Assembly: GCA_951804945.1 (NCBI GenBank)
Contig: OX638149.1
Location: 117,242,001 to 117,306,000, forward strand
DNA length: 64,000 bases
Reading direction: 5' to 3'
Source: Podarcis cretensis
Taxonomy: Eukaryota
Positions 1-64,000 of the stretch are shown here, in pieces (position 1 is the stretch's first letter; each line of letters opens with the position of its first letter). A program made the translations under genes and the position numbers. The notes under the pieces were generated by a model. That model did not search any database. It had not been told where the DNA came from and saw only the letters and a list, made by a program, of their open reading frames with translations.

Positions 1-2166
1 GCACATATGAATTCCGTGTTTTTGCAGAAAACAGTGCTGGCATAAGCAAGCCATCTCCGCCTTCTGATCCAATCAAAGCATCACGTCCTATGACACCTCC
101 TGGACCTCCCATTAATCCAAAACTCAAAGATAAGACCAGAGAAACAGCTGAGCTAGTATGGACTAAGCCACTCAAAGATGGTGGTAGCCCCATCCTGGGA
201 TATGTTGTGGAATGCCAGAAAAGCGGAACTACTCAGTGGAATAGAATTAACAAAGATGAACTCATCAGACAATGTGCCTTTACAGTACCTGGGTTAATTG
301 AAGGAAATGAATATAGATTCCGCATTAAAGCTGCTAATATTGTAGGAGAGGGAGAACCCAGAGAATTGCCAGAAACAGTTCTTGCCAAAGACATTCTCAT
401 GCCTCCAGAGGTAGAACTGGATGTGACCTGCCGAGATGTAATTACTGTCAGAGTAGGCCAAACAATAAGGATTATAGGCAAAGTGAGGGGCAGACCAGAT
501 CCTGAGATAACATGGTCTAGAGATGGCAAAAATATAACAAAAGATAAGCGTACTGACATAATTCATGAATTCCCTCATATAGAGCTGCAAATAAAACCTG
601 CTGTAAGAGCAGACCATGGAAAATACCTAATTACAGCTAAGAACAGCAGCGGACACGCCCAAGCATCAGCTATTGTTAATGTGCTTGATAGGCCAGGACC
701 TTGCCAGAACCTGAAAGTAACCTATGTCACCAAAGATTCTTGCATGGTCTCTTGGGAGAATCCTGAAGATAACGGTGGCTCAGAAATTACAAACTATATA
801 GTAGAGTATCGTCAACCAAACCAGAGAGGCTGGTCAATAGTTTCTTCTGATCTTACTAAGCGGATAGTGAAAGCACATCTCGTTGAAAATCATGAATACT
901 TCTTCCGTGTTTGTGCAGAAAACAAAGTAGGTCCAGGACCAGTTGTCGAGACCAAAACTCCAATCCTTGCTATTAACCCTATTGACAGGCCAGGTGAGCC
1001 TGAAAACCTTCACATTGCAGAAACAGGAAAGACATTTGTATATCTGAAATGGAGGAGACCAGACTACGATGGTGGCAGCCCCAACTTAACATACCACGTT
1101 GAAAGAAAACTGAAGGATTCGGATGAGTGGGAAAGAGTGCACAAAGGTAGCATTAAGGAAACACACTATATGGTTGACAAATGCGTTGAAAATAAGATTT
1201 ATCAGTTCAGAGTTCAGACAAAGAATGAAGGTGGTGAAAGTGACTGGGTGAAGACAAGTGAAGTTGTTGTTAAAGAAGAAATTCAGAAACCTGTACTTGA
1301 TCTGAAGCTGTCTGGAGTACTGACTGTGAAAGCTGGTGAACCAATAAAAATTGTAGCAGGACTTAGAGGCAAGCCCCAACCAGAAGTATCTTGGGCAAAG
1401 GATTCGGCCGATCTATCCCAATCTCCAAGGGCCAAAATTGAAACAACTTCAGACTCATCTAAGTTCCTTCTCTCCAAAGCAAGGCGCACAGATGGCGGTA
1501 AATACGTTATTACTGCCACTAATCCAGCTGGTAGCTTTGTAGCATATGCTACTGTAAATGTTTTGGACAAACCAGGACCTGTCAGAAATTTGAAGGTGGC
1601 TGATGTTTCAACTGACCGATGCACAGTCAGCTGGGATGTACCTGAAGATGATGGTGGTTGTGAAATACAGAACTACATCGTAGAGAAATGTGAAAGCAGA
1701 CGAATGGTTTGGACTACGTATTCCTCCTCTGTGCTAATGACCCATATACATGTAACACATCTCATTGAAGGCAATGAATATATATTCAGGGTCCGTGCAG
1801 AGAATAAAATGGGCACTGGTCCCCCAACAGAGACTAAGCCAATTATAGCAAAAACAAAGTATAATAGACCTGGTCGTCCAGATCCTCCAGAAGTCACAAA
1901 GGTCAGCAAAGAAGAGATGACTGTAGTTTGGAATCCACCAGAATATGATGGTGGTAAATCAATCACAGGATATATATTAGAGAAGAAAGAAAAAAGGTCA
2001 TTAAGGTGGGTTCCTGTTACCAAAAGTGCAATTCCAGAGAGACGCAAGAAAGTTACAAATCTCATTCCAGGATATGAATATCAGTTCCGTGTCAGGGCAG
2101 AAAATGAAATTGGAATTGGTGAACCAAGCTACCCATCAAAACCAACAATAGCAAAGGATCCAATAG
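1..2166 (+). CDS. TTN: TTN exon (~human 304), partial; A34(part)-A41
   Basis: Frame open from base 3 ([13 protein letters not shown]...); donor ATAG|gtac. Confidence 0.95.
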
Positions 2167-3510
2167 GTACTGGTCTTTCCAATACAGTATTTTTTTGTTA
2201 GTAATACTTCAATTTAAATTATCTTTCTCTGATTCACTGATATGCTTACTTCTGTACTTTTCTGTCATCTTACAGAACCACCTGGTCCTCCCATTAATCT
2301 TAAGGTTGTTGATAGCACGAAGACCTCTATTACTCTTGGATGGGGAAAGCCAGTCTATGATGGTGGTGCTCCTATTATTGGCTATGTGGTAGAAATGAGA
2401 CCCAAAACTGAAAAAGCAGGTCCTGAGGAAGGATGGAAAAGATGCAATGTTGCTACACAAGTTATTCATACAGAATTTACAGTGACAAGCTTGGAGGAGA
2501 AAGAACTATATGAGTTCCGGGTTTCTGCCCAAAATCAAGTAGGCATTGGCCGGCCAGCTGATTTGAAAGAAGCTGTTTCTCCCAAAGAAATTCTTGGTAA
2601 TTTTGCCAACAGGCCATTAAATTATTTGCTATCTTAAAAATTGCTTTCAAAATCTAAACTTTTAATGTTCCTTTTCAGAACCTCCTGAAATTGATTTGGA
2701 TGCAAGCCTGAGAAAGTTAGTCATAGTCAGAGCAGGATGCCCCATAAGACTTTTTGCCATTATTCGAGGGCGACCAGCACCTAAAGTTACCTGGAGGAAG
2801 GTGGGAATTGACAATGTGATCAGAAGAGGCCAGGTTGACCTGGTTGACACAATGGCCTTCTGCGTCATCCCTGATTCTACACGGGATGATTCAGGCAAAT
2901 ACACTTTGACAGTTGTTAACCCTGCTGGAGAAAAGGCAGTCTTTGTGAATGTCCGTGTCCTTGGTGAGTAATATCAATAATTTTAACATCTATTAATTGT
3001 TGTTCTGTGATTTATGAATGTGTTATTCATTGCAGTTTCTTTTCCATGGGACTCTGCCCACTTACTTTGAATAATTGTGGCCTAATATTGTTTGTTTATT
3101 GTTTCCTTTCCTCCAATAGATACTCCTGGACCTGTAGCAGAGCTTAGTGTCAAGGATGTCACAAAAACGTCCTGTCAGGTTTCATGGACTCCACCTGAAA
3201 ATGACGGTGGTAGTCCTGTCACACATTACATCGTGGAAAAACGTGAGGCTGAGAGAAAGACCTGGGCAAAACTTACCGATGATGTAAAGAAGACTAGTTT
3301 CAAGGTTTCTAACCTTATGCCAGGAACTGAGTATTTCTTCAGAGTCATTGCTGTCAATGAATATGGCCCTGGTGTTCCAAGGGACACACCCAAACCAATC
3401 CTGGCAACAGATCCGCTAAGTAAGTATTATTTCATTCAGGAGATTCAGATTTTGTATGATAGTTCAGATAGTCAAAATCAGTTGTCACTGCGCATAATAA
3501 ATAATAATAA

Positions 3511-3545
<35 letters not shown>

Positions 3546-6500
3546 ATTCATTATTTATACCCTGCCCATCTGGCTGGGTTGCCCCGGCCACTCTGGGCAG
3601 CTTCCAACAAATACAAAAACACAATAAAACATCAAACACTAAAAAATTCCTGATACAACACTGCCTTCAGGTGCCTTTAATTTCAGGTTGGGGGAACTCA
3701 GGCATTAACACTCAGAAATATCCCTGTGGCTTGGGGGTATTTTGAGGTGAGTGCTTTGACAATGTGTCTTGAGGTACATATTCGACTCACAAACCCAGGG
3801 CTCACCTGACAAGGAAGGAAATTTATCCCAATCCTTGACTGGGGAGCAACAGAATGTAGACAGACACATGCCCAAGGAACAAGAGGAATGCTTTCCTCAT
3901 ATTTATGAGATAACCTCACCTCCCTGCACTTATTTAATTGACTTGTTGTTTGACAGGTCTTCTGTTTGCTATATTTCAAAGAATATAACCTGTCCACAAA
4001 TACATTGCCAGCTGAGTCTTCTTCCAGGGTGTGGAGGCAATGTGTGGATCACAAAAACAATCAAACCAGAATAGAAGTACCATATTGGCCTGAATATAAG
4101 CCTCACTTTTTGTCCCAAATTCTGACTGCGAAAAGTTAAAGTGCGGCTTAAATTTGCGACCTTACAAAAATTGGCTTTTACGATATCGCTGCTAAAGCAG
4201 ATATACGGTAAAAAGGAAAGGGTGTGAGTGCCTGTGGAATTTTAAGGGAGCAGCTTATATTCGGGTATTCTTTTTCTCTTTCCCCCTTGAATTTAAAAGG
4301 TGCGGCTTATATTCAGGCCAATACGGTACTACAAAGTTCAGAGAAACCACTGGTCTCATGACTTATGTATTCAAATGCAAAATAAAATTGTACAATATAT
4401 TCCGTGTCCCCCCCCCACTAATAAATCATGTGAAGATGTAATGATCTTAGAAATTATGTAAACTAAGCATTTGCCTACCTGTTTTATTTTTAAGGTGAAC
4501 CTGACCCTCCGAGGAAACTTGAAGTGACTGAAATCACAAAGAACAGTGCTACTTTAGGGTGGCTGCCACCGTTGCGTGACGGTGGTTCCAAAATTGATGG
4601 CTACATCATTGCATATCAAGAAGAGGGTCATGCTGAGGATCACTGGACACAGTACTCTGTTGTCAAAGATCTTCATATTGTTGTTGCTGGCCTAAAGGAG
4701 GGAAAGAAATACAAATTTAGAGTGGCTGCAAGGAATGCTGTAGGAGTAAGCCAGCCAAAACAAACCGAAGGCATCTATGAAGTTAAAGAGCAACTGAGTA
4801 AGTAGCTAACTATGACCACTTGTACAATTGAAATATATTTTAAATTCAATTATTTCGATTTTGTATCTAAATTTGGATGTCACCTCTTAAAGATATTTAA
4901 AATTAGGTCCTGTCACATAATCTGATGTCTTTAGTGACATTCCTTTTTTAATGGGTTTATTGGGGAGGGGGGGTTCCAAAACAGCAACATACAAACAAGA
5001 CATTCAAAGGGGCTTATAAAAAAACTTCACAAATAGGCTCATTGGCTCTGTGACCTTCTAGAGCAAAGTATTAGGTGTTAATTCTGGCCTGAAGAGTACT
5101 GAATGTGGGTCCCAGGCCCAGAAGGCAGTTTCTTAATAGTTCGCTTCATTTATGCAGAACCGCAGCAGCTGGGAGGAAAGAAAAGAAAGGGGCGAGCATG
5201 GGCTTCCCTGACCTTAAATGCCCCGTATTCGCCCCGCCCCCGCCACCAGCCGATTGGCTGACCGATGCATAATGCATAGTAATGATCCTGGGATTCCCTT
5301 GATCCCGTGAGGCTGCAGCCAGCCCCGCGAGAGTGTGAATGGGGCGTGAGACCGCAACCCCCCCCCCCCTCCTGATGTCGGGAGTGGCATTCCAAAACAG
5401 CAACATACAAACAAGACATTCAAAGGGGTTTATAAAAAAACTTCACAAATAGGCTCATTGGCTCTGTGACCTTCTAGAGCAAAGTATTAGGTGTTAATTC
5501 TGGCCTGAAGAGTACTGAATGTGGGTCCCAGGCCCAGAAGGCAGTTTCTTAATAGTTCGCTTCATTTATGCAGAAGTTTACCTTAAAAATTTGTGCACCT
5601 CCCCATTATAAGATGTTGTGAAGCTTTCTGCATCCGAAGAATAGGACAGCTATACAGTTAATTAAATAAAATAGCACACTGCTCAGACCTTAGAATAAAC
5701 CTACAAAAGAAGCTAGGAGGAAATGAATCAGGGATATTGTATTTCAAGGATATTAGGGGGAATACAAGTTATCGGGGCTAGTTCCTTGGTGACTATTTGA
5801 AAACAAACAGTTTTGGGTTGGTTTGGGTAGGTAATATCAGACCTTTTGCCTTACTCCTGAAGAATATAGATCAGAAGTGGCTAGTCTGTGGCCTAGCCAC
5901 ACCTCCAGACACTGTTGGACTGCAACTCTCATTTGCTGCAGCCAGCATGGCCAGTGGCTATGGGTGTTGGAAGTTGCGGTCCAGCAACATTTGGAGAGTT
6001 GCAGGCTACCCCCAGACAAGAGCATGAAAGCTGTCAAGAGACTGACATTTGTTTTCGGGGGGGAAATGCATGGTAGTTTCAAGTAAGAATGATATCAGCT
6101 AAAGATTGTGAGAACTAATTCAAAATACATACACATAAGTTATTAATTTTTGTGTGTGACCTACGTGTCTGTTTCCTATCGTTTGATTTTTAATTTCAGT
6201 GCCGCCTAAGATTCTGATGCCGGATCATGTCAATATAAAGGCTGGGCAGAAACTCAGGATTGAAGCACATGTTTATGGGAAACCCCACCCGACTTGTAAA
6301 TGGATGAAAGGAGACAAAGATGTGGCAATATCCAGCCGCCTGGCTGTGCATAAAGCAGACAGCACTTCAGTTCTCATCATTAAAGATGTCATTAGGAAAG
6401 ACAGTGATTATTACAGTCTAACAGCGGAAAACAGCTCGGGAGTAGCTACTCAGAAAATCAAAGTGGTCGTCATGGGTACATTGAATCTTCTCTTCCATGC

Positions 6501-9500
6501 TTACTTCTCAACATTCATAACATGATTCATCAATGAGCATGACCTTATTTATACCTGTATGTTTATCTCTTTCTGTAGATGTCCCTGGTCCACCACAGCC
6601 ACCGTTCGAAATTTCTGACATAGATGCTGATGCTTGCTCTTTGTCATGGCATACTCCTCTTGAAGACGGTGGTAGCAACATCACCAACTACGTGGTTGAG
6701 AAGTGTGATACCAGTCGAGGAGACTGGATAACAGTGGTAGCTTCTGTTACAAAGACGAATTGCAGAGTTGGAAAACTCACCCCTGGAGAAGAATACATGT
6801 TCCGTGTTCGTGCTGAAAACCGATTTGGAATTTCTGAACCGCTTCCGTCCGATAAGATGATTGCAAGGTTTCCATTTGGTATGTCCACCTCAGACAGTGG
6901 TGCAGTCTTTATTAGAATACTTCTAAGGGTGAATTTTTTTTAAAAAACAACTCATCTCTTTCTCTACAGATGTTCCTAGTGAACCAAAGAACGCACGTGT
7001 TACCAAGGTGAACAAGGACTGCGTTTTTGTGGCATGGGACAGGCCAGACAGCGATGGAGGCAGCCCAATAACTGGTTATCTCATTGAACGTAAAGAAAGG
7101 AACAGTTTGCTTTGGGTGAAGGCCAATGATACACTTGTGCGATCCACAGAATACCCATGTGCAAATTTAATTGAAGGCCTTGAGTACACATTTAGAATCT
7201 ATGCTCTGAATAAAGCTGGTGCAAGCAAGCCTAGCAAACCAACAGATTTTATTACAGCAAGAACACCAGTTGGTAAGCAAAACATTTGCATACATTGCAT
7301 TATGTATAACTATTATTGTTAATACTGAGCCGACTTAAGTACCGTAACATTAGGAGAATATGGCCAAAGCTAAACTTTCTTAAACTGCACTGATTTCAAC
7401 AAGTAAGGTAAGCATTTGCTTATTGAATTCCAATGGAAAGCCTTGATTTTGGCTAAATTGTGCCCAAAGTTTAATTTCTCTGGATTTAAAAAGAAAGGAA
7501 GAAATATACCATGTTTGTTCAGTGATATGCATCCTTTGTGTTGTGACATTTTCTATCAAATGCCGTAGAATAAACCTGACCTCATTTGTTTTTAGATCCC
7601 CCTGGCAAACCCGAGGTTATTGATGTCACTAAGAGTACTGTGTCTCTTGTCTGGGCAAGACCAAAACATGATGGTGGTAGCAAGATACTTGGCTACTTTG
7701 TTGAATCCTGTAAACTGCCTGGAGAAAGATGGGTACGATGCAATACCACTCCCCATCAAATACCCCTGGAAGAGTACACTGCAACTGGTCTGGAAGAAGG
7801 TGCACAGTATCAATTTAGAGCCATAGCAAAAACAGCAGTGAACATTAGCTGGCCTTCTGAACCTTCTGATCCAATAACCGTTCAGTCAGAAAATGGTAAG
7901 GAACGCATTTGAGTACCATTAGAATTGAGCCATACTTTTATCCTTCTCATGGTTATGTGCTCATTGGAATGTGTTTCCCCCCCCTCCCCTTCTACATTTT
8001 TTTTTTACACTGCAGTACCACCAAAAATAGAACTCGGTGTAGCTATGAAATCCTTGCTTGTAGTAAAAGCTGGAACCAATGTTTGTCTTGAGGCTAATGT
8101 GTTCGGCAAGCCTATGCCAACTATTAGTTGGAAGAAAGAAGGGGAGATCCTGAAACCAGTTGAAGGAGTCAAGATAACCACCAAGAGAAATTTATCTACT
8201 GTGGAGCTCTTCAGCGTAAATAGAAAGCAAACAGGAGATTATACTATCACAGCTGAAAATGCAAGTGGTTCCAAATCAGCAACTATTAAACTTAAAGTAC
8301 TAGGTAGGCTAAAAGTTCATTTGAATCAGTGTATTTAATAAACTTCAGGAAATGTAGCAGTTGGAAGACTTCACTCACCGCCTAATTTTTCTTTCCCAGA
8401 CAAGCCTGGTCCTCCAGCTTCAGTTAAGATTGTAAACATGTACACAGACCGAGCAATGCTTTCTTGGGAACCTCCTCTTGAAGATGGAGGCTCAGACATT
8501 ACTAATTACATTGTCGACAAACGGGAAACAAGCAGACCCAACTGGGCTCAAGTCACCGCCAATGTCCCCATCACTAGCTGCAGCGTTGAGAAACTAATTG
8601 AAGGACATGAGTACCAATTCCGCATTTGTGCTGAAAACAAATATGGAGTAGGTGACCCCATTTTGACTGACTCAGCAGTGGCTAAGAATCCATATGGTAA
8701 GCTTCTCTCACTGGATTTTTCTACCCATTTAGTGTCAATCTATGTTTTAACATTTGCTTAAGAACATTTCAAATTATTATTTATAGATGTGCCTGGACCA
8801 TGTGAACCACCTATAATTAGTAACATAACAAAAGATTTCATGTCGGTAAGCTGGAAAGCACCTGCTGATGATGGCGGCTCCCCTGTAACTGGATATATTG
8901 TTGAAAAACGTGAAACAAGGGCAGTTAACTGGACAAAAGTGAATAGAAAGCCTGTCATTGAAAGAACCATAAAGGCCACTGGACTCCAGGAAGGAACAGA
9001 ATATGAGTATAGGGTAACTGCACTGAATAAAGCTGGACCCGGCAAACCTAGCGGAGTATCTAAAGCAGTATATGCACGTGATCCTCAGTGTAAGTTGAAC
9101 ACATGCACATTTTTCAGTCTTCTGTGACTTTGTGAGTGTGTGCAAATGGGTTTGCCAGATCATAATTGTGTGATTTCTTGGTGCTTTCCTTCTCAGATCC
9201 TCCTGGCCCACCAGCATTCCCAAAAGTGATTGACACCACCCGTAGCTCTATAACCCTGTCTTGGACCAAACCAGCATATGATGGTGGAAGCCCTATTATT
9301 GGCTACCTTGTTGAAGTAAAACGAGCAGATACAGATAACTGGGTCCGGTGCAATTTGCCAAGGAATTTGCCAGATACCCGTTACGTTGTGACTGGACTCA
9401 CGGAGAACACAGAATACCAGTTCCGCATTTATGCTGTCAATAAGATTGGATATAGTGACCCAAGTGATGTGCCAGACAAGCACCTTGCCAAGGACATTTT

Positions 9501-12500
9501 AAGTAAGTTGTCCTGAAAAGAAACTGACTTGTTGACTTTCATGCATATTGTGGGTATCGGTATAAAAGGTTTAGTGGAGGGCCTATGAGAAACTAGGGGC
9601 TCTGTGCTGAACTGTTTCATGAACTCATATATGTCTAGTCTTTAAACCACTATTCCCTCAGTTGTTAAAAATCACACAATCTAGCCACATGCTCCTCATT
9701 CTGCTCTGATTCTAAAATTTTCTTGAGAATGGATTCCTCAGCTTTTCTTTCCAGCTGCACTATCATTGTTGTACATTTTCCTCTACCCAGAAACACACTT
9801 GCTCCTTCTCTGTCTTGTGTGAAAGAAAACAATGTTCTCCTTCTGAATAATAATGCAAAGGTATCATGTTTTGAGTGCAAGGCAAGCACACTTTCCCAAT
9901 GGGAAGCTCCTAGATAGTTGTAGAAAAGTAGGGACCGCAACTTGACTGAAAGTGTAGAGTGGATTCTTCTCAAAACAAAGGGAGAGAAGAATATGAGAAA
10001 CCACTGGTGTCTGGCTGGGTGGCATGAAAACTGGCAATTAGGGAAGGAAGGCTAGAGTAACATTTAGAGAGATTTCCTCTCTTTTACTCATCCACTTGCT
10101 TTTTCTAAAAAAGAAAAAAGAAAGCCTGAGCTTTATTCCCCCTAACATTGTATTTTTGTATTTTTTCTCTTTCCTTTCCATTCCCATCCTGCCTCAGCCA
10201 CTGACACTGATTTTTTAAATTATATTTTAAATTGCTATCATCAGCAATTTATTTGACATCTACTTTTATTTACAATGCAGTTCCCCCTGAGGGAGAGCTT
10301 GATGCTGAATTGAGGAAAGTTCTGGTATTACGTGCTGGAGTCACAATGAGGATTTATGTGCCAGTGAGAGGCCGTCCACCTCCCAAGATTTCTTGGTCTA
10401 AAGTGGATGCCAACATAAGAGACAGGCAAGGACTAGATATCAAATCAACTGACTTTGACACTTTCCTGCGCTGTGAAAATGTAAACAAATACGATTCTGG
10501 AAAATATGTCCTGAGTCTGGAGAACGTCTGTGGCAAAAAAGCATACACAATGGTTGTCAAAGTACTTGGTAAGTGCTACGTGATTGCCTATTATGGTCTT
10601 AACTATCCATACACGTTTTATTTTATATATTTTAGTCATTAACTGGAATGGTTTATTTGCATCTGTACAGATACTCCTGGGCCACCTATTAATCTGATTG
10701 TAAAAGAAGCATCTAAAGATTCTGCCTTTATTTCATGGGAACCTCCTATAATTGATGGCGGGAGTCCAGTGAAGAACTATGTGGTTGAAAAACGTGATGC
10801 AGAGAGAAAGTCGTGGTCTACAGTAGCCACAGAGTGTCCGAAAACAAGCTTCAGGGTCTCTAACTTGGAGGAAGGCAAATCTTACTTCTTCAGGGTCTTT
10901 GCTGAAAATGAATATGGCATTGGCGACCCCTGTGAAACTCGTGATGCAGTTAAAGCTTCTGGTGAGAATATTCACATGATTACCCTATCAGGCTATTGTT
11001 AAAAGGCTCTTGTGCATCTAACTTTATATTAGCAATTTGTTCATCATTATATTCTTTTCTCCCTGCTAGAAACACCTGGACCTGTTGTAGACTTAAAGGC
11101 TCTGGCTGTGACAAAGTCATCCTGCAATGTATCGTGGAAAAAGCCCATTAGCGATGGTGGAAGCCGCATTAATGCATATATCGTTGAACTTATGACTGGT
11201 GAAAATCAGTGGCAGGAAGTTATGAGGTCAAAGAATCTCCAGTATTCAACAAGAGACTTAACAGAAGGCAAAGAATATACCTTCAGAGTGAGAGCACAAA
11301 ATGAAGCTGGGTATGGAACACCTAATGAAATTACAGTGCTGGCAAGGGACGATATAGGTGAGTAGATTCATACATTTTCTCGTTCACAGAGCACACTGCA
11401 TACGTCAGTATAGTGAACGATAGAACTACCCCATGAGATAGCCATGCCAGTCTAATAAAGCAAAAATAGCAGAGGTGTCACAAAATCTTTCGTTCTTTTA
11501 CAGAACAGAAGTTACTGAAATGAAGCAACTGTATTCACTGCACTGAACATACAATAATAACAATACTATAATAATAATTTATTATTTATACCCCACCCAT
11601 CTGGCTGGGTACCCCCAGCCACTCTGGGCGGCTTCCAACAAAACACTAAAATACAATAGCCTATTAAACATTAAAAGCTTCCCTAAACAGGGCTGCCTTC
11701 AGATGTCTTCCAAATGTTTGGTAGTTATTTTTCTCTTTGACATCTGGTGGGAGGGCGTTCCACAGGGCGGGCACCACTACCGAGAAGGCCCTCTGCCTGG
11801 TTCCCTGTAACTTGGCTTCTCGCAGCAAGGGAACCTCCAGAAGGCCCTTGGCGCTGGACCTCAGTGTCCGGGCTGAACGATGGAGGTGGAGACACTCCTT
11901 CAGGTATACTGGACCGAGGCCATTTAGGGCTTTAAAGGTCAGCACCAACACTTTGAATTGTGCTCGGAAATGTACATACAATCATTCAATACCTTTTTGT
12001 CTTCCAGTGGCACCTGATCTTGATTTAAAAGACCTGCCAGGCTTGTGCTATTTAGCTAGAGAAGGAAGCAGTTTCCGCCTGAAAATCCCTATTAAAGGCA
12101 AACCAGCACCAACGGTGACATGGAAAAAAGGGGAAGACCTGGCTCTTACTGAGTCAGGAAGAGTTGCATTTGAAGCTACAGCAGTTAACACCTCACTCCT
12201 TGTACGTGATTGTCATAAAGATGATGCTGGGAAATATACAATCAAACTGAAGAACATTGCTGGCAGTAAAGAAGCGACTATTTCTGTGAAGGTTGTTGGC
12301 AAACCTGGAATCCCAACAGGACCTGTGAAATTTGATGAAGTCACAGCTGATGCCATGACATTAAAATGGGCTCCTCCCAAAGATGATGGTGGTTCAGAAA
12401 TCACTAACTACATTATTGAGAAGAGAGACAATGTGAATAATAAATGGGTCACATGTGTGTCTGCTGTGCAGAAAACTACCTTCAGAGTTACAAGACTTCA

Positions 12501-15500
12501 TGAAGGCAGTGAATATACTTTCAGAATCAGTGCTGAAAATAAATATGGAGTCGGTGAAGGTCTTAAATCTGACCCAATAATCGCAAGGCATCCATTTGGT
12601 AAGCACAAAAAATATGTTTGTTGTGAAGCATTCTGTCGTTTAAGGTTCAGTCTAATTCTCTCTTACATTTATTATATTTTTAGATGTTCCCGATGCTCCA
12701 CCACCACCCAAAATTGTTGAGATTAGGCGTGATTCTGCCTATTTAACATGGACAGACCCCAAAAAGACAGGTGGCTCACCTATCACAGGTATTTCTTTTG
12801 ACATTTAATTTTGCATAAGATTCCCCAAGGTGTTAAATCCTAGGATCACAAATGCCAGTCATGATGTAACACATGTTCCTACCCTCCACGAGCTTTTGCA
12901 ATGTCCAGACCCAACTAACGTCAAGGCTCTGGTGTCTGTAAGGCCCGAGGGGGGCATGTTGAGAAGCAGCTTAGATTCAAAGCCTTCCAGTGCCACAAAT
13001 CAGGGTGATATTGAGCCACATTTCCAACGGGAGGGGGAAATACAAGTGACAAAAGAGTGTAGAGTGTTCCTCTGCCCTACTGGCTTAAGCCTGGCATGGC
13101 AATGGATAAGGCAGTGGAACTGTCTTCATATTTCACTGCCACCACCTCAGGATTGTACTGCAAAGCTTGTTAAGTAGCCAGTTGCCTGATGTCCTGCGAT
13201 GGTGACAGAAACTGCTCAGAGATATCAGACAAGGATGCTTTTGCAAAATAAAAAAGTTGGTTCCTATCCACCCCCATTTTTGTTTACCTTTTGAAATACT
13301 AAGCATGTGTTTCCTGTGTTTGTATGCTTCTGTAGGTTACCACCTTGAATATAAAGAAAGAAATAGTATTTTGTGGAAGCGAGCAAACAAGACCCCACTA
13401 AAGATGAGAGACTTCAGAGTGACAGGGTTAACGGAAGGTTTGGAATATGAATTCAGAGTGATGGCAATTAATCTTGCTGGAGTTGGTAAACCAAGTCTGC
13501 CTTCTGAGCCAATTGTAGCCCTTGATCCAATTGGTAAGCTTCCCAAATTAAAGAGATAAGTCTTCATGTGTTAGAAAACTGTGATATGCACTTTTACTAC
13601 TTCTGTATTCTGTTGTTTTCAGATCCTCCTGGGAAGCCTGAAGTTATCAGTGTGACTAGAAACTCAGTGACTCTGATCTGGACAGAACCAAAATATGATG
13701 GCGGACATAAATTAATTGGCTACATAGTGGAGAAACGTGATCTACCTTCAAAGACTTGGATGAAGGCAAACCATGTGAATGTTCAGGAATGTGCATATAC
13801 AGTAAATGACCTTTTTGAAGGATCTAAATATGAATTCAGGATTAGAGCTAAGAATACCGCTGGTGCTATTAGTCCTCCATCAGAATCTACTGGAGCCATT
13901 ATATGCAAGGATGAGTATGGTACGTATTCCCTGTAAAGGCACACACCAGTTTTTAATGTTTTAAGTATCTTCTTTCCTAACATATTAATTCTCTTTTACA
14001 GAGGCACCAACTATTGTTATTGATCCTACTGTCAAAGAAGGCCTGACTGTTAAGGCAGGAGACACCATCACAATGTCTGCTATTAGCATCCGTGGCAAGC
14101 CACTTCCAACTTCAGTGTGGTCTAAAGGAGGCAAAGATTTCAAGCTTTCAGAGACTGTCCATATTGAATCAACTCCAACTTCTTCCACGCTTTCTGTCAA
14201 GTATGCCGCTAGAAAAGATTCTGGTGAATATACGATCACTGCAACCAACCCTTTTGGTACTAAAGAAGAACACGTACATGTAAAAGTTTTAGATGTACCA
14301 GGCCCACCTGGACCAGTTGAAGTGAGCAATGTTTCAGCTGAAAAGGCTACTCTCACATGGACACCACCAACAGAAGATGGCGGGTCACCAATCAAGTCTT
14401 ATGTACTTGAAAAGAGAGAAACTAGCCGCCTTCTATGGACTCAAGTTGCTGAAGACATTCAGTCTTGTAGGCATGTTGTGACTAAGCTTATTCAAGGAAA
14501 TGAGTACCTTTTCCGTGTTTCTGCTGTGAATCAGTATGGCAAAGGAGAACCATCTCAATCAGAGCCAGTTAAAATGGTGGATAGATTTGGTAAGCAAAAC
14601 TAGTCAAAAGGTATATGAATTTACTGCTGTATATATATATATATATAAACATTTATGTGTTTATCAAAACCTGTTTTCCTCCTTTTAGGGCCTCCTGGTC
14701 CACCTGGTAAACCAGAAGTATCAAATATTACGAAAAACACTGTTACTGTAACCTGGAAAAGGCCAACTGATGACGGTGGCAGCGAAATCACAGGCTACCA
14801 TGTGGAAAGAAGAGAAAGAAAAGGCGTGAGATGGGTCAGAGTTACAAAGAAACCAGTATCAGACCTTCGATGCAAAGTGACTGGACTCCTAGAAGGAAAT
14901 GAATATGAATTCCGTGTCAGTGCAGAAAACAGGGCAGGAATTGGGCCACCAAGTGATATTTCTCAACCAGTATTAACCAAGGATGCTGCATGTTAGTATG
15001 ATTTCTATACTTGGGGGGGGGGATCCCTTTATAGCATGATTATCTATAAGGATTCCAATCAAAGTAAAATTTGTTGCCTTTTTTCATTATTTATAGATCC
15101 GCCGGGACCTCCTTCCAACCCACGAGTAACTGATACAACAAAGACAACTGCTAGCCTAGCATGGGGTAAACCTCACTATGATGGCGGACTTGATATAATC
15201 GGCTATATTGTGGAGCACCAAAAAGAAGGAGAAGAAACATGGGTGAAAGATACCACGGGGACTGCTCTAAGAATCACAGAATTTGTGGTTGCTAATCTCC
15301 AGCCAGGAGCCAAATACAATTTTAGAATTATTGCCCTCAATGCTGCTGGCGCTGGTGAACCAGCAACGATAAAAGATGTTGAAATCAGGGAACGTGAAGT
15401 AGCTCCTGATTTTGAATTAGACGCCGAGCTGAGGAAAACTCTTGTTGTTAGAGCTGGACTGACCATTCGGGTATTTGTTCCAATTAAAGGGCGCCCAGTT

Positions 15501-18500
15501 CCTGAAATCACATGGACCAAGGATGATATTTCACTTAAAGGACGTGCCAGTATTGAAAATACAGACTCTTTCACACTTCTCATTGTCACAGAATGCAATA
15601 GATATGATGCAGGAAAGTATGTCATGACCCTTGAAAATGCTGCTGGCAAGAAGACTGGTTTTGTAAATGTAAAAGTCTTGGATACACCAGGGCCACCAAT
15701 AAATCTCAAGCCCAGAGACATATCTAAAGATACCATCACCCTACAATGGGATATGCCTCTAATTGATGGTGGTTCACGCATAACAAATTATATAGTTGAA
15801 AAACGTGAGTCAACACGAAAGGCATATTCAACCATCACAACTAAGTGCCCAAAATGTTCACTTAGGATTCCTAATTTGGCTGAAGGGTGTGAATATTACT
15901 TCAGAGTATTTGCTGAAAACGAATTTGGAATTGGTGAACCTGCCGAAACTGCTGAGCCTGTAAGAGCGTCAGAGGCACCATCACCACCAGAGAGCCTTAA
16001 TATCATGGATATCACAAGGAAGACAGTCAGCCTTGCTTGGCCAAAGCCCGAACATGATGGTGGTAGCAAGATTACTGGCTATGTTATTGAAGCCCAGAAA
16101 AAAGGTTCAACTCAGTGGACACATATCACAACTGTGAAAACATTAGAATGTGTGGTAAAGAATCTGACTGAAAATGAAGAATATACTTTCCAGGTTATGG
16201 CAGTTAATAGTGCTGGAAGAAGTGATCCAAGAGAAAGCCGACCAGTTGTCGTTAAAGAGCAAATGATGCTTCCAGAATTTGATTTGCGTGGCATTTACCA
16301 GAAAACAGTAATTGCCAGAGCTGGTGACAATATCAAAGTTGAAATACCTGTGCTTGGTCGCCCAAGGCCAACTATTACTTGGAAAAAAGAAGACCAGTTA
16401 ATTAAACAAACTCAAAGAGTAAACTTTGAACATACTGCTTCTGCAACCATCTTAACCATTAATGAATGCACTAGAAACGATAGCGGCAGATACCCAATCT
16501 CAGCTAAAAATATTGTTGGTGAAGTTAGCGATGTTATAACTATACAGGTGCATGATGTTCCTGGACCTCCCACAGGGCCAATCAAATTTGAAGAAGTTTC
16601 ATCCGACTATGTCACCTTCTCATGGGAACCTCCACTGAATGATGGAGGGGTGCCAATAAGTAACTATGTTGTAGAAATGCGTAAAACCGACAGTACTGCA
16701 TGGGCTGAGTTAGCAACTACTGTTATACGTACTACTTTTAAAGCTGCTCGCCTCACTACTGGGACAGAGTACCAATTCCGTGTTAAAGCCCAGAACAGAT
16801 ATGGTTCAGGACCATCTATCAGTTCAGAGAATGTAATTGCTAACTATCCTTTTAAAGTTCCTGGTCCTCCAGGCACTCCTCAAGTGATTGCAGTCACAAA
16901 AGATGCAATTAGCATTAGCTGGCATGAGCCTCTGACAGATGGAGGAAGCCCCATTTTGGGATATCACATTGAGCAAAAAGAACGAAATAACATTCTTTGG
17001 CAGACCGTAAGTAAAGCTTTGATATCAGTAAATACCTTCAAATCAAGTGGTCTTACATCTGGCCTTGCCTATGAATTCCGAGTCATAGCAGAAAATATGG
17101 CAGGCAAGAGTAAACCAAGCAAGCCATCTGAGCCAGCATTGGCCCTGGACCCTATTGATCCTCCTGGGAAGCCAGTTCCTCTCAATATTACAAGACATGC
17201 AGTAGCACTTAAGTGGAAAAAACCTGAATATAATGGAGGTTTTAAGATAACTGGCTATACTGTTGAAAAAAGAGATCTTCCTAATGGCCGATGGCTAAAG
17301 GCTAACTTCGGCAATATACTAGAAACTGAGTTCACTGTTAGTGGTCTCACAGAAGATGCTGCTTATGAATTCCGTGTGATTGCTAGAAACGCGGCCGGTG
17401 CTGTTAGCCACCCATCCGAACCATCAGATGCAATAACGTGCAGAGATGAGATTGAAGCACCAAGGATCATGGTTGATGCTAAATACAAAGACACTTTGAT
17501 ATTAAAAGCGGGTGAAATTTTCAAACTTGAAGCTGACGTTTCAGGTCGCCCTCCACCAACTCTGACATGGACGAAAGAAGGAAAGGAGCTTGAAGACACA
17601 GCAAAATTAGAAATTAAAATAGCTGATTTCTCAACTGTTCTTCATAATAAGGACTCTATAAGAAGAGATGGAGGTGCATACACACTTACAGCCTCCAATC
17701 CAGGTGGCTTTGCAAAGCATATTTTCAATGTCAAAGTACTAGACAGACCTGGTCCTCCAGAAGGGCCTTTGGCTGTGTCTGATGTTACCATAGAAAAATG
17801 TGTCCTGTCATGGTTACCACCTTTGGATGATGGAGGCGCAAGCATTGACCATTATGTTGTTGAGAAACGTGAGACTAGCAGATTGGCATGGACAACTGTA
17901 GCCACAGAAGTTCCAGTAACAAAATTAAAGGTCACAAAGCTATTGAAAGGCAATGAATATATCTTCCGTGTTATGGCTGTTAACAAATACGGCGTTGGCG
18001 AACCCCTGGAATCAGAGCCTGTTCTTGCAGTGAATCCTTATGTAGTACCTGATCCACCGAAGACACCTGAAGTTACAGCTGCAACCAAAGATTCTATGAT
18101 TGTGTGCTGGGGACACCCTGATTCTGATGGTGGAAGCCCTATAATCAATTATATTGTAGAACGTCGTGACAGAGCTGGACTACGCTGGGTGAAATGTAAC
18201 AAGCGGGTTGTCACAGATTTGCGCTATAAAGTATCTGGACTCACAGAAGGTCATGAATATGAATACCGAGTGAAAGCTGAAAACGCTGCTGGTGTAAGTG
18301 AACCAAGTCTAAGCAGTCCATTCTACAAAGCTGCTGATACTGTATTTAAGCCAGGTCCACCAGGTAATCCTCGTGTATTAGACACAAGCAAGTCCTCAAT
18401 TACAATTGCTTGGAATAAGCCAATATATGATGGTGGCTCAGAAATCACAGGCTACATGGTTGAAACAGCATTACCTGACGAAGATGAGTGGAAAATTGTA

Positions 18501-21500
18501 ACTCCACCAGCAGGGCTGAAGGCGACTTCCTTTACCATCACTAATCTAAAAGAAAACCAGGAATATAAAATCAGAATATATGCTATGAACTCTGAAGGCA
18601 TTGGAGAGCCTGCTCTTGTTCCTGGGACACCAAAAGCTGAAGAAAGGGTACTGCCTCCTGAGATTGAACTTGATGCAGACCTACGTAAAGTTGTGACCCT
18701 CAGAGCTTGCTGTACTTTAAGACTCTTCGTCCCAATTAAAGGAAGACCAGTGCCTGAAGTGAAATGGTCAAGAGAACATGGAGAGTCTTTAGACAAAGCC
18801 ACTATTGAATCCACAAGCTCTTATACACTACTTACAGTTGGAAATGTGAATAGATTTGACAGTGGCAAATATATACTGACTGTAGAAAACAGCTCAGGCA
18901 GTAAATCAGCATTTGTAATTGTAAGGGTTCTTGATACACCTGGCGCCCCACAGAATCTGAAGATAAAAGAGGTTACAAAGTCATCTGTGACTCTCACGTG
19001 GGACCCTCCCCTCATAGATGGTGGCTCTAAAATTAAAAATTATATTATTGAAAAACGTGAGGCAACAAGAAAAGCATATTCAACAGTTATGGCCAATTGC
19101 CATAAGACCAGCTGGAAAGTGGACAATCTACAGGAAGGTTGCAACTATTATTTCAGAGTTCTAGCTGAAAATGAATATGGAATAGGGCTTCCTGTTGAAA
19201 CATCAGACTCTATTAAGGCATCTGAAAGGCCTCTTCCTCCAGGAAAAATAACTATATTAGATGTGACACGAAAGAGTGTATCTTTGTCTTGGGAAAAACC
19301 TGAACATGATGGAGGAAGCAGAATTTTGGGCTACATCGTGGAAATGCAAAGCAAAGGCAGTGAGAAATGGGCCACATGCACTACTGTAAAAGTTACTGAA
19401 GCTGTTATAACTGGACTGATCCAGGGTGAAGAATATTCTTTCCGTGTTTCAGCTCAGAATGAAAAAGGAATCAGTGATCCTCGACAATTGAGTGTACCAG
19501 TTATTGCGAAAGATCTTGTGATACCACCAGCCTTCAAACTGTTATTCACTACCTTCAGTGTACTAGCAGGTGAAGACTTAAAGGTTGATGTTCCATTTGT
19601 TGGTCGACCCAAGCCATCTGTAACGTGGCTCAAAGATGATGTGCCATTGAGACAAACTACTAGAGTAAACGAAGAAAATACAGACAACAACACTTTGCTA
19701 ACAATAAAAGAAGCATGTAGAGAAGATGTTGGACAATATTTAGTAAAACTTTCTAACTCTGCTGGGGAAGCTACTGAAATTCTTAACATTGTTGTCCTTG
19801 ACAAGCCAGGACCTCCAACTGGACCAGTGAAGATTGAAGACGTAACTGCAGACAATATTACCATTTCCTGGGGACCACCCAAATATGATGGTGGCAGTTC
19901 TATCAACAATTATATTGTGGAAAAACGAGACACCTCCACTACTGCTTGGCAGATAGTTTCAGCTACCGTTGCCCGAACAACTCTAAAAGCAGCTAGATTA
20001 AAGACTGGAAGTGAATATCAATTCAGAATTGCTGCTGAAAACAGATATGGAAAGAGTACATATCTCACATCAGAGTCTGTGGTAGCCCAGTATCCATACA
20101 AACTACCTGGGCCTCCTGGAACTCCTTTTGTACCAAAAGTCTCCAGGGATAGTATGGTTGTACACTGGAATGAACCAGTCAATGATGGTGGCAGCAAGAT
20201 TATTGGTTATCATTTGGAGCGCAAGGAAAGAAACAGCATACTCTGGGTTAAATTGAACAAAGCAGCAATTCCTGACACTAACTTTAAAACAACTGGACTT
20301 GAGGAAGGCCTTGAATATGAATTCAGAGTTTATGCAGAAAATATAGTTGGTATCGGCAAAGCAAGTAAAGGTTCAGAATGCTACAAAGCTTATGATCCTT
20401 GTGATCCTCCTGGTCGTCCAGAGCCTATCATCGTCACAAGGAACTCTGTTACTCTTCAGTGGAAGAAACCAGCATATGATGGTGGAAGCAAGATCACCGG
20501 CTACATAGTTGAGAAGAAGGAGCTACCTGAAGGCCGCTGGATGAAAGCAAGCTTTACGAATGTTATTGAGACCCAGTTTGCAGTAACTGGCCTAGTTGAA
20601 GATCAAAGGTATGAGTTCCGTGTCATTGCGCGCAACGCTGCAGGCGTTTTCAGTGAGCCATCTGAAAGCTCGGGGGCAGTCACAGCAAGAGATGAAGTAG
20701 AGCCACCTCGCATAAGTATGGACCCCAAATTTAAAGAAACCCTTGTACTGCATGCTGGCGAATCGTTCAAGATTGACGCAGACGTTCACGGTAAGCCGCT
20801 GCCTTCTATTCAGTGGCTAAAAGGCGACAAGGAACTAGTGAATACTGCACGCTTGGATATAAAAACGACAGACTTTGCCACAAGCCTAAGCGTCAAAGAA
20901 GCCATTCGCGTTGACAGTGGGCATTATGTATTGCTGGCCAAGAATGCTGCAGGTGAAAAGACAGCTTCCATTCATGTTAAGGTTCTTGACAAACCTGGCC
21001 CACCTGAAGGTCCAGTTGTTGTAACAGGAGTTACTGCTGAAAAGTGTTACCTGGCATGGAAACCCCCATTGCAAGATGGTGGTAGTGACATTTCACATTA
21101 TGTAATTGAAAGAAGAGAAACAAGCCGCTTAGTCTGGACTTTAGTTGATGGCAATGTACAAACCCTTAGTTACAAAGTTACTAAACTTTTGGAAGGCAAC
21201 GAATATATCTTCCGCATCATGGCTGTAAATAAATATGGGGTTGGGGAGCCTCTTGAATCTGAGCCTGTAATGGCTAAAAATCCATTTGTAGTGCCACTTC
21301 CACCAAAGGCCCCAGAGGTCTCGGCTGTTACCAAGGATTCTATGATTGTCGTATGGGAAAGACCACCCTCTGATGGTGGCAGTGAAATCTTGGGTTATGT
21401 ACTAGAAAAACGTGATAAAGAAGGCATTCGGTGGACAAGATGTAACAAGCGTTTGATAAGTGAACTTCGATACCGAGTTACTGGACTTATAGAAAATCAT

Positions 21501-24500
21501 AATTATGAATACAGAGTCTCGGCTGAAAATGCAGCTGGCCTCAGTGAGCCAAGCCTACCTTCTGTTTATCATAAGGCTTGTGACCCTATATACAAACCAG
21601 GTCCTCCCAACAATCCTAAAGCAATAGATGTTACAAGATCTTCAGTTTTCCTCTCCTGGAGTAAACCAATCTATGATGGTGGCTCAGAAATCCAAGGATA
21701 CATTGTTGAAAAATGTGATGTGAGTGTTGGGGACTGGGCAATTTGTACACCACCAACTGGAATTAAGAAAACAAATATGGAAGTAGAAAAATTGCAGGAG
21801 AAGCATGAATATAAATTCCGCATTTGTGCTGTTAACAAAGCAGGAGTAGGAGAGCATGCTGACGTTCCTGGGACTATTGTGGTCGAAGAAAAGCTGGAAG
21901 CTCCAGACCTTGATCTTGACTTGGAACTGAGGAAGGTTATCAATGTAAGAGCTGGTGGCTCCTTAAGATTATTTGTTCCAATCAGAGGACGCCCAACACC
22001 TGAAGTAAAATGGAGCAAGGTGGATGGTGACATCAGAGAGGCAGCTGTTATTGACAGCACTAGCAGCTTTACCTCGCTGGTTCTCGACAACGTTAACAGA
22101 TTTGATTCTGGAAAATACACTCTTACTTTAGAAAACAGTGGTGGAACTAAGTCTGCCTTTGTCAGTGTAAGAGTCCTAGATACCCCAGGCCCCCCAGTGA
22201 ATCTGAAAATTAAGGAAATCACCAAAGACTCAGTATCACTTGCCTGGGAACCTCCTTCGATAGACGGTGGAGCTAAAATTAAAAATTATATAATAGAAAA
22301 ACGTGAAGCCACAAGGAAAGCCTATGCTGCTGTTGTAACAAACTGCCACAAGACATCGTGGAAAGTGGCTCAACTTCAGGAGGGCTGCTATTATTACTTC
22401 AGAGTTTGCGCAGAGAATGAATTTGGAATTGGCCTGCCTGCAGAAACAAGTGACCCAGTTAAAGTTGCTGAAGTTCCTCAACCTCCAGGAAAGATAACAG
22501 TGGACGATGTGACAAGAAACAGCGTTTCATTAAGCTGGGCTAAGCCTGAACATGATGGTGGAAGCAAAATTTTGCAATACATAGTGGAAATGCAAGTTAA
22601 GGGCAGCGAAAAATGGTCAGAATGTACGCGTGTGAAAGTTCTTGAAGCACTTGTTACTAACTTATCTCAAGGACAAGATTATCTATTCAGGGTAATGGCT
22701 GTAAATGAAAAGGGTAGGAGTGATCCACGGTCGCTTGCTGTTCCAATAACAGCCAAAGATTTAGTTATTGAACCAGATGTACGACCAGCATTCCACAGTT
22801 ACAGTATACAAGTGGGACAAGACCTAAAGGTGGAAATACCAATATCTGGTCGACCTACACCTACTATTACTTGGACCAAAGATGGCATGCCATTAAAACA
22901 GACAACTAGAGTTAATGTCATCGATTCACCTAAACTTACTGTGCTGAGTATTAAAGAGGTCACTAAAGAAGACAGCGGGGTGTATGAAATTGCAGTTGCT
23001 AATGTTGTTGGACAGAAATCTGCAGCTGTTGAAATTATAACACTAGACAAGCCTGATCCTCCAAAAGGCCCTGTTAAATTTGATGAAATTAGTGCTGAAA
23101 GTATTACATTATCATGGAACCCTCCACTATATACAGGTGGCTGCCAAATCACCAACTACATTGTTCATAAGAGAGATACAACCACCACCGTATGGGAAAC
23201 AGTTTCAGCTACCGTTGCAAGAACTACTCTCAAGGTGATGAAGCTCAAAACTGGATCAGAATATCAGTTCAGAATATTTGCTGAAAATAGATACGGGCAG
23301 AGCTTTGCCCTGGAGTCTGACACGGTTGTTGCTCAGTATCCCTATAAAGAACCAGGTCCTCCTGGCACACCATTTGTGACAACAGTTACAAAGGACTCTA
23401 TGGTTGTGCAATGGCATGAACCAGTAAATGATGGTGGAAGTAAAATTTTAGGTTATCATCTTGAAAGAAAGGAAAGAAACAGCATTTTGTGGACAAAGGT
23501 AAACAAGACAGTTATTCAAGACACACATTACAAAACATCTAACCTTGAAGAAGGCATTGAGTATGAATTTAGAGTGGCTGCAGAAAATATTGTTGGTGTT
23601 GGCAAAGCAAGCAAAGCTTCTGAGTGTTATGTAGCACGTGACCCCTGTGATCCTCCAGGATGCCCTGAAGCTATTATTGTTAAAAGAAGTTCAATTACTC
23701 TGCAATGGACAAAGCCAGAATATGATGGTGGCAGCAAAATTACAGGCTACGTAGTAGAGAAACGTGATTTGCCTGAAGGTCGTTGGATGAAAGCAAGCTT
23801 CACCAATATAACTGAAACTCAGTTTACCGTAACAGGCCTTACTGAAGACCAACGATATGAATTTAGAGTCATTGCAAGGAACGCCGCTGGAGCAGTAAGC
23901 AAGCCATCTGATAGTACAGGACCAATAACAGCAAAAGATGAAGTTGAGCTTCCAAGAATTTCCATGGATCCCAAATACAAAGATGCAATTGTTGTAAACG
24001 CTGGAGAAACATTCAAACTTGAGGCTGATGTCCATGGGAAGCCAATTCCCACTATTCTGTGGTTGAAAGGAGATAAAGTACTTGAAGATACTGCCCGATG
24101 TGAAGTAAGGAATACAGACTTTAAGGCCTTGATTACTGTTAAAGATGCCATCCGTGTTGATGGTGGGCAATATATTTTGCAGGCCTCTAATGTTGCAGGA
24201 ACAAAATCAGTACCAATAACAGTGAAAGTACTGGACAGACCAGGACCTCCAGAGAGTATTCAAGTTTCTGGAGTTACTGCTGACAAGTGTTCCTTAACAT
24301 GGGCGCAACCAATCCATGACGGTGGCAGTGACATTTCTCACTACATAATTGAGAAGAGAGAAACAAGTCGCCTTGCATGGACAGTTGTTGCTTCAGATGC
24401 TGTAGCCACAATGCTGAAAGTAACAAAACTTCTGGAAGGAAATGAGTATATCTTCCGCATAATGGCAGTTAATAAATATGGAGTTGGGGAGCCTCTGGAG

Positions 24501-27500
24501 TCTGCACCAGTATTAATGAAAAACCCATTTGTTGTTCCTGGTCCACCAAAATCCATTGAAGTAACCAACATTACAAAGGATTCCATGACCATCTGCTGGC
24601 ATCGTCCAGATAGTGATGGTGGCAGTGAAATAGTTAACTACATTGTCGAAAAAAGGGACAGAGCTGGTATCAGATGGGTGAAATGTAACAAACGCCGAAT
24701 TACAGACCTGCGATTAAGAGTCACGGGATTAGCAGAAGATCATGAATATGAATTTAGAGTATCCGCTGAAAATGCTGCTGGAGTTGGTGAGCCAAGCCAA
24801 ATCACTCCCTTTTGGAAAGCATGTGACCCTATGTTCAAACCTGGCCCACCCACTAATGCTCATGCTGTGGATACTACCAAGAATTCAATTACAGTAGCAT
24901 GGGGTAAGCCTATTTATGATGGCGGCAGTGAGATCCTGGGATATATTGTAGAAATCTGCAAAGCTGATGAAGAAGAATGGACAATAGTTACCCCACAGAC
25001 TGGTCTGAGAGTCAATCGCTTTGAGATCAAGAAACTCATTGAACATCAAGAATACAAACTTAGAGTTTGTGCTCTTAACAAAATTGGAGTAGGTGAAGCT
25101 GCAGCAGTTCCTGGCACAGTTAAACCAGAAGATAAACTTGAGCCGCCTGAACTTGATATTGACTCTGAATTAAGGAAGGGAATTGTGGTTAGAGCTGGTG
25201 GATCTGTCAGGATAAACATACCTTTCAAAGGACGCCCAACTCCTGAAATCATGTGGTCTCGAGAAGAAGGAGAATTTACAGATAAGGTTCAAATTGAAAA
25301 GGGCCTGAATTACACACAGTTATCCATTGATTACTGTGATAGAAATGATGCTGGAAAATATATCCTTAAACTGGAGAACAGCAGTGGCTCTAAGTCTGCA
25401 TTTGTCACTGTTAAAGTACTTGACACACCGGGACCACCACAAAATTTAGTAGTCAAAGAAATAAGGAAAAATTATGCTGTACTAACATGGGAGCCTCCAG
25501 CTAATGATGGTGGGGCAAAGATAAAGAACTATGTGATTGATAAACGCGAATCAACCAGAAAAGCATATGCAAATGTGAGCACAAAGTGCAGCAAAACAAG
25601 TTTTAGAGTTGATAACCTTATTGAAGGGGCAATTTATTATTTCAGAGTAATGGCTGAAAATGAATATGGAATTGGTGTTCCAGTTGAAACTGCAGATGCC
25701 TCAAAAGCTTCAGAACCACCTTTGCCTCCTGGAAAAGTGACTCTCACTGATGTGACTCAGAGAAGCGCATCATTTATGTGGGAAAAGCCTGAACATGATG
25801 GAGGTAGCAGAATTGTGGGGTACGTTGTTGAAATGCAGCCAAAAGGAACTGATAAATGGAGTGTTGTTACTGAAACCAAAGTCTGTAATGCAGTTGTGTC
25901 TGGTTTGAGTTCTGGACACGAATATCAATTCCGTGTCATGGCATACAATGAAAAAGGCAAGAGTGACCCTAGACCACTGGCAGTTCCTGTGATTGCCAAA
26001 GATCTGACCATTCAGCCAAATATCAAACTAATGTTCAATACATACACTGTCCAAGCTGGAGAAGACCTTAAAGTAGAAATACCCTTTATAGCTCGACCAA
26101 AGCCTACTATCACATGGGAAAAAGATGGTCAGCCTCTAAGACAGACAACCAGGTTACATGTTGAAGATACACCTACATCAACTACTTTGTATATTAAAGA
26201 AAGCAACAAGGATGATTTCGGTAAATATACTGTGACAGTAACCAACACTGCAGGCACAGCAGCAGAACATCTTAATATAATTGTGCTAGAGAAGCCTGGC
26301 CCACCACAAGGACCTGTCCGCTTTGATGAAGTTAGCTCGAATTTTGTTGTTCTGTCATGGGAACCACCAGCATACACAGGTGGCTGTCAAATATCCAATT
26401 ACATTGTAGAGAAGCGCGACACTACTACCACTACCTGGCAGATGGTCTCAGCGACTGTTGCAAGAACAACTATTAAAGTAACAAACCTTAAGACGGGTAG
26501 TGAATATCAGTTTAGAATTAGTGCTGAAAACCGATACGGAAAGAGCACCGCACTGGATTCTAAGCCAGTTCTTGTTCAATATCCCTACAAAGAACCAGGT
26601 CCACCAGGAACACCATTTGTCAGCATCGCTACCAAAGATCATATGATAGTACAATGGAATGAACCAGTTAATGATGGAGGAAGCAAAGTTCTTGGTTATC
26701 ATCTAGAACGTAAAGATAAAAACAGCATTCTTTGGACAAAATTGAATAAGGCCCTCATTCAGGACACAAAATATAAATCAGATGGCCTTGAGGAAGGTCT
26801 TGAATATGAGTTCAGAGTTGCCGCTGAAAATATTGTTGGCATAGGTAAGGTTAGCAAATCATCTGAACTGTATGTTGCTCGAGATGCTTGTGATCCACCT
26901 GGCCGTCCAGATGCCATTGTTATTACAAGAAATTATATAACACTAAAATGGAAAAAACCTGAATATGATGGTGGCAGCAGAATAACTGGATATGTTGTGG
27001 AAAAGAGAGAACTTCCTGAAGGTCGTTGGATGAAAGCCAGTTTTACAAATGTAACAGAAACAGAGTTCACAGTAACTGGTCTTGTGGAAGACCAACGATA
27101 TGAATTCAGAGTAATTGCAAGAAATGCAGCTGGTAGCATAAGTGAACCATCTGAAAGCACAGGACCAATTATTGCCAGAGATGAAATTGAAGCTCCAAGA
27201 GCTTCACTGGATCCAAAATACAAAGATGTCATTGTTGTTCATGCTGGAGAAACATTTGCTCTTGAGGCTGACATCCATGGCAAACCCATTCCTGATATTA
27301 TATGGTCGAAAGATGGAAAAGAATTTGAAGGAGCAACTGCAAGAATGGAAATTAAGTCTACCATTGAGAGAACAACCCTCACAGTCAAAGATTGCATCAG
27401 AGTGGATGGAGGCATTTATACACTTAAACTGAGCAATGTTGGTGGCACAAAGTCTATACCAATCACTGTAAAAGTACTTGACAGACCTGGACCTCCAGAA

Positions 27501-30500
27501 GGTCCTTTGAAAGTTACAGGTGTGACTGCAGAAAAGTGTTATCTGGCATGGGGACCACCTTTACACGATGGTGGCTCTAACATTTCACATTATATTATAG
27601 AAAAGAGAGAGACAAGTCGACTTTCATGGACACAAGTGGCATCTGATGTGCAAGCTCTGAACCACAAAGTAACCAGGCTTCTTCCAAACAATGAGTACAT
27701 TTTCCGTGTAATGGCTGTCAACAAATATGGAATTGGTGAACCACTGGAATCCGAGCCTGTGTTGGCATGTAATCCATACAAACCTCCAGGCCCTCCTTCA
27801 ATACCTGAAGTTTCTGCAATCACAAAAGATTCTATGATTGTAACCTGGGGTCGTCCAGAGGATAATGGTGGTGCTGAAATTGAAGGGTACATACTAGAAA
27901 AGCGAGACAAAGATGGTATTCGGTGGACCAAGTGCAATAAGAAGAGGCTAACAGACTTAAGACTCAGAGTAACTGGACTTACAGATGGCCATTTCTATGA
28001 ATTTAGGGTTTCTGCTGAAAATGCTGCTGGTGTTGGTGAACCTAGTGAACCATCAGTTTTCTATCGAGCCTGTGATGCAGTGTATCCACCAGGCCCTCCA
28101 AGCAATCCGAAGGTGACAGATACCTCCAGATCATCTGTGTCCCTTGCATGGAACAAGCCCATTTACGATGGTGGTGCACCTGTTAAAGGATACATTGTGG
28201 AATTTAAGGAAGCTACTGCTGATGAATGGACAACTTGCACACCTCCATCAGGTTTACAAGGAAAGCAATTCACAGTAGAAAAACTTAAAGAGAATAGTGA
28301 GTATAATTTCCGCATCTGTGCTATGAACTCTGAAGGAGTTGGAGAACCAGCAACTATACCTGGTAGTGTTGTTGCTGCTGAAAAAATTGAACCTCCTGAA
28401 ATTGAACTTGATGCAGATCTCAGAAAAGTTGTCACCGTGCGTGCTAGTGGCACATTGCGATTGTTTGTCACTATCAAAGGGAGGCCAGAGCCAGAAGTAA
28501 AGTGGGAGAAAGCAGAAGGCACTCTGAGCGACAGAGCCCAGATTGAGGCTACCAGTTCATATACAATGTTGGTCATTGATAATGTAAACAGATTTGACAG
28601 TGGTAGATATAACCTGACTTTAGAAAACAATAGTGGCAAAAAATCTGCTTTTGTTAACGTGAGAGTGCTTGATACACCAAGTGCACCTGTGAACTTGAAC
28701 ATCAGAGAAGTGAAGAAAGATTCAGTGACATTAGCTTGGGAGCCCCCACTTATTGATGGTGGTGCTAAAATTACAAATTACATCATTGAAAAACGAGAAA
28801 CCACAAGAAAGGCATATGCCACTATTACAAATAACTGTGCCAAGAATGTCTTCAGAATTGATCAGCTGCAGGAAGGATGTAGTTACTACTTCCGTGTCTT
28901 GGCGGCAAATGAATATGGAGTTGGTTTGCCAGCAGAAACAACTGAACCAGTTAAGGCTTCTGAACCACCCTATCCACCTGGAAAAGTTACCCTTGTTGAT
29001 GTTACACGCCACACTGCTACTATTAAATGGGAGAAACCTGAGAGTGATGGTGGCAGTAAAATAACTGGCTATGTAGTAGAAATGCAAACTAAAGGAAGTG
29101 AAAAATGGAGCACCTGCACACAAGTTAAAACATTAGAAGCAACAGTATCAGGATTAAGTATGGGAGAAGAATACACTTTCCGAGTATGTGCTGTCAACGA
29201 AAAAGGGAAGAGTGATCCAAGACAGCTTGGGGTTCCAGTAGTTGCGAAGGATATTGAAATCCAGCCTTCAGTTGAGCTCCTTTTCAATACTTTCAGTGTT
29301 AAAGCTGGTGAAGATCTTAAGATTGATGTGCCCATCAGAGGAAGGCCAGTTCCATCAGTTAGCTGGAAGAAAGATGGACTGCCTTTAAGAGAGACAACAA
29401 GGGTAAATGTCCACACATCAAAGACATCAACCTCACTAACAATCAAGGAAGCATTGAAAGAAGATGTAGGGAGTTATGAATTAAATGTTTCAAACAGTGC
29501 TGGCTCTACAACAGCTTCCATTACTGTAATTGTACTGGACAAGCCAGGACCTCCAACAGCATTGCATATTGACAATGTCAGCAATGATAATGTAACCATA
29601 TCTTGGAAACCCCCGGAGTATGATGGTGGATGTCAAATTAATAATTATATTGTGGAGAAGAGAGAAACAACTACTACAACATGGAGTATAGTGTCTGCGG
29701 CAGTTGCACGAACTTCGATAAAAATAATTCGCTTAACCACAGGATCAGAATATCAATTCCGTGTTTCTGCAGAAAATCGCTATGGCAGGAGCACTTTCGT
29801 TGAAACTGCACCTGTTGTTGCAGAGTATCCATTTAGTCTTCCTGGACCACCTGGTACTCCCCGAGTAACACATGCAACTAAAGCCTTCATGGTTGTAACC
29901 TGGCAAGAGCCAGTTAATGACGGAGGTAGCAGAGTACTTGGTTATCACCTTGAGCGTAAAGAAAGAAGCAGCATCCTTTGGACTAAAGTAAATAAAATCC
30001 TTATAAGTGACACACAGATGAAGGTCACAGGCCTTGATGAAGGACTAATGTATGAATATCGTGTGTATGCAGAAAACATTGTAGGAATAGGTAAATGTAG
30101 CAAATCATGTGAGCCTGTTGCTGCAAGGGACCCATGTGATCCTCCTGGCCAACCAGAAGTGACTAACATTACAAGAACATGTGTCTCACTCAAATGGACC
30201 AAACCAGAATATGATGGTGGTGCTAAGATCACAGGCTATATTATAGAGCGGAAAGAGTTACCAGATGGTCGTTGGCTGAAGTGTAACTTCACCAATGTGC
30301 AAGAAACTTTCTTTGATGTAACAGGACTTACTGAAGACCAGCGATACGAATTCCATGTAATTGCAAGGAATGCTGCTGGACTATTTAGTGAGCCATCTGA
30401 ATCAACTGGGCCAGTGACTGTAAAGGATGATGTTGAGGCTCCAAGAATTATGATGGATGTCAAATTCAGGGATGTTGTTATTGTTAAAGCTGGAGAGATC

Positions 30501-33500
30501 TTGAAAATCAATGCCGATATTGCAGGGCGACCCTTACCAGTAGTTTCATGGACAAAGGATGGCAAAGACATTGAAGAGAAAGCAAGAGTTGAAATTGTTT
30601 CAACTGATAGCACTACTGCAATAACTGTCAAAGACTGCATTCGACGTGATTCAGGGCAATATGTGCTAACATTACAAAATGTTGCTGGAGTTAGATCATT
30701 GGCTGTCAATTGCAAAGTACTTGATAGACCTGGTCCACCAGCAGCCCCACTAGAAATCAAAGGACTTACTGCTGAAAAATGTCATCTGTCATGGGGACCG
30801 CCTCAAGAAAATGGAGGTGCAGAGATTGACTATTATATTGTGGAAAAGCGTGAGACCAGTAGAATTGCATGGACTCTTTGTGAAGCAGAGCATCCAACAA
30901 CATCCTGCAAAGTGACAAAACTACTTAGAGGAAATGAATACATCTTCAGAGTGATGGGGGTTAACAAATATGGTGTTGGTGAACCTTTGGAAAGTGAAGC
31001 TGTCAAGGCCCTTGATCCATTTACTGTTCCAAGCCCACCTACATCTTTAGAGATTACTAGTGTGACAAAGGAGTCCATGACTATTTGCTGGGCAAGACCT
31101 GACAGTGATGGAGGTAATGAAATTTCTGGATATGTGATTGAAAGGCGTGAGAAAAACAGCCTGAGGTGGATACGTGTGAACAAAAAGCCCGTTTTTGATC
31201 TAAGGGTAAAATCCTCAGGCCTCCGGCAAGGATGTGAATATGAATATCGGGTATTTGCAGAAAACGCTGCAGGTCTTAGTCTTCCTAGTGATACTTCACC
31301 ACTTATTAAAGCAGAAGATCCTGTTTTCCTTCCATCACCTCCATCTAGGCCTAAGATTGTGGACTCTACAAGGTCACATATAACAATTGGATGGACAAAG
31401 CCATTATTTGATGGTGGTGCTCCTGTTACTGGATACACAGTTGAATACAAGCTAACCAGTGAAACTGATTGGTCAACTGCTATTCAAAGCTTAAGAGGTA
31501 CAGAATACACTGTAATTGGTCTTACATCAGGAGCTGAATATGTTTTCAGAGTAAGGTCTATCAACAAGGTTGGCACTAGTGACCCAAGTGATGTTTCAGA
31601 ACCTCAGGTGGCAAAAGAAAGGGAAGAAGAGCCTGCATTTGATATTGACAATGAAATGAGAAAGACTTTAGTCGTGAAAGCTGGTGGCTCATTTACAATG
31701 ACTGTACCTTTCAGAGGAAAGCCTATCCCTAATGTAATGTGGAGCAAGCCAGATACTGACCTTCGTACTCGAGCAAGTATTGATACTTCAGATAACCGCA
31801 CCTCAATTACTGTTGAAAAAGCAACAAGGAATGACTCTGGAAAGTATACACTAACACTGCAAAATATTGTAAGCACAGCTACTTTGACATTAGTTGTCAA
31901 AGTGCTTGACTCACCGGGACCTCCATCTAATATCGTTGTAAAAGATGTCACAAAAGAATCAGCCGTGTTATCTTGGGAAGCTCCTGAGAACGATGGAGGT
32001 GCTCCTGTGAAGAACTATTATATTGAAAAACGAGAAGCAAGCAAGAAAGCTTGGGTCACTGTAACCAACAATTGCCATCGTCTTTCCTACAAAGTTACCA
32101 ATCTGCAAGAAGGTGGAATTTATTACTTCAGAGTCTCTGGAGAAAATGAGTTTGGTGTTGGAGTCCCAACTGAAACAAAGGATGGAGTGAAAATAACAGG
32201 TTTGTTCTTTAAAATATGTTCATTATATATGCGTGTGAGTGTATAACTATCTACCCATGCATACACATGCACACTAATTGTTCACAGGACTTTAGTCTTA
32301 ATGTGTAATGCTTATATTACTGTTATTAATTTATTGTAAGGCAGTAATCAAATTTTTAGGTGTCTTGAAAACACCTAATAACTCTAATAATATTTTAATA
32401 TAGGCATGCAAGATAAAACTTCCCTATTTAGGGAAGTTTTAGGGAAGTTTTTAATGTTTAATGCTGTGTTGTGTTTTTAATATCCGACTGGGAGCTGCAC
32501 AGAGTGGCTGCTAATAAATTAGTATTAGTATTAGTATTATTAAAATGTACTGCTTTCCTGTGGAAAAAATGTGCTTGCTGAATACATTAAAATTAAGTGG
32601 AATGCATATGACACATTTGCTCTCGATTCATCTTCTATTTATTAATTTCTTGATCATCTTCTCTTTATTTTTCAGAAAAACCAAGTCCACCCGAAAAACT
32701 GGGAGTATCAAACGTTACTAAAGATAGTGTATCTCTTGTGTGGCTGAAGCCAGAACATGATGGAGGAAGCAGAGTTGTCGGCTACCTTGTTGAAGCCCTA
32801 GAGAAAGGGCAGCAGAAATGGGTCAGATGTGCTGTAGTCAAGACAACTCATCATATTGTCCAGGGTCTCAAGGAGAATGCAGAGTACTTCTTTAGAGTAT
32901 TTGCTGAAAACCAAGCTGGTCTAAGTGACCCCAAAGAGCTTCTTCATGCCGTTACAGTTAAAGAACAACTAGGTATGTGGAAATGGTGCATTCTCCTTGG
33001 AATCACCTCGGTGACACTGATGGCAATTTGGCATCTGCTAAAAACTTTATTCTCCCAGTCCTTTGCTGCATGTTGATACCAGTTGATCATAATAACATGT
33101 CTGTTTTGATCTAAAGTTGACTGGTATTTTACTTATTCTTTAAGTTTTGATGTAATTTTAATGTGTATGTGTATACTGCCTTGTGATGTTTACATGAAAG
33201 GTGTTATAGAAATAGTTTTAATTAATAAATAACGAATAGTTAGCATAGAGCTCATACAAATTCATATGAAAATGCACTTGAAAACTATTGTTTTTAACAT
33301 TTTGCAAATGTATTTTTTCAGAATCTCCTGAAGTGGACATGAAAGGTTTCCCGAACCACACCGTTTATGTAAGAGCAGGTTCAAACCTAAAGGTAGAGAT
33401 TCCAATTTCTGGAAGACCATTGCCAAAGGTGACTTTATCCAGGGACGGCATTCCTCTCAAACCAACGATGAGGTTTAACACTGAAACCACAGCTGAAAGT

Positions 33501-36500
33501 GTCATCGTTAATCTCAAAGAAAGTGTGGCTACTGATTCTGGTAGATATGACATCACAGCTTCCAACTCCAGTGGAACTACTAAATCTTTCCTTAAGATTG
33601 TTGTCCTAGACAGACCAGGCCCTCCAGTTGGTCCTGTTGTTGTAAGTGATATCACTGAACAAGGTCTTACCCTTAAGTGGGAGCCACCTCGTTATGATGG
33701 CGGAAGTCAAGTTACCAACTACATCGTACTGAAAAGAGAAACAAGCACTGCTGTGTGGTCTGAAGTGTCTTCAACTGTTGCTAGAAACATGATCAAGATC
33801 ACAAAACTTACAACAGGAGAAGAATATCAATTCCGTATTAAAGCAGAAAATCGCTTTGGCATAAGTGACCATATTGACTCTGCATGTATAACTGTTAAGC
33901 TTCCTTACAGTAAGTGACTTTTTGTTTGCTCGTTTTCTGAGTTTTTCTTTTTTTTATATAAATATTTATTAAGATTTTTTAAATACAAAAATGCAAAAAA
34001 TAAAAACAATATAACATATATCGTAGCATATGTTCAAAGCTTCTTTGGACTCCCTCACGCCTCCCGCTCCCACTTGCATCATTGTAAAAAATTTTCCAGC
34101 AATTTATCAACTTGTTTACATTCTTAAATCTCATTCATTTAATTTAATTCTGAGTTTTTCAGGCATGTATTTATGATTTATTAACCTGTACTTAATATTC
34201 ATTTAGCACCCCCTGGACCACCTTCCACACCATGGATCACCAGCGTGACTCGAGAAAGCATCGTTGTTGGATGGCATGAACCTGTTTCCAATGGAGGCAG
34301 TGCAGTCATTGGCTACCATTTGGAAATGAAGGACAGGAACAGTATTTTATGGAAGAAAGCTAACAAAATGATTATACGCACAACTCATTTCAAGGCCTCC
34401 AATATCACCGCCGGTCTCATTTATGAGTTCAGAGTGTATGCAGAAAATGCAGCTGGTATTGGAAAAGCAAGCCATCCATCTGATGCAGTTCTTGCTATAG
34501 ATGCCTGTGGTATGTAGTCTGTAGTAAAGGATAAGAATCATATTTCAAATAATGAATTTAGTAGAAAATATTTATTTGGTGAGTCATTGTTGAATGAACA
34601 CATTAATTCCAAATGTTGTTGCTGTTTCATACTGCAGAGCCGCCAAGAACCCTTCGTGTCAAAGATATTTCCAAAACATTTGTCAATCTTTCTTGGACAC
34701 AGCCAGCTTTTGATGGTGGCAGCAAAATTACTGGATATATTGTTGAGAAACGTGATCTTCCAAATGGAAGATGGACAAAAGCAAGCTTCACCAATGTCAT
34801 TGAGACTAATTTCACTGTATCAGGATTGACTCAAAACTCCCAATATGAATTCCGTGTTTTTGCTAAGAATGCTGCTGGTTCAATTAGCAATCCATCTGAT
34901 GTTTTAGGCCCTATAACATGTGTGGATACATATGGTAAGAAATTAATAATGCATAAACACTGATATCCAGTTATATGTTTGAGTTTAAAGTAAATACTGT
35001 TAACAGAAATTCTAATTTGAATTCAGGGGCCTTAGCTGGGCAGCACAGTACAGTTTCAAGCTTGCCTTTCACTATCAGAGGATACTAGGAAATTATTATT
35101 TGGCACTGAATGCTGCTTTGTTATCAATCTTTCTGAGAATTTCAAAAATGTTAATATATTTTCTATTCCACTTCTTTTTCATTAAGGTGCACCTGAAATT
35201 GATGTACCCCCAGAATATACAGAAGTAGTCAAATACAAAGCAGACACGGCAATTAAACTGAAACTTGGCATCTCAGGAAAGCCTGTGCCTACAATTGAGT
35301 GGTTCCACAATGGTAAAGAAATACATACCAGTGCCCAGGTATCTATTGAAAACACCACAGAATTTTCAGCTATACTGATCAAAGAAGCAACTCGTATTAA
35401 CAGTGGAAGTTACGAACTGAAATTAAAGAATGCCATGGGTTCTGCATCTGCCACCATTAGGGTACAGATACTTGGTATGTTTGGAGCATTTTCATATTGT
35501 TTTCTTCTGTCAATTCAACTAGCTGTATCCATTATTGCCTATTTAAAATATATAATTTTCTTGCATGTTAAACAGATAAACCAGGACCACCAGGTGGACC
35601 TATACATTTCAAAACTGTCACTGCAGAAAAGATTACCCTTATGTGGCAACCGCCAGCAGATGATGGAGGTGCTGCTGTAACACATTACATTGTTGAGAAA
35701 CGTGAGACAAGCCGTGTGGTATGGTCTGTGGTTTCAGAAAAACTTGAAGAGTGCATTGTCACTACCACAAAAGTCATAAAAGGAAATGAATATATATTCC
35801 GTGTACGAGGTGTAAACAAATTTGGTGTTGGTGAACCACTGGAATCTGACACTGTCATAGCTAAAAATGCATTTGGTAAGTTAAAACAAATGGCACTTAA
35901 TACCTTTTTTATTATCTCTATAATAAAATTATAAACTAATTACCTATTAGCTTATATTGACCTGATGTTATTTTTGTTTCAATAAAAATGCAGTTACACC
36001 TGGACAACCTGGTATACCAGAGGCCTCCAAGATAACTAAACAGTCTATGACCATAGTCTGGAGCAGGCCAACTGTAGATGGTGGTAGCGAGATAAATGGA
36101 TATTACCTTGAGAAACGCGATAAGAAGAGTCTAAGCTGGTTCAAGGTGTCTAAAGAAACCATTCGTGACACCAGGCAGAAAGTGACGGGACTAACAGAAA
36201 ACAGTGAATATCAGTTCAGAGTTTCTGCTGTGAATGCAGCTGGGCAAGGTCCCTTCTCTGATGCATCGGACTTCTACAAAGCTGAAGATCCTATAGGTAA
36301 GAAACCTTTCATTTGATTGTGCAAAAATGCAAAGGTCAAATTATACACATTCTTGAAACTGTGTAAGGACATATATTGCTCTAAATTATTGCTATATGTT
36401 GTCAGGATTGTCAAGTCTCATTTTTGTTACTTGCATTTCGCAGAAAAACCTGGGCCACCTCTTAAGCTAAAAGTTGTGGATACTACAAAGACATCTGTCA

Positions 36501-39500
36501 CACTTAGCTGGACTAAACCAGCCTATGATGGAGGAAGTGCAATTACCAGCTATGCTATTGAAAAGAGAGAAGGGGAAGAAGAAGAATGGACTCTGGTCAG
36601 TGCAAGAGGAGAAGTGCGTACCACAGAGTATGTTGTTTCTCACCTTCAGCCAGGAATCAATTACTACTTCCGTGTAGCTGCTATAAATTATGCTGGACAA
36701 GGTGAACCCATTGAAATGACAGAAGCTGTACAAGCTAAAGACATACTTGGTATGTAAATGTATTTTTATTATTATATTTAATATTTGGTATTTTCATCTC
36801 CCCCCCCAAATACGAATTATTTTTCTTTTAACTTTATTTTATTATTATTATTTTATTTTTTGCAGAGGAGGCACAGATTGATCTAGATGTTGCTCTCAGA
36901 ACCTCCATTGTGGCTAAAGCAGGTGAAGATGTACAGATAATGATTCCATTCAAAGGAAGACCACCTCCAACTGTCACATGGAGAAAGGGTGAAAAAAATC
37001 TAGGTGTTGATGAAAGATACAGCATTCAGAACACAGAATCGTCCACACTCCTTAGTATTCCTCAAGTCACTCGCAATGACACAGGAAAATATGTCCTCAC
37101 AATTGAGAATGGAGTTGGAAAACCCAAAACCTCATTTGTGAACGTTAAAGTCCTTGACACTCCATCTGCATGCCAGAGACTTCATCTTAAACATGTTTCT
37201 CGTGGAACTGTGACATTGGTATGGGACCCACCACTCATCAATGGTGGTTCTGAAGTAACAAATTATGTCATTGACAAAAGAGATGCCACAAAGAGAGCAT
37301 GGTCCTCTGTTACAGCCAAGTGCTCTAATACATCATTTAAGATAACTGACTTATCAGAGAAGATCCCATACTTCTTCCGTGTTCTTGCAGAAAATGAAAA
37401 TGGATTGGGTGAACCATGTGAAACTTCAGAACCAGTGAAAGCAGCAGAAGTCCCTGGACCTGTACGGGATCTGGCCATGAAAGATTCAACAAAGACGTCT
37501 GTCACTTTACAGTGGAGCAAACCTGAATTTGATGGTGGTAGTATCATAACTGATTACATTATTGAGAAGAAACTGAAGGATGAACATGAATGGTCATATG
37601 CAGGGGCAAGTAAAGCATGCGAATTTGAAGTTGAAAAACTTAAGGAGCTTTCTGTTATGGAGTTCAGAGTTTCTGCAAAGAATGAAAAAGGAAGAAGTGA
37701 TTTTTCTGTAATTGGACCCATTACAGTGAAAGACTATGTAATAACACCTGAAGCAGACCTTTCTGATATACCTGGAGGACAAGTAACAGTGAGAATAGGT
37801 TATAATGTACATGTTGAAATACCATATAAGGGAAAGCCAAAGCCAACTATGAGCTGGCTGAAAGACAACATTCCTCTTAAAGAAAGTGAACAGGTTCGCT
37901 TCAAGAAAACTGAAAACAAAATAACTTTAAGCGTTAAGAATGTGAAAAAAGAAAATGGTGGCAAATATACCTTAATTCTTGATAATGGTGTTCACAGAAA
38001 GTCATTCCCAATCACAGTTATAACACTTGGTCCACCATCTAAGCCCAAGGGACCCATTAAACTAGACGAAATCAGAGCAGATAGTATGGTTCTTTCATGG
38101 GGTGTTCCTGAAGATGATGGGGGAGGAGAAATCACTGGCTACAGTGTTGAGAAGCGTGAAACCTCACAGACCAACTGGAAAATGATCTGTTCTAGTGTGT
38201 CAAGGACAACCTTCAAAGTTTCCAACCTTGTTAAAGATGCAGAGTATCAGTTCAGAGTCCGCGCAGAAAACAGATACGGAGTGAGCCCACCACTAAACTC
38301 CATTGAGGTCATAGCAAAACACCAGTTCAAACCACCAGGTTCACCAGGGAAGCCTGTTGTTTACAATGTGACAGCTGATGGAATGACCATATCTTGGGAT
38401 GCTCCAGTCTATGACGGAGGAGCAGAAATTACTGGATACCATGTTGAAAAGAAAGAACGAAATAGCATATTGTGGCAGAAAGTCAATTTGTCACCAATAT
38501 CTAATAGAGAATACAGAATTACTGGATTAATGGATGGTTTGGACTACCAGTTCCGTGTATATGCAGAAAACTCTGCTGGATTAAGCTCTGCTAGTGACCC
38601 AAGCAAATTTGCCTTGGCCGTTTCGCCAGTAGGTAAGTGACTGACTGATCACTGAATACAATGCACCTGTCTCAACACGCTGTTGGAATTTATGCTGATT
38701 AATGCACCTGTGTTTCTTTCAGATCCACCTGGCACCCCTGATTACATTGATGTGACTAGGGAGACTATTACTCTGAAATGGACAGCACCTCTGCGTGATG
38801 GAGGCAGCAAGATTGTGGGCTACAGTATTGAGAAACGTCAAGGAAGTGGTGATCGCTGGGTCAGATGCAATTTTATTGATGTCAGTGAATGCCAGTATAC
38901 AGCTACAGGGCTTAGCCCCGGCGATCGGTATGAATTCAGAATACTTGCAAGAAATGCTGTTGGAACTATCAGCCCTCCTTCTCAGTCTTCAGGCTATATC
39001 ATGACCAGAGATGAAGCCGGTAAGCCTTATTTATAAGCATGTTATGTGCAGGCTCTTCTAAAGTTTATGGGCCACAGCACTTTATTTATAGCCAATGGCT
39101 GTATTATTGAATGGCTTTGAACTCTGGTGACTATCTCACTATCTGTTAAGCAACTGATTAACACTGTCCATTCCTACTAACACTGTAAATCAGGAGTAGG
39201 CAACCTTTTCCATCCAAAGCACACAGTCCCTCATGGATAATCTTCATGGGGACACATGCTTGGTATGGAGGGCAGAGGCAAAAAAGACAGAGCAGTGGAC
39301 GTGGCTCTTACTTTTGTTCAGTAGGCTACATTCCAGACATGCAAAANNNNNNNNNNNNNNNNNNNNNNNNNNNNNNNNNNNNNNNNNNNNNNNNNNNNNN
39401 NNNNNNNNNNNNNNNNNNNNNNNNNNNNNNNNNNNNNNNNNNNNNNNNNNNNNNNNNNNNNNNNNNNNNNNNNNNNNNNNNNNNNCATATACAGATGTGT

Positions 39501-42500
39501 ATTTTTGTAATATTTTGTTTAAGTTGTGTTTTTGCTTCAGTTTTCTGTATAGCACTTTGAGCTATTTTTACTATAGTAAGTGATGTAGAAATTAGTTAAT
39601 CAATCAATCAATCAATCAATCAATCCTCGATGTAGCCAAGCAAGAGGTATTATCACTCTTCAGAGACACATTCCAGTCATGCAAAAGCACTTGAGCAGGC
39701 TTCCTCAACCTCGGCCCTCCAGATGTTTTGAGACTACAATTCCCATCATCCCTGACCACTGATCCTGCTAGCTAGGGATCATGGGAGTTGTAGGCCAAAA
39801 ATATCTGGAGGGCCAAAGTTGAGGAAGCCTGCACTTGAGGAATGTGTGAAGCTGCCTCGGAGAGGGTTATGACTTGAGGAAAGTGGGGATGACTGACTAG
39901 GGAGAATCCTGAGGGCTAACTGGAAAGCTTGGGCTTCCTCATCCCTGCTGCAAAAGATCATAAACATGAACTGAGTAACTCAATTTTTTTTAACACACAA
40001 AAAGATATTATGTGGAAGACTGGCTTATAAATACTGATAGTTTTGTATTTAATATTAAGTGAAACTCTGACATAAAATAACTGGTATAGCTCTTTATAGT
40101 TTTGTAAGAAAATACATTGCTGACCATTAAGTGAACATTATTTTACTTCTTTTTATTCTTTAGTTGCGCCAAACATTGAGTTCGGTGCCGAACATTTTGA
40201 AGGTCTTACAGTGAAAGCTGGGGAAAGCATAAGGTTTAAAGTTTTCATCACAGGCCGGCCAGTTCCTCAGGTGATGTGGTATAAAGATGGAGCTGAGATT
40301 GACAAGAGGCTGAATATGGAAATAAACAATGCAATTGGCTATAGCACCTTGTTTGTTAGAGATGCTTCCCGGGAACATCGTGGAGTATACAGAATAGAAG
40401 CCAAGAATGCATCGGGCACCAGACAGGCAGACATAACCATAAGAGTACACGGTAACTTTCCTTATTGAGCAACTTTTATTTAGCATTCTGTTCATTCTAT
40501 ATTAAAATAAGTACAAATAAAAATAACTGATAATTGACTGTTACAGATACCCCAGGAAAAGTCGGTGGGCCGATACGATTCACCAATGTTACTGAAGAGA
40601 AGGCGTCATTATGGTGGGAGGCTCCCGCTAATGATGGCTGTGCAGCCATTACTCATTATGTGATTGAAAAGCGTGAGACCAGCCGAGTATCCTGGGCATT
40701 GATTGAAGACCACTGTGAAACATGCAGCTACACGGCACACAAATTAATAAAGGGCAATGAATACCAGTTCCGTATCTCAGCAGCCAACAAGTTTGGTGTT
40801 GGCAGGCCACTGGAATCTGATCCAATCGTAGCACAGGCACATTATAGTAAGTTTACATTAAATTGAGAAATCTTAAATTACAGTGTTGGCAACCTTGTTG
40901 AGGATGTTATCTGACTGGCTTCTTTTATTTTACAGCTGTCCCCGAGGCTCCTGGCACTCCAGAACCAAGCAACGTAACAGGAAACAGCATTACACTTACA
41001 TGGACAAGGCCAGCATCAGATGGTGGAAGTGACATTAACCAATATATCTTGGAGAGAAGAGAAAAGAAAAGTATTCTCTGGGTTAAAGTGTCCAGCAAGA
41101 GGCCCATTTCTGAGACACGGTTCAGAGTCACAGGCCTAACCGAAGGCAATGAATATGAGTTCCATGTTATGGCGGAAAATAATGCAGGAGTTGGGCCACC
41201 GAGTGGTGTCTCAAGGCTGATTAAATGCAGAGAGGCAGTTCATCCACCAAGTGCTCCTACTGTTGTCAAAGTGACCGACACATCGAAGACAAGTGTCAGC
41301 TTGGAATGGACCAGGCCTGTTTTCGATGGAGGCCTGGAAATAATTGGCTACATCATCGAAATGTGCAAAGCAGATTTAGGAGAATGGCATAAAGTCAATG
41401 CTGAGACTTGCATTGCTACCAAGTACACTGTGGTTGATCTAGAACCAAACGAAAACTACAAATTCCGAGTCAGTGCTGTAAATGGTGCAGGCAAAGGAGA
41501 AAGCTGTGAAGTTTCTGCTTCAGTGCAAACAATAGATAGACTCTCTTCACCAGAACTTGATATTGATGCTAGCTTCAAGCAGACACATATTGTCAGAGCA
41601 GGTGCAACTATCCGTCTGTTTATTGCCTTCAAGGGCAGACCTGTTCCTACTGCTGTATGGTCCAAAGCAGATTCGTCTCTTAGCCTGCGTGCTGACATAC
41701 ATACAACAGACTCATTCAGTACATTAACTGTGGAGAACTGCAACAGAACAGATGCTGGCAAATACATATTGACTGTAGAAAACAACAGTGGTAAGAAATC
41801 TGTTGCTTTCACTGTTAAAGTACTAGACACTCCAGGGCCACCAGGCCCTATTACATTTAAGGATGTGACCAGAGGCTCTATCACTTTAATGTGGGATGCT
41901 CCTATTTTGGATGGAGGTGCTCGCATCCATCATTATGTCGTGGAGAAGCGAGAAGCAAGCCGTCGCAGCTGGCAGGTTGTCAATGAAAAATGTACTCGTC
42001 AAATTGCTAAGGTCACAGATCTTGCAGAAGGTGTGCCCTATTTTTACCGTGTTTCAGCAGAAAATGAATATGGAATAGGTGAACCTTGTGAATTAACAGA
42101 GCCAGTTGTAGCCACAGAAGAGCCTGCTCCACCTAAGAGATTAGATATTGTTGATACTACCAAGTCATCTGCAATACTAGCTTGGCTGAAACCTGATCAT
42201 GATGGTGGTAGTCGCATCACTGGATACCTCCTAGAGATGAAACAAAAGGGATCTGACTATTGGCTTGAAGCTGGTCAAACTAAACAGCTGACTTTTACAG
42301 TTGAAGGTCTTATAGAGAACAATGAATATGAGTTCCGTGTCAAAGCAAGGAATAATGCTGGCTACAGTCAACCAAGAGAAGCCTTTTCTTCTGTTATTAT
42401 TAAAGAGCCACAGATTGAGCCAACTGCAGATCTCAGTGGAATAACTAAACAACTTATAACTTGCAAAGCTGGTAGCTCTTTCACTATTGACATACCAATT

Positions 42501-45500
42501 AGTGGACGTCCTGTTCCAAAGGTAACATGGAAACTTGAAGAAATGAGACTCAAGGAAACAGACAGAGTGACTATAAAGACAACAAAGGAAAGAACCACAC
42601 TGACTGTTAAGGAGAGCATGAGAGGTGACTCTGGTAAATATTATTTGACACTTGAGAACACAGCTGGCGTGAAAACTTTCACTGTCACAGTCGTTGTTAT
42701 TGGAAGACCTGGTCCAGTTACACGCCCCATAGAAGTATCATCTGTGACAGCCGAATCCTGTGTGTTGTCATGGAAGGAGCCTGAAGATGATGGTGGCACT
42801 GGTATTACAAACTATATTGTTGAAAAACGTGAATCTGGTACAACAGCATGGCAACTGGTAAATTCCAGCGTCAAACGTACACAGATCAAAGTAACTCACC
42901 TCACTAAATATATGGAATACACTTTCCGTGTAAGCTCAGAAAACAGATTTGGTGTCAGCAAGCCAATAGAATCAGTACCAATAGTGGCTGAGCATCCATT
43001 TGGTAAGTAATAATTGTTTTAACAGATGTGCATAAATTAATTCTTTTTTAAAAAAAACCAAACCAAAACCAAACAAACAGCAGTATTTAACAGTATTTCC
43101 CTTTATTTTCTTTCATCAGTCCCACCAAGCCCACCCACTAGACCCGAAGTCTATTTTGTTTCTGCCAATGCCATGTCCATTCGGTGGGAAGAACCGTATC
43201 ACGATGGCGGCAGCAAAGTTGTTGGATACTGGATTGAAAAGAAAGAACGCAACACAATCCTCTGGGTGAAGGAAAATAAATCTCCATGTATTGAATGTAA
43301 CTACAAAGTTACAGGGCTTGTGGAAGGTCTGGAGTATCAATTCAGAATATATGCATTAAACGCTGCTGGGCTGAGCAAAGCCAGTGAAGCTTCAAGGTCT
43401 GTCTTGGCCCAAAATCCTGTTGGTAAGTATAACTGGTAGAGAGAAAGTGTGTGTCCTATGATTATTTAAAGGAACAATGGAGTGATATTTTTGCATTATG
43501 TTCTCTTACAGATCCACCGGGCAGGCCAGAGGTCACAGATGTAACAAGGTCTTCAGTATCATTAACCTGGTCTCCCCCACTTTATGATGGTGGAAGCAAA
43601 ATTGTTGGCTATATTGTAGAACGCAAACCATACAATGAAGCTGGAGATGGACGCTGGCTGAAATGCAACTATACCATTGTCTCTGAAAACTCCTTTACCG
43701 TGACAGCTCTTAGTGAAGGAGAGGAATATGAATTCCGTGTTTTGGCAAAGAATGCTGCTGGTGTAATTAGCAAGGGTTCTGAATCTACTGGCCCTGTTGC
43801 CTGTAAAGATGAATACTGTAAGAGATGTTCACGTGGGTTTTAAAATTAGGTCATGAATTGTCCATATTTTAAGAGATCAAAATACACATTTATTTCTTTT
43901 GCTCTTTTTTTTCATAGCACCACCTAAAGCTGAACTGGATGCCAAATTGCAAGGAGATGTTGTAACAGTTAGGGCTGGATCTGACCTGGTTCTTGAGGCA
44001 TCGATTGGAGGAAAACCAGAACCCAAAGTATTTTGGTCTAAAGGTGACAGAGAACTGGACCCAAGCGAAAAGGTCGCTTTGCAATACACAAGCAAGCATG
44101 CTGTTGCAATCATCAAGTTCTGTGACCGAAGTGATACTGGAAAATACACGTTAACTGTTAAAAATGCCAGTGGGACAAAGCAAGTTGCTGTCCTTGTCAA
44201 AGTGCTTGGTGAGTATTTCATAACTGCTAGTTTTCTGTGGCTATTTAACTTCTTTCCTTTCAAGTTTTATTTTGAGATTAAAGAATTTCTTTCATTGCAG
44301 TAATTATCCTTTTACTCTTTGTCAATAGATTCGCCTGGTCCATGCGCTGGCAAAATCACCATAAGCAGAGTTACAGAAGAGAAGTGTACCTTGGCTTGGC
44401 GGATGCCTCAAGAAGATGGAGGGGCAGAAATTACTCATTACATTGTAGAGAGACGCGAGACAAGCAGACTGAACTGGGTTATTGTTGAACCTGAATGTCC
44501 AACACTGTCGTGTGTAGTAACCAGACTTATAAAGAATAATGAATATATATTCCGTGTAAGAGCTGTCAACAAATATGGACCAGGTGTTCCACTTGAAACA
44601 GAACCCATTATTGCTAGAAATTCATTCAGTAAGTACTTCTCTAGCCTTGTGAAGTCTTCCCCCTTTGGGGGGAGGCACAAAGTAAGTTGTGTTACACACA
44701 ATAAATGTGAAATACCTAATTTTTTCCTGCCTTTAATAAATATTTACAGCTATCCCATCACCACCTGGTGTTCCTGAATCAGTGGGTGCTGGCAAAGAGC
44801 ACGTCATTATTCAGTGGCTGAAGCCAGAGTCGGATGGGGGTAACGAGATCAGCACCTATCTTGTAGACAAACGAGAAAAGAAAAGTCTACGCTGGACCCG
44901 CGTTAACAAAGACTACATCATTTATGACACAAGACTGAAAATTACTGGTCTAATGGAAGGCAGCGAATATCAGTTCCGTGTCACTGCGGTAAATGCTGCT
45001 GGCAACAGCGAGCCTAGCGATGCTTCGCAGTACGTTTTGTGCAAAGACCCATCATGTAAGTTCATTCATTTATATTCATTAATTTTGTAGATTAAACAAT
45101 ATGAGGACTGCATAGGCCTTGAATCTAGAAGGTCCAGTGGTGCTGTTTGGACCATTCCCCACAGCTCCAAAGAGGATATACTTATTTATTTTTAAGCCAT
45201 TTTAATGCCGCCAGGATGGATGCCTTAGAATGATAGAATCATAGAACTATATAGTTGGAAGTGACCCCAAGGGTCATCTAGTCCATCAACCTGCAATGCA
45301 GGAATCTCAACTAAAGCATACATGAACGTTGGCTATCCAACCTCCGCCTAAAAACCTCCAGTAAAAGAGAGTCCACCACCTCCCAAGGGAGTCTGTTCCA
45401 CTATTGAACAGCTCTTACCATCAGAAAGTTCTTGCTGGTGTTTAGTCAGGACAAATTGTTCCAGTTGGTTTGGTTCCTAGCCTCCAGAGTAGGAGAAAAT

Positions 45501-48500
45501 GAGCTTGCTCCACTTCCCAGTGACAGTCCTTTGGATATTTGAAAATGGCTATCATATCTCCTGTCAACCTCCCCTTGAACAGCCTAAACATATGCAACTT
45601 TGTCTGCAGCAAGGAAGGCGAGGGCTGAATTTTAAGGAACAGGCTACAAGAGAGAGAAAAAGGAGATAACATGTGAAAGTTCCTTCAAATAATAATAATA
45701 ATAATAATTATTTATTATTTCTACCCCGCCTGTCTGGATGGGTTTCCCCAGGCACTCTGGGCGGCTTCCAACAGAAGGTTAAAAATACATTAAAACATCC
45801 GTCATTAAAAATTTCCCTAAACAGAACTGCCTTCAGTTGTCTTATAGTTGTTTATTTCTTTGACATCTGATGGGAGGGCATTCCACTCCAAAGTGTTTCG
45901 TGTACTCCTGAATCTTCTAAGCCCTATTATTCTATTGTATCACTTTCTTGCATACCACAAGCTAAAGAAACAGCAGCACCTTAAACGCATCTGCTCCTTG
46001 GGAGCAGACTGTACTGAAACAGATAGCCGGTATTAAAATTATATCCCAATCCGAGTACAGGAGCATATATACCGGTAATCATAGCTACTACAGAAGTGTT
46101 TAAATGATTATTCATTCAGGTTTTAAGGATCCACTGTAGTAACATGAAGTGTGTGGTTTTTTTTTCCTTTCCAAAGATACTCCTGCTCCACCTTCACCGC
46201 CAAGAGTTGTGGATACTACTAGAACTAGCATAAGCTTGGCTTGGACAAAGCCCATGTATGACGGTGGCGTTGATTTATTAGGCTATGTCCTTGAAATGAA
46301 AGAAGAAGGAACTGAACAATGGTATCGGGCACATAGCACTGCCACCATAAGAAACACCGAATTCACTGTGACTGGTCTGAAAATAAGCCAGAAGTACCGC
46401 TTTAGAGTGGCTGCCACAAATGTAAATGGTATGAGCGAATACAGTGAGACCCCTGCTGAAATAGAACCTGTGGAAAGGCTAGGTAATGGCAAGATCGAGC
46501 CTTCATAAATTATTTGCAAACTTACAAATTGCAAATTTGTTCAGAAACATTCAAATGCAACCTAATCTTTTATTTCCATCCCCACCTATAGAAATACCAG
46601 AACTTGAGCTTGCTGAAGACCTCAAGAAGACTATTACGGTTAGAGCAGGTGGCTCTTTACGTCTAATGGTGTCAGTATCTGGCAGACCAACACCAATGGT
46701 TACATGGAGCAAGAAGGGTGTTGACCTAGCAAGTCGAGGTATTATTGACACCACAGACAGCTACACACTGTTGGTTGTGGATAAAGTGAACCGGTACGAT
46801 GCTGGAAAATACGTCCTTGAGGCTGAAAATCAATCAGGAAAGAAATCTGCCACTATTATGGTTAAAGTCTATGGTAAGTGCAAATACTGTTGTTTATTGT
46901 TACAGCAATACCTTTGCCCATTCCATCACAAATTCAAAGATATTTGCTTTTTTTTAAAAAAAAAAAAAAAGAGGGATTTAGTTTGCAGAGTAATGGTAGT
47001 CTCCAATTTTAATTTGCTTATGCAGAAAAGATACTATACAAAGTGTAATGCAGATAAAATATGACAAAGGTCTCTTTTGCCGTTTGTTCCACAGATACCC
47101 CTGGACCACCAGGAGCAGTGAAAGTTAAAGAGGTTACAAAAGAGTCTGTGACAATTACTTGGGATATTCCAACTATTGATGGAGGAGCTCCAGTCAACAA
47201 CTATATAATAGAGAAACGGGAGGCTGCCATGCGAGCATTCAAGACAGTAACTACTAAATGCAACAAAACCTTTTACAGAATTTCCGGGCTCATTGAAGGA
47301 GCGCTATACTACTTCCGAGTACTGCCAGAAAATATCTACGGCATTGGTGAACCCTGTGAGACAGCAGATGCAGTGCTGGTGTCAGAAGTTCCAAGTGCGC
47401 CTCAGAAACTGGAGGTGGTTGATATAACTAAATCTACTGTATCGCTTGCATGGGAAAAACCACAGCACGATGGTGGCAGCAGATTAACTGGCTATGTAAT
47501 TGAGGCCAGTAAAGCTGGAACAGAAAGGTGGATGAAAGTTGTAACACTGAAACCTACGGTCCTTGAGCACACAATAATTTCATTAAATGAAGGTGAACAG
47601 TACCTGTTTAGAGTAAGAGCGCAAAATCAAAAGGGTGTGTCTGAACCAAGAGAGATAGTCACAGCAGTGACAGTACAAGAACAAAAAGGTAAGAGTCATA
47701 ATTACAATGGAACAAAAATGGAACATTATTCAAAGTGCTGAGACATGGTTTAACAAATATTAATAATGTTGGGTTTATTATTATTATTTTAGTTCTACCT
47801 GCAATTGACCTTGCTGGAATACCTCAAAAGACCATTCATGTAACAGCTGGCAGACCTATAGAGCTAGCTATCCCAATTTCTGGACGACCACCTCCAGCTG
47901 TTTCTTGGTTCTTTGCTGGCTCTAAACTACGAGAATCAGACCGGGTCAAAGTTGAAACAGTTGCTAAGGTAGCTAAATTAACCATACGTGAAACCACAAT
48001 ACATGACACTGGAGAATACACACTTGAACTGAAGAACACAACTGGAACAGCTATGGAAAGAATAAAAGTTATTATTCTGGGTAAGAATTTGCTTTGGAAA
48101 TATAATTGTCCATAATTTTTTCTTGCCTAATTTCCCCAAATTCAAGCATTTCCTTGTTTAACTATTTCTTTGATTATATCTCATTTATTTCATTTTCACA
48201 GACAAACCTGGACCACCGACTGGACCTATTAAAATTGTTGATATTGATTCAACTTTTGTAACCATTTCATGGGAACCACCTGAGATGGATGGGGGCGCAG
48301 CACTAAGTGGATATGTGGTGGAGCAACGAGATGCACATCGTCCTGGATGGTTACCAGTGTCTGAATCTGTAACCCGGACAACATATAAGTTTTCTAAACT
48401 TACTGAGGGTGCTGAATATGTGTTCCGTGTGGCTGCCACAAACCGCTTTGGAATTGGATCATACTTGCAGTCTGAAATTGTAGAATGCAAGAGCAGAATC

Positions 48501-51500
48501 AGTAAGTAAATATTCTTTTTTCTAGTCCTCTGCATTTAAAAAATCCAGATCAGTTTACATGGACACATATAGAAGAAACAAGTCTTGATACTATGTACAT
48601 TCTATTTTCATTTTCCTGAAATAAGAATGAAAGAACTAGTCTACAATACCCTGCTTATTCAGACCAAAATATGATTGTAAATGGAATTTTCATCTCATTT
48701 TAAAAATCTATTTATTGTAGGTGTTCCTGGTCTTCCTGGTACCCCAGAAGTGTTTGATATCTCCCGTGATGGAATGACACTTACTTGGTATCCACCAGAA
48801 GAAGATGGTGGTTCACAGATCACTGGCTATATTGTGGAACGCAAAGAAGTTAAATCAGAGAGATGGGTCCGTGTAAACAAAGTTGCAGTCACTATGACAC
48901 GCTATCGTTCCACTGGGTTGATTGAAGGACTGGAGTATGAACATCGTGTCACAGCTATCAATGCTAGGGGTGCTGGCAAACCAAGCCGAATTTCCAAGCC
49001 TGCAGTTGCTAGAGATCCAATTGGTAAATAATTTGCAAAATTCATAACATATACTAGTGACTTCTGTTCAGTCATTTTGTTTGCAAAATAGTTGATACTA
49101 ATATTTGGGACTGCCTTTTAAACATCAAAACTATACCTTTAATATATCTAACGCGCTCTAATAATATATTTCAGCTCCTCCGGGTAAACCTCAGAATCCA
49201 AGAGTGACAGATACTACAAGAACATCTATTTCCTTGGCTTGGAGTCCACCAGAAGATGAAGGCGGGTCTAAAGTCACTGGCTACTTGATTGAAATGCAAA
49301 AGGTTGATCAGTTTGAATGGACCAAATGCAATACCACCCCCACCAAGATCCGTGAATACACTCTAACACATCTTCCACAAGGTGCAGAGTATAGATTCCG
49401 TGTTATAGCATGCAATCTCGGTGGCCCCGGTGAACCTGCTGATGTGCCCGGAACAGCCAAAGTGACTGAAATGCTTGGTAAGATGCTGTAATGAAATACA
49501 AATTTTAAAGAACATAGCGCTATTTAGATTTCTGCATACATAACATGATCTCTTTTTCCTCCTCCCAGAACTCCCTGATTATGAACTTGATGAAAAATAC
49601 CTGGAAGGTGTATTTGTAAGGCAAGGTGGAGTAGTTAAGCTTACAGTGCCAATTAAAGGTAAACCCATTCCAATATGCAAATGGACTAAAGAGGGACATG
49701 ATGTCACCAAGAGAGCCATGATTGCGACTTCTGAATCAGATACTGAACTTGTGATAAAAGATGCAGAACGAGAAGATTCTGGTACCTATGATTTGACGCT
49801 TGAAAACAAATGTGGCAAGAAGGTTGTCTATATCAAGGTCAGGGTGATTGGTATTCCAAATCCACCAGAAGGGCCACTTGAATATGATGACATACAAGCA
49901 CGCTCCGTTAGAGTCAGCTGGAAGCCTCCAAGTGACGATGGTGGTGCAGATATAATAGGATACAATATTGAGAGACGTGAAGTACCAAAGACTGCCTGGT
50001 ACACCGTTGGCTCCAGAGTAAGGGGTACATCACTGGTAGTGAAAGGACTCAAAGAAAATGTGGAATACCACTTCCGTGTTTATGCTGAAAACCAGTTTGG
50101 TGTAAGCAGGTCCCTGAAATCTGAAGAGCCAGTTGTGCCAAAGACACCTTTGAGTAAGTATACGGGTTCAGAAAATGCATGTATGTGTGTGCATCTCTCA
50201 CATACTTTATTTTATTTTCCAAGGTGCTTGGGGGAGTATACATTGTCTGCCCCCTTTTTATCCTGATAATAAACCTGTGAGGTAGGTTAGGTTGAGAGAG
50301 AATGACTGCCCAAAAGTAACTGAGGTTGCAGTCCTATACAGGCTTATCTGGGAGTAAGTCCTATTAAAGTTAGGATCACTTAGTTCTGAGTTGACATGTA
50401 CAGCACTGTTTAGTGAGTTCATGACTGAACGGACATGGGACCCCAGCTTTCCATGGTTGTGGTCCAATACTCTTAACTCCTATGCCAGAAGAACCAATGG
50501 TTATTGTTACATTCTTTTCAACAGATCCTCCGGAGCCTCCAAGTTATCCACCAGAAATCCTTGATGTCACAAAGAGTTCCATTAGCTTATCTTGGTCCAG
50601 ACCTAGAGATGACGGTGGCTCTCGTGTCACTGGCTACTATATTGAACGTAAAGAGACAACTACTGAGAAATGGGTCAGGCACAACAAGACTCACATCACA
50701 ACTACAATGTATACAGTCACAGGGCTGGTTCCAGATGCTGAATATCAGTTCCGTATTGTAGCCCAAAATGACATCGGTGAGGGTGAACCCAGCCCTGCTT
50801 CTGAACCAGTTGTTTGCAAGGATCCATTTGGTACGTAAATGTAACTTCTGTGTTAGAGGGTATCAGTATGACAGGGTTTTTTTTTTTGGAAAATACACTT
50901 TTTTAATGAAAATACTTTGAAATTTTACAGACAAACCAAGCCAGCCTGGAGAAATTGAGATCACATCCATATCTAAGGATAGCATTACTTTAGAATGGGA
51001 GCGCCCTGAATGTGATGGTGGTAAAGAAATCATCGGATACTGGATTGAATATCGCCAGTCTGGAGAGTCTACCTGGAAAAAGTGCAATAAAGAACGTAAC
51101 AAAGACAGGCAGTTTATAATGGGAGGCTTACTGGAAGCTACAGAATATGAATTCAGAGTTTTTGCAGAAAATGAGACTGGACTCAGCAGACCTCGTAGAA
51201 CAGCTATGGCAGTAAAGACAAAACTGACATGTACGTTTAACTATTCCATTATATTCTCTATGCTTTATGTAGCTGTTGAAAAGATATGACATGTTACAGT
51301 AAACTGTGTTATGGTATAAAGTGGTTTTGAAGTAATTTGGCAATTCCGTTATGTAACTAGGACACTCTGCTTTCATGTATTTACTTTTCTGAATGGACCT
51401 CGAGGAAGGAAATAAGCTATTTCCTCCTCCAGGGCTAATAAAATTAATGATTCATTAAACAGGCAGCATAAACATTATGCTTGGTACCATAGCATTATGG

Positions 51501-54500
51501 TTTGGGAGGGAATGTGGAATAAAAGACAATGGAAAAAGCTTTCAATACATTTTTTCTCCCTTTATAAATATAGCTGGAGAGGCACCAGGAGTAAGACAAG
51601 AAATGAAGGATGTTACTACTAATCTGGGTGAATCAGCTCAGTTATCATGCCAGATCCTTGGGAGACCTCTCCCTGATATTAAATGGTATCGTTTCGGCAA
51701 AGAATTGGTACAGAGCAGAAAATACAAGATGTCATCAGATGGCCGCACTCACACACTGACGGTGCTCACAGAAGAGCAGGAAGACGAAGGAATTTATACT
51801 TGCAAGGCTATCAATGACGTTGGAGAGGTTGAAAGTAGTGGCAAGCTACTTTTACAAGCTCCTCCACAATTCCACCCAGGCTTTCCATTGAAAGAGAAAT
51901 ATTGTGCAGGTGTAGGATCCACACTTCGCCTCCATATTGTATACATTGGTCGTCCAGTGCCTGCTATCACTTGGTTCCATGGCAAGAAACTATTGAAGAG
52001 CTCAGAAAACATTACTATTGAGAACACAGAGCATTATACTCACCTTTCCATTAAAAATGTACAGCATAAAGCCCACGCAGGACACTACAAAGTACAGCTC
52101 AGTAACACATTTGGAACTGTTGATACTGTACTAAACGTGGAAATACAAGGTATGTCATGGCATTAAATTTTCTTGAAATCATGGGAAATACTTCTTCTAT
52201 TTAACTTTAAACACTGCCTTTTCTTTTTGTAGATAAACCCGATATACCAGCAGGGCCAATTGTTATAGAAGCTTTGCTGAAGAACTCTGCAGTCATCAGC
52301 TGGAAGCCACCTGAAGATGATGGAGGTGCTCTAGTAACAAATTATGTTGTAGAGAAAAGAGAAGCAAAAGAAGGCACAGAGTGGCAGCTGGTTTCCTCAA
52401 GCATTTCTGGCACAACCTGCAGAATTGTTAACCTAACTGAAAACGCAGGCTATTATTTCCGTGTCTTTGCTCAGAATGCATTCGGCATCAGCGAAGCATT
52501 AGAAGTTTCATCTGTTGTTATTATCAAGACTCCATTTGGTAAGTGTGTTCCGTAAGCCACGTTTCTGTTTACCTGCAGTTCAACAAAGCAAACTGACTTC
52601 ATGTCCTGAAAATTATTATTTCTTCTTTACAGAAAAGCCAGGCCAACCAAGTCAGCCAGTTGTATCTGCTGTGACAAGTGAATCCTGTGTTGTTTCTTGG
52701 AGGCCACCTGCTAGTGATGGAGGCTCAAAGATCAGAAATTACTTCCTGGAGAAACGTGAAAAGAAACAAAACAAATGGATTTCTGTAACCACAGAAGAAA
52801 TACGCGAAACTGTCTATTCTGTCACAGGTCTTATTGAAGGCCTGGAGTATGAATTCCGTGTAAAATGTGAAAATCTTGGCGGTGAAAGCGAATGGAGTGA
52901 AATTTCACAACCAATCACTCCCAAATCTGATGTAGCAATTCAGGCACCGCATTTCAAGGAAGAAATCAGAAACCTAAATGTGAAATTCAGAGGTCATGCC
53001 ACATTTGTTTGCAAAGTCACTGGTCATCCTAAGCCTGTTGTAAAATGGTTCAAACAGGGCAAAGAGATTTTGCCAGATGGTGAAAAGGTGAAGATACAAG
53101 AATTTAAGGGCGGCTATTACCAACTGGTAATTACAAATGTAACAGATGATGATGCCACTGTATATCAAGTGAGGGCAACCAACCAGGGAGGATCTGTTTC
53201 TGGAACTGCTTCCTTGGATGTTGAAGGTAAGTAATGTGCTTCGCTCTTAAATTTAGTTTGTATTTAATTTTTCATACAGAGTAAGCTTATGGGCTACAGG
53301 GAGGGGGTGGAAACTCTGAGTTTGGAATAGTATTTTCTTAATAGGTTTAAAGTAAGTCAGATTGTGGCATGGTCATCTAGATATTTATGGTATAGTCCTA
53401 GGTGAAGTGGGAGAGATGCGAGATGTTCTACTGGCTCACTCTGACTAAGGAAAGAAGAAGAGATGTTTTTCTCCTTTTTTGTTCTCATGTTCCCTTTTGG
53501 AACACCCCCCCCCCCGAAGGTAATGGGAGGAAATAACTACACCAGCTCCAAACTGGCATAGTTGATGAGCCTGATCCAGGGTCCTCCAAAAAGAATGAAG
53601 GGCTTGTACCCCAGCAGACCCAATGCGGTTTCTGATTTGCCCTCAAAATGCCCTCTCTTAGTGCTTAGCCTGGCTACTGCTGGTGAAAACACCACCAGCC
53701 AAGTCTAAACCAACAGAGTTTTCTGTGGGCATCAGAAGGGCCTCCATGTTGGGCATGTCCCCCTACTGATGGAGAAGAAGGACCACCCAATCTTAGCCCT
53801 GTCCAGCCAGTGGATTTGGGGGTCAGGATTGTTCTGTTAATCATAATGGGCAGAATTTTCATTTGAACAATGAAAGTATAATAGGATACATATGGATAAA
53901 CAGTATATGAAAAAAACATTAAATACAAAACATTCACATTTATACCTATGTCTGTGCTCTAGTAGCATTGGTCTGGTGATCAATTTTGTTGAAGATGTTA
54001 TCAGACTATAAAATGATAAAAGGCTCTTGCACGCACTTGTCTGGTAAAGAGCTTCTAACATTATTGGGAAGGAGCACTATGACTAGATTAATGTTCCCCT
54101 GATGTTGTAATCTGAACAGCTGTTGTTGCTCAGCTGGCTGAGTATAGCTAAGGGAAGTGTCTGTCTGTCTTGTTTGTTTCTGTTATTTACATTCCACCTT
54201 TCAGGATACAAATCCTTCCACAACAAACAATATTAACATATTAAAAAGTCATCAGCATCCTTCCCATAGTATAGTTTCTGGTATAAAGGCCCTGCGAGAA
54301 AGGCCCTGCTCCCCTCTCTCCTGGAATCCTTCCTATTTAACTATTTAAGGTAGATAGACCAGTCAGGGTAGAAAGTTCAGCTGGAGCAGGCCCTATGAAG
54401 GACTTTGCCTGCACCCCTCTTTCTTGAAATCCTTTCCAAAGGCAGAGTTGATGGTAGACGGAACTGTGGAGGGTCCAGCTGGAGTAGGGTCCAGGTTTCC

Positions 54501-57500
54501 TTTGCCTGCATCCCTCTGTCTCAGTTTATGACAAAGGGTTTGTTGCAAATATTAGCCACTATGCCTGAGACCTTCTGAATCAGTCTCTGTTTAAAGCAGT
54601 GTTTCGGTTTATTTTAAAGCAATAGTTTACACTCATTTTGTTTCTTCCCTTCCCTCTGTGTTTTTTGCTGCAGTTCCTGCTAAGATCCACTTGCCTAAAA
54701 ATCTTGAAGGCATGGGAGCCGTTCACGCTCTCCGTGGTGAAGTCATCAGCATCAAAATCCCATTCAGTGGCAAGCCTGATCCAGTGATCACATGGCAGAA
54801 AGGGCAAGATCTTATCGATACTAATGGACACTACCAAGTTATTGTGACACGGTCATTCACATCTCTTGTTTTCCCTAACGGTGTGGACAGGAAAGATGCA
54901 GGCTTCTACATTGTCTGTGCTAAAAACAGATTTGGCATTGATCAGAAAACAGTTGAATTAGATGTCGCTGATGTTCCTGATCCCCCAAGAGGACTGAAAG
55001 CAAGCGAGGTTTCAAGGGACTCGGTCAACCTGACATGGAATGCTCCAGCAAATGATGGCGGAAGCCGAGTCACACACTATACTGTTGAGAAACGCGCTAC
55101 CACAGCTGAGAGATGGATTCGTGTTGGCCAGGCTCGTGACACTCGATATACTGTGATAAACCTATTTGGCAAGACAAGCTATGTATTCCGCGTTATAGCA
55201 GAGAATAAATTTGGACAAAGCCAGCCTTCTGAACCTACAGATTCTGTAATAACAAAGGAAGATAAGACCAGAACAGTCAATTATGATGAAGAAGTTGATG
55301 AGGCCAGAGAAGTCACTACAGCAAAAGCAGCTCACTCTAATACAAAAGAACTCTATGACAGATATATGATTGCTGAAGAACTTGGGCGGGGACAATTTGG
55401 AATTGCCCACAGGTGTGTTGAGATAGTTTCAAAGAAGACTTACCTGGCCAAGTTTGTCAAAGTAAAAGGTGCTGATCAAGTGCTCGTAAAGAAAGAAATT
55501 TCCATCCTCAACATTGCTAGGCATAGAAATATCTTACAGCTTCATGAATCATTTGAAAGCCTAGAAGAACTTATCATGATCTCTGAGTTCATATCTGGAG
55601 TTGACATCTTTGAAAGACTTAATACTCCTGCATTTGAACTTAATGAAAGAGAAATTATAAGCTATGTACGTCAAGTATGTGAAGCACTTGAATTCCTGCA
55701 CAGTCATAGCATTGGGCACTTTGATATCAGGCCAGAGAACATCATCTATTTCACAAGAAGAAGCTCTATAGTTAAAATCATTGAATTTGGTCAGGCACGG
55801 CAGCTGAAACCTGGTGATAATTTCAGACTCCAGTTTACTTCCCCTGAATATTATGCGCCTGAAGTCCATCAGCATGATATGGTCAACACAGCCACAGATA
55901 TGTGGTCACTTGGAACCCTAGTGTATGTACTTCTAAGCGGCCTGAATCCTTTCATTGCTGAAACAAACCAACAAACAATTGAAAACATCATAAGTGCTGA
56001 ATACAATTTTGATGAAGAAGCCTTCAAAGATATCAGTATTGAGGCCTTGGACTTTGTTGACCGCCTGCTAGTAAAAGAAAGGAGAGCTCGCATGACTGCT
56101 ACTGAAGCCCTTGAACATGCTTGGCTGAAGCAAAGGACAGAGAAAACAAGCACCAAAGTTATCAAAACACTGAGACACAGACGTTATTATCAAACACTGG
56201 TGAAGAAGGAATGGAACACAGTTGTGTCAGCAGCCCGTGTTGCATGGGGTGGTGCAGTCAGATCTCAGAAGGCCGTTACAGTTGCTAAAGTTAAAGTGGC
56301 ATCAATTGACATTGGACCCATTACTGGGCAGATAATGCATGCTGTTGGAGAAGAAGGTGGGCATGCCAAGTATGTCTGCAAGATTGAAAACTATGATTCA
56401 TCCACAGAAGTAACCTGGTACTTTGGAGTCAGACAATTGGAGAACAGTGAAAAACATGAGATCAGCTACCATGAAGGAGTGGCCACAATGTATGTCAAAG
56501 ACATTGCTAAATCAGATGACGGTACCTACAGGTGCAAAGTTACAAATGACTATGGTGAAGACAGTTCCTACGCAGAACTATTTGTTAAAGGTGTGAGAGA
56601 AGTTTCTGACTTTTACAGACGCAGAACTGTCAGGAGAGTGAAGCGCCGAGTAGATACCTTGAGACTTTTGGAGAAGCCACCAGAATTTACGCTGCCTTTA
56701 TACAACCGTACTGCCTACGTTGGTGAAAATGTCAGGTTTGGAGTAACAATAACAGTTCACCCGGAACCTCGTGTAACGTGGTTCAGATCAGGCCAGAAGA
56801 TCAAGCCAGGAGATGATGACAGGAAGTATACCTTTGAAACTGATAAGGGTCTTTATCAGCTTCTCATCCATAATGTCAATGAAGATGATGATGCTGAATA
56901 TACTGTGCTGGCTCGCAACAAATACGGCGAGGACAGCTGCAAAGCTAAGTTAACCGTTGTTCAGCATGCTCCTCCAGAGGCTACCACGATGAGACCCATG
57001 TTCAAAAGACTACTGGCAAATGCAGAATGCCAAGAAGGCCAGAGTATCTGCTTTGAGATAAGAGTATCTGGAATACCAAAACCAGCACTAAAATGGGAAA
57101 AGGATGGACAGCCCTTATCAGCTAGTCCAAATATTGAAATTGTACATGAAGGGTTGGATTACTATGCTTTGCATATCAGGGATACTTTACCAGAAGACAG
57201 TGGTTATTACAGAGTTACTGCGACAAACAGTGCTGGATCAACAAGTTGCCAGGCTTACTTGAAGGTAGAGCGCTCAAAATATATCAAGCGTCAATACAAG
57301 AGTGAAGAAGAGCGGCAAAAGCATGTACAGAAGAGCATTGACAAGACAGTGAGAATGGCAGAAATCCTTTCTAGAACAGAATCTGTCCCACTGACAGATG
57401 TAGCACAGGAAGCTCTCAGACAAGCTGCTATCCTGTATAAACCAGCTGTAAGCACTAAGACTGTCAAAGGTGAATTTGAACTTAAAAAGGAAGAAATTAA

Positions 57501-60500
57501 AGAAGAAAAGAGACTTCGGATGCCTTATGAGATCCCAGAGCCTCGCAGACATGCAGCTGCTACTCTGGAAGAAGATCAGAACATCAAACTGTTTGTGCCT
57601 ATGTCAGACATGAAGTGGTACAAGAAGCTGAGAGACCAATATGAAATGCCAGGGAAACTTGATAGAATTGTTCAGAAGCGACCAAAGCGCATTCGCCTTT
57701 CCAGATGGGAACAGTTCTATGTGATGCCACTGCCACGCATTACTGATCAGTATAAACCTAAGTGGCGGATACCCAAATTGTCACAAGATGATCTCGAGAC
57801 CGTCAGGCCAGCACGCCGGCGTACACCATCTCCTGATTATGAATTTTATTACCGACCAAGAAGACGCTCACTTAGTGACCTGTCAGATGAAGAACTGCTG
57901 CTACCAGTTGATGATTATTTAGCCATGAAGAGAACTGAAGAAGAAAGACTGCGACTTGAAGAAGAACTGGAGCTGGGCTTTTCTGCATCACCTCCAAGCA
58001 GAAGCCCTCCACGCTTTGAACTGTCTTCTCTCCATTACACGGCAGCAGATGCTCATATTGCCACAGAGGAATCTAGGCAAAGAGAGCTGAGGTATGGCAC
58101 TTATCACATACCCTCTAAAGAAGATACCGCTGCATCTTATGCACAGCTCCGGCAACGCCATGACAGAGCAATTTATAGACCACCAAAACAAAAACAGAGA
58201 ATAATGTCCGAGAAAGAGGATGAAGAGCTGCTGCGACCAGTAAAAACAACCCGCCGGCTTGCTGAATACAAGAGTGAGCTTGAGTATATGTCACAAGAAG
58301 AAAAGAGCCGAATGAGAAGAAGGAGAGAGAGAGAAATAACTGAGGTCAGATCAGAAGAGGAAGAGGAAGAAATAGAAATGGTGAGGCACGTTCACCGGGA
58401 ATTTTCTCCTCCCTCAAGATTACTAGGAAGAAGGCGCTCTCTTTCTCCAACTTACATTGAATTAATGCGTCCTGTGTCTGAATTAATTCGACCCCAATCA
58501 CACCCTGTGGAAGAAACAGAGAGAAGATCTCCCACACCAGAGAGAACACGGCCACGTTCACCAAGCCCAGTGTCTAGTGAGAGATCTCTCTCACGATTTG
58601 AAAGGACAGCAAGATTTGATATATTTTCCAGGTATGAATCCATGAAAGCTGCTTTGAAAACCCAAAAAACAATGGAACGGAAATATGAAGTTCTGACTCA
58701 AGAACCTTTCACTCTGGATCATGCCCCACGCATAACTCTGAGAATGCGCTCACATCGTGTACCGTGTAACACCAACACCAGATTCATTTTGAATGTCCAG
58801 TCCAAACCAACTGCTGAAGTGAAATGGTATCACAATGGTGTTGAAATTCAGGAAAGCCATAAGATTCATTTCACTAATACTAGTGGCGTATTAACCTTGG
58901 AGATTCTTGATTGCCACATTGATGATAGTGGTACATACCGTGCTGTGTGCACAAATTATAAAGGAGAATGTTCTGACTATGCAACATTAGATGTTACAGG
59001 AGGAGACTACACTACATATACCTCCCAGCGAAGAGATGAGGAAGTACCAAGATCTATTGTACCAGACTTGACAAGGACTGCAGCATATGCAATCTCCTCA
59101 TTTAAGAAAGTCTCTGAAACAGAAGCAAGTTCTTCGATAAGAGCAAGCAAATCAGAACTGACAGAAACCAGAGAATCGCTATCATCGTACGAGCACCATG
59201 CTTCTGCTGAAATGAGAGTCAGTAGTTCAGAGGAAAAATCATTGGAAGAAAGAGCTGTTCATCGGAAGTTTAAGACCACTCTGCCTGCAACAATATTAAC
59301 AAAGCCACGGTCAATCACTGTCTCTGAAGGGGAGACTGCAAGATTTTCTTGTGACATTGATGGTGAACCAACACCAACTGTAACATGGATCCGTGCAAGT
59401 CAAGCTATTGTTTCTTCTGGACGCTTCCAAGTAACACGTACGCAGTATAAATCTACCTTTGAAATTTCATCTGTCCAGACCTCAGATGAAGGAAGTTACA
59501 CTGTTGTGGTAGAAAATTCTGAAGGAAGACAGGAAGCCCACTTTAGTTTGACTGTACAAAGGAAAAGGGTCCCAGAAAAAGCAATTACATCACCTCCAAG
59601 GGTCAAATCTCCTGAGCCTCATGTTAAGTCCCCAGACAGAGTAAAATCTCCCAAGCGAGTAAAATCCCCCGAACCATCTCCTGCCCACTCTAAAGCCAAG
59701 TCAACACCTGCAGGTAAAACAACACCATCAGAGAAAGCAGACTTGCCTCTTGCTGTTCCCCCTAAGATAAAACAACAGCTGAAAGTGGAAGCTTCTGGGG
59801 ACAAAGCAAAATTCTTCTGTTCAGTTGAAAGCAGTGTTTTGAGTGTCCGAGAAGTAGCCTGGTACAAAGATGGCAAGAAACTAAAAGAGGACGATCATTT
59901 CAAATTTCATTATGCAGCTGATGGAACATATGAACTTAAAATCCATAACCTCAAGGAATCTGATCAAGGTGAATATACATGCGAGATTGTTGGGGAAGGT
60001 GGCGCCTCCAAAACCAACTTTCAGTTTGTTGGCCAAGCTTTTAAAAGTATTCATTCTCAGGTGTCAAGCTTAAGCAAAACTCAAAAATCAGTTCAGAAAG
60101 AGTCTGAAATACATGAAGTATCTGCCCAGAAAAAATCTGCAATGACTTCTCAAGAAAAGACAGTGGTTGAAGAAGAATATGTTAAAAAGTCTCTTGTGTC
60201 TGATGAAGCTAAAACATCTTACACAGAAGTTAAATCTACTACCACTAAAATGACTGTGTCTGAAGGTCAAAAATCTACCCTTAAAGCCAGTATTGCTGGT
60301 GCTTCTAATGTAAAATGGTTACTGAATGGAATAGAGCTAACTAACTCTGAAGATTATAGATATGGTGTATCAGGAAGTGATCATACTCTAACTATCCAAA
60401 AAGTGACCCAGAAAGATGAAGGAATACTTACCTGTGAAGGAAAGACTGAACAGGGTATCATCAAATGTCACTTTGAAATGAGTCTTTCAAAAGATCAATC

Positions 60501-61414
60501 AAATGCCCCAGCCTTTATCATACAACCGAAATCTCAAAACATCAACGAAGGACAAGATGTGTTGCTTACCTGTGAAGTTTCTGGAGATCCTTCCCCTGAA
60601 ATCCACTGGTTTAAAGATAACCAGCCAGTAAGTAATTACTTATGTCAGCCTTGAAATTAAATGATCCATTCTTAACCCTGAGTATAATTTGATCTTAACA
60701 AAGTATCTCTTTCATCATCAGATTGCTCTCTCATCCAACTTCCGAGTAAATCGCTCCAAGAATGTTTATTCTCTTGCAATCCAAAATGCTTTAGTGAGTG
60801 ATAGTGGAAAATACACAGTCAAAGCGAAAAACTTCCATGGGCAGTGTTCTGCAACAGCATCTCTGACCGTCCTTCGTAAGTTTTTTAAAAGTCTTGTCTT
60901 AATATGAGTAGGGCTTCTACGATATGGCAAAAGCAGTTGATTGTTTTGATTCTTTAACGAGCTGTTAGTTTCATTACTGAACCTAAAATGCAATATACAT
61001 TATAATTACAAAATACTGAATTTAAAATATATGTACTTATATGTTTCTCACCCGCTCAGTGTTACCAGAAGGCTTTGAACATCTTGCTATTAACCCGTTG
61101 GTTCCAGTGATCACTATTTAATAAACTATCAGAATAATTAATGCCCAAGGGGTTAGTTCTCTGAATTTTCTTCTTACGTTTCATTAAACTTCTCAGATAC
61201 AAACTTGCTGCATTTTAAAATCATCTGGATACCAGGAGCCAACGGGTTTCTCTATGTTTTGCTGTTGATGTATATGTATGTGCTTGTGTTTAAGGAAAAC
61301 AGCAGTGTGTTTTTTTATGGTGGTGTAGTAGTTTTAATGGCAGAATACCTGCCGAGTTATGTAAAATAAGAAGGGGAAACAAAGCACCATCCAAAGGGGC
61401 TGTATCTTTTTTAA

Positions 61415-61458
<44 letters not shown>

Positions 61459-62334
61459 TCCATGATTAGGAACATTATTACAATGAAATTCTGTTTTCCT
61501 TAAACAGCAAGCCAGTCTCTTTCTCCATCCATAAAGTATATATATTTAAGTCACATGGCTTACCAGTCAACGTGATGTCATTGGTTTTTCCGTTCTATGT
61601 TTGCTATTGTCCACAGCTCTAATTGAAGAACCTCCAAAAGAGGTAGTGTTGAGAACAAGTGGTGATGCAAGCATGCAGGAAAGTTTCTCTTCGCAGTCAT
61701 TTCAAATGTCCGCTTCTAAACAAGAAGCTTCGTTCAGCAGTAGCAGCAGTAGCAGCATGAGTGAGATGAAATTTGCAAGCATGTCTGCCAAAAGCATGTC
61801 CTCCATGCAAGAATCCTTTGTAGAGATGAGTACCAGCAGTATAATGGGGAAATCTAGTCTGACCCAACTGGAGAGTTCTTCTAGTAGAATGATTAAATCT
61901 GGTATGAGAGGTGAGCAATACTATTATACGTAGAGTTAGAAAAACACCACAATATCCTAGATATGTAGAATTAGTCATTACAGTAGAACTTCAGTTTCCG
62001 CTAAGAACTAACTTGATTTTTTCCCCTCCCATTTTGCAAAGGAATACCACCCAAAATTGAAGCTCTTCCAAACGATATCTCCATTGAGGAAGGAAAAGTT
62101 CTCACCATATCCTGTGCCTTCACTGGTGAACCTACTCCTGACATAACATGGTCCTGCAAAGGGAAAAGCATTTCTAGTCAAGGTGGTAGATTCCACGTTG
62201 AAACCAGTGAAGACTTAACCACTCTTATCATCATGGATGTTCAAAAGGACGACGGGGGACTTTATACACTGAATTTAGGAAATGATTTTGGCACTGACTC
62301 TGCCACTGTGAATATTAACATTCGATCAATTTAA
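1..62334 (+). CDS. TTN: Titin, 3' portion (A-band D6 + C1-C11 super-repeats, P-zone, titin kinase, M-band); spliced, 5'-incomplete, 58 coding exons in window
   Basis: Ig/Fn3 super-repeat pattern, titin kinase with EFG, KSP repeats and C-terminus ...[11 protein letters not shown]; all exons bounded by AG/GT and join in frame. Confidence 0.99.
2276..2596 (+). CDS. TTN: TTN exon ~305; Fn3 A42
   Basis: tacag|AACCA ... CTTG|gtaat; [12 protein letters not shown]. Confidence 0.93.
2679..2963 (+). CDS. TTN: TTN exon ~306; Ig A43 (start of C-zone)
   Basis: ttcag|AACC ... CTTG|gtgag; [13 protein letters not shown]. Confidence 0.93.
3120..3419 (+). CDS. TTN: TTN exon ~307; Fn3 A44
   Basis: aatag|ATAC ... 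CTAA|gtaagt. Confidence 0.93.
3494..3546. repeat. (TAA)n/(TAAA)n microsatellite, tail of the adjacent L2 element
   Basis: Direct reading. Confidence 0.9.
3494..3677 (-). mobile_element. L2-clade LINE 3' end fragment
   Basis: ttatttataccctgcccatctggctgggtt...ccactctgggcagcttccaaca matches the 3' end of the longer copy at 11556-11973. Confidence 0.8.
4080..4326. mobile_element. Tc1/mariner(pogo)-type MITE
   Basis: TIRs ccatattggcctgaatataagcc / ggcttatattcaggccaatacgg (1 mismatch), TA on both flanks (4078-79, 4327-28), internal gcggctta repeats. Confidence 0.85.
4495..4797 (+). CDS. TTN: TTN exon ~308; Fn3 A45
   Basis: taag|GTGAA ... CTGA|gtaagt. Confidence 0.93.
4974..5575 (+). repeat. 186-bp direct repeat pair (4974-5159, 5390-5575) flanking a 230-bp GC-rich insert
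   Basis: Copies identical except one C/T (ggggcttat vs ggggtttat). Confidence 0.95.
5160..5389 (-). promoter_or_regulatory. CpG-rich promoter-like cassette (CCAAT box, GC box, TATA-like, kappaB-like site)
   Basis: Minus strand reads AGCCAATCGG...GGGGGCGGGGC...CATTTAAGG; 14 CpGs in 230 bp; motif-level evidence only. Confidence 0.45.
5872..6013. mobile_element. Degenerate hAT-type MITE related to 39696-39831
   Basis: ctccaga...ggactgcaactc / gaagttgcggtcc...tttggag imperfect palindrome. Confidence 0.55.
6200..6475 (+). CDS. TTN: TTN exon ~309; Ig A46
   Basis: ttcag|TGCCG ... ATGG|gtac. Confidence 0.93.
6579..6878 (+). CDS. TTN: TTN exon ~310; Fn3 A47
   Basis: gtag|ATGT ... TTTG|gtatg. Confidence 0.93.
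6970..7272 (+). CDS. TTN: TTN exon ~311; Fn3 A48
   Basis: acag|ATGT ... GTTG|gtaag. Confidence 0.93.
7596..7895 (+). CDS. TTN: TTN exon ~312; Fn3 A49
   Basis: ttag|ATCC ... AATG|gtaag. Confidence 0.93.
8016..8303 (+). CDS. TTN: TTN exon ~313; Ig A50
   Basis: gcag|TACC ... CTAG|gtagg. Confidence 0.93.
8400..8696 (+). CDS. TTN: TTN exon ~314; Fn3 A51
   Basis: ccag|ACAA ... TATG|gtaag. Confidence 0.93.
8787..9089 (+). CDS. TTN: TTN exon ~315; Fn3 A52
   Basis: atag|ATGT ... CAGT|gtaag. Confidence 0.93.
9197..9502 (+). CDS. TTN: TTN exon ~316; Fn3 A53
   Basis: tcag|ATCC ... TTAA|gtaag. Confidence 0.93.
10281..10568 (+). CDS. TTN: TTN exon ~317; Ig A54
   Basis: gcag|TTCC ... CTTG|gtaag. Confidence 0.93.
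10671..10961 (+). CDS. TTN: TTN exon ~318; Fn3 A55
   Basis: acag|ATAC ... TCTG|gtgag. Confidence 0.93.
11070..11357 (+). CDS. TTN: TTN exon ~319; Fn3 A56
   Basis: ctag|AAAC ... ATAG|gtgag. Confidence 0.93.
11556..11973 (-). mobile_element. 5'-truncated L2-clade LINE (ORF2 C-terminus, 3'UTR and (TTA)n tail)
   Basis: Minus [23 protein letters not shown]...[15 protein letters not shown] is typical of the L2 ORF2 C-terminus; 9-bp TSD acatacaat at 11547-55 and 11974-82. Confidence 0.9.
12008..12598 (+). CDS. TTN: TTN exon ~320; Ig A57 + Fn3 A58
   Basis: ccag|TGGC ... TTTG|gtaag. Confidence 0.93.
12684..12788 (+). CDS. TTN: TTN exon ~321; N-terminal part of Fn3 A59 (not in ORF track)
   Basis: ttag|ATGTT; [36 protein letters not shown]; ACAG|gtatt. 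Confidence 0.92.
13336..13533 (+). CDS. TTN: TTN exon ~322; C-terminal part of Fn3 A59
   Basis: gtag|GTTAC ([10 protein letters not shown]) ... ATTG|gtaag. Confidence 0.93.
13623..13919 (+). CDS. TTN: TTN exon ~323; Fn3 A60
   Basis: tcag|ATCC ... TATG|gtacg. Confidence 0.93.
14002..14589 (+). CDS. TTN: TTN exon ~324; Ig A61 + Fn3 A62
   Basis: acag|AGGC ... TTTG|gtaag. Confidence 0.93.
14689..14991 (+). CDS. TTN: TTN exon ~325; Fn3 A63
   Basis: ttag|GGCC ... GCAT|gttagt. Confidence 0.92.
15097..32199 (+). CDS. TTN: TTN giant A-band exon (~326), 17,103 bp; A64-A121
   Basis: atag|ATCC ... ACAG|gtttg; uninterrupted ~5,700-codon frame with 11-domain super-repeats. Confidence 0.97.
32421..32541 (+). 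mobile_element. Short L2 3'-end fragment with (TTAGTA)n tail
   Basis: ccctatttagggaagttttta...ggagctgcacagagtggctg resembles the reverse complement of 11600-11695. Confidence 0.65.
32676..32972 (+). CDS. TTN: TTN exon ~327; Fn3 A122
   Basis: tcag|AAAA ... CTAG|gtatg. Confidence 0.93.
33322..33909 (+). CDS. TTN: TTN exon ~328; Ig A123 + Fn3 A124
   Basis: tcag|AATC ... TACA|gtaag. Confidence 0.93.
33948..34147 (-). mobile_element. Retroposed 200-bp insertion (L1-type 3' end) with 13-bp TSD
   Basis: TSD ttctgagtttttc at 33935-47 and 34148-60; oligo-T at 33948-55 and TTTATT (minus-strand AATAAA) at 33965-70. Confidence 0.75.
34207..34509 (+). CDS. TTN: TTN exon ~329; Fn3 A125
   Basis: ttag|CACC ... 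TGTG|gtatg. Confidence 0.93.
34638..34934 (+). CDS. TTN: TTN exon ~330; Fn3 A126
   Basis: gcag|AGCC ... TATG|gtaag. Confidence 0.93.
35187..35474 (+). CDS. TTN: TTN exon ~331; Ig A127
   Basis: taag|GTGC ... CTTG|gtatg. Confidence 0.93.
35576..35875 (+). CDS. TTN: TTN exon ~332; Fn3 A128
   Basis: acag|ATAA ... TTTG|gtaag. Confidence 0.93.
35994..36296 (+). CDS. TTN: TTN exon ~333; Fn3 A129
   Basis: gcag|TTAC ... ATAG|gtaag. Confidence 0.93.
36444..36749 (+). CDS. TTN: TTN exon ~334; Fn3 A130
   Basis: gcag|AAAA ... CTTG|gtatg. Confidence 0.93.
36866..38632 (+). CDS. TTN: TTN exon ~335; A131-A136
   Basis: gcag|AGGA ... GTAG|gtaag; 1,767 bp. Confidence 0.94.
38723..39019 (+). CDS. TTN: TTN exon ~336; Fn3 A137
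   Basis: tcag|ATCC ... GCCG|gtaag. Confidence 0.93.
39347..39484. other. Assembly gap (N run), intronic
   Basis: 138 N; the flanking exons are consecutive domains, so no exon appears to be lost. Confidence 0.99.
39598..39624. repeat. (AATC)n microsatellite
   Basis: Direct reading. Confidence 0.9.
39696..39831. mobile_element. hAT-type MITE, 136 bp, with perfect 8-bp TSD
   Basis: TIR caggcttcctcaac / gttgaggaagcctg; TSD cacttgag at 39688-95 and 39832-39; whole element is near-palindromic. Confidence 0.92.
40164..40451 (+). CDS. TTN: TTN exon ~337; Ig A138
   Basis: ttag|TTGC ... CACG|gtaac. Confidence 0.93.
40547..40846 (+). CDS. TTN: TTN exon ~338; Fn3 A139
   Basis: acag|ATAC ... TATA|gtaag. 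Confidence 0.93.
40936..43002 (+). CDS. TTN: TTN exon ~339; A140-A146
   Basis: acag|CTGT ... TTTG|gtaag; 2,067 bp. Confidence 0.94.
43120..43422 (+). CDS. TTN: TTN exon ~340; Fn3 A147
   Basis: tcag|TCCC ... GTTG|gtaag. Confidence 0.93.
43512..43817 (+). CDS. TTN: TTN exon ~341; Fn3 A148
   Basis: acag|ATCC ... TACT|gtaag. Confidence 0.93.
43918..44208 (+). CDS. TTN: TTN exon ~342; Ig A149
   Basis: atag|CACC ... CTTG|gtgag. Confidence 0.93.
44329..44628 (+). CDS. TTN: TTN exon ~343; Fn3 A150 (orthologue of the HMERF hotspot domain)
   Basis: atag|ATTC ... TTCA|gtaag; DSPGPC...EKCTLAW.MPQEDGG...NKYGPG. Confidence 0.93.
44750..45055 (+). CDS. TTN: TTN exon ~344; Fn3 A151
   Basis: acag|CTAT ... 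TCAT|gtaag. Confidence 0.93.
45226..45599 (-). mobile_element. CR1 LINE 3' end
   Basis: (ATTCTATG)-type tail on the minus strand; decayed ORF2 C-terminus [19 protein letters not shown] resembles the CR1 LFSLEKRRLRGDLI motif. Confidence 0.85.
45688..45886 (-). mobile_element. L2 LINE 3' end with (AAT)n tail
   Basis: Matches 11570-11763 (cactctgggcggcttccaaca...tgacatctg.tgggagggc.ttccac). Confidence 0.85.
46177..46482 (+). CDS. TTN: TTN exon ~345; Fn3 A152
   Basis: aaag|ATAC ... CTAG|gtaat. Confidence 0.93.
46592..46873 (+). CDS. TTN: TTN exon ~346; Ig A153
   Basis: atag|AAAT ... TATG|gtaag. Confidence 0.93.
47095..47688 (+). CDS. TTN: TTN exon ~347; Fn3 A154-A155
   Basis: acag|ATAC ... 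AAAG|gtaag. Confidence 0.93.
47793..48080 (+). CDS. TTN: TTN exon ~348; Ig A156
   Basis: ttag|TTCT ... CTGG|gtaag. Confidence 0.93.
48202..48501 (+). CDS. TTN: TTN exon ~349; Fn3 A157
   Basis: acag|ACAA ... ATCA|gtaag. Confidence 0.93.
48721..49023 (+). CDS. TTN: TTN exon ~350; Fn3 A158
   Basis: gtag|GTGT ... ATTG|gtaaa. Confidence 0.93.
49175..49477 (+). CDS. TTN: TTN exon ~351; Fn3 A159
   Basis: tcag|CTCC ... CTTG|gtaag. Confidence 0.93.
49569..50153 (+). CDS. TTN: TTN exon ~352; Ig A160 + Fn3 A161
   Basis: ccag|AACT ... TTGA|gtaag. Confidence 0.93.
50215..50487 (-). mobile_element. Old tRNA-derived CORE/MIR-like SINE interrupted by a ~90-bp palindromic element (~50322-50410)
   Basis: atcct.ataataaacctgtgaggtagg...actgcccaa...agtgagttcatg.ctga...ctcttaac is the MIR-like pattern; A-box-like tggcataggagttaagag on the minus strand. 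Confidence 0.6.
50525..50830 (+). CDS. TTN: TTN exon ~353; Fn3 A162
   Basis: acag|ATCC ... TTTG|gtacg. Confidence 0.93.
50931..51230 (+). CDS. TTN: TTN exon ~354; Fn3 A163 (not in ORF track)
   Basis: acag|ACAAACC; [41 protein letters not shown]...; ACAT|gtacg. Confidence 0.93.
51574..52149 (+). CDS. TTN: TTN exon ~355; Ig A164-A165
   Basis: atag|CTGG ... CAAG|gtatg. Confidence 0.93.
52233..52538 (+). CDS. TTN: TTN exon ~356; Fn3 A166
   Basis: gtag|ATAA ... TTTG|gtaag. Confidence 0.93.
52633..53226 (+). CDS. TTN: TTN exon ~357; Fn3 A167 + Ig A168
   Basis: acag|AAAA ... GAAG|gtaag. Confidence 0.93.
54674..60627 (+). CDS. TTN: TTN fused M-band exon (Mex1+Mex3 equivalent): A169, A170, kinase, M1-M6, M8, N-terminal half of M9
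   Basis: gcag|TTCC ... CAGCCA|gtaagt; single open frame of 5,954 bp. Confidence 0.93.
55363..56127 (+). other. TTN: Titin kinase domain (CAMK/MLCK-like, pseudokinase-type)
   Basis: GRGQFG loop, [14 protein letters not shown] instead of DFG, EYYAPE; preceded by the NYD linker motif. Confidence 0.95.
59602..59670 (+). repeat. TTN: Four VKSP phosphorylation repeats (is4)
   Basis: [23 protein letters not shown]. Confidence 0.92.
60722..60875 (+). CDS. TTN: TTN Mex4; C-terminal half of M9
   Basis: atcag|ATTGCT ... CTTC|gtaag; 154 bp, phase-0 acceptor. Confidence 0.93.
61415..61457. repeat. (ATT)n microsatellite
   Basis: Direct reading. Confidence 0.9.
61617..61910 (+). CDS. TTN: TTN Mex5; Ser-rich is7 (alternatively spliced in mammals)
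   Basis: acag|CTCT ... AGAG|gtgag; 294 bp, frame-preserving. Confidence 0.93.
62042..62334 (+). CDS. TTN: TTN Mex6 coding part; Ig M10 and stop (not in ORF track)
   Basis: caaag|GAATA; [19 protein letters not shown]...[14 protein letters not shown]. Confidence 0.95.
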
Positions 62335-63350
62335 AAGCTTGATCTTTTTTTATTTTTTGGCACTTGACTTTTGGCAAGTGATTCATATGGACTGAAATAA
62401 TTGATTTGTAAATATATATAAAAAAATATTTTTGTACCTACCTGAACCAGACAAAGTCCAAGGATAGACGCTATGACTTATAGTCATTATTATTTGACTT
62501 TAAAACAATTTTTCATTTGACATGTACATACTGTATATAGCCGCAGATAACGGTTATGGAGCTTTGTACCATTTATTTTATGACATTTTAAAATGTAACT
62601 TTTGGAACAAACCGTTGGTAGGAGAAAGTTTCTTAGGGAACGAATACCCTGCTCAACATTTAACTAATTTTTGTGCCTCAACAAAATGTTGATGTCTAAG
62701 AATGCCTCAACAGGTAGAGAGGCTCCCTGTTGATGACTTATTTTACCGACACCTAAGAGATGATGCTGTGCACGGTTTCATTATACGTGCACGAATTTAT
62801 TTTGAATCAGAGACATAAGGCATTGGTGAGGTTTGCAAATACCCTCCTGTAAGCCACACTTTAATATCTTATGTTACATCTGATCAACGTCAAAACTATA
62901 TTTTGTTCATGACTGACTCGCAATACCTTGAACAAAGTGCAAGCGGCCAGCATTTTGTTCAGCACCTATCGTATTGTTTCTGACACGCCGACTACCCAAA
63001 TAGCTTTCCAGTAAAGTAACATCACCTGGCCATCCCGTTAAAAAAAAAGCCATTTGGGTACTCGAGTGCAGAAACAGTACCAACTCTTGGAGGTTCCTAG
63101 GATGCAGTGATTGTGTGGTAGCAATTAGGATTTTGGCTAGATACTGTCAACTGTAGGCAACTAAGATTTGAACCACAGTTTAAGAAAAGCTAAAACTGTT
63201 GTTATAACATCACATCTTGCCCTGAACTTAGAAAAAAAATGAATTAGTTTTATTTTATGTAGTAGTAAGTTGTTCGGTTAGCTGTTTTGTTGAACCTCCT
63301 CGAGATAGTATTGTTCATTTGAAATAAAGCATGCTACCTGCACCTCATCA
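62335..63350 (+). other. TTN: TTN 3'UTR (~1 kb)
   Basis: From stop codon to ~20 nt past AATAAA; resembles the mammalian TTN 3'UTR as recalled. Confidence 0.75.
63323..63328 (+). terminator. Polyadenylation signal AATAAA
   Basis: Followed by GU/U-rich downstream sequence (gtgtatgtttctggtccttgt...tttctttattttt). Confidence 0.8.
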
Positions 63351-64000
63351 AGTGTATGTTTCTGGTCCTTGTATGCACTTTCTTTATTTTTGGATGCCTG
63401 CATTTACCACATTCAGCCGCTGTCCATCTTAAGTGAGATTTCTCCCTGCTTATATTCATTCTTCGCTACATCCAGCGAAAACTACATCTCCTGAGATGCG
63501 CAGTATCCATTATTGGAATACATTTGGGACAATTCCTAATTTATAATGACAGGAGAACAGGTCACATAGGTAGCACATTAGCAATAAAAGAAAAAGAAAG
63601 GGCTCGGCTTCACTAGAGGGATAAGGCCTCAAAGTCAATAGGCTGAGGTAAAAATGGTCATAAAAGTGGAAGGCATTGCCCGGGGGGGGGGGGGGAGTGT
63701 AGTTTACAAGCAAAATATTATAACCTAAAATGACTTCATTAATTTGTACCTTTTTTAAAAAAAAAATTCATTAGGAGGCCCAGAAACCAAACGCCTAGGC
63801 CTGTCAGCACTTCTTGCCTTCTTCAGTCCCAGCCATGCACCAATGGAGGTGTTATGGTGTACTGAAGAGAGAATTAAATGCAGTAGTGTATAAATGCTAT
63901 GCGAAGTATAGATAATGATCCTCACAGGTGTGGATGTTCAGTTGTATTGTAGTGTTAATTCCTGAAGTACAATGAAATGGCAGGGCTGGGAAGGGAGAGG

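What the first reader, a model, noticed from the sequence alone, without database searches (positions are those of the whole stretch)
4974..5575. Promoter-like CpG cassette inserted between 186-bp direct repeats in a titin intron
Seen: 4974-5159 and 5390-5575 differ by one base. The 230 bp between them holds 14 CpGs in an otherwise CpG-poor intron. On the minus strand the order is kappaB-like GGGAATCCC (5290-98), palindromic POU-like ATGCAT-N-ATGCAT (5265-77), NF-Y-type AGCCAATCGG (~5250-59), Sp1 GGGGCGGGGC (5231-40), then TATA-like CATTTAAG (~5213-20). This is a classical proximal-promoter layout pointing antisense to TTN. The duplication is far longer than a transposon TSD, and there are no TIRs or poly-A tail. 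Inference: a very recent templated capture (template switching or break repair) of another gene's promoter or an LTR fragment, which could start antisense transcription inside the A-band.
Basis: partly seen in the sequence, partly recalled or inferred. Interest (0 to 1): 0.7.

Follow-up and report, generated by a model that had tools for sequence, protein, structure and literature searches.

The report
One-ended Ngaro insertion in titin intron
The "promoter cassette" is the promoter-like end piece of a Ngaro jumping gene that landed in a titin intron, and the two flanking repeats are a doubled stretch of the intron itself, likely made when only one end was joined by the element's own recombinase and DNA repair finished the other.

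Summary
The 230-bp insert is the lone A repeat of a Ngaro (tyrosine-recombinase) retrotransposon family, with at least 40 relatives in the genome and full-length A1-ORFs-B1-A2-B2 parents. The 186-bp repeat is host intron DNA. It occurs at this locus only and is single, without the insert, in a related organism; three samples of organism A carry the insert. Two-ended copies share only about TT with the target (50 of 56). Of 22 one-ended copies, 7 have a target duplication of 8 bp or more (186, about 330, 66, 50, 11, about 10, 8 bp); the control gave 1 of 300. In these seven the intact end sits at the TT crossover, at either element end. Breaks cluster at A's inner boundary (9 of 12). Best reading (0.65): one-ended recombinase integration of incomplete cDNA, finished by repair. 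The POU palindrome occurs in 0 of 70 relatives. Promoter activity is untested. The scan noted a similar scar earlier in another genome (e1-9086975).

The parts
4798..6199 (+). Titin intron that hosts the insertion (GT...AG intact)
   Evidence: splice sites; downstream exon matches titin
4974..5159 (.). Target duplication, left copy (host intron DNA; begins with TT, ends with AA; C at 5013 is the derived letter)
   Evidence: single copy with T in organism B, (X5)
5158..5159 (.). 2-nt microhomology (AA) shared by host and the inner boundary of the A repeat; the repair-made junction (inferred)
   Evidence: family reads GGGAAA|CCGCAG, window reads GCAGAA|CCGCAG; blastn 5158-5389 to unit 560-786
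5160..5389 (-). Ngaro A repeat, alone and complete; element sense is the minus strand, antisense to titin
5213..5220 (-). TATA-like box (family-conserved; CTTAA[AG] in 67 of 70 copies)
   Evidence: name recalled
5231..5240 (-). GC box (core CCCGCCC in 53 of 70 copies)
   Evidence: name recalled
5250..5259 (-). CCAAT box (66 of 70 copies)
   Evidence: name recalled
5265..5277 (.). ATGCAT-N-ATGCAT palindrome, made by one A>C change at 5268; absent from 70 of 70 family copies
5290..5298 (-). kappaB-like site (40 of 70 copies)
   Evidence: name recalled
5390..5391 (.). TT crossover dinucleotide at the intact outer end of A, the same junction as in two-ended copies
5390..5575 (.). Target duplication, right copy (host intron DNA, ancestral T at 5429)
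4947..4961 (-). Two antisense poly(A) signals (AATAAA 4961-4956, ATTAAA 4952-4947) that could end an antisense transcript inside the intron
   Evidence: function inferred
6200..6475 (+). Titin Ig-domain exon downstream
   Evidence: 6202-6474 searched; PDB titin, E 3.8e-34; exon end read from the sequence

Best explanation
The insert is the lone A terminal repeat of a Ngaro retrotransposon set between two copies of 186 bp of titin intron, likely left by a one-ended integration in which the element's tyrosine recombinase joined one end and host repair joined the other. Shown: family identity, the empty ancestral site, the intact end at the family's TT, the other end at A's inner boundary with 2 nt of microhomology, and six more loci with the same scar. 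Inferred steps: (1) the donor was an incomplete, linear cDNA that spanned the B|A junction, with one arm ending at A's inner boundary; (2) the recombinase joined A's outer end to a host TT; (3) the free end primed on the host at AA, 186 nt away, so repair synthesis copied that interval a second time (joining on the other side would give a deletion instead); (4) the promoter motifs are the element's own and came along passively; the copy is most likely neutral for titin.
For: Family: (L220 and L221 have A1=A2 and B1=B2, 100% identical). Empty site: X5, one 6,863-nt contig with one copy and no insert. Two-ended solos: TT on both sides in 50 of 56, anchored duplication never above 5 bp. One-ended copies: 7 of 22 have an anchored duplication of 8 bp or more. 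A end intact: L001 186, L030 11, L008 about 10. B end intact: L185 330 (95%), L118 66 (100%), L146 50 (100%), L214 8. Swapped-flank control: 1 of 300 at 8 bp or more. All seven keep the TT and have about 1-5 nt of microhomology at the broken end (read by eye). Breaks cluster at A's inner boundary: 9 of 12 B-ascertained internally deleted copies break within about 16 nt of 225 (uniform p 1.4e-8). So do 7 of 11 joins of internal sequence to A, although no G4 motif lies within 150 nt of A1 in 7 of 7 long copies. DIRS-1 cDNA is mostly linear and single-stranded (PMC7192593, passages). Retroviral one-end integration gives the same scar: one normal end, one truncated end, a long host duplication or deletion (PMC5041404, passages).
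Against: No intermediate was observed; the mechanism rests on genomic scars. Of 22 one-ended copies, 15 have no duplication. Deletion-side repair could explain them, but so could later decay, and no empty allele was checked for them. The one-ended set was picked by hand, and breakpoints were read by eye in diverged copies. L030 lies in a host tandem repeat, so its 11 bp may be chance. The left TT of two-ended copies is partly imposed by my selection. Copies are not all independent (segmental duplicates L003/L023 and L194/L195; L149 and L174 share a B breakpoint). A G4 motif abuts the A boundary in 60 of 70 solo or canonical units, which gives a post-integration route to the same breakpoint. 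The YR and hydrolase Pfam hits lie below their curated cut-offs. The nearest relative among the 40 hits scored (of 556 candidates) is 89% identical, so no source copy was identified.
Confidence: 0.65

Rival explanations
1. A normal solo A-Z-B or full element inserted first. Later a replication fork stalled at the G-quadruplex motif beside A, and the nascent strand switched to the empty homolog or sister 186 nt back at AA, losing Z-B and doubling the host interval.
For: G4 motif directly at the Z/A boundary in 60 of 70 units, and the only one found on either strand of the L009 unit and L033 internal region. G4-linked deletions of 50-300 bp with microhomology are known in C. elegans dog-1 mutants (PMC9097270, passage). 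Solos are the commonest form.
Against: It does not explain the B-end-intact duplications (L118, L146, L185, L214), which break in internal sequence without a G4 motif. Nor does it explain the 7 of 11 internal-to-A joins at the same boundary, where A1 has no G4. It needs two events.
Confidence: 0.2
2. Host break repair alone captured a Ngaro A fragment (from cDNA, RNA or a genomic copy) as a templated insertion, without the recombinase.
For: Microhomology at both junctions (AA, TT); a long duplication is what synthesis-dependent repair makes.
Against: In 7 of 7 duplicated copies one end stops exactly at the family's TT crossover, which random capture would not give.
Confidence: 0.08
3. A LINE enzyme retrotransposed a Ngaro RNA fragment by target-primed reverse transcription, giving a variable-length target duplication.
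For: Variable duplication lengths and truncation with microhomology are TPRT features (recalled); B-end-intact copies have the TPRT polarity.
Against: This copy has its 5' end intact and its 3' end broken, the opposite polarity. There is no poly(A) or tail, and both polarities end at the same TT.
Confidence: 0.03
4. The insert is another host gene's promoter, or the whole 602 bp is a TRIM or LTR mini-element with 186-bp terminal repeats, or it is an assembly artefact.
For: Promoter-like motif order; terminal direct repeats of TRIM-like size.
Against: The insert is a repeat family. The 186 bp occurs only here (2 matches) and once in organism B. Junction contigs and about doubled depth appear in three samples.
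Confidence: 0.02

Closest known systems
Ngaro retrotransposons (order DIRS), Xenopus DIRS-53_XT type with SGNH hydrolase ORF (PMC9210276, passages)
   Same: Split direct repeats A1-ORFs-B1-A2-B2; RT, YR and a hydrolase ORF after the YR; A is about 225-233 bp here, 236 bp in DIRS-53_XT.
   Different: B is about 394 bp (152 bp there); a spacer of about 170 bp lies between A2 and B2; the window holds only A, with a 186-bp host duplication, which the passages read do not describe.
Solo AB repeats of Cafeteria Ngaro elements (PMC8547959, passages)
   Same: The 786-bp A-Z-B solo is the commonest form of this family.
   Different: The window's copy lacks B and the spacer, has one broken end and is flanked by a long duplication; solos have two intact ends and only TT.
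Aberrant one-end integrations of HIV-1 and ASLV (PMC5041404, passages)
   Same: One normal junction, one often truncated end joined by the host, and a host duplication of up to hundreds or thousands of bp, or a deletion.
   Different: Those use a DDE integrase on linear double-stranded DNA under drug or mutation. Here the enzyme is a tyrosine recombinase that is modelled to act on a closed circle, and the scars are natural germline events.
DIRS-1 of Dictyostelium (PMC7192593, passages)
   Same: YR retrotransposon flanked by a short shared oligonucleotide; its cDNA is mostly linear and single-stranded; the primer is unknown.
   Different: Inverted repeats with an internal complementary region and a methylase, not split direct repeats.

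Membership tests
Ngaro retrotransposon (parent family of the insert) | Split direct repeats A1-ORFs-B1-A2-B2 | tested here: met
   L220: A 223 bp and B 394 bp; L221: A 233 bp and B 390 bp; each pair 100% identical. The insert matches A end to end.
Ngaro retrotransposon (parent family of the insert) | Reverse transcriptase ORF | tested here: met
   L033 5361-6581: PF00078, E 2.5e-14, above cut-off
Ngaro retrotransposon (parent family of the insert) | Tyrosine recombinase instead of integrase | tested here: met
   L033 3826-4833: PF00589, E 6.8e-05, 23.1 bits against a cut-off of 27.1; HSFRIG...MGRW...Y motif visible (motif recalled). No integrase hit in 6 ORFs scanned.
Ngaro retrotransposon (parent family of the insert) | SGNH hydrolase ORF after the YR (amphibian type) | tested here: met
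   L033 3196-3771: PF13472, E 1.9e-05, 25.7 bits against a cut-off of 32.9
Ngaro retrotransposon (parent family of the insert) | RNase H and gag-like ORFs; no methyltransferase | tested here: inconclusive
   Three ORFs in the expected places gave no Pfam hit at E 0.01; no methyltransferase hit in 6 of the 9 listed ORFs scanned
Ngaro retrotransposon (parent family of the insert) | Only a 2-3 nt shared sequence at the ends, no classical target duplication | tested here: met
   50 of 56 two-ended solos are TT/TT, longest anchored match 5 bp. The window's own copy departs from this.
Ngaro retrotransposon (parent family of the insert) | RT or YR phylogeny groups with Ngaro rather than PAT or DIRS | not tested
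   No tree was built
Solo LTR of an LTR retrotransposon or ERV | 4-6 bp target duplication and a DDE integrase in the parent | tested here: not met
   Anchored duplication has a mode of 2 bp in 56 copies; the parent encodes a YR
TRIM or mini LTR element | Terminal direct repeats belong to the mobile family | tested here: not met
   The 186 bp has 2 matches in the genome, both here, and is single in organism B
Captured host promoter | Single-copy donor at a gene start | tested here: not met
   40 of 40 scored candidates match at 81-100%
Penelope-like element | GIY-YIG endonuclease; hammerhead ribozyme in the terminal repeat | tested here: not met
   No GIY-YIG hit in 6 L033 ORFs; no hammerhead among 10 weak Rfam matches at 4800-6200
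Active antisense promoter | Capped antisense RNA, open and unmethylated chromatin | not testable with these tools
   No stranded RNA, CAGE or methylation data; no RNA run was laid

The most novel reading that the evidence does not exclude
Ngaro recombinases integrate linear, incomplete cDNA directly, not only closed circles. One arm of the donor ends at a fixed stop at A's inner boundary, next to a G4 tract that is complementary to B's end. About a third of one-ended copies carry an 8-330 bp host duplication as the fossil of that step, so these genomes map the unknown priming or stop site and the integration substrate of DIRS-order elements.
Probability: 0.35. Interest if true: 0.75.

Novelty: new variant of a known kind. 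Interest (0 to 1): 0.47.

Why it matters
As a titin regulator it probably does not matter: it is a retrotransposon remnant in an intact intron. As a record of mechanism it may. How DIRS-order elements prime and what their recombinase integrates is still open (PMC7192593, passages), and they are held to make no real target duplication. One genome shows mirror-image one-ended insertions at both element ends with duplications up to 330 bp, plus a sharp break hotspot at A's inner boundary. This gives concrete predictions for a cDNA-end mapping or retrotransposition assay. It also warns annotators that long flanking repeats do not exclude a YR element. My searches of the open library listed no paper on such duplications for Ngaro or DIRS; subscription papers and supplements were not seen.

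Tried and rejected
Rfam at 4800-6200: no match at a gathering score and no hammerhead. A pattern search for further A-only junctions found only 2 known loci. Host-promoter, TRIM, solo-LTR and Penelope readings were rejected (see membership tests). A hairpin at the B|A junction (a lead from earlier scan notes) was not supported: z from +0.56 to -1.63 in 8 folds of four 61-nt junctions, and consensus -3.8 kcal/mol with 1 of 7 pairs showing a double change in 10 junctions. Imperfect inverted arms around the TT are visible, as in double-stranded YR sites. Pairing of the G tract at Z/A with B's start: own pairs -16.9 against permuted -16.2 kcal/mol, better than elsewhere in the unit in 17 of 27. 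Only 27 distinct pairs were scored (35 of 70 units failed my pattern), the pairing is low-complexity and relatedness was not controlled; it is a lead only. One search folded the wrong stretch (orientation slip), and L133 was printed in the wrong orientation; one search was used for it. One search failed. Paper search returned nothing and search 61 only general reviews. Dropped before counts: L151, L165, L179, L208 (pattern hit without family match); L218 (both ends broken); L183, L187 (nested insertions); L091, L140 (ends unclear); L206, L210 (deletions within A) and L158, L200, L202, L209 (diverged or interrupted) from the breakpoint count.

Full report
Observation. The two 186-bp copies (4974-5159, 5390-5575) differ once, at 5013, and enclose 230 bp with 14 CpG, against 9 CpG in the other 1,172 bp of the intron. 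The gene is titin and the intron 4798-6199 keeps its splice sites.

The two parts have different origins. The 186 bp occurs only here in the genome (2 matches). The insert matches 40 of 40 scored candidates out of 556, at 81-89% apart from itself. In one search I laid four runs on 5070-5480. Three samples of organism A (one study; one may be the source of the assembly) show a collapsed 186-nt contig at 1.7-2.8 times the depth of the junction contigs. Left-junction contigs are listed for all three, right-junction contigs for two; the table is cut, and each has 30 letters on the repeat side, one short of the tool's bar. A ratio near 2 fits homozygous carriers (inference). The one run of organism B has a 6,863-nt contig with a single copy and no insert. 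So the 186 bp is older intron DNA, the insert is derived, and T is ancestral at the one difference. One change in 2 x 186 sites is 0.27% per copy (95% interval 0.007-1.5%): young, but poorly dated.

What the insert is. Relatives extend into a 786-bp unit with sharp ends. L033 carries, on the strand opposite to titin's sense here, the insert-like repeat, gag-like ORFs, RT (PF00078, E 2.5e-14), a tyrosine recombinase (PF00589, E 6.8e-05, below cut-off), an SGNH-type hydrolase (PF13472, E 1.9e-05, below cut-off) and a second repeat. L220 and L221 are complete, A1-internal-B1-A2-spacer-B2, with both repeat pairs 100% identical. This is the Ngaro layout, hydrolase included, as described in PMC9210276 and PMC8547959 (passages). 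The 786-bp unit is the solo AB form. The window's insert is A alone, from its outer end to its inner boundary. The TATA-like, CCAAT, GC-box and kappaB-like motifs are family features (67, 66, 53 and 40 of 70 units). The POU-like palindrome is in 0 of 70 and rests on one A>C change. That A is the element's promoter is inferred from its position and motifs.

Why the duplication is long. I collected A ends (65 exact sites, plus the hits) and B ends (145 sites, 100 listed). For the B ends I fetched 70 stretches (the other listed sites were already held or lie in the same stretches), plus 10 loci chosen. Two-ended solos have TT on both sides in 50 of 56 and no anchored duplication above 5 bp; the left TT is partly imposed by selection, and some copies are segmental duplicates. 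Among 22 hand-classified one-ended copies (18, 4), 7 have an anchored duplication of 8 bp or more. With the A end intact: this locus 186, L030 11, L008 about 10. With the B end intact: L185 330 (95%), L118 66 (100%), L146 50 (100%), L214 8. Long lengths are from blastn; short ones were read at the junction. L062 has 7 bp and 14 copies have 4 bp or less. A swapped-flank control reached 8 bp in 1 of 300. In all seven the intact end stops at the TT and the broken end shows about 1-5 nt of microhomology. L030 lies in a host tandem repeat and is the weakest case.

Where copies break. Four of the seven A-end-intact copies (L001, L008, L030, L025) start at A's inner boundary, but these came from a search with the whole A and are biased. 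In the set found by B ends, 9 of 12 internally deleted copies rejoin A within about 16 nt of that boundary (uniform p 1.4e-8; positions read by eye, independence not assured, dropped rows listed under Tried and rejected). A G4 motif abuts this boundary in 60 of 70 solo or canonical units and could cause breaks after integration (compare PMC9097270, passage). However, 7 of 11 joins of internal sequence to A also fall there, while no G4 motif lies within 150 nt of A1 in 7 of 7 long copies, and the B-end-intact duplications break in G4-free sequence. That favours breakage during retrotransposition.

Mechanism (inferred). A donor that spans the B|A junction but is linear and incomplete is joined to a host TT by the recombinase at one end. 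The free end primes on nearby host DNA at a short microhomology: on one side of the cut this doubles the interval, on the other it deletes it. If the two arms join each other, an internally deleted two-ended copy results. This matches aberrant one-end retroviral integration (PMC5041404, passages) and the mostly linear, single-stranded cDNA of DIRS-1, whose accepted model still needs a circle and whose primer is unknown (PMC7192593, passages). I put this at 0.65, post-integration G4 template switching at 0.2, recombinase-free capture at 0.08 and LINE-type insertion at 0.03. The identification as a Ngaro A repeat with a host duplication is near certain.

Effect on titin. The promoter-like end points antisense, and a start near 5185-5190 is predicted from the TATA-like box. 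Two antisense poly(A) signals at 4961 and 4952 lie before the upstream exon. No RNA was laid, so activity is unknown. At least one private change is a CpG transition (5289), too little to infer methylation.

Novelty. The element class is known. Searches listed no paper on long target duplications at one-ended Ngaro or DIRS copies. PMC13465315 (passages) discusses short direct repeats at YR elements. No supplements were read, and the original Ngaro descriptions were seen only as cited by others. After forming this reading I found that the scan had noted a 532-bp case in another genome (e1-9086975); that is an unchecked AI note, not support. Its notes on a folded junction were not borne out by my folds. 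Verdict: a new variant of a known kind; ordinary as a promoter story, moderately interesting as a record of how these elements integrate.

Noticed in passing
window 4076-4330: 255-bp element with 36-nt terminal inverted repeats (92%) in the upstream titin intron; looks like a MITE.
   Followed up: no
window 5900-6003: Imperfect hairpin in the same intron, with weak mir-1267 and mir-5408 matches far below gathering scores; probably a repeat remnant.
   Followed up: no
L009-type unit positions 544-558 and 1-36: A G4-type tract at the spacer/A boundary, kept in 60 of 70 units, is complementary to the first 30 or so nt of B. L220 shows one paired change. Candidate priming or stop signal.
   Followed up: partly
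L183 (G000 C5, 92.09 Mb), oriented 3940-8836: A 4.9-kb insertion with 323-bp direct repeats (99.4%) nested in a Ngaro internal region; likely a young LTR element.
   Followed up: no
L003, L015, L023, L027 (G000 C13, 10.73-10.92 Mb): One solo AB copied in a four-copy segmental duplication, 98-99% identical over the 3.2 kb held.
   Followed up: no
L117-L146: Copies that end at B1 without A2-spacer-B2 outnumber those with the full 3' end among the 30 loci examined; they may be B1/B2 recombinants or direct products of the linear donor.
   Followed up: partly
L002 (G000 C13, 13.28 Mb): The closest relative found of the window's A (89%) is itself an internally deleted copy that breaks at the same A boundary; no source copy for this sub-lineage was among the hits scored.
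   Followed up: partly
L035 7372-7531 and 9408-9567: 160-bp direct repeats (99.4%) lie 0.5 and 0.8 kb to either side of the internally deleted copy L029, not touching it; unexplained.
   Followed up: no
window 8474-8546 and 44406-44478; 39347-39485: A 73-bp 82% repeat pair, and the window's only run of N.
   Followed up: no

What the first reader, a model, noticed from the sequence alone, without database searches (positions are those of the whole stretch)
60030..60240. M-band titin lacks Ig domain M7; Mex1-Mex3 are fused into one exon
Seen: one uninterrupted frame runs from A169 to mid-M9 (54674-60627). After M6 (...[23 protein letters not shown]) it passes through a short linker ([20 protein letters not shown]...) straight into M8 ([18 protein letters not shown]), with no Ig domain and no intron between. 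The next intron is only 94 bp, so M7 is not hidden there. Known, from recall: mammalian TTN has is5-M7-is6 here, with M7 split over Mex1/Mex2 and two introns; about 168 residues are absent here. Inference: a genomic deletion removed M7, Mex2, both introns and part of is6 while keeping the frame, giving a nine-Ig M-band titin. This could alter M-band spacing and the distance between the kinase/is2 region and the M10 obscurin site.
Basis: partly seen in the sequence, partly recalled or inferred. Interest (0 to 1): 0.8.

Follow-up and report, generated by a model that had tools for sequence, protein, structure and literature searches.

The report
Titin M-band without domain M7
This lizard's titin gene really does lack the M7 immunoglobulin domain, but so do snakes, geckos, turtles, birds and frogs, so this is the old, normal state of non-mammalian land vertebrates and not a deletion special to this genome.

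Summary
One exon (54674-60627) encodes A169, A170, the kinase, M1-M6, a 71-residue linker, M8 and the first half of M9. A 94-bp intron, M9b, is7 and M10 follow. Nothing resembling M7 occurs anywhere in the 64 kb.

The window comes from a lacertid lizard (99% identical to a Podarcis muralis fragment). The same M6-linker-M8 fused exon is found in other squamates (Naja, Sphaerodactylus, three unnamed), turtles, many birds, ranid-type frogs and one unidentified deep-branching lineage. Only mammals among the tetrapod sequences retrieved carry M7.

M7 is ancestral. A teleost paralogue has it in the same place, with the same phase-0 intron after W-x-K-D-G-K. So this is an ancient loss, at or before the base of Sauropsida. 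Amphibians lost it in parallel.

The linker is the first 20-24 residues of is5 joined to a complete Mex3-type is6. Is6 is not truncated here; the mammalian is6 is expanded by repeats. Linker length (70-71 residues) is invariant across squamates, turtles and birds.

No paper in the searchable library describes this. The chicken titin gene paper (Granzier 2007) could not be read. Modest interest.

The parts
54674..60627 (+). Giant terminal-region TTN exon, equivalent to mammalian Mex1 (up to is5) fused to Mex3: A169 Ig, A170 Fn3, kinase, M1-M6, linker, M8, first half of M9
   Evidence: ORF; translation; Pfam; splice sites
55363..56130 (+). Titin kinase domain
   Evidence: Pfam Pkinase E 1.2e-55; coordinates
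59284..59559 (+). Ig domain M5
   Evidence: Matches PDB M5 chains 1nct/1tnm; coordinates
59560..59757 (+). is4 with four (V)KSP repeats
   Evidence: Translation; coordinates
59758..60036 (+). Ig domain M6
   Evidence: 72-74% identical to mammalian M6; confident Ig fold
60037..60249 (+). 71-residue linker, made of the first 20-24 residues of is5 (a helix leaving M6) joined to a complete Mex3-type is6. This is the place where M7 would lie.
   Evidence: Residues 1-24 are 67% identical to the start of mammalian is5, and residues 21-67 are 55% identical to the start of the mammalian Mex3-encoded is6. Alignment. AF2 gives helix 92-121 and pLDDT below 50 for 108-156. Length is 70-71 aa in all sauropsids.
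60097..60108 (+). Inferred is5|is6 junction zone (linker codons 21-24, K-E-S-E). It cannot be placed more exactly because is5 and the start of is6 share a QK-x-x-E motif.
   Evidence: Overlap of the two BLAST matches; alignment
60250..60489 (+). Ig domain M8
   Evidence: 68-76% identical to mammalian M8 and 59% to Dallia M8; Ig fold
60505..60627 (+). First half of Ig domain M9
   Evidence: 75-79% identical to mammalian M9 once joined with M9b
60628..60721 (+). 94-bp intron inside M9 (GTAAGT...CAG)
60722..60875 (+). Second half of M9 (Mex4 equivalent)
61617..61910 (+). is7, serine-rich (Mex5 equivalent).
62042..62334 (+). Ig domain M10 and the stop codon (Mex6 equivalent)

Best explanation
This is the ordinary 3' end of the titin gene of a lacertid lizard (Podarcis or a close relative). 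Its M-band has nine Ig domains because M7 was excised from the gene long ago, at or before the origin of Sauropsida. The excised piece was the distal part of is5, the first half of M7, the intron inside M7, the Mex2 exon (second half of M7) and the next intron. Its right-hand edge lies at, or within a few codons of, the acceptor of Mex3. That left about 20 residues of is5, a helix continuing from M6, joined in frame to a whole is6-M8-M9a exon. The product has been kept under constraint ever since, with a 70-71-residue linker in squamates, turtles and birds. M7 itself is ancestral to bony vertebrates. Mammals kept it, frogs lost it separately, and so did an unidentified deep-branching lineage. 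Shown here: the anatomy, the taxonomic spread and the homology of the two halves of the linker. Inferred: the polarity (loss), the number of independent losses and the mutational mechanism. Functional inference: M7 is dispensable for M-band assembly, since animals with well-studied normal M-bands (birds, frogs) lack it.
For: Anatomy. Species: a Podarcis muralis UniRef fragment is 99% identical. Same M6-linker-M8 continuity: Naja, Sphaerodactylus, Pelusios, Chrysemys, Gopherus, Mesitornis, Cuculus and others. The bird cluster has 131 members, with 12 or more named species. The frog cluster holds Staurois parvus. In all, 34 proteins read M5-M6-M8(-M9), against 17 mammalian proteins that read M5-M6-M7a. 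The tree of 1536-1696 shared columns recovers (P0007,(frogs,(mammals,(bird,squamates)))) with starred support. M7 is ancestral: Dallia pectoralis has M5-KSP-M7-is6-M8-M9-is7-M10. The best non-mammalian hits of the mammalian M7 N-half are the fish domains at that position, at 46-51% identity and 43-51 bits; other Ig domains reach at most 39 bits. In both fish and mammals the ORFs end right after W-x-K-D-G-K, so they share the intron. Right edge at the Mex3 acceptor: mammalian Mex3 ORF read-throughs all switch from intron-like sequence to KD(T/S)E.QK, and linker residues 21-67 align to exactly that start. Constraint: linker length is 70-71 aa and identity 51-79% across sauropsids. The first roughly 15 linker residues are a confident helix packed after M6. 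[quoted passage not shown]
Against: Unweighted parsimony on my tree needs fewer steps for two gains of M7 (t.changes = 2) than for three or four losses. The case for loss therefore rests on homology and intron position. The mammalian side of that homology is only 41 residues, because no mammalian Mex2 sequence was available. Crocodilians, salamanders, caecilians, lungfish, coelacanth and sharks were not seen directly. The tuatara and Varanus models start at is6 and are uninformative about M7.
Confidence: 0.8

Rival explanations
1. A deletion private to this species or to lizards.
For: Relative to mammals the gap is real.
Against: The architecture and linker length are identical in snake, gecko, turtles and many birds, and the architecture is the same in frogs.
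Confidence: 0.02
2. An assembly collapse or mis-join at about 60100 hides M7.
Against: The frame is uninterrupted and there are no Ns. All sampled 31-mers of 59700-60900 occur in run X1, and 56-97% occur in 19 further runs from 8 studies. Independent assemblies of many species agree.
Confidence: 0.01
3. The M7-less form is ancestral for tetrapods or sarcopterygians, and mammals gained M7 (with a separate gain in a teleost paralogue).
For: This needs the fewest steps on the tree (2 changes). The M7-less form occurs in three successive branches around mammals.
Against: It would require two insertions of an Ig at the same site, 46-58% identical to each other, each split by a phase-0 intron at the same residue. 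[quoted passage not shown] No donor domain is evident.
Confidence: 0.07
4. Mechanism variant. The loss was not a plain genomic deletion. An alternative splice, from a donor about 20 codons after M6 to the Mex3 acceptor, was hard-wired by recombination with a spliced cDNA. This would explain the exon-exact right edge, the loss of two introns at once and the recurrence in several lineages.
For: The right edge coincides with the Mex3 acceptor. The teleost paralogue that keeps M6 ends its exon at codon 20/21 after M6 and, in Eleginops, joins it to is7. The left edge falls in the same place in sauropsids, frogs and P0007.
Against: The left edge may be shared only because the helix after M6 must be kept. 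Is5 and the start of is6 share a QK-x-x-E motif that could drive an ordinary homology-mediated deletion. The frog and P0007 linkers are about 15 residues shorter, and the fish M7 deletions have other junctions. The 3' introns were not lost. I know of no M7-skipping isoform.
Confidence: 0.2

Closest known systems
Mammalian titin M-band (Mex1-Mex6; kinase, M1-M10, is1-is7)
   Same: Same gene and same order of kinase, M1-M6, M8, M9, is7 and M10. Identity is 68-79% in M6, M8 and M9. KSP repeats lie in is4. The intron is in the same place inside M9.
   Different: There is no M7 and no Mex2. The Mex1 and Mex3 equivalents are fused. The linker is 71 aa, where mammals have about 230-290 aa. Is6 is a single unit, whereas mammals have it expanded by repeats.
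Titin of birds, turtles and other squamates (public gene models and Logan ORFs)
   Same: Identical architecture and linker length. This window is one more member of that state.
   Different: Only ordinary sequence divergence: the linker is 51-79% identical to the window's.
Teleost titin paralogues with reduced M-bands
   Same: Lineage-specific in-frame loss of M-band Ig domains. PMC6922384 notes that M7-M9 are missing in its salmon and zebrafish sequences. I also saw a paralogue without M6, and forms reading M5-M8-M9 or M5-M9 in a single exon.
   Different: Different domains are lost and the junctions differ. Some keep a remnant of the M7 A strand (KPSFSIGLND), whereas the tetrapod form keeps none.
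Reverse-transcriptase-mediated intron loss
   Same: Adjacent introns are removed cleanly, with one edge at an exon boundary.
   Different: An exon and part of another were removed as well, the 3'-most introns remain, and no direct evidence was obtainable here.

Membership tests
Vertebrate titin (TTN), kinase and M-band region | Ig-Fn3 (A169-A170) followed by a titin-type protein kinase domain | tested here: met
   Pfam I-set, fn3 and Pkinase in that order. The closest homologues are titin Mex1 ORFs and named titins.
Vertebrate titin (TTN), kinase and M-band region | Ig domains M1-M6 with long is2 and KSP repeats in is4 | tested here: met
   Translation and coordinates. M5 matches PDB 1nct/1tnm.
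Vertebrate titin (TTN), kinase and M-band region | Ten M-band Ig domains including M7 (the mammalian definition) | tested here: not met
   There are nine Ig domains. No M7-like sequence exists in 64 kb. The linker is too short and is not folded as an Ig.
Vertebrate titin (TTN), kinase and M-band region | Serine-rich is7 and C-terminal M10 | tested here: met
   Exons 61617-61910 and 62042-62334, ending ...NINIRSI*.
Sauropsid-type nine-Ig M-band titin (state defined here) | M6, a 70-71-aa linker, M8 and M9a in a single exon | tested here: met
   The state is shared with Naja, Sphaerodactylus, turtles and birds.
Intron loss through a spliced cDNA | Deletion edges coincide exactly with splice sites used in an existing transcript | tested here: inconclusive
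   The right edge matches the Mex3 acceptor to within a few codons. The left edge matches a donor seen only in a teleost paralogue. No RNA evidence.

The most novel reading that the evidence does not exclude
M7 was lost independently at least three times within sarcopterygians (sauropsids, anurans and the P0007 lineage), each time between about codon 20 of is5 and the start of Mex3, and each time with exon fusion. The cause would be an ancient alternative splice that skipped M7 and was repeatedly hard-wired into the genome. Mammals would then be the only tetrapods to keep the M7-containing form. On this reading the Ig count of the titin M-band (7 to 10) is an evolving trait rather than a fixed ruler.
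Probability: 0.2. Interest if true: 0.55.

Novelty: new variant of a known kind. Interest (0 to 1): 0.33.

Why it matters
It corrects a likely misreading. A nine-Ig M-band in a reptile, bird or frog titin is normal, not a deletion or an assembly fault, and mammalian domain numbering should not be carried over to these species unchanged.

It is also a natural experiment. Animals whose M-bands are classical objects of muscle ultrastructure (chicken, frog) have no M7, so M7 and the long mammalian is5/is6 are not needed to build an M-band.

That bears on how variants or engineered in-frame changes in the human M7 region might be judged, and on models that treat M-band titin as a fixed ruler. Recent papers still describe the ten-Ig M-band as the general vertebrate layout (PMC12241362).

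Tried and rejected
1. PDB search with the window's M5-M9a region. No M7 chain appeared among the best 60 hits.

2. PDB search with a whole fish titin fragment, meant to show fish M7 against human M7. The list was swamped by kinases and was useless.

3. The look-up of encoding contigs, to get genomic loci of P0007, fish and mammals.

4. Read laying on 59000-62400.

5. Identifying P0007. It has no named cluster members. A third homologue search found it 67-69% identical to birds, squamates, frogs and mammals alike. Grouping it with frogs was rejected (p-AU 0.0096), but that group was named after the tree had been seen.

6. The idea that the left junction equals an ancestral Mex1 donor. I weakened it after finding that mammals and the M7-bearing teleost paralogue both run Mex1 into mid-M7, and that the retained 15-20 residues form a helix on M6.

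7. Literature. Six searches found no paper on M7 absence in sauropsids or amphibians. Granzier 2007 (chicken titin gene) is not held.

8. Not run.

Disclosures. The P0015 cluster contains human PDB chains. P0015 was left out of the trees, and no contigs were fetched for it.

Full report
**What is in the window**

An open frame of 1998 codons runs from 54658 to 60654 on the + strand. The splice sites can be read directly:
- The acceptor AG lies at 54672-54673.
- The donor is A|GTAAGT after 60627.
- The exon is therefore 54674-60627.

Pfam finds nine I-set stretches (E 2.3e-155), one fn3 and one protein kinase (E 1.2e-55) in it.

By sequence the order is A169, A170, kinase, M1, M2, M3, is2, M4, M5 (59284-59559), a short KSP region (59560-59757), M6 (59758-60036), a 71-residue linker (60037-60249), M8 (60250-60489) and the first 41 residues of M9 (60505-60627).

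Downstream come:
- a 94-bp intron (60628-60721);
- the rest of M9 (60722-60875);
- the serine-rich is7 exon (61617-61910);
- M10 with the stop codon (62042-62334).

**Which domain is missing**

- The Ig after the linker is 68-76% identical to mammalian M8.
- The next Ig is 75-79% identical to M9.
- The one before the linker is 72-74% identical to M6.

So the missing domain is M7.

I searched all 64 kb by tblastn with a complete M7 from the fish Dallia pectoralis and with two mammalian M7 N-halves. Only generic Ig-level matches came back. Those spanning most of the domain are 20-33% identical. Every one lies on an already named Ig domain, and none lies in an intron or after the stop.

AlphaFold2 on an alignment of nine sauropsid sequences gives two Ig folds. 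A helix continues from M6 and is confident for about the first 15 linker residues. Roughly 45 residues follow with pLDDT below 50. There is no hidden fold.

**Not an artefact**

The stretch contains no Ns.
- Run X1 holds all of the sampled 31-mers of 59700-60900.
- Nineteen further runs hold 56-97% of them.
- Together these 20 runs come from 8 studies and at least six coded organisms.

I could not lay reads. 

The stronger argument is that independent assemblies of many species show the same arrangement.

**Who else has this architecture**

A word search with residues 1540-1985 of the exon returned many Logan ORF-type proteins of about 1900-2000 residues. These are the Mex1-type exon of various vertebrates, read as a plain ORF.

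They fall into classes:
- 34 proteins read M5-M6-M8(-M9a) in one frame, like the window.
- 17 read M5-M6-is5 and the first half of M7, and then stop.
- The fish proteins form several further classes.

Cluster look-up and a second search put names on these classes.

The window-like class holds:
- Sphaerodactylus townsendi and Naja naja;
- three unnamed squamate ORFs, 81-86% identical over the searched M5-M9a region;
- the turtles Pelusios, Chrysemys and Gopherus;
- a 131-member bird cluster, with Cuculus, Merops, Corvus, Aptenodytes, Tyto, Phaethon and others, plus Mesitornis, Calypte, Buceros and Pomatostomus;
- a frog cluster that contains Staurois parvus;
- a second frog-clade ORF (P0006);
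- an unidentified ORF (P0007).

A Podarcis muralis fragment is 99% identical to the window, so the window is from Podarcis or a close lacertid relative.

The tuatara and Varanus gene models begin at is6. They therefore say nothing about M7. No crocodilian model covered the region.

The M7-bearing class is mammalian (Lemmus, Bos and others). Its largest cluster also holds human PDB chains, so I left it out of the trees and fetched nothing for it.

**Phylogeny**

A maximum-likelihood tree of 1536-1696 shared columns, essentially A169 to M5, recovers (P0007,(frogs,(mammals,(bird,squamates)))) with starred support.

Holding P0007 together with the frogs is rejected (p-AU 0.0096). The caveat is that I named this group after seeing the tree.

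A third search showed P0007 to be 67-69% identical to birds, squamates, frogs and mammals alike, with no named relative.

**Loss or gain**

The named Dallia pectoralis protein reads M5-KSP-M7-is6-M8-M9-is7-M10.

The best non-mammalian matches of the mammalian M7 N-half are the fish domains at exactly this position:
- They are 46-51% identical and score 43-51 bits.
- The best other Ig domains reach at most 39 bits.

In the reverse direction, Dallia M7 is 56-67% identical to the N-halves in other fish and in mammals.

The ORFs of both mammals and this teleost paralogue end right after W-x-K-D-G-K. So they share a phase-0 intron in the middle of the domain. Same position, mutual best similarity and a shared intron make a single origin far more likely than two gains.

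A paper on elephant-shark connectin also reports an A-band and M-band domain structure almost identical to human (PMC12241362). It does not mention M7 explicitly.

Against this, unweighted parsimony on my tree prefers two gains (2 changes) over three or four losses. The mammalian side of the comparison is only 41 residues, because I had no Mex2 sequence.

I put the gain scenario at about 7%.

**Anatomy of the junction**

Linker residues 1-24 are 67% identical to the start of mammalian is5, directly after M6. Residues 21-67 are 55% identical to the start of mammalian is6.

Several mammalian Mex3 ORF read-throughs change from intron-like sequence (…FFLAV) to KD(T/S)E.QKVSTQK. So Mex3 begins at the first residue of is6, and Mex2 holds only the second half of M7.

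The 51 residues of the window's linker after Q20 correspond to a whole is6:
- 47 residues in an unidentified non-fused Mex3 ORF (P0206);
- 40 residues in Dallia.

The mammalian is6 (94-130 residues) contains two or more extra copies of a unit of about 23 residues.

The excised piece was therefore distal is5, M7a, an intron, Mex2 and an intron, with its right edge at or within a few codons of the Mex3 acceptor.

The junction cannot be placed more exactly than codons 21-24 of the linker (60097-60108). Is5 and the start of is6 share a QK-x-x-E motif.

**Constraint and parallel losses**

The linker is 70-71 residues in every squamate, turtle and bird examined, and 51-79% identical to the window's. 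That fits one event at or before the base of Sauropsida, followed by constraint.

The frog and P0007 linkers are 53-56 residues. They lack about 15 residues that sauropsids share with the start of mammalian Mex3. Mammals sit between these lineages on the tree. The frog loss must therefore be independent of the sauropsid one, and the P0007 loss probably is too.

**Mechanism**

Two explanations fit the shared edges.
- An ordinary deletion between the similar QK-x-x-E motifs. Selection would keep the helix that follows M6, which would explain why the retained piece of is5 is always about 20 residues.
- A splice that skipped M7 was hard-wired through a cDNA. The exon-exact right edge favours this. 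So does the teleost paralogue that keeps M6: it ends its exon at codon 20/21 after M6 and, in Eleginops, joins it to is7.

I could not test the second idea and give it about 20%.

**Function**

I found no ligand of M7. [quoted passage not shown]

Birds and frogs, which have well-studied normal M-bands, lack M7. The most likely reading is that M7 is a dispensable spacer. The nine-Ig titin would then work as in chicken, with M4-myomesin and M10-obscurin contacts unaffected. This is inference, not a test.

**Comparison with the literature**

The same structural paper notes that M7-M9 are missing in its salmon and zebrafish sequences (PMC6922384).

Six searches found nothing on sauropsids or amphibians. 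A 2025 paper still gives ten M-band Ig domains as the layout reported for chicken (PMC12241362).

The chicken titin gene paper (Granzier 2007) is not held and may already describe the exon structure.

**Verdict**

The feature is real, but it is the normal state of a very large clade and not a peculiarity of this genome. I rate it as a new variant of a known kind, interest about 0.33. The value lies in the comparative pattern: mammals are the odd tetrapods, and the M-band Ig number is labile.

**Limits**

- A joined M9a+M9b string was used only inside sandbox scripts.

Noticed in passing
Proteins P0210-P0212, P0216, P0229-P0245 versus P0040, P0042, P0087, P0089: The two teleost titin paralogues have complementary M-band losses. 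One reads M5-KSP-M7a with no M6 (31 ORFs). The other reads M5-long KSP-M6 and then ends its exon (44 ORFs); in the Eleginops model it joins straight to is7-M10, without M7-M9.
   Followed up: partly
Proteins P0026, P0036, P0038, P0041, P0043, P0044 and P0084, P0111, P0112, P0252 and others: Within the M6-less teleost paralogue, some lineages have further fused exons reading M5-M8-M9a (10 proteins, some keeping the M7 A-strand remnant KPSFSIGLND) or M5-M9a (15 proteins). The M-band Ig number therefore ranges from about 7 to 10 across vertebrates.
   Followed up: partly
Proteins P0166 (Scleropages) and P0189 (Arapaima): Osteoglossomorph gene models go from M6 through an 89-residue linker to M8. 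The linker carries what looks like the M7 A strand (STISGLKDV). This may be another independent M7 loss with a different junction, or it may be a gene-model artefact.
   Followed up: no
Protein P0216: A 268-residue 'hypothetical protein' filed under Pantoea vagans is a fish titin fragment (M5-KSP-M7a). It is evidently contamination in a bacterial assembly.
   Followed up: no
Protein P0031: A Mastacembelus armatus UniRef entry named 'Myosin light chain kinase, smooth muscle' contains titin M5-KSP-M7a-is6-M8-M9a followed by unrelated sequence. It is a chimeric gene model that also skips the second half of M7.
   Followed up: no
Protein P0004; compare window 60628-60721: In the bird representative the short intron inside M9 is open in frame, so the plain ORF reads through it into M9b (2090 aa). 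In the window the 94-bp intron has a stop.
   Followed up: no
window 59560-59757: The KSP phosphorylation-repeat region (is4) has only four (V)KSP units here. Teleost paralogues carry dozens.
   Followed up: no
I worked beside it and sent it to no search tool afterwards.
   Followed up: no
window 62520-62965: Another first-stage note (s1-839597) flags hairpins in the TTN 3'UTR. I did not examine them.
   Followed up: no
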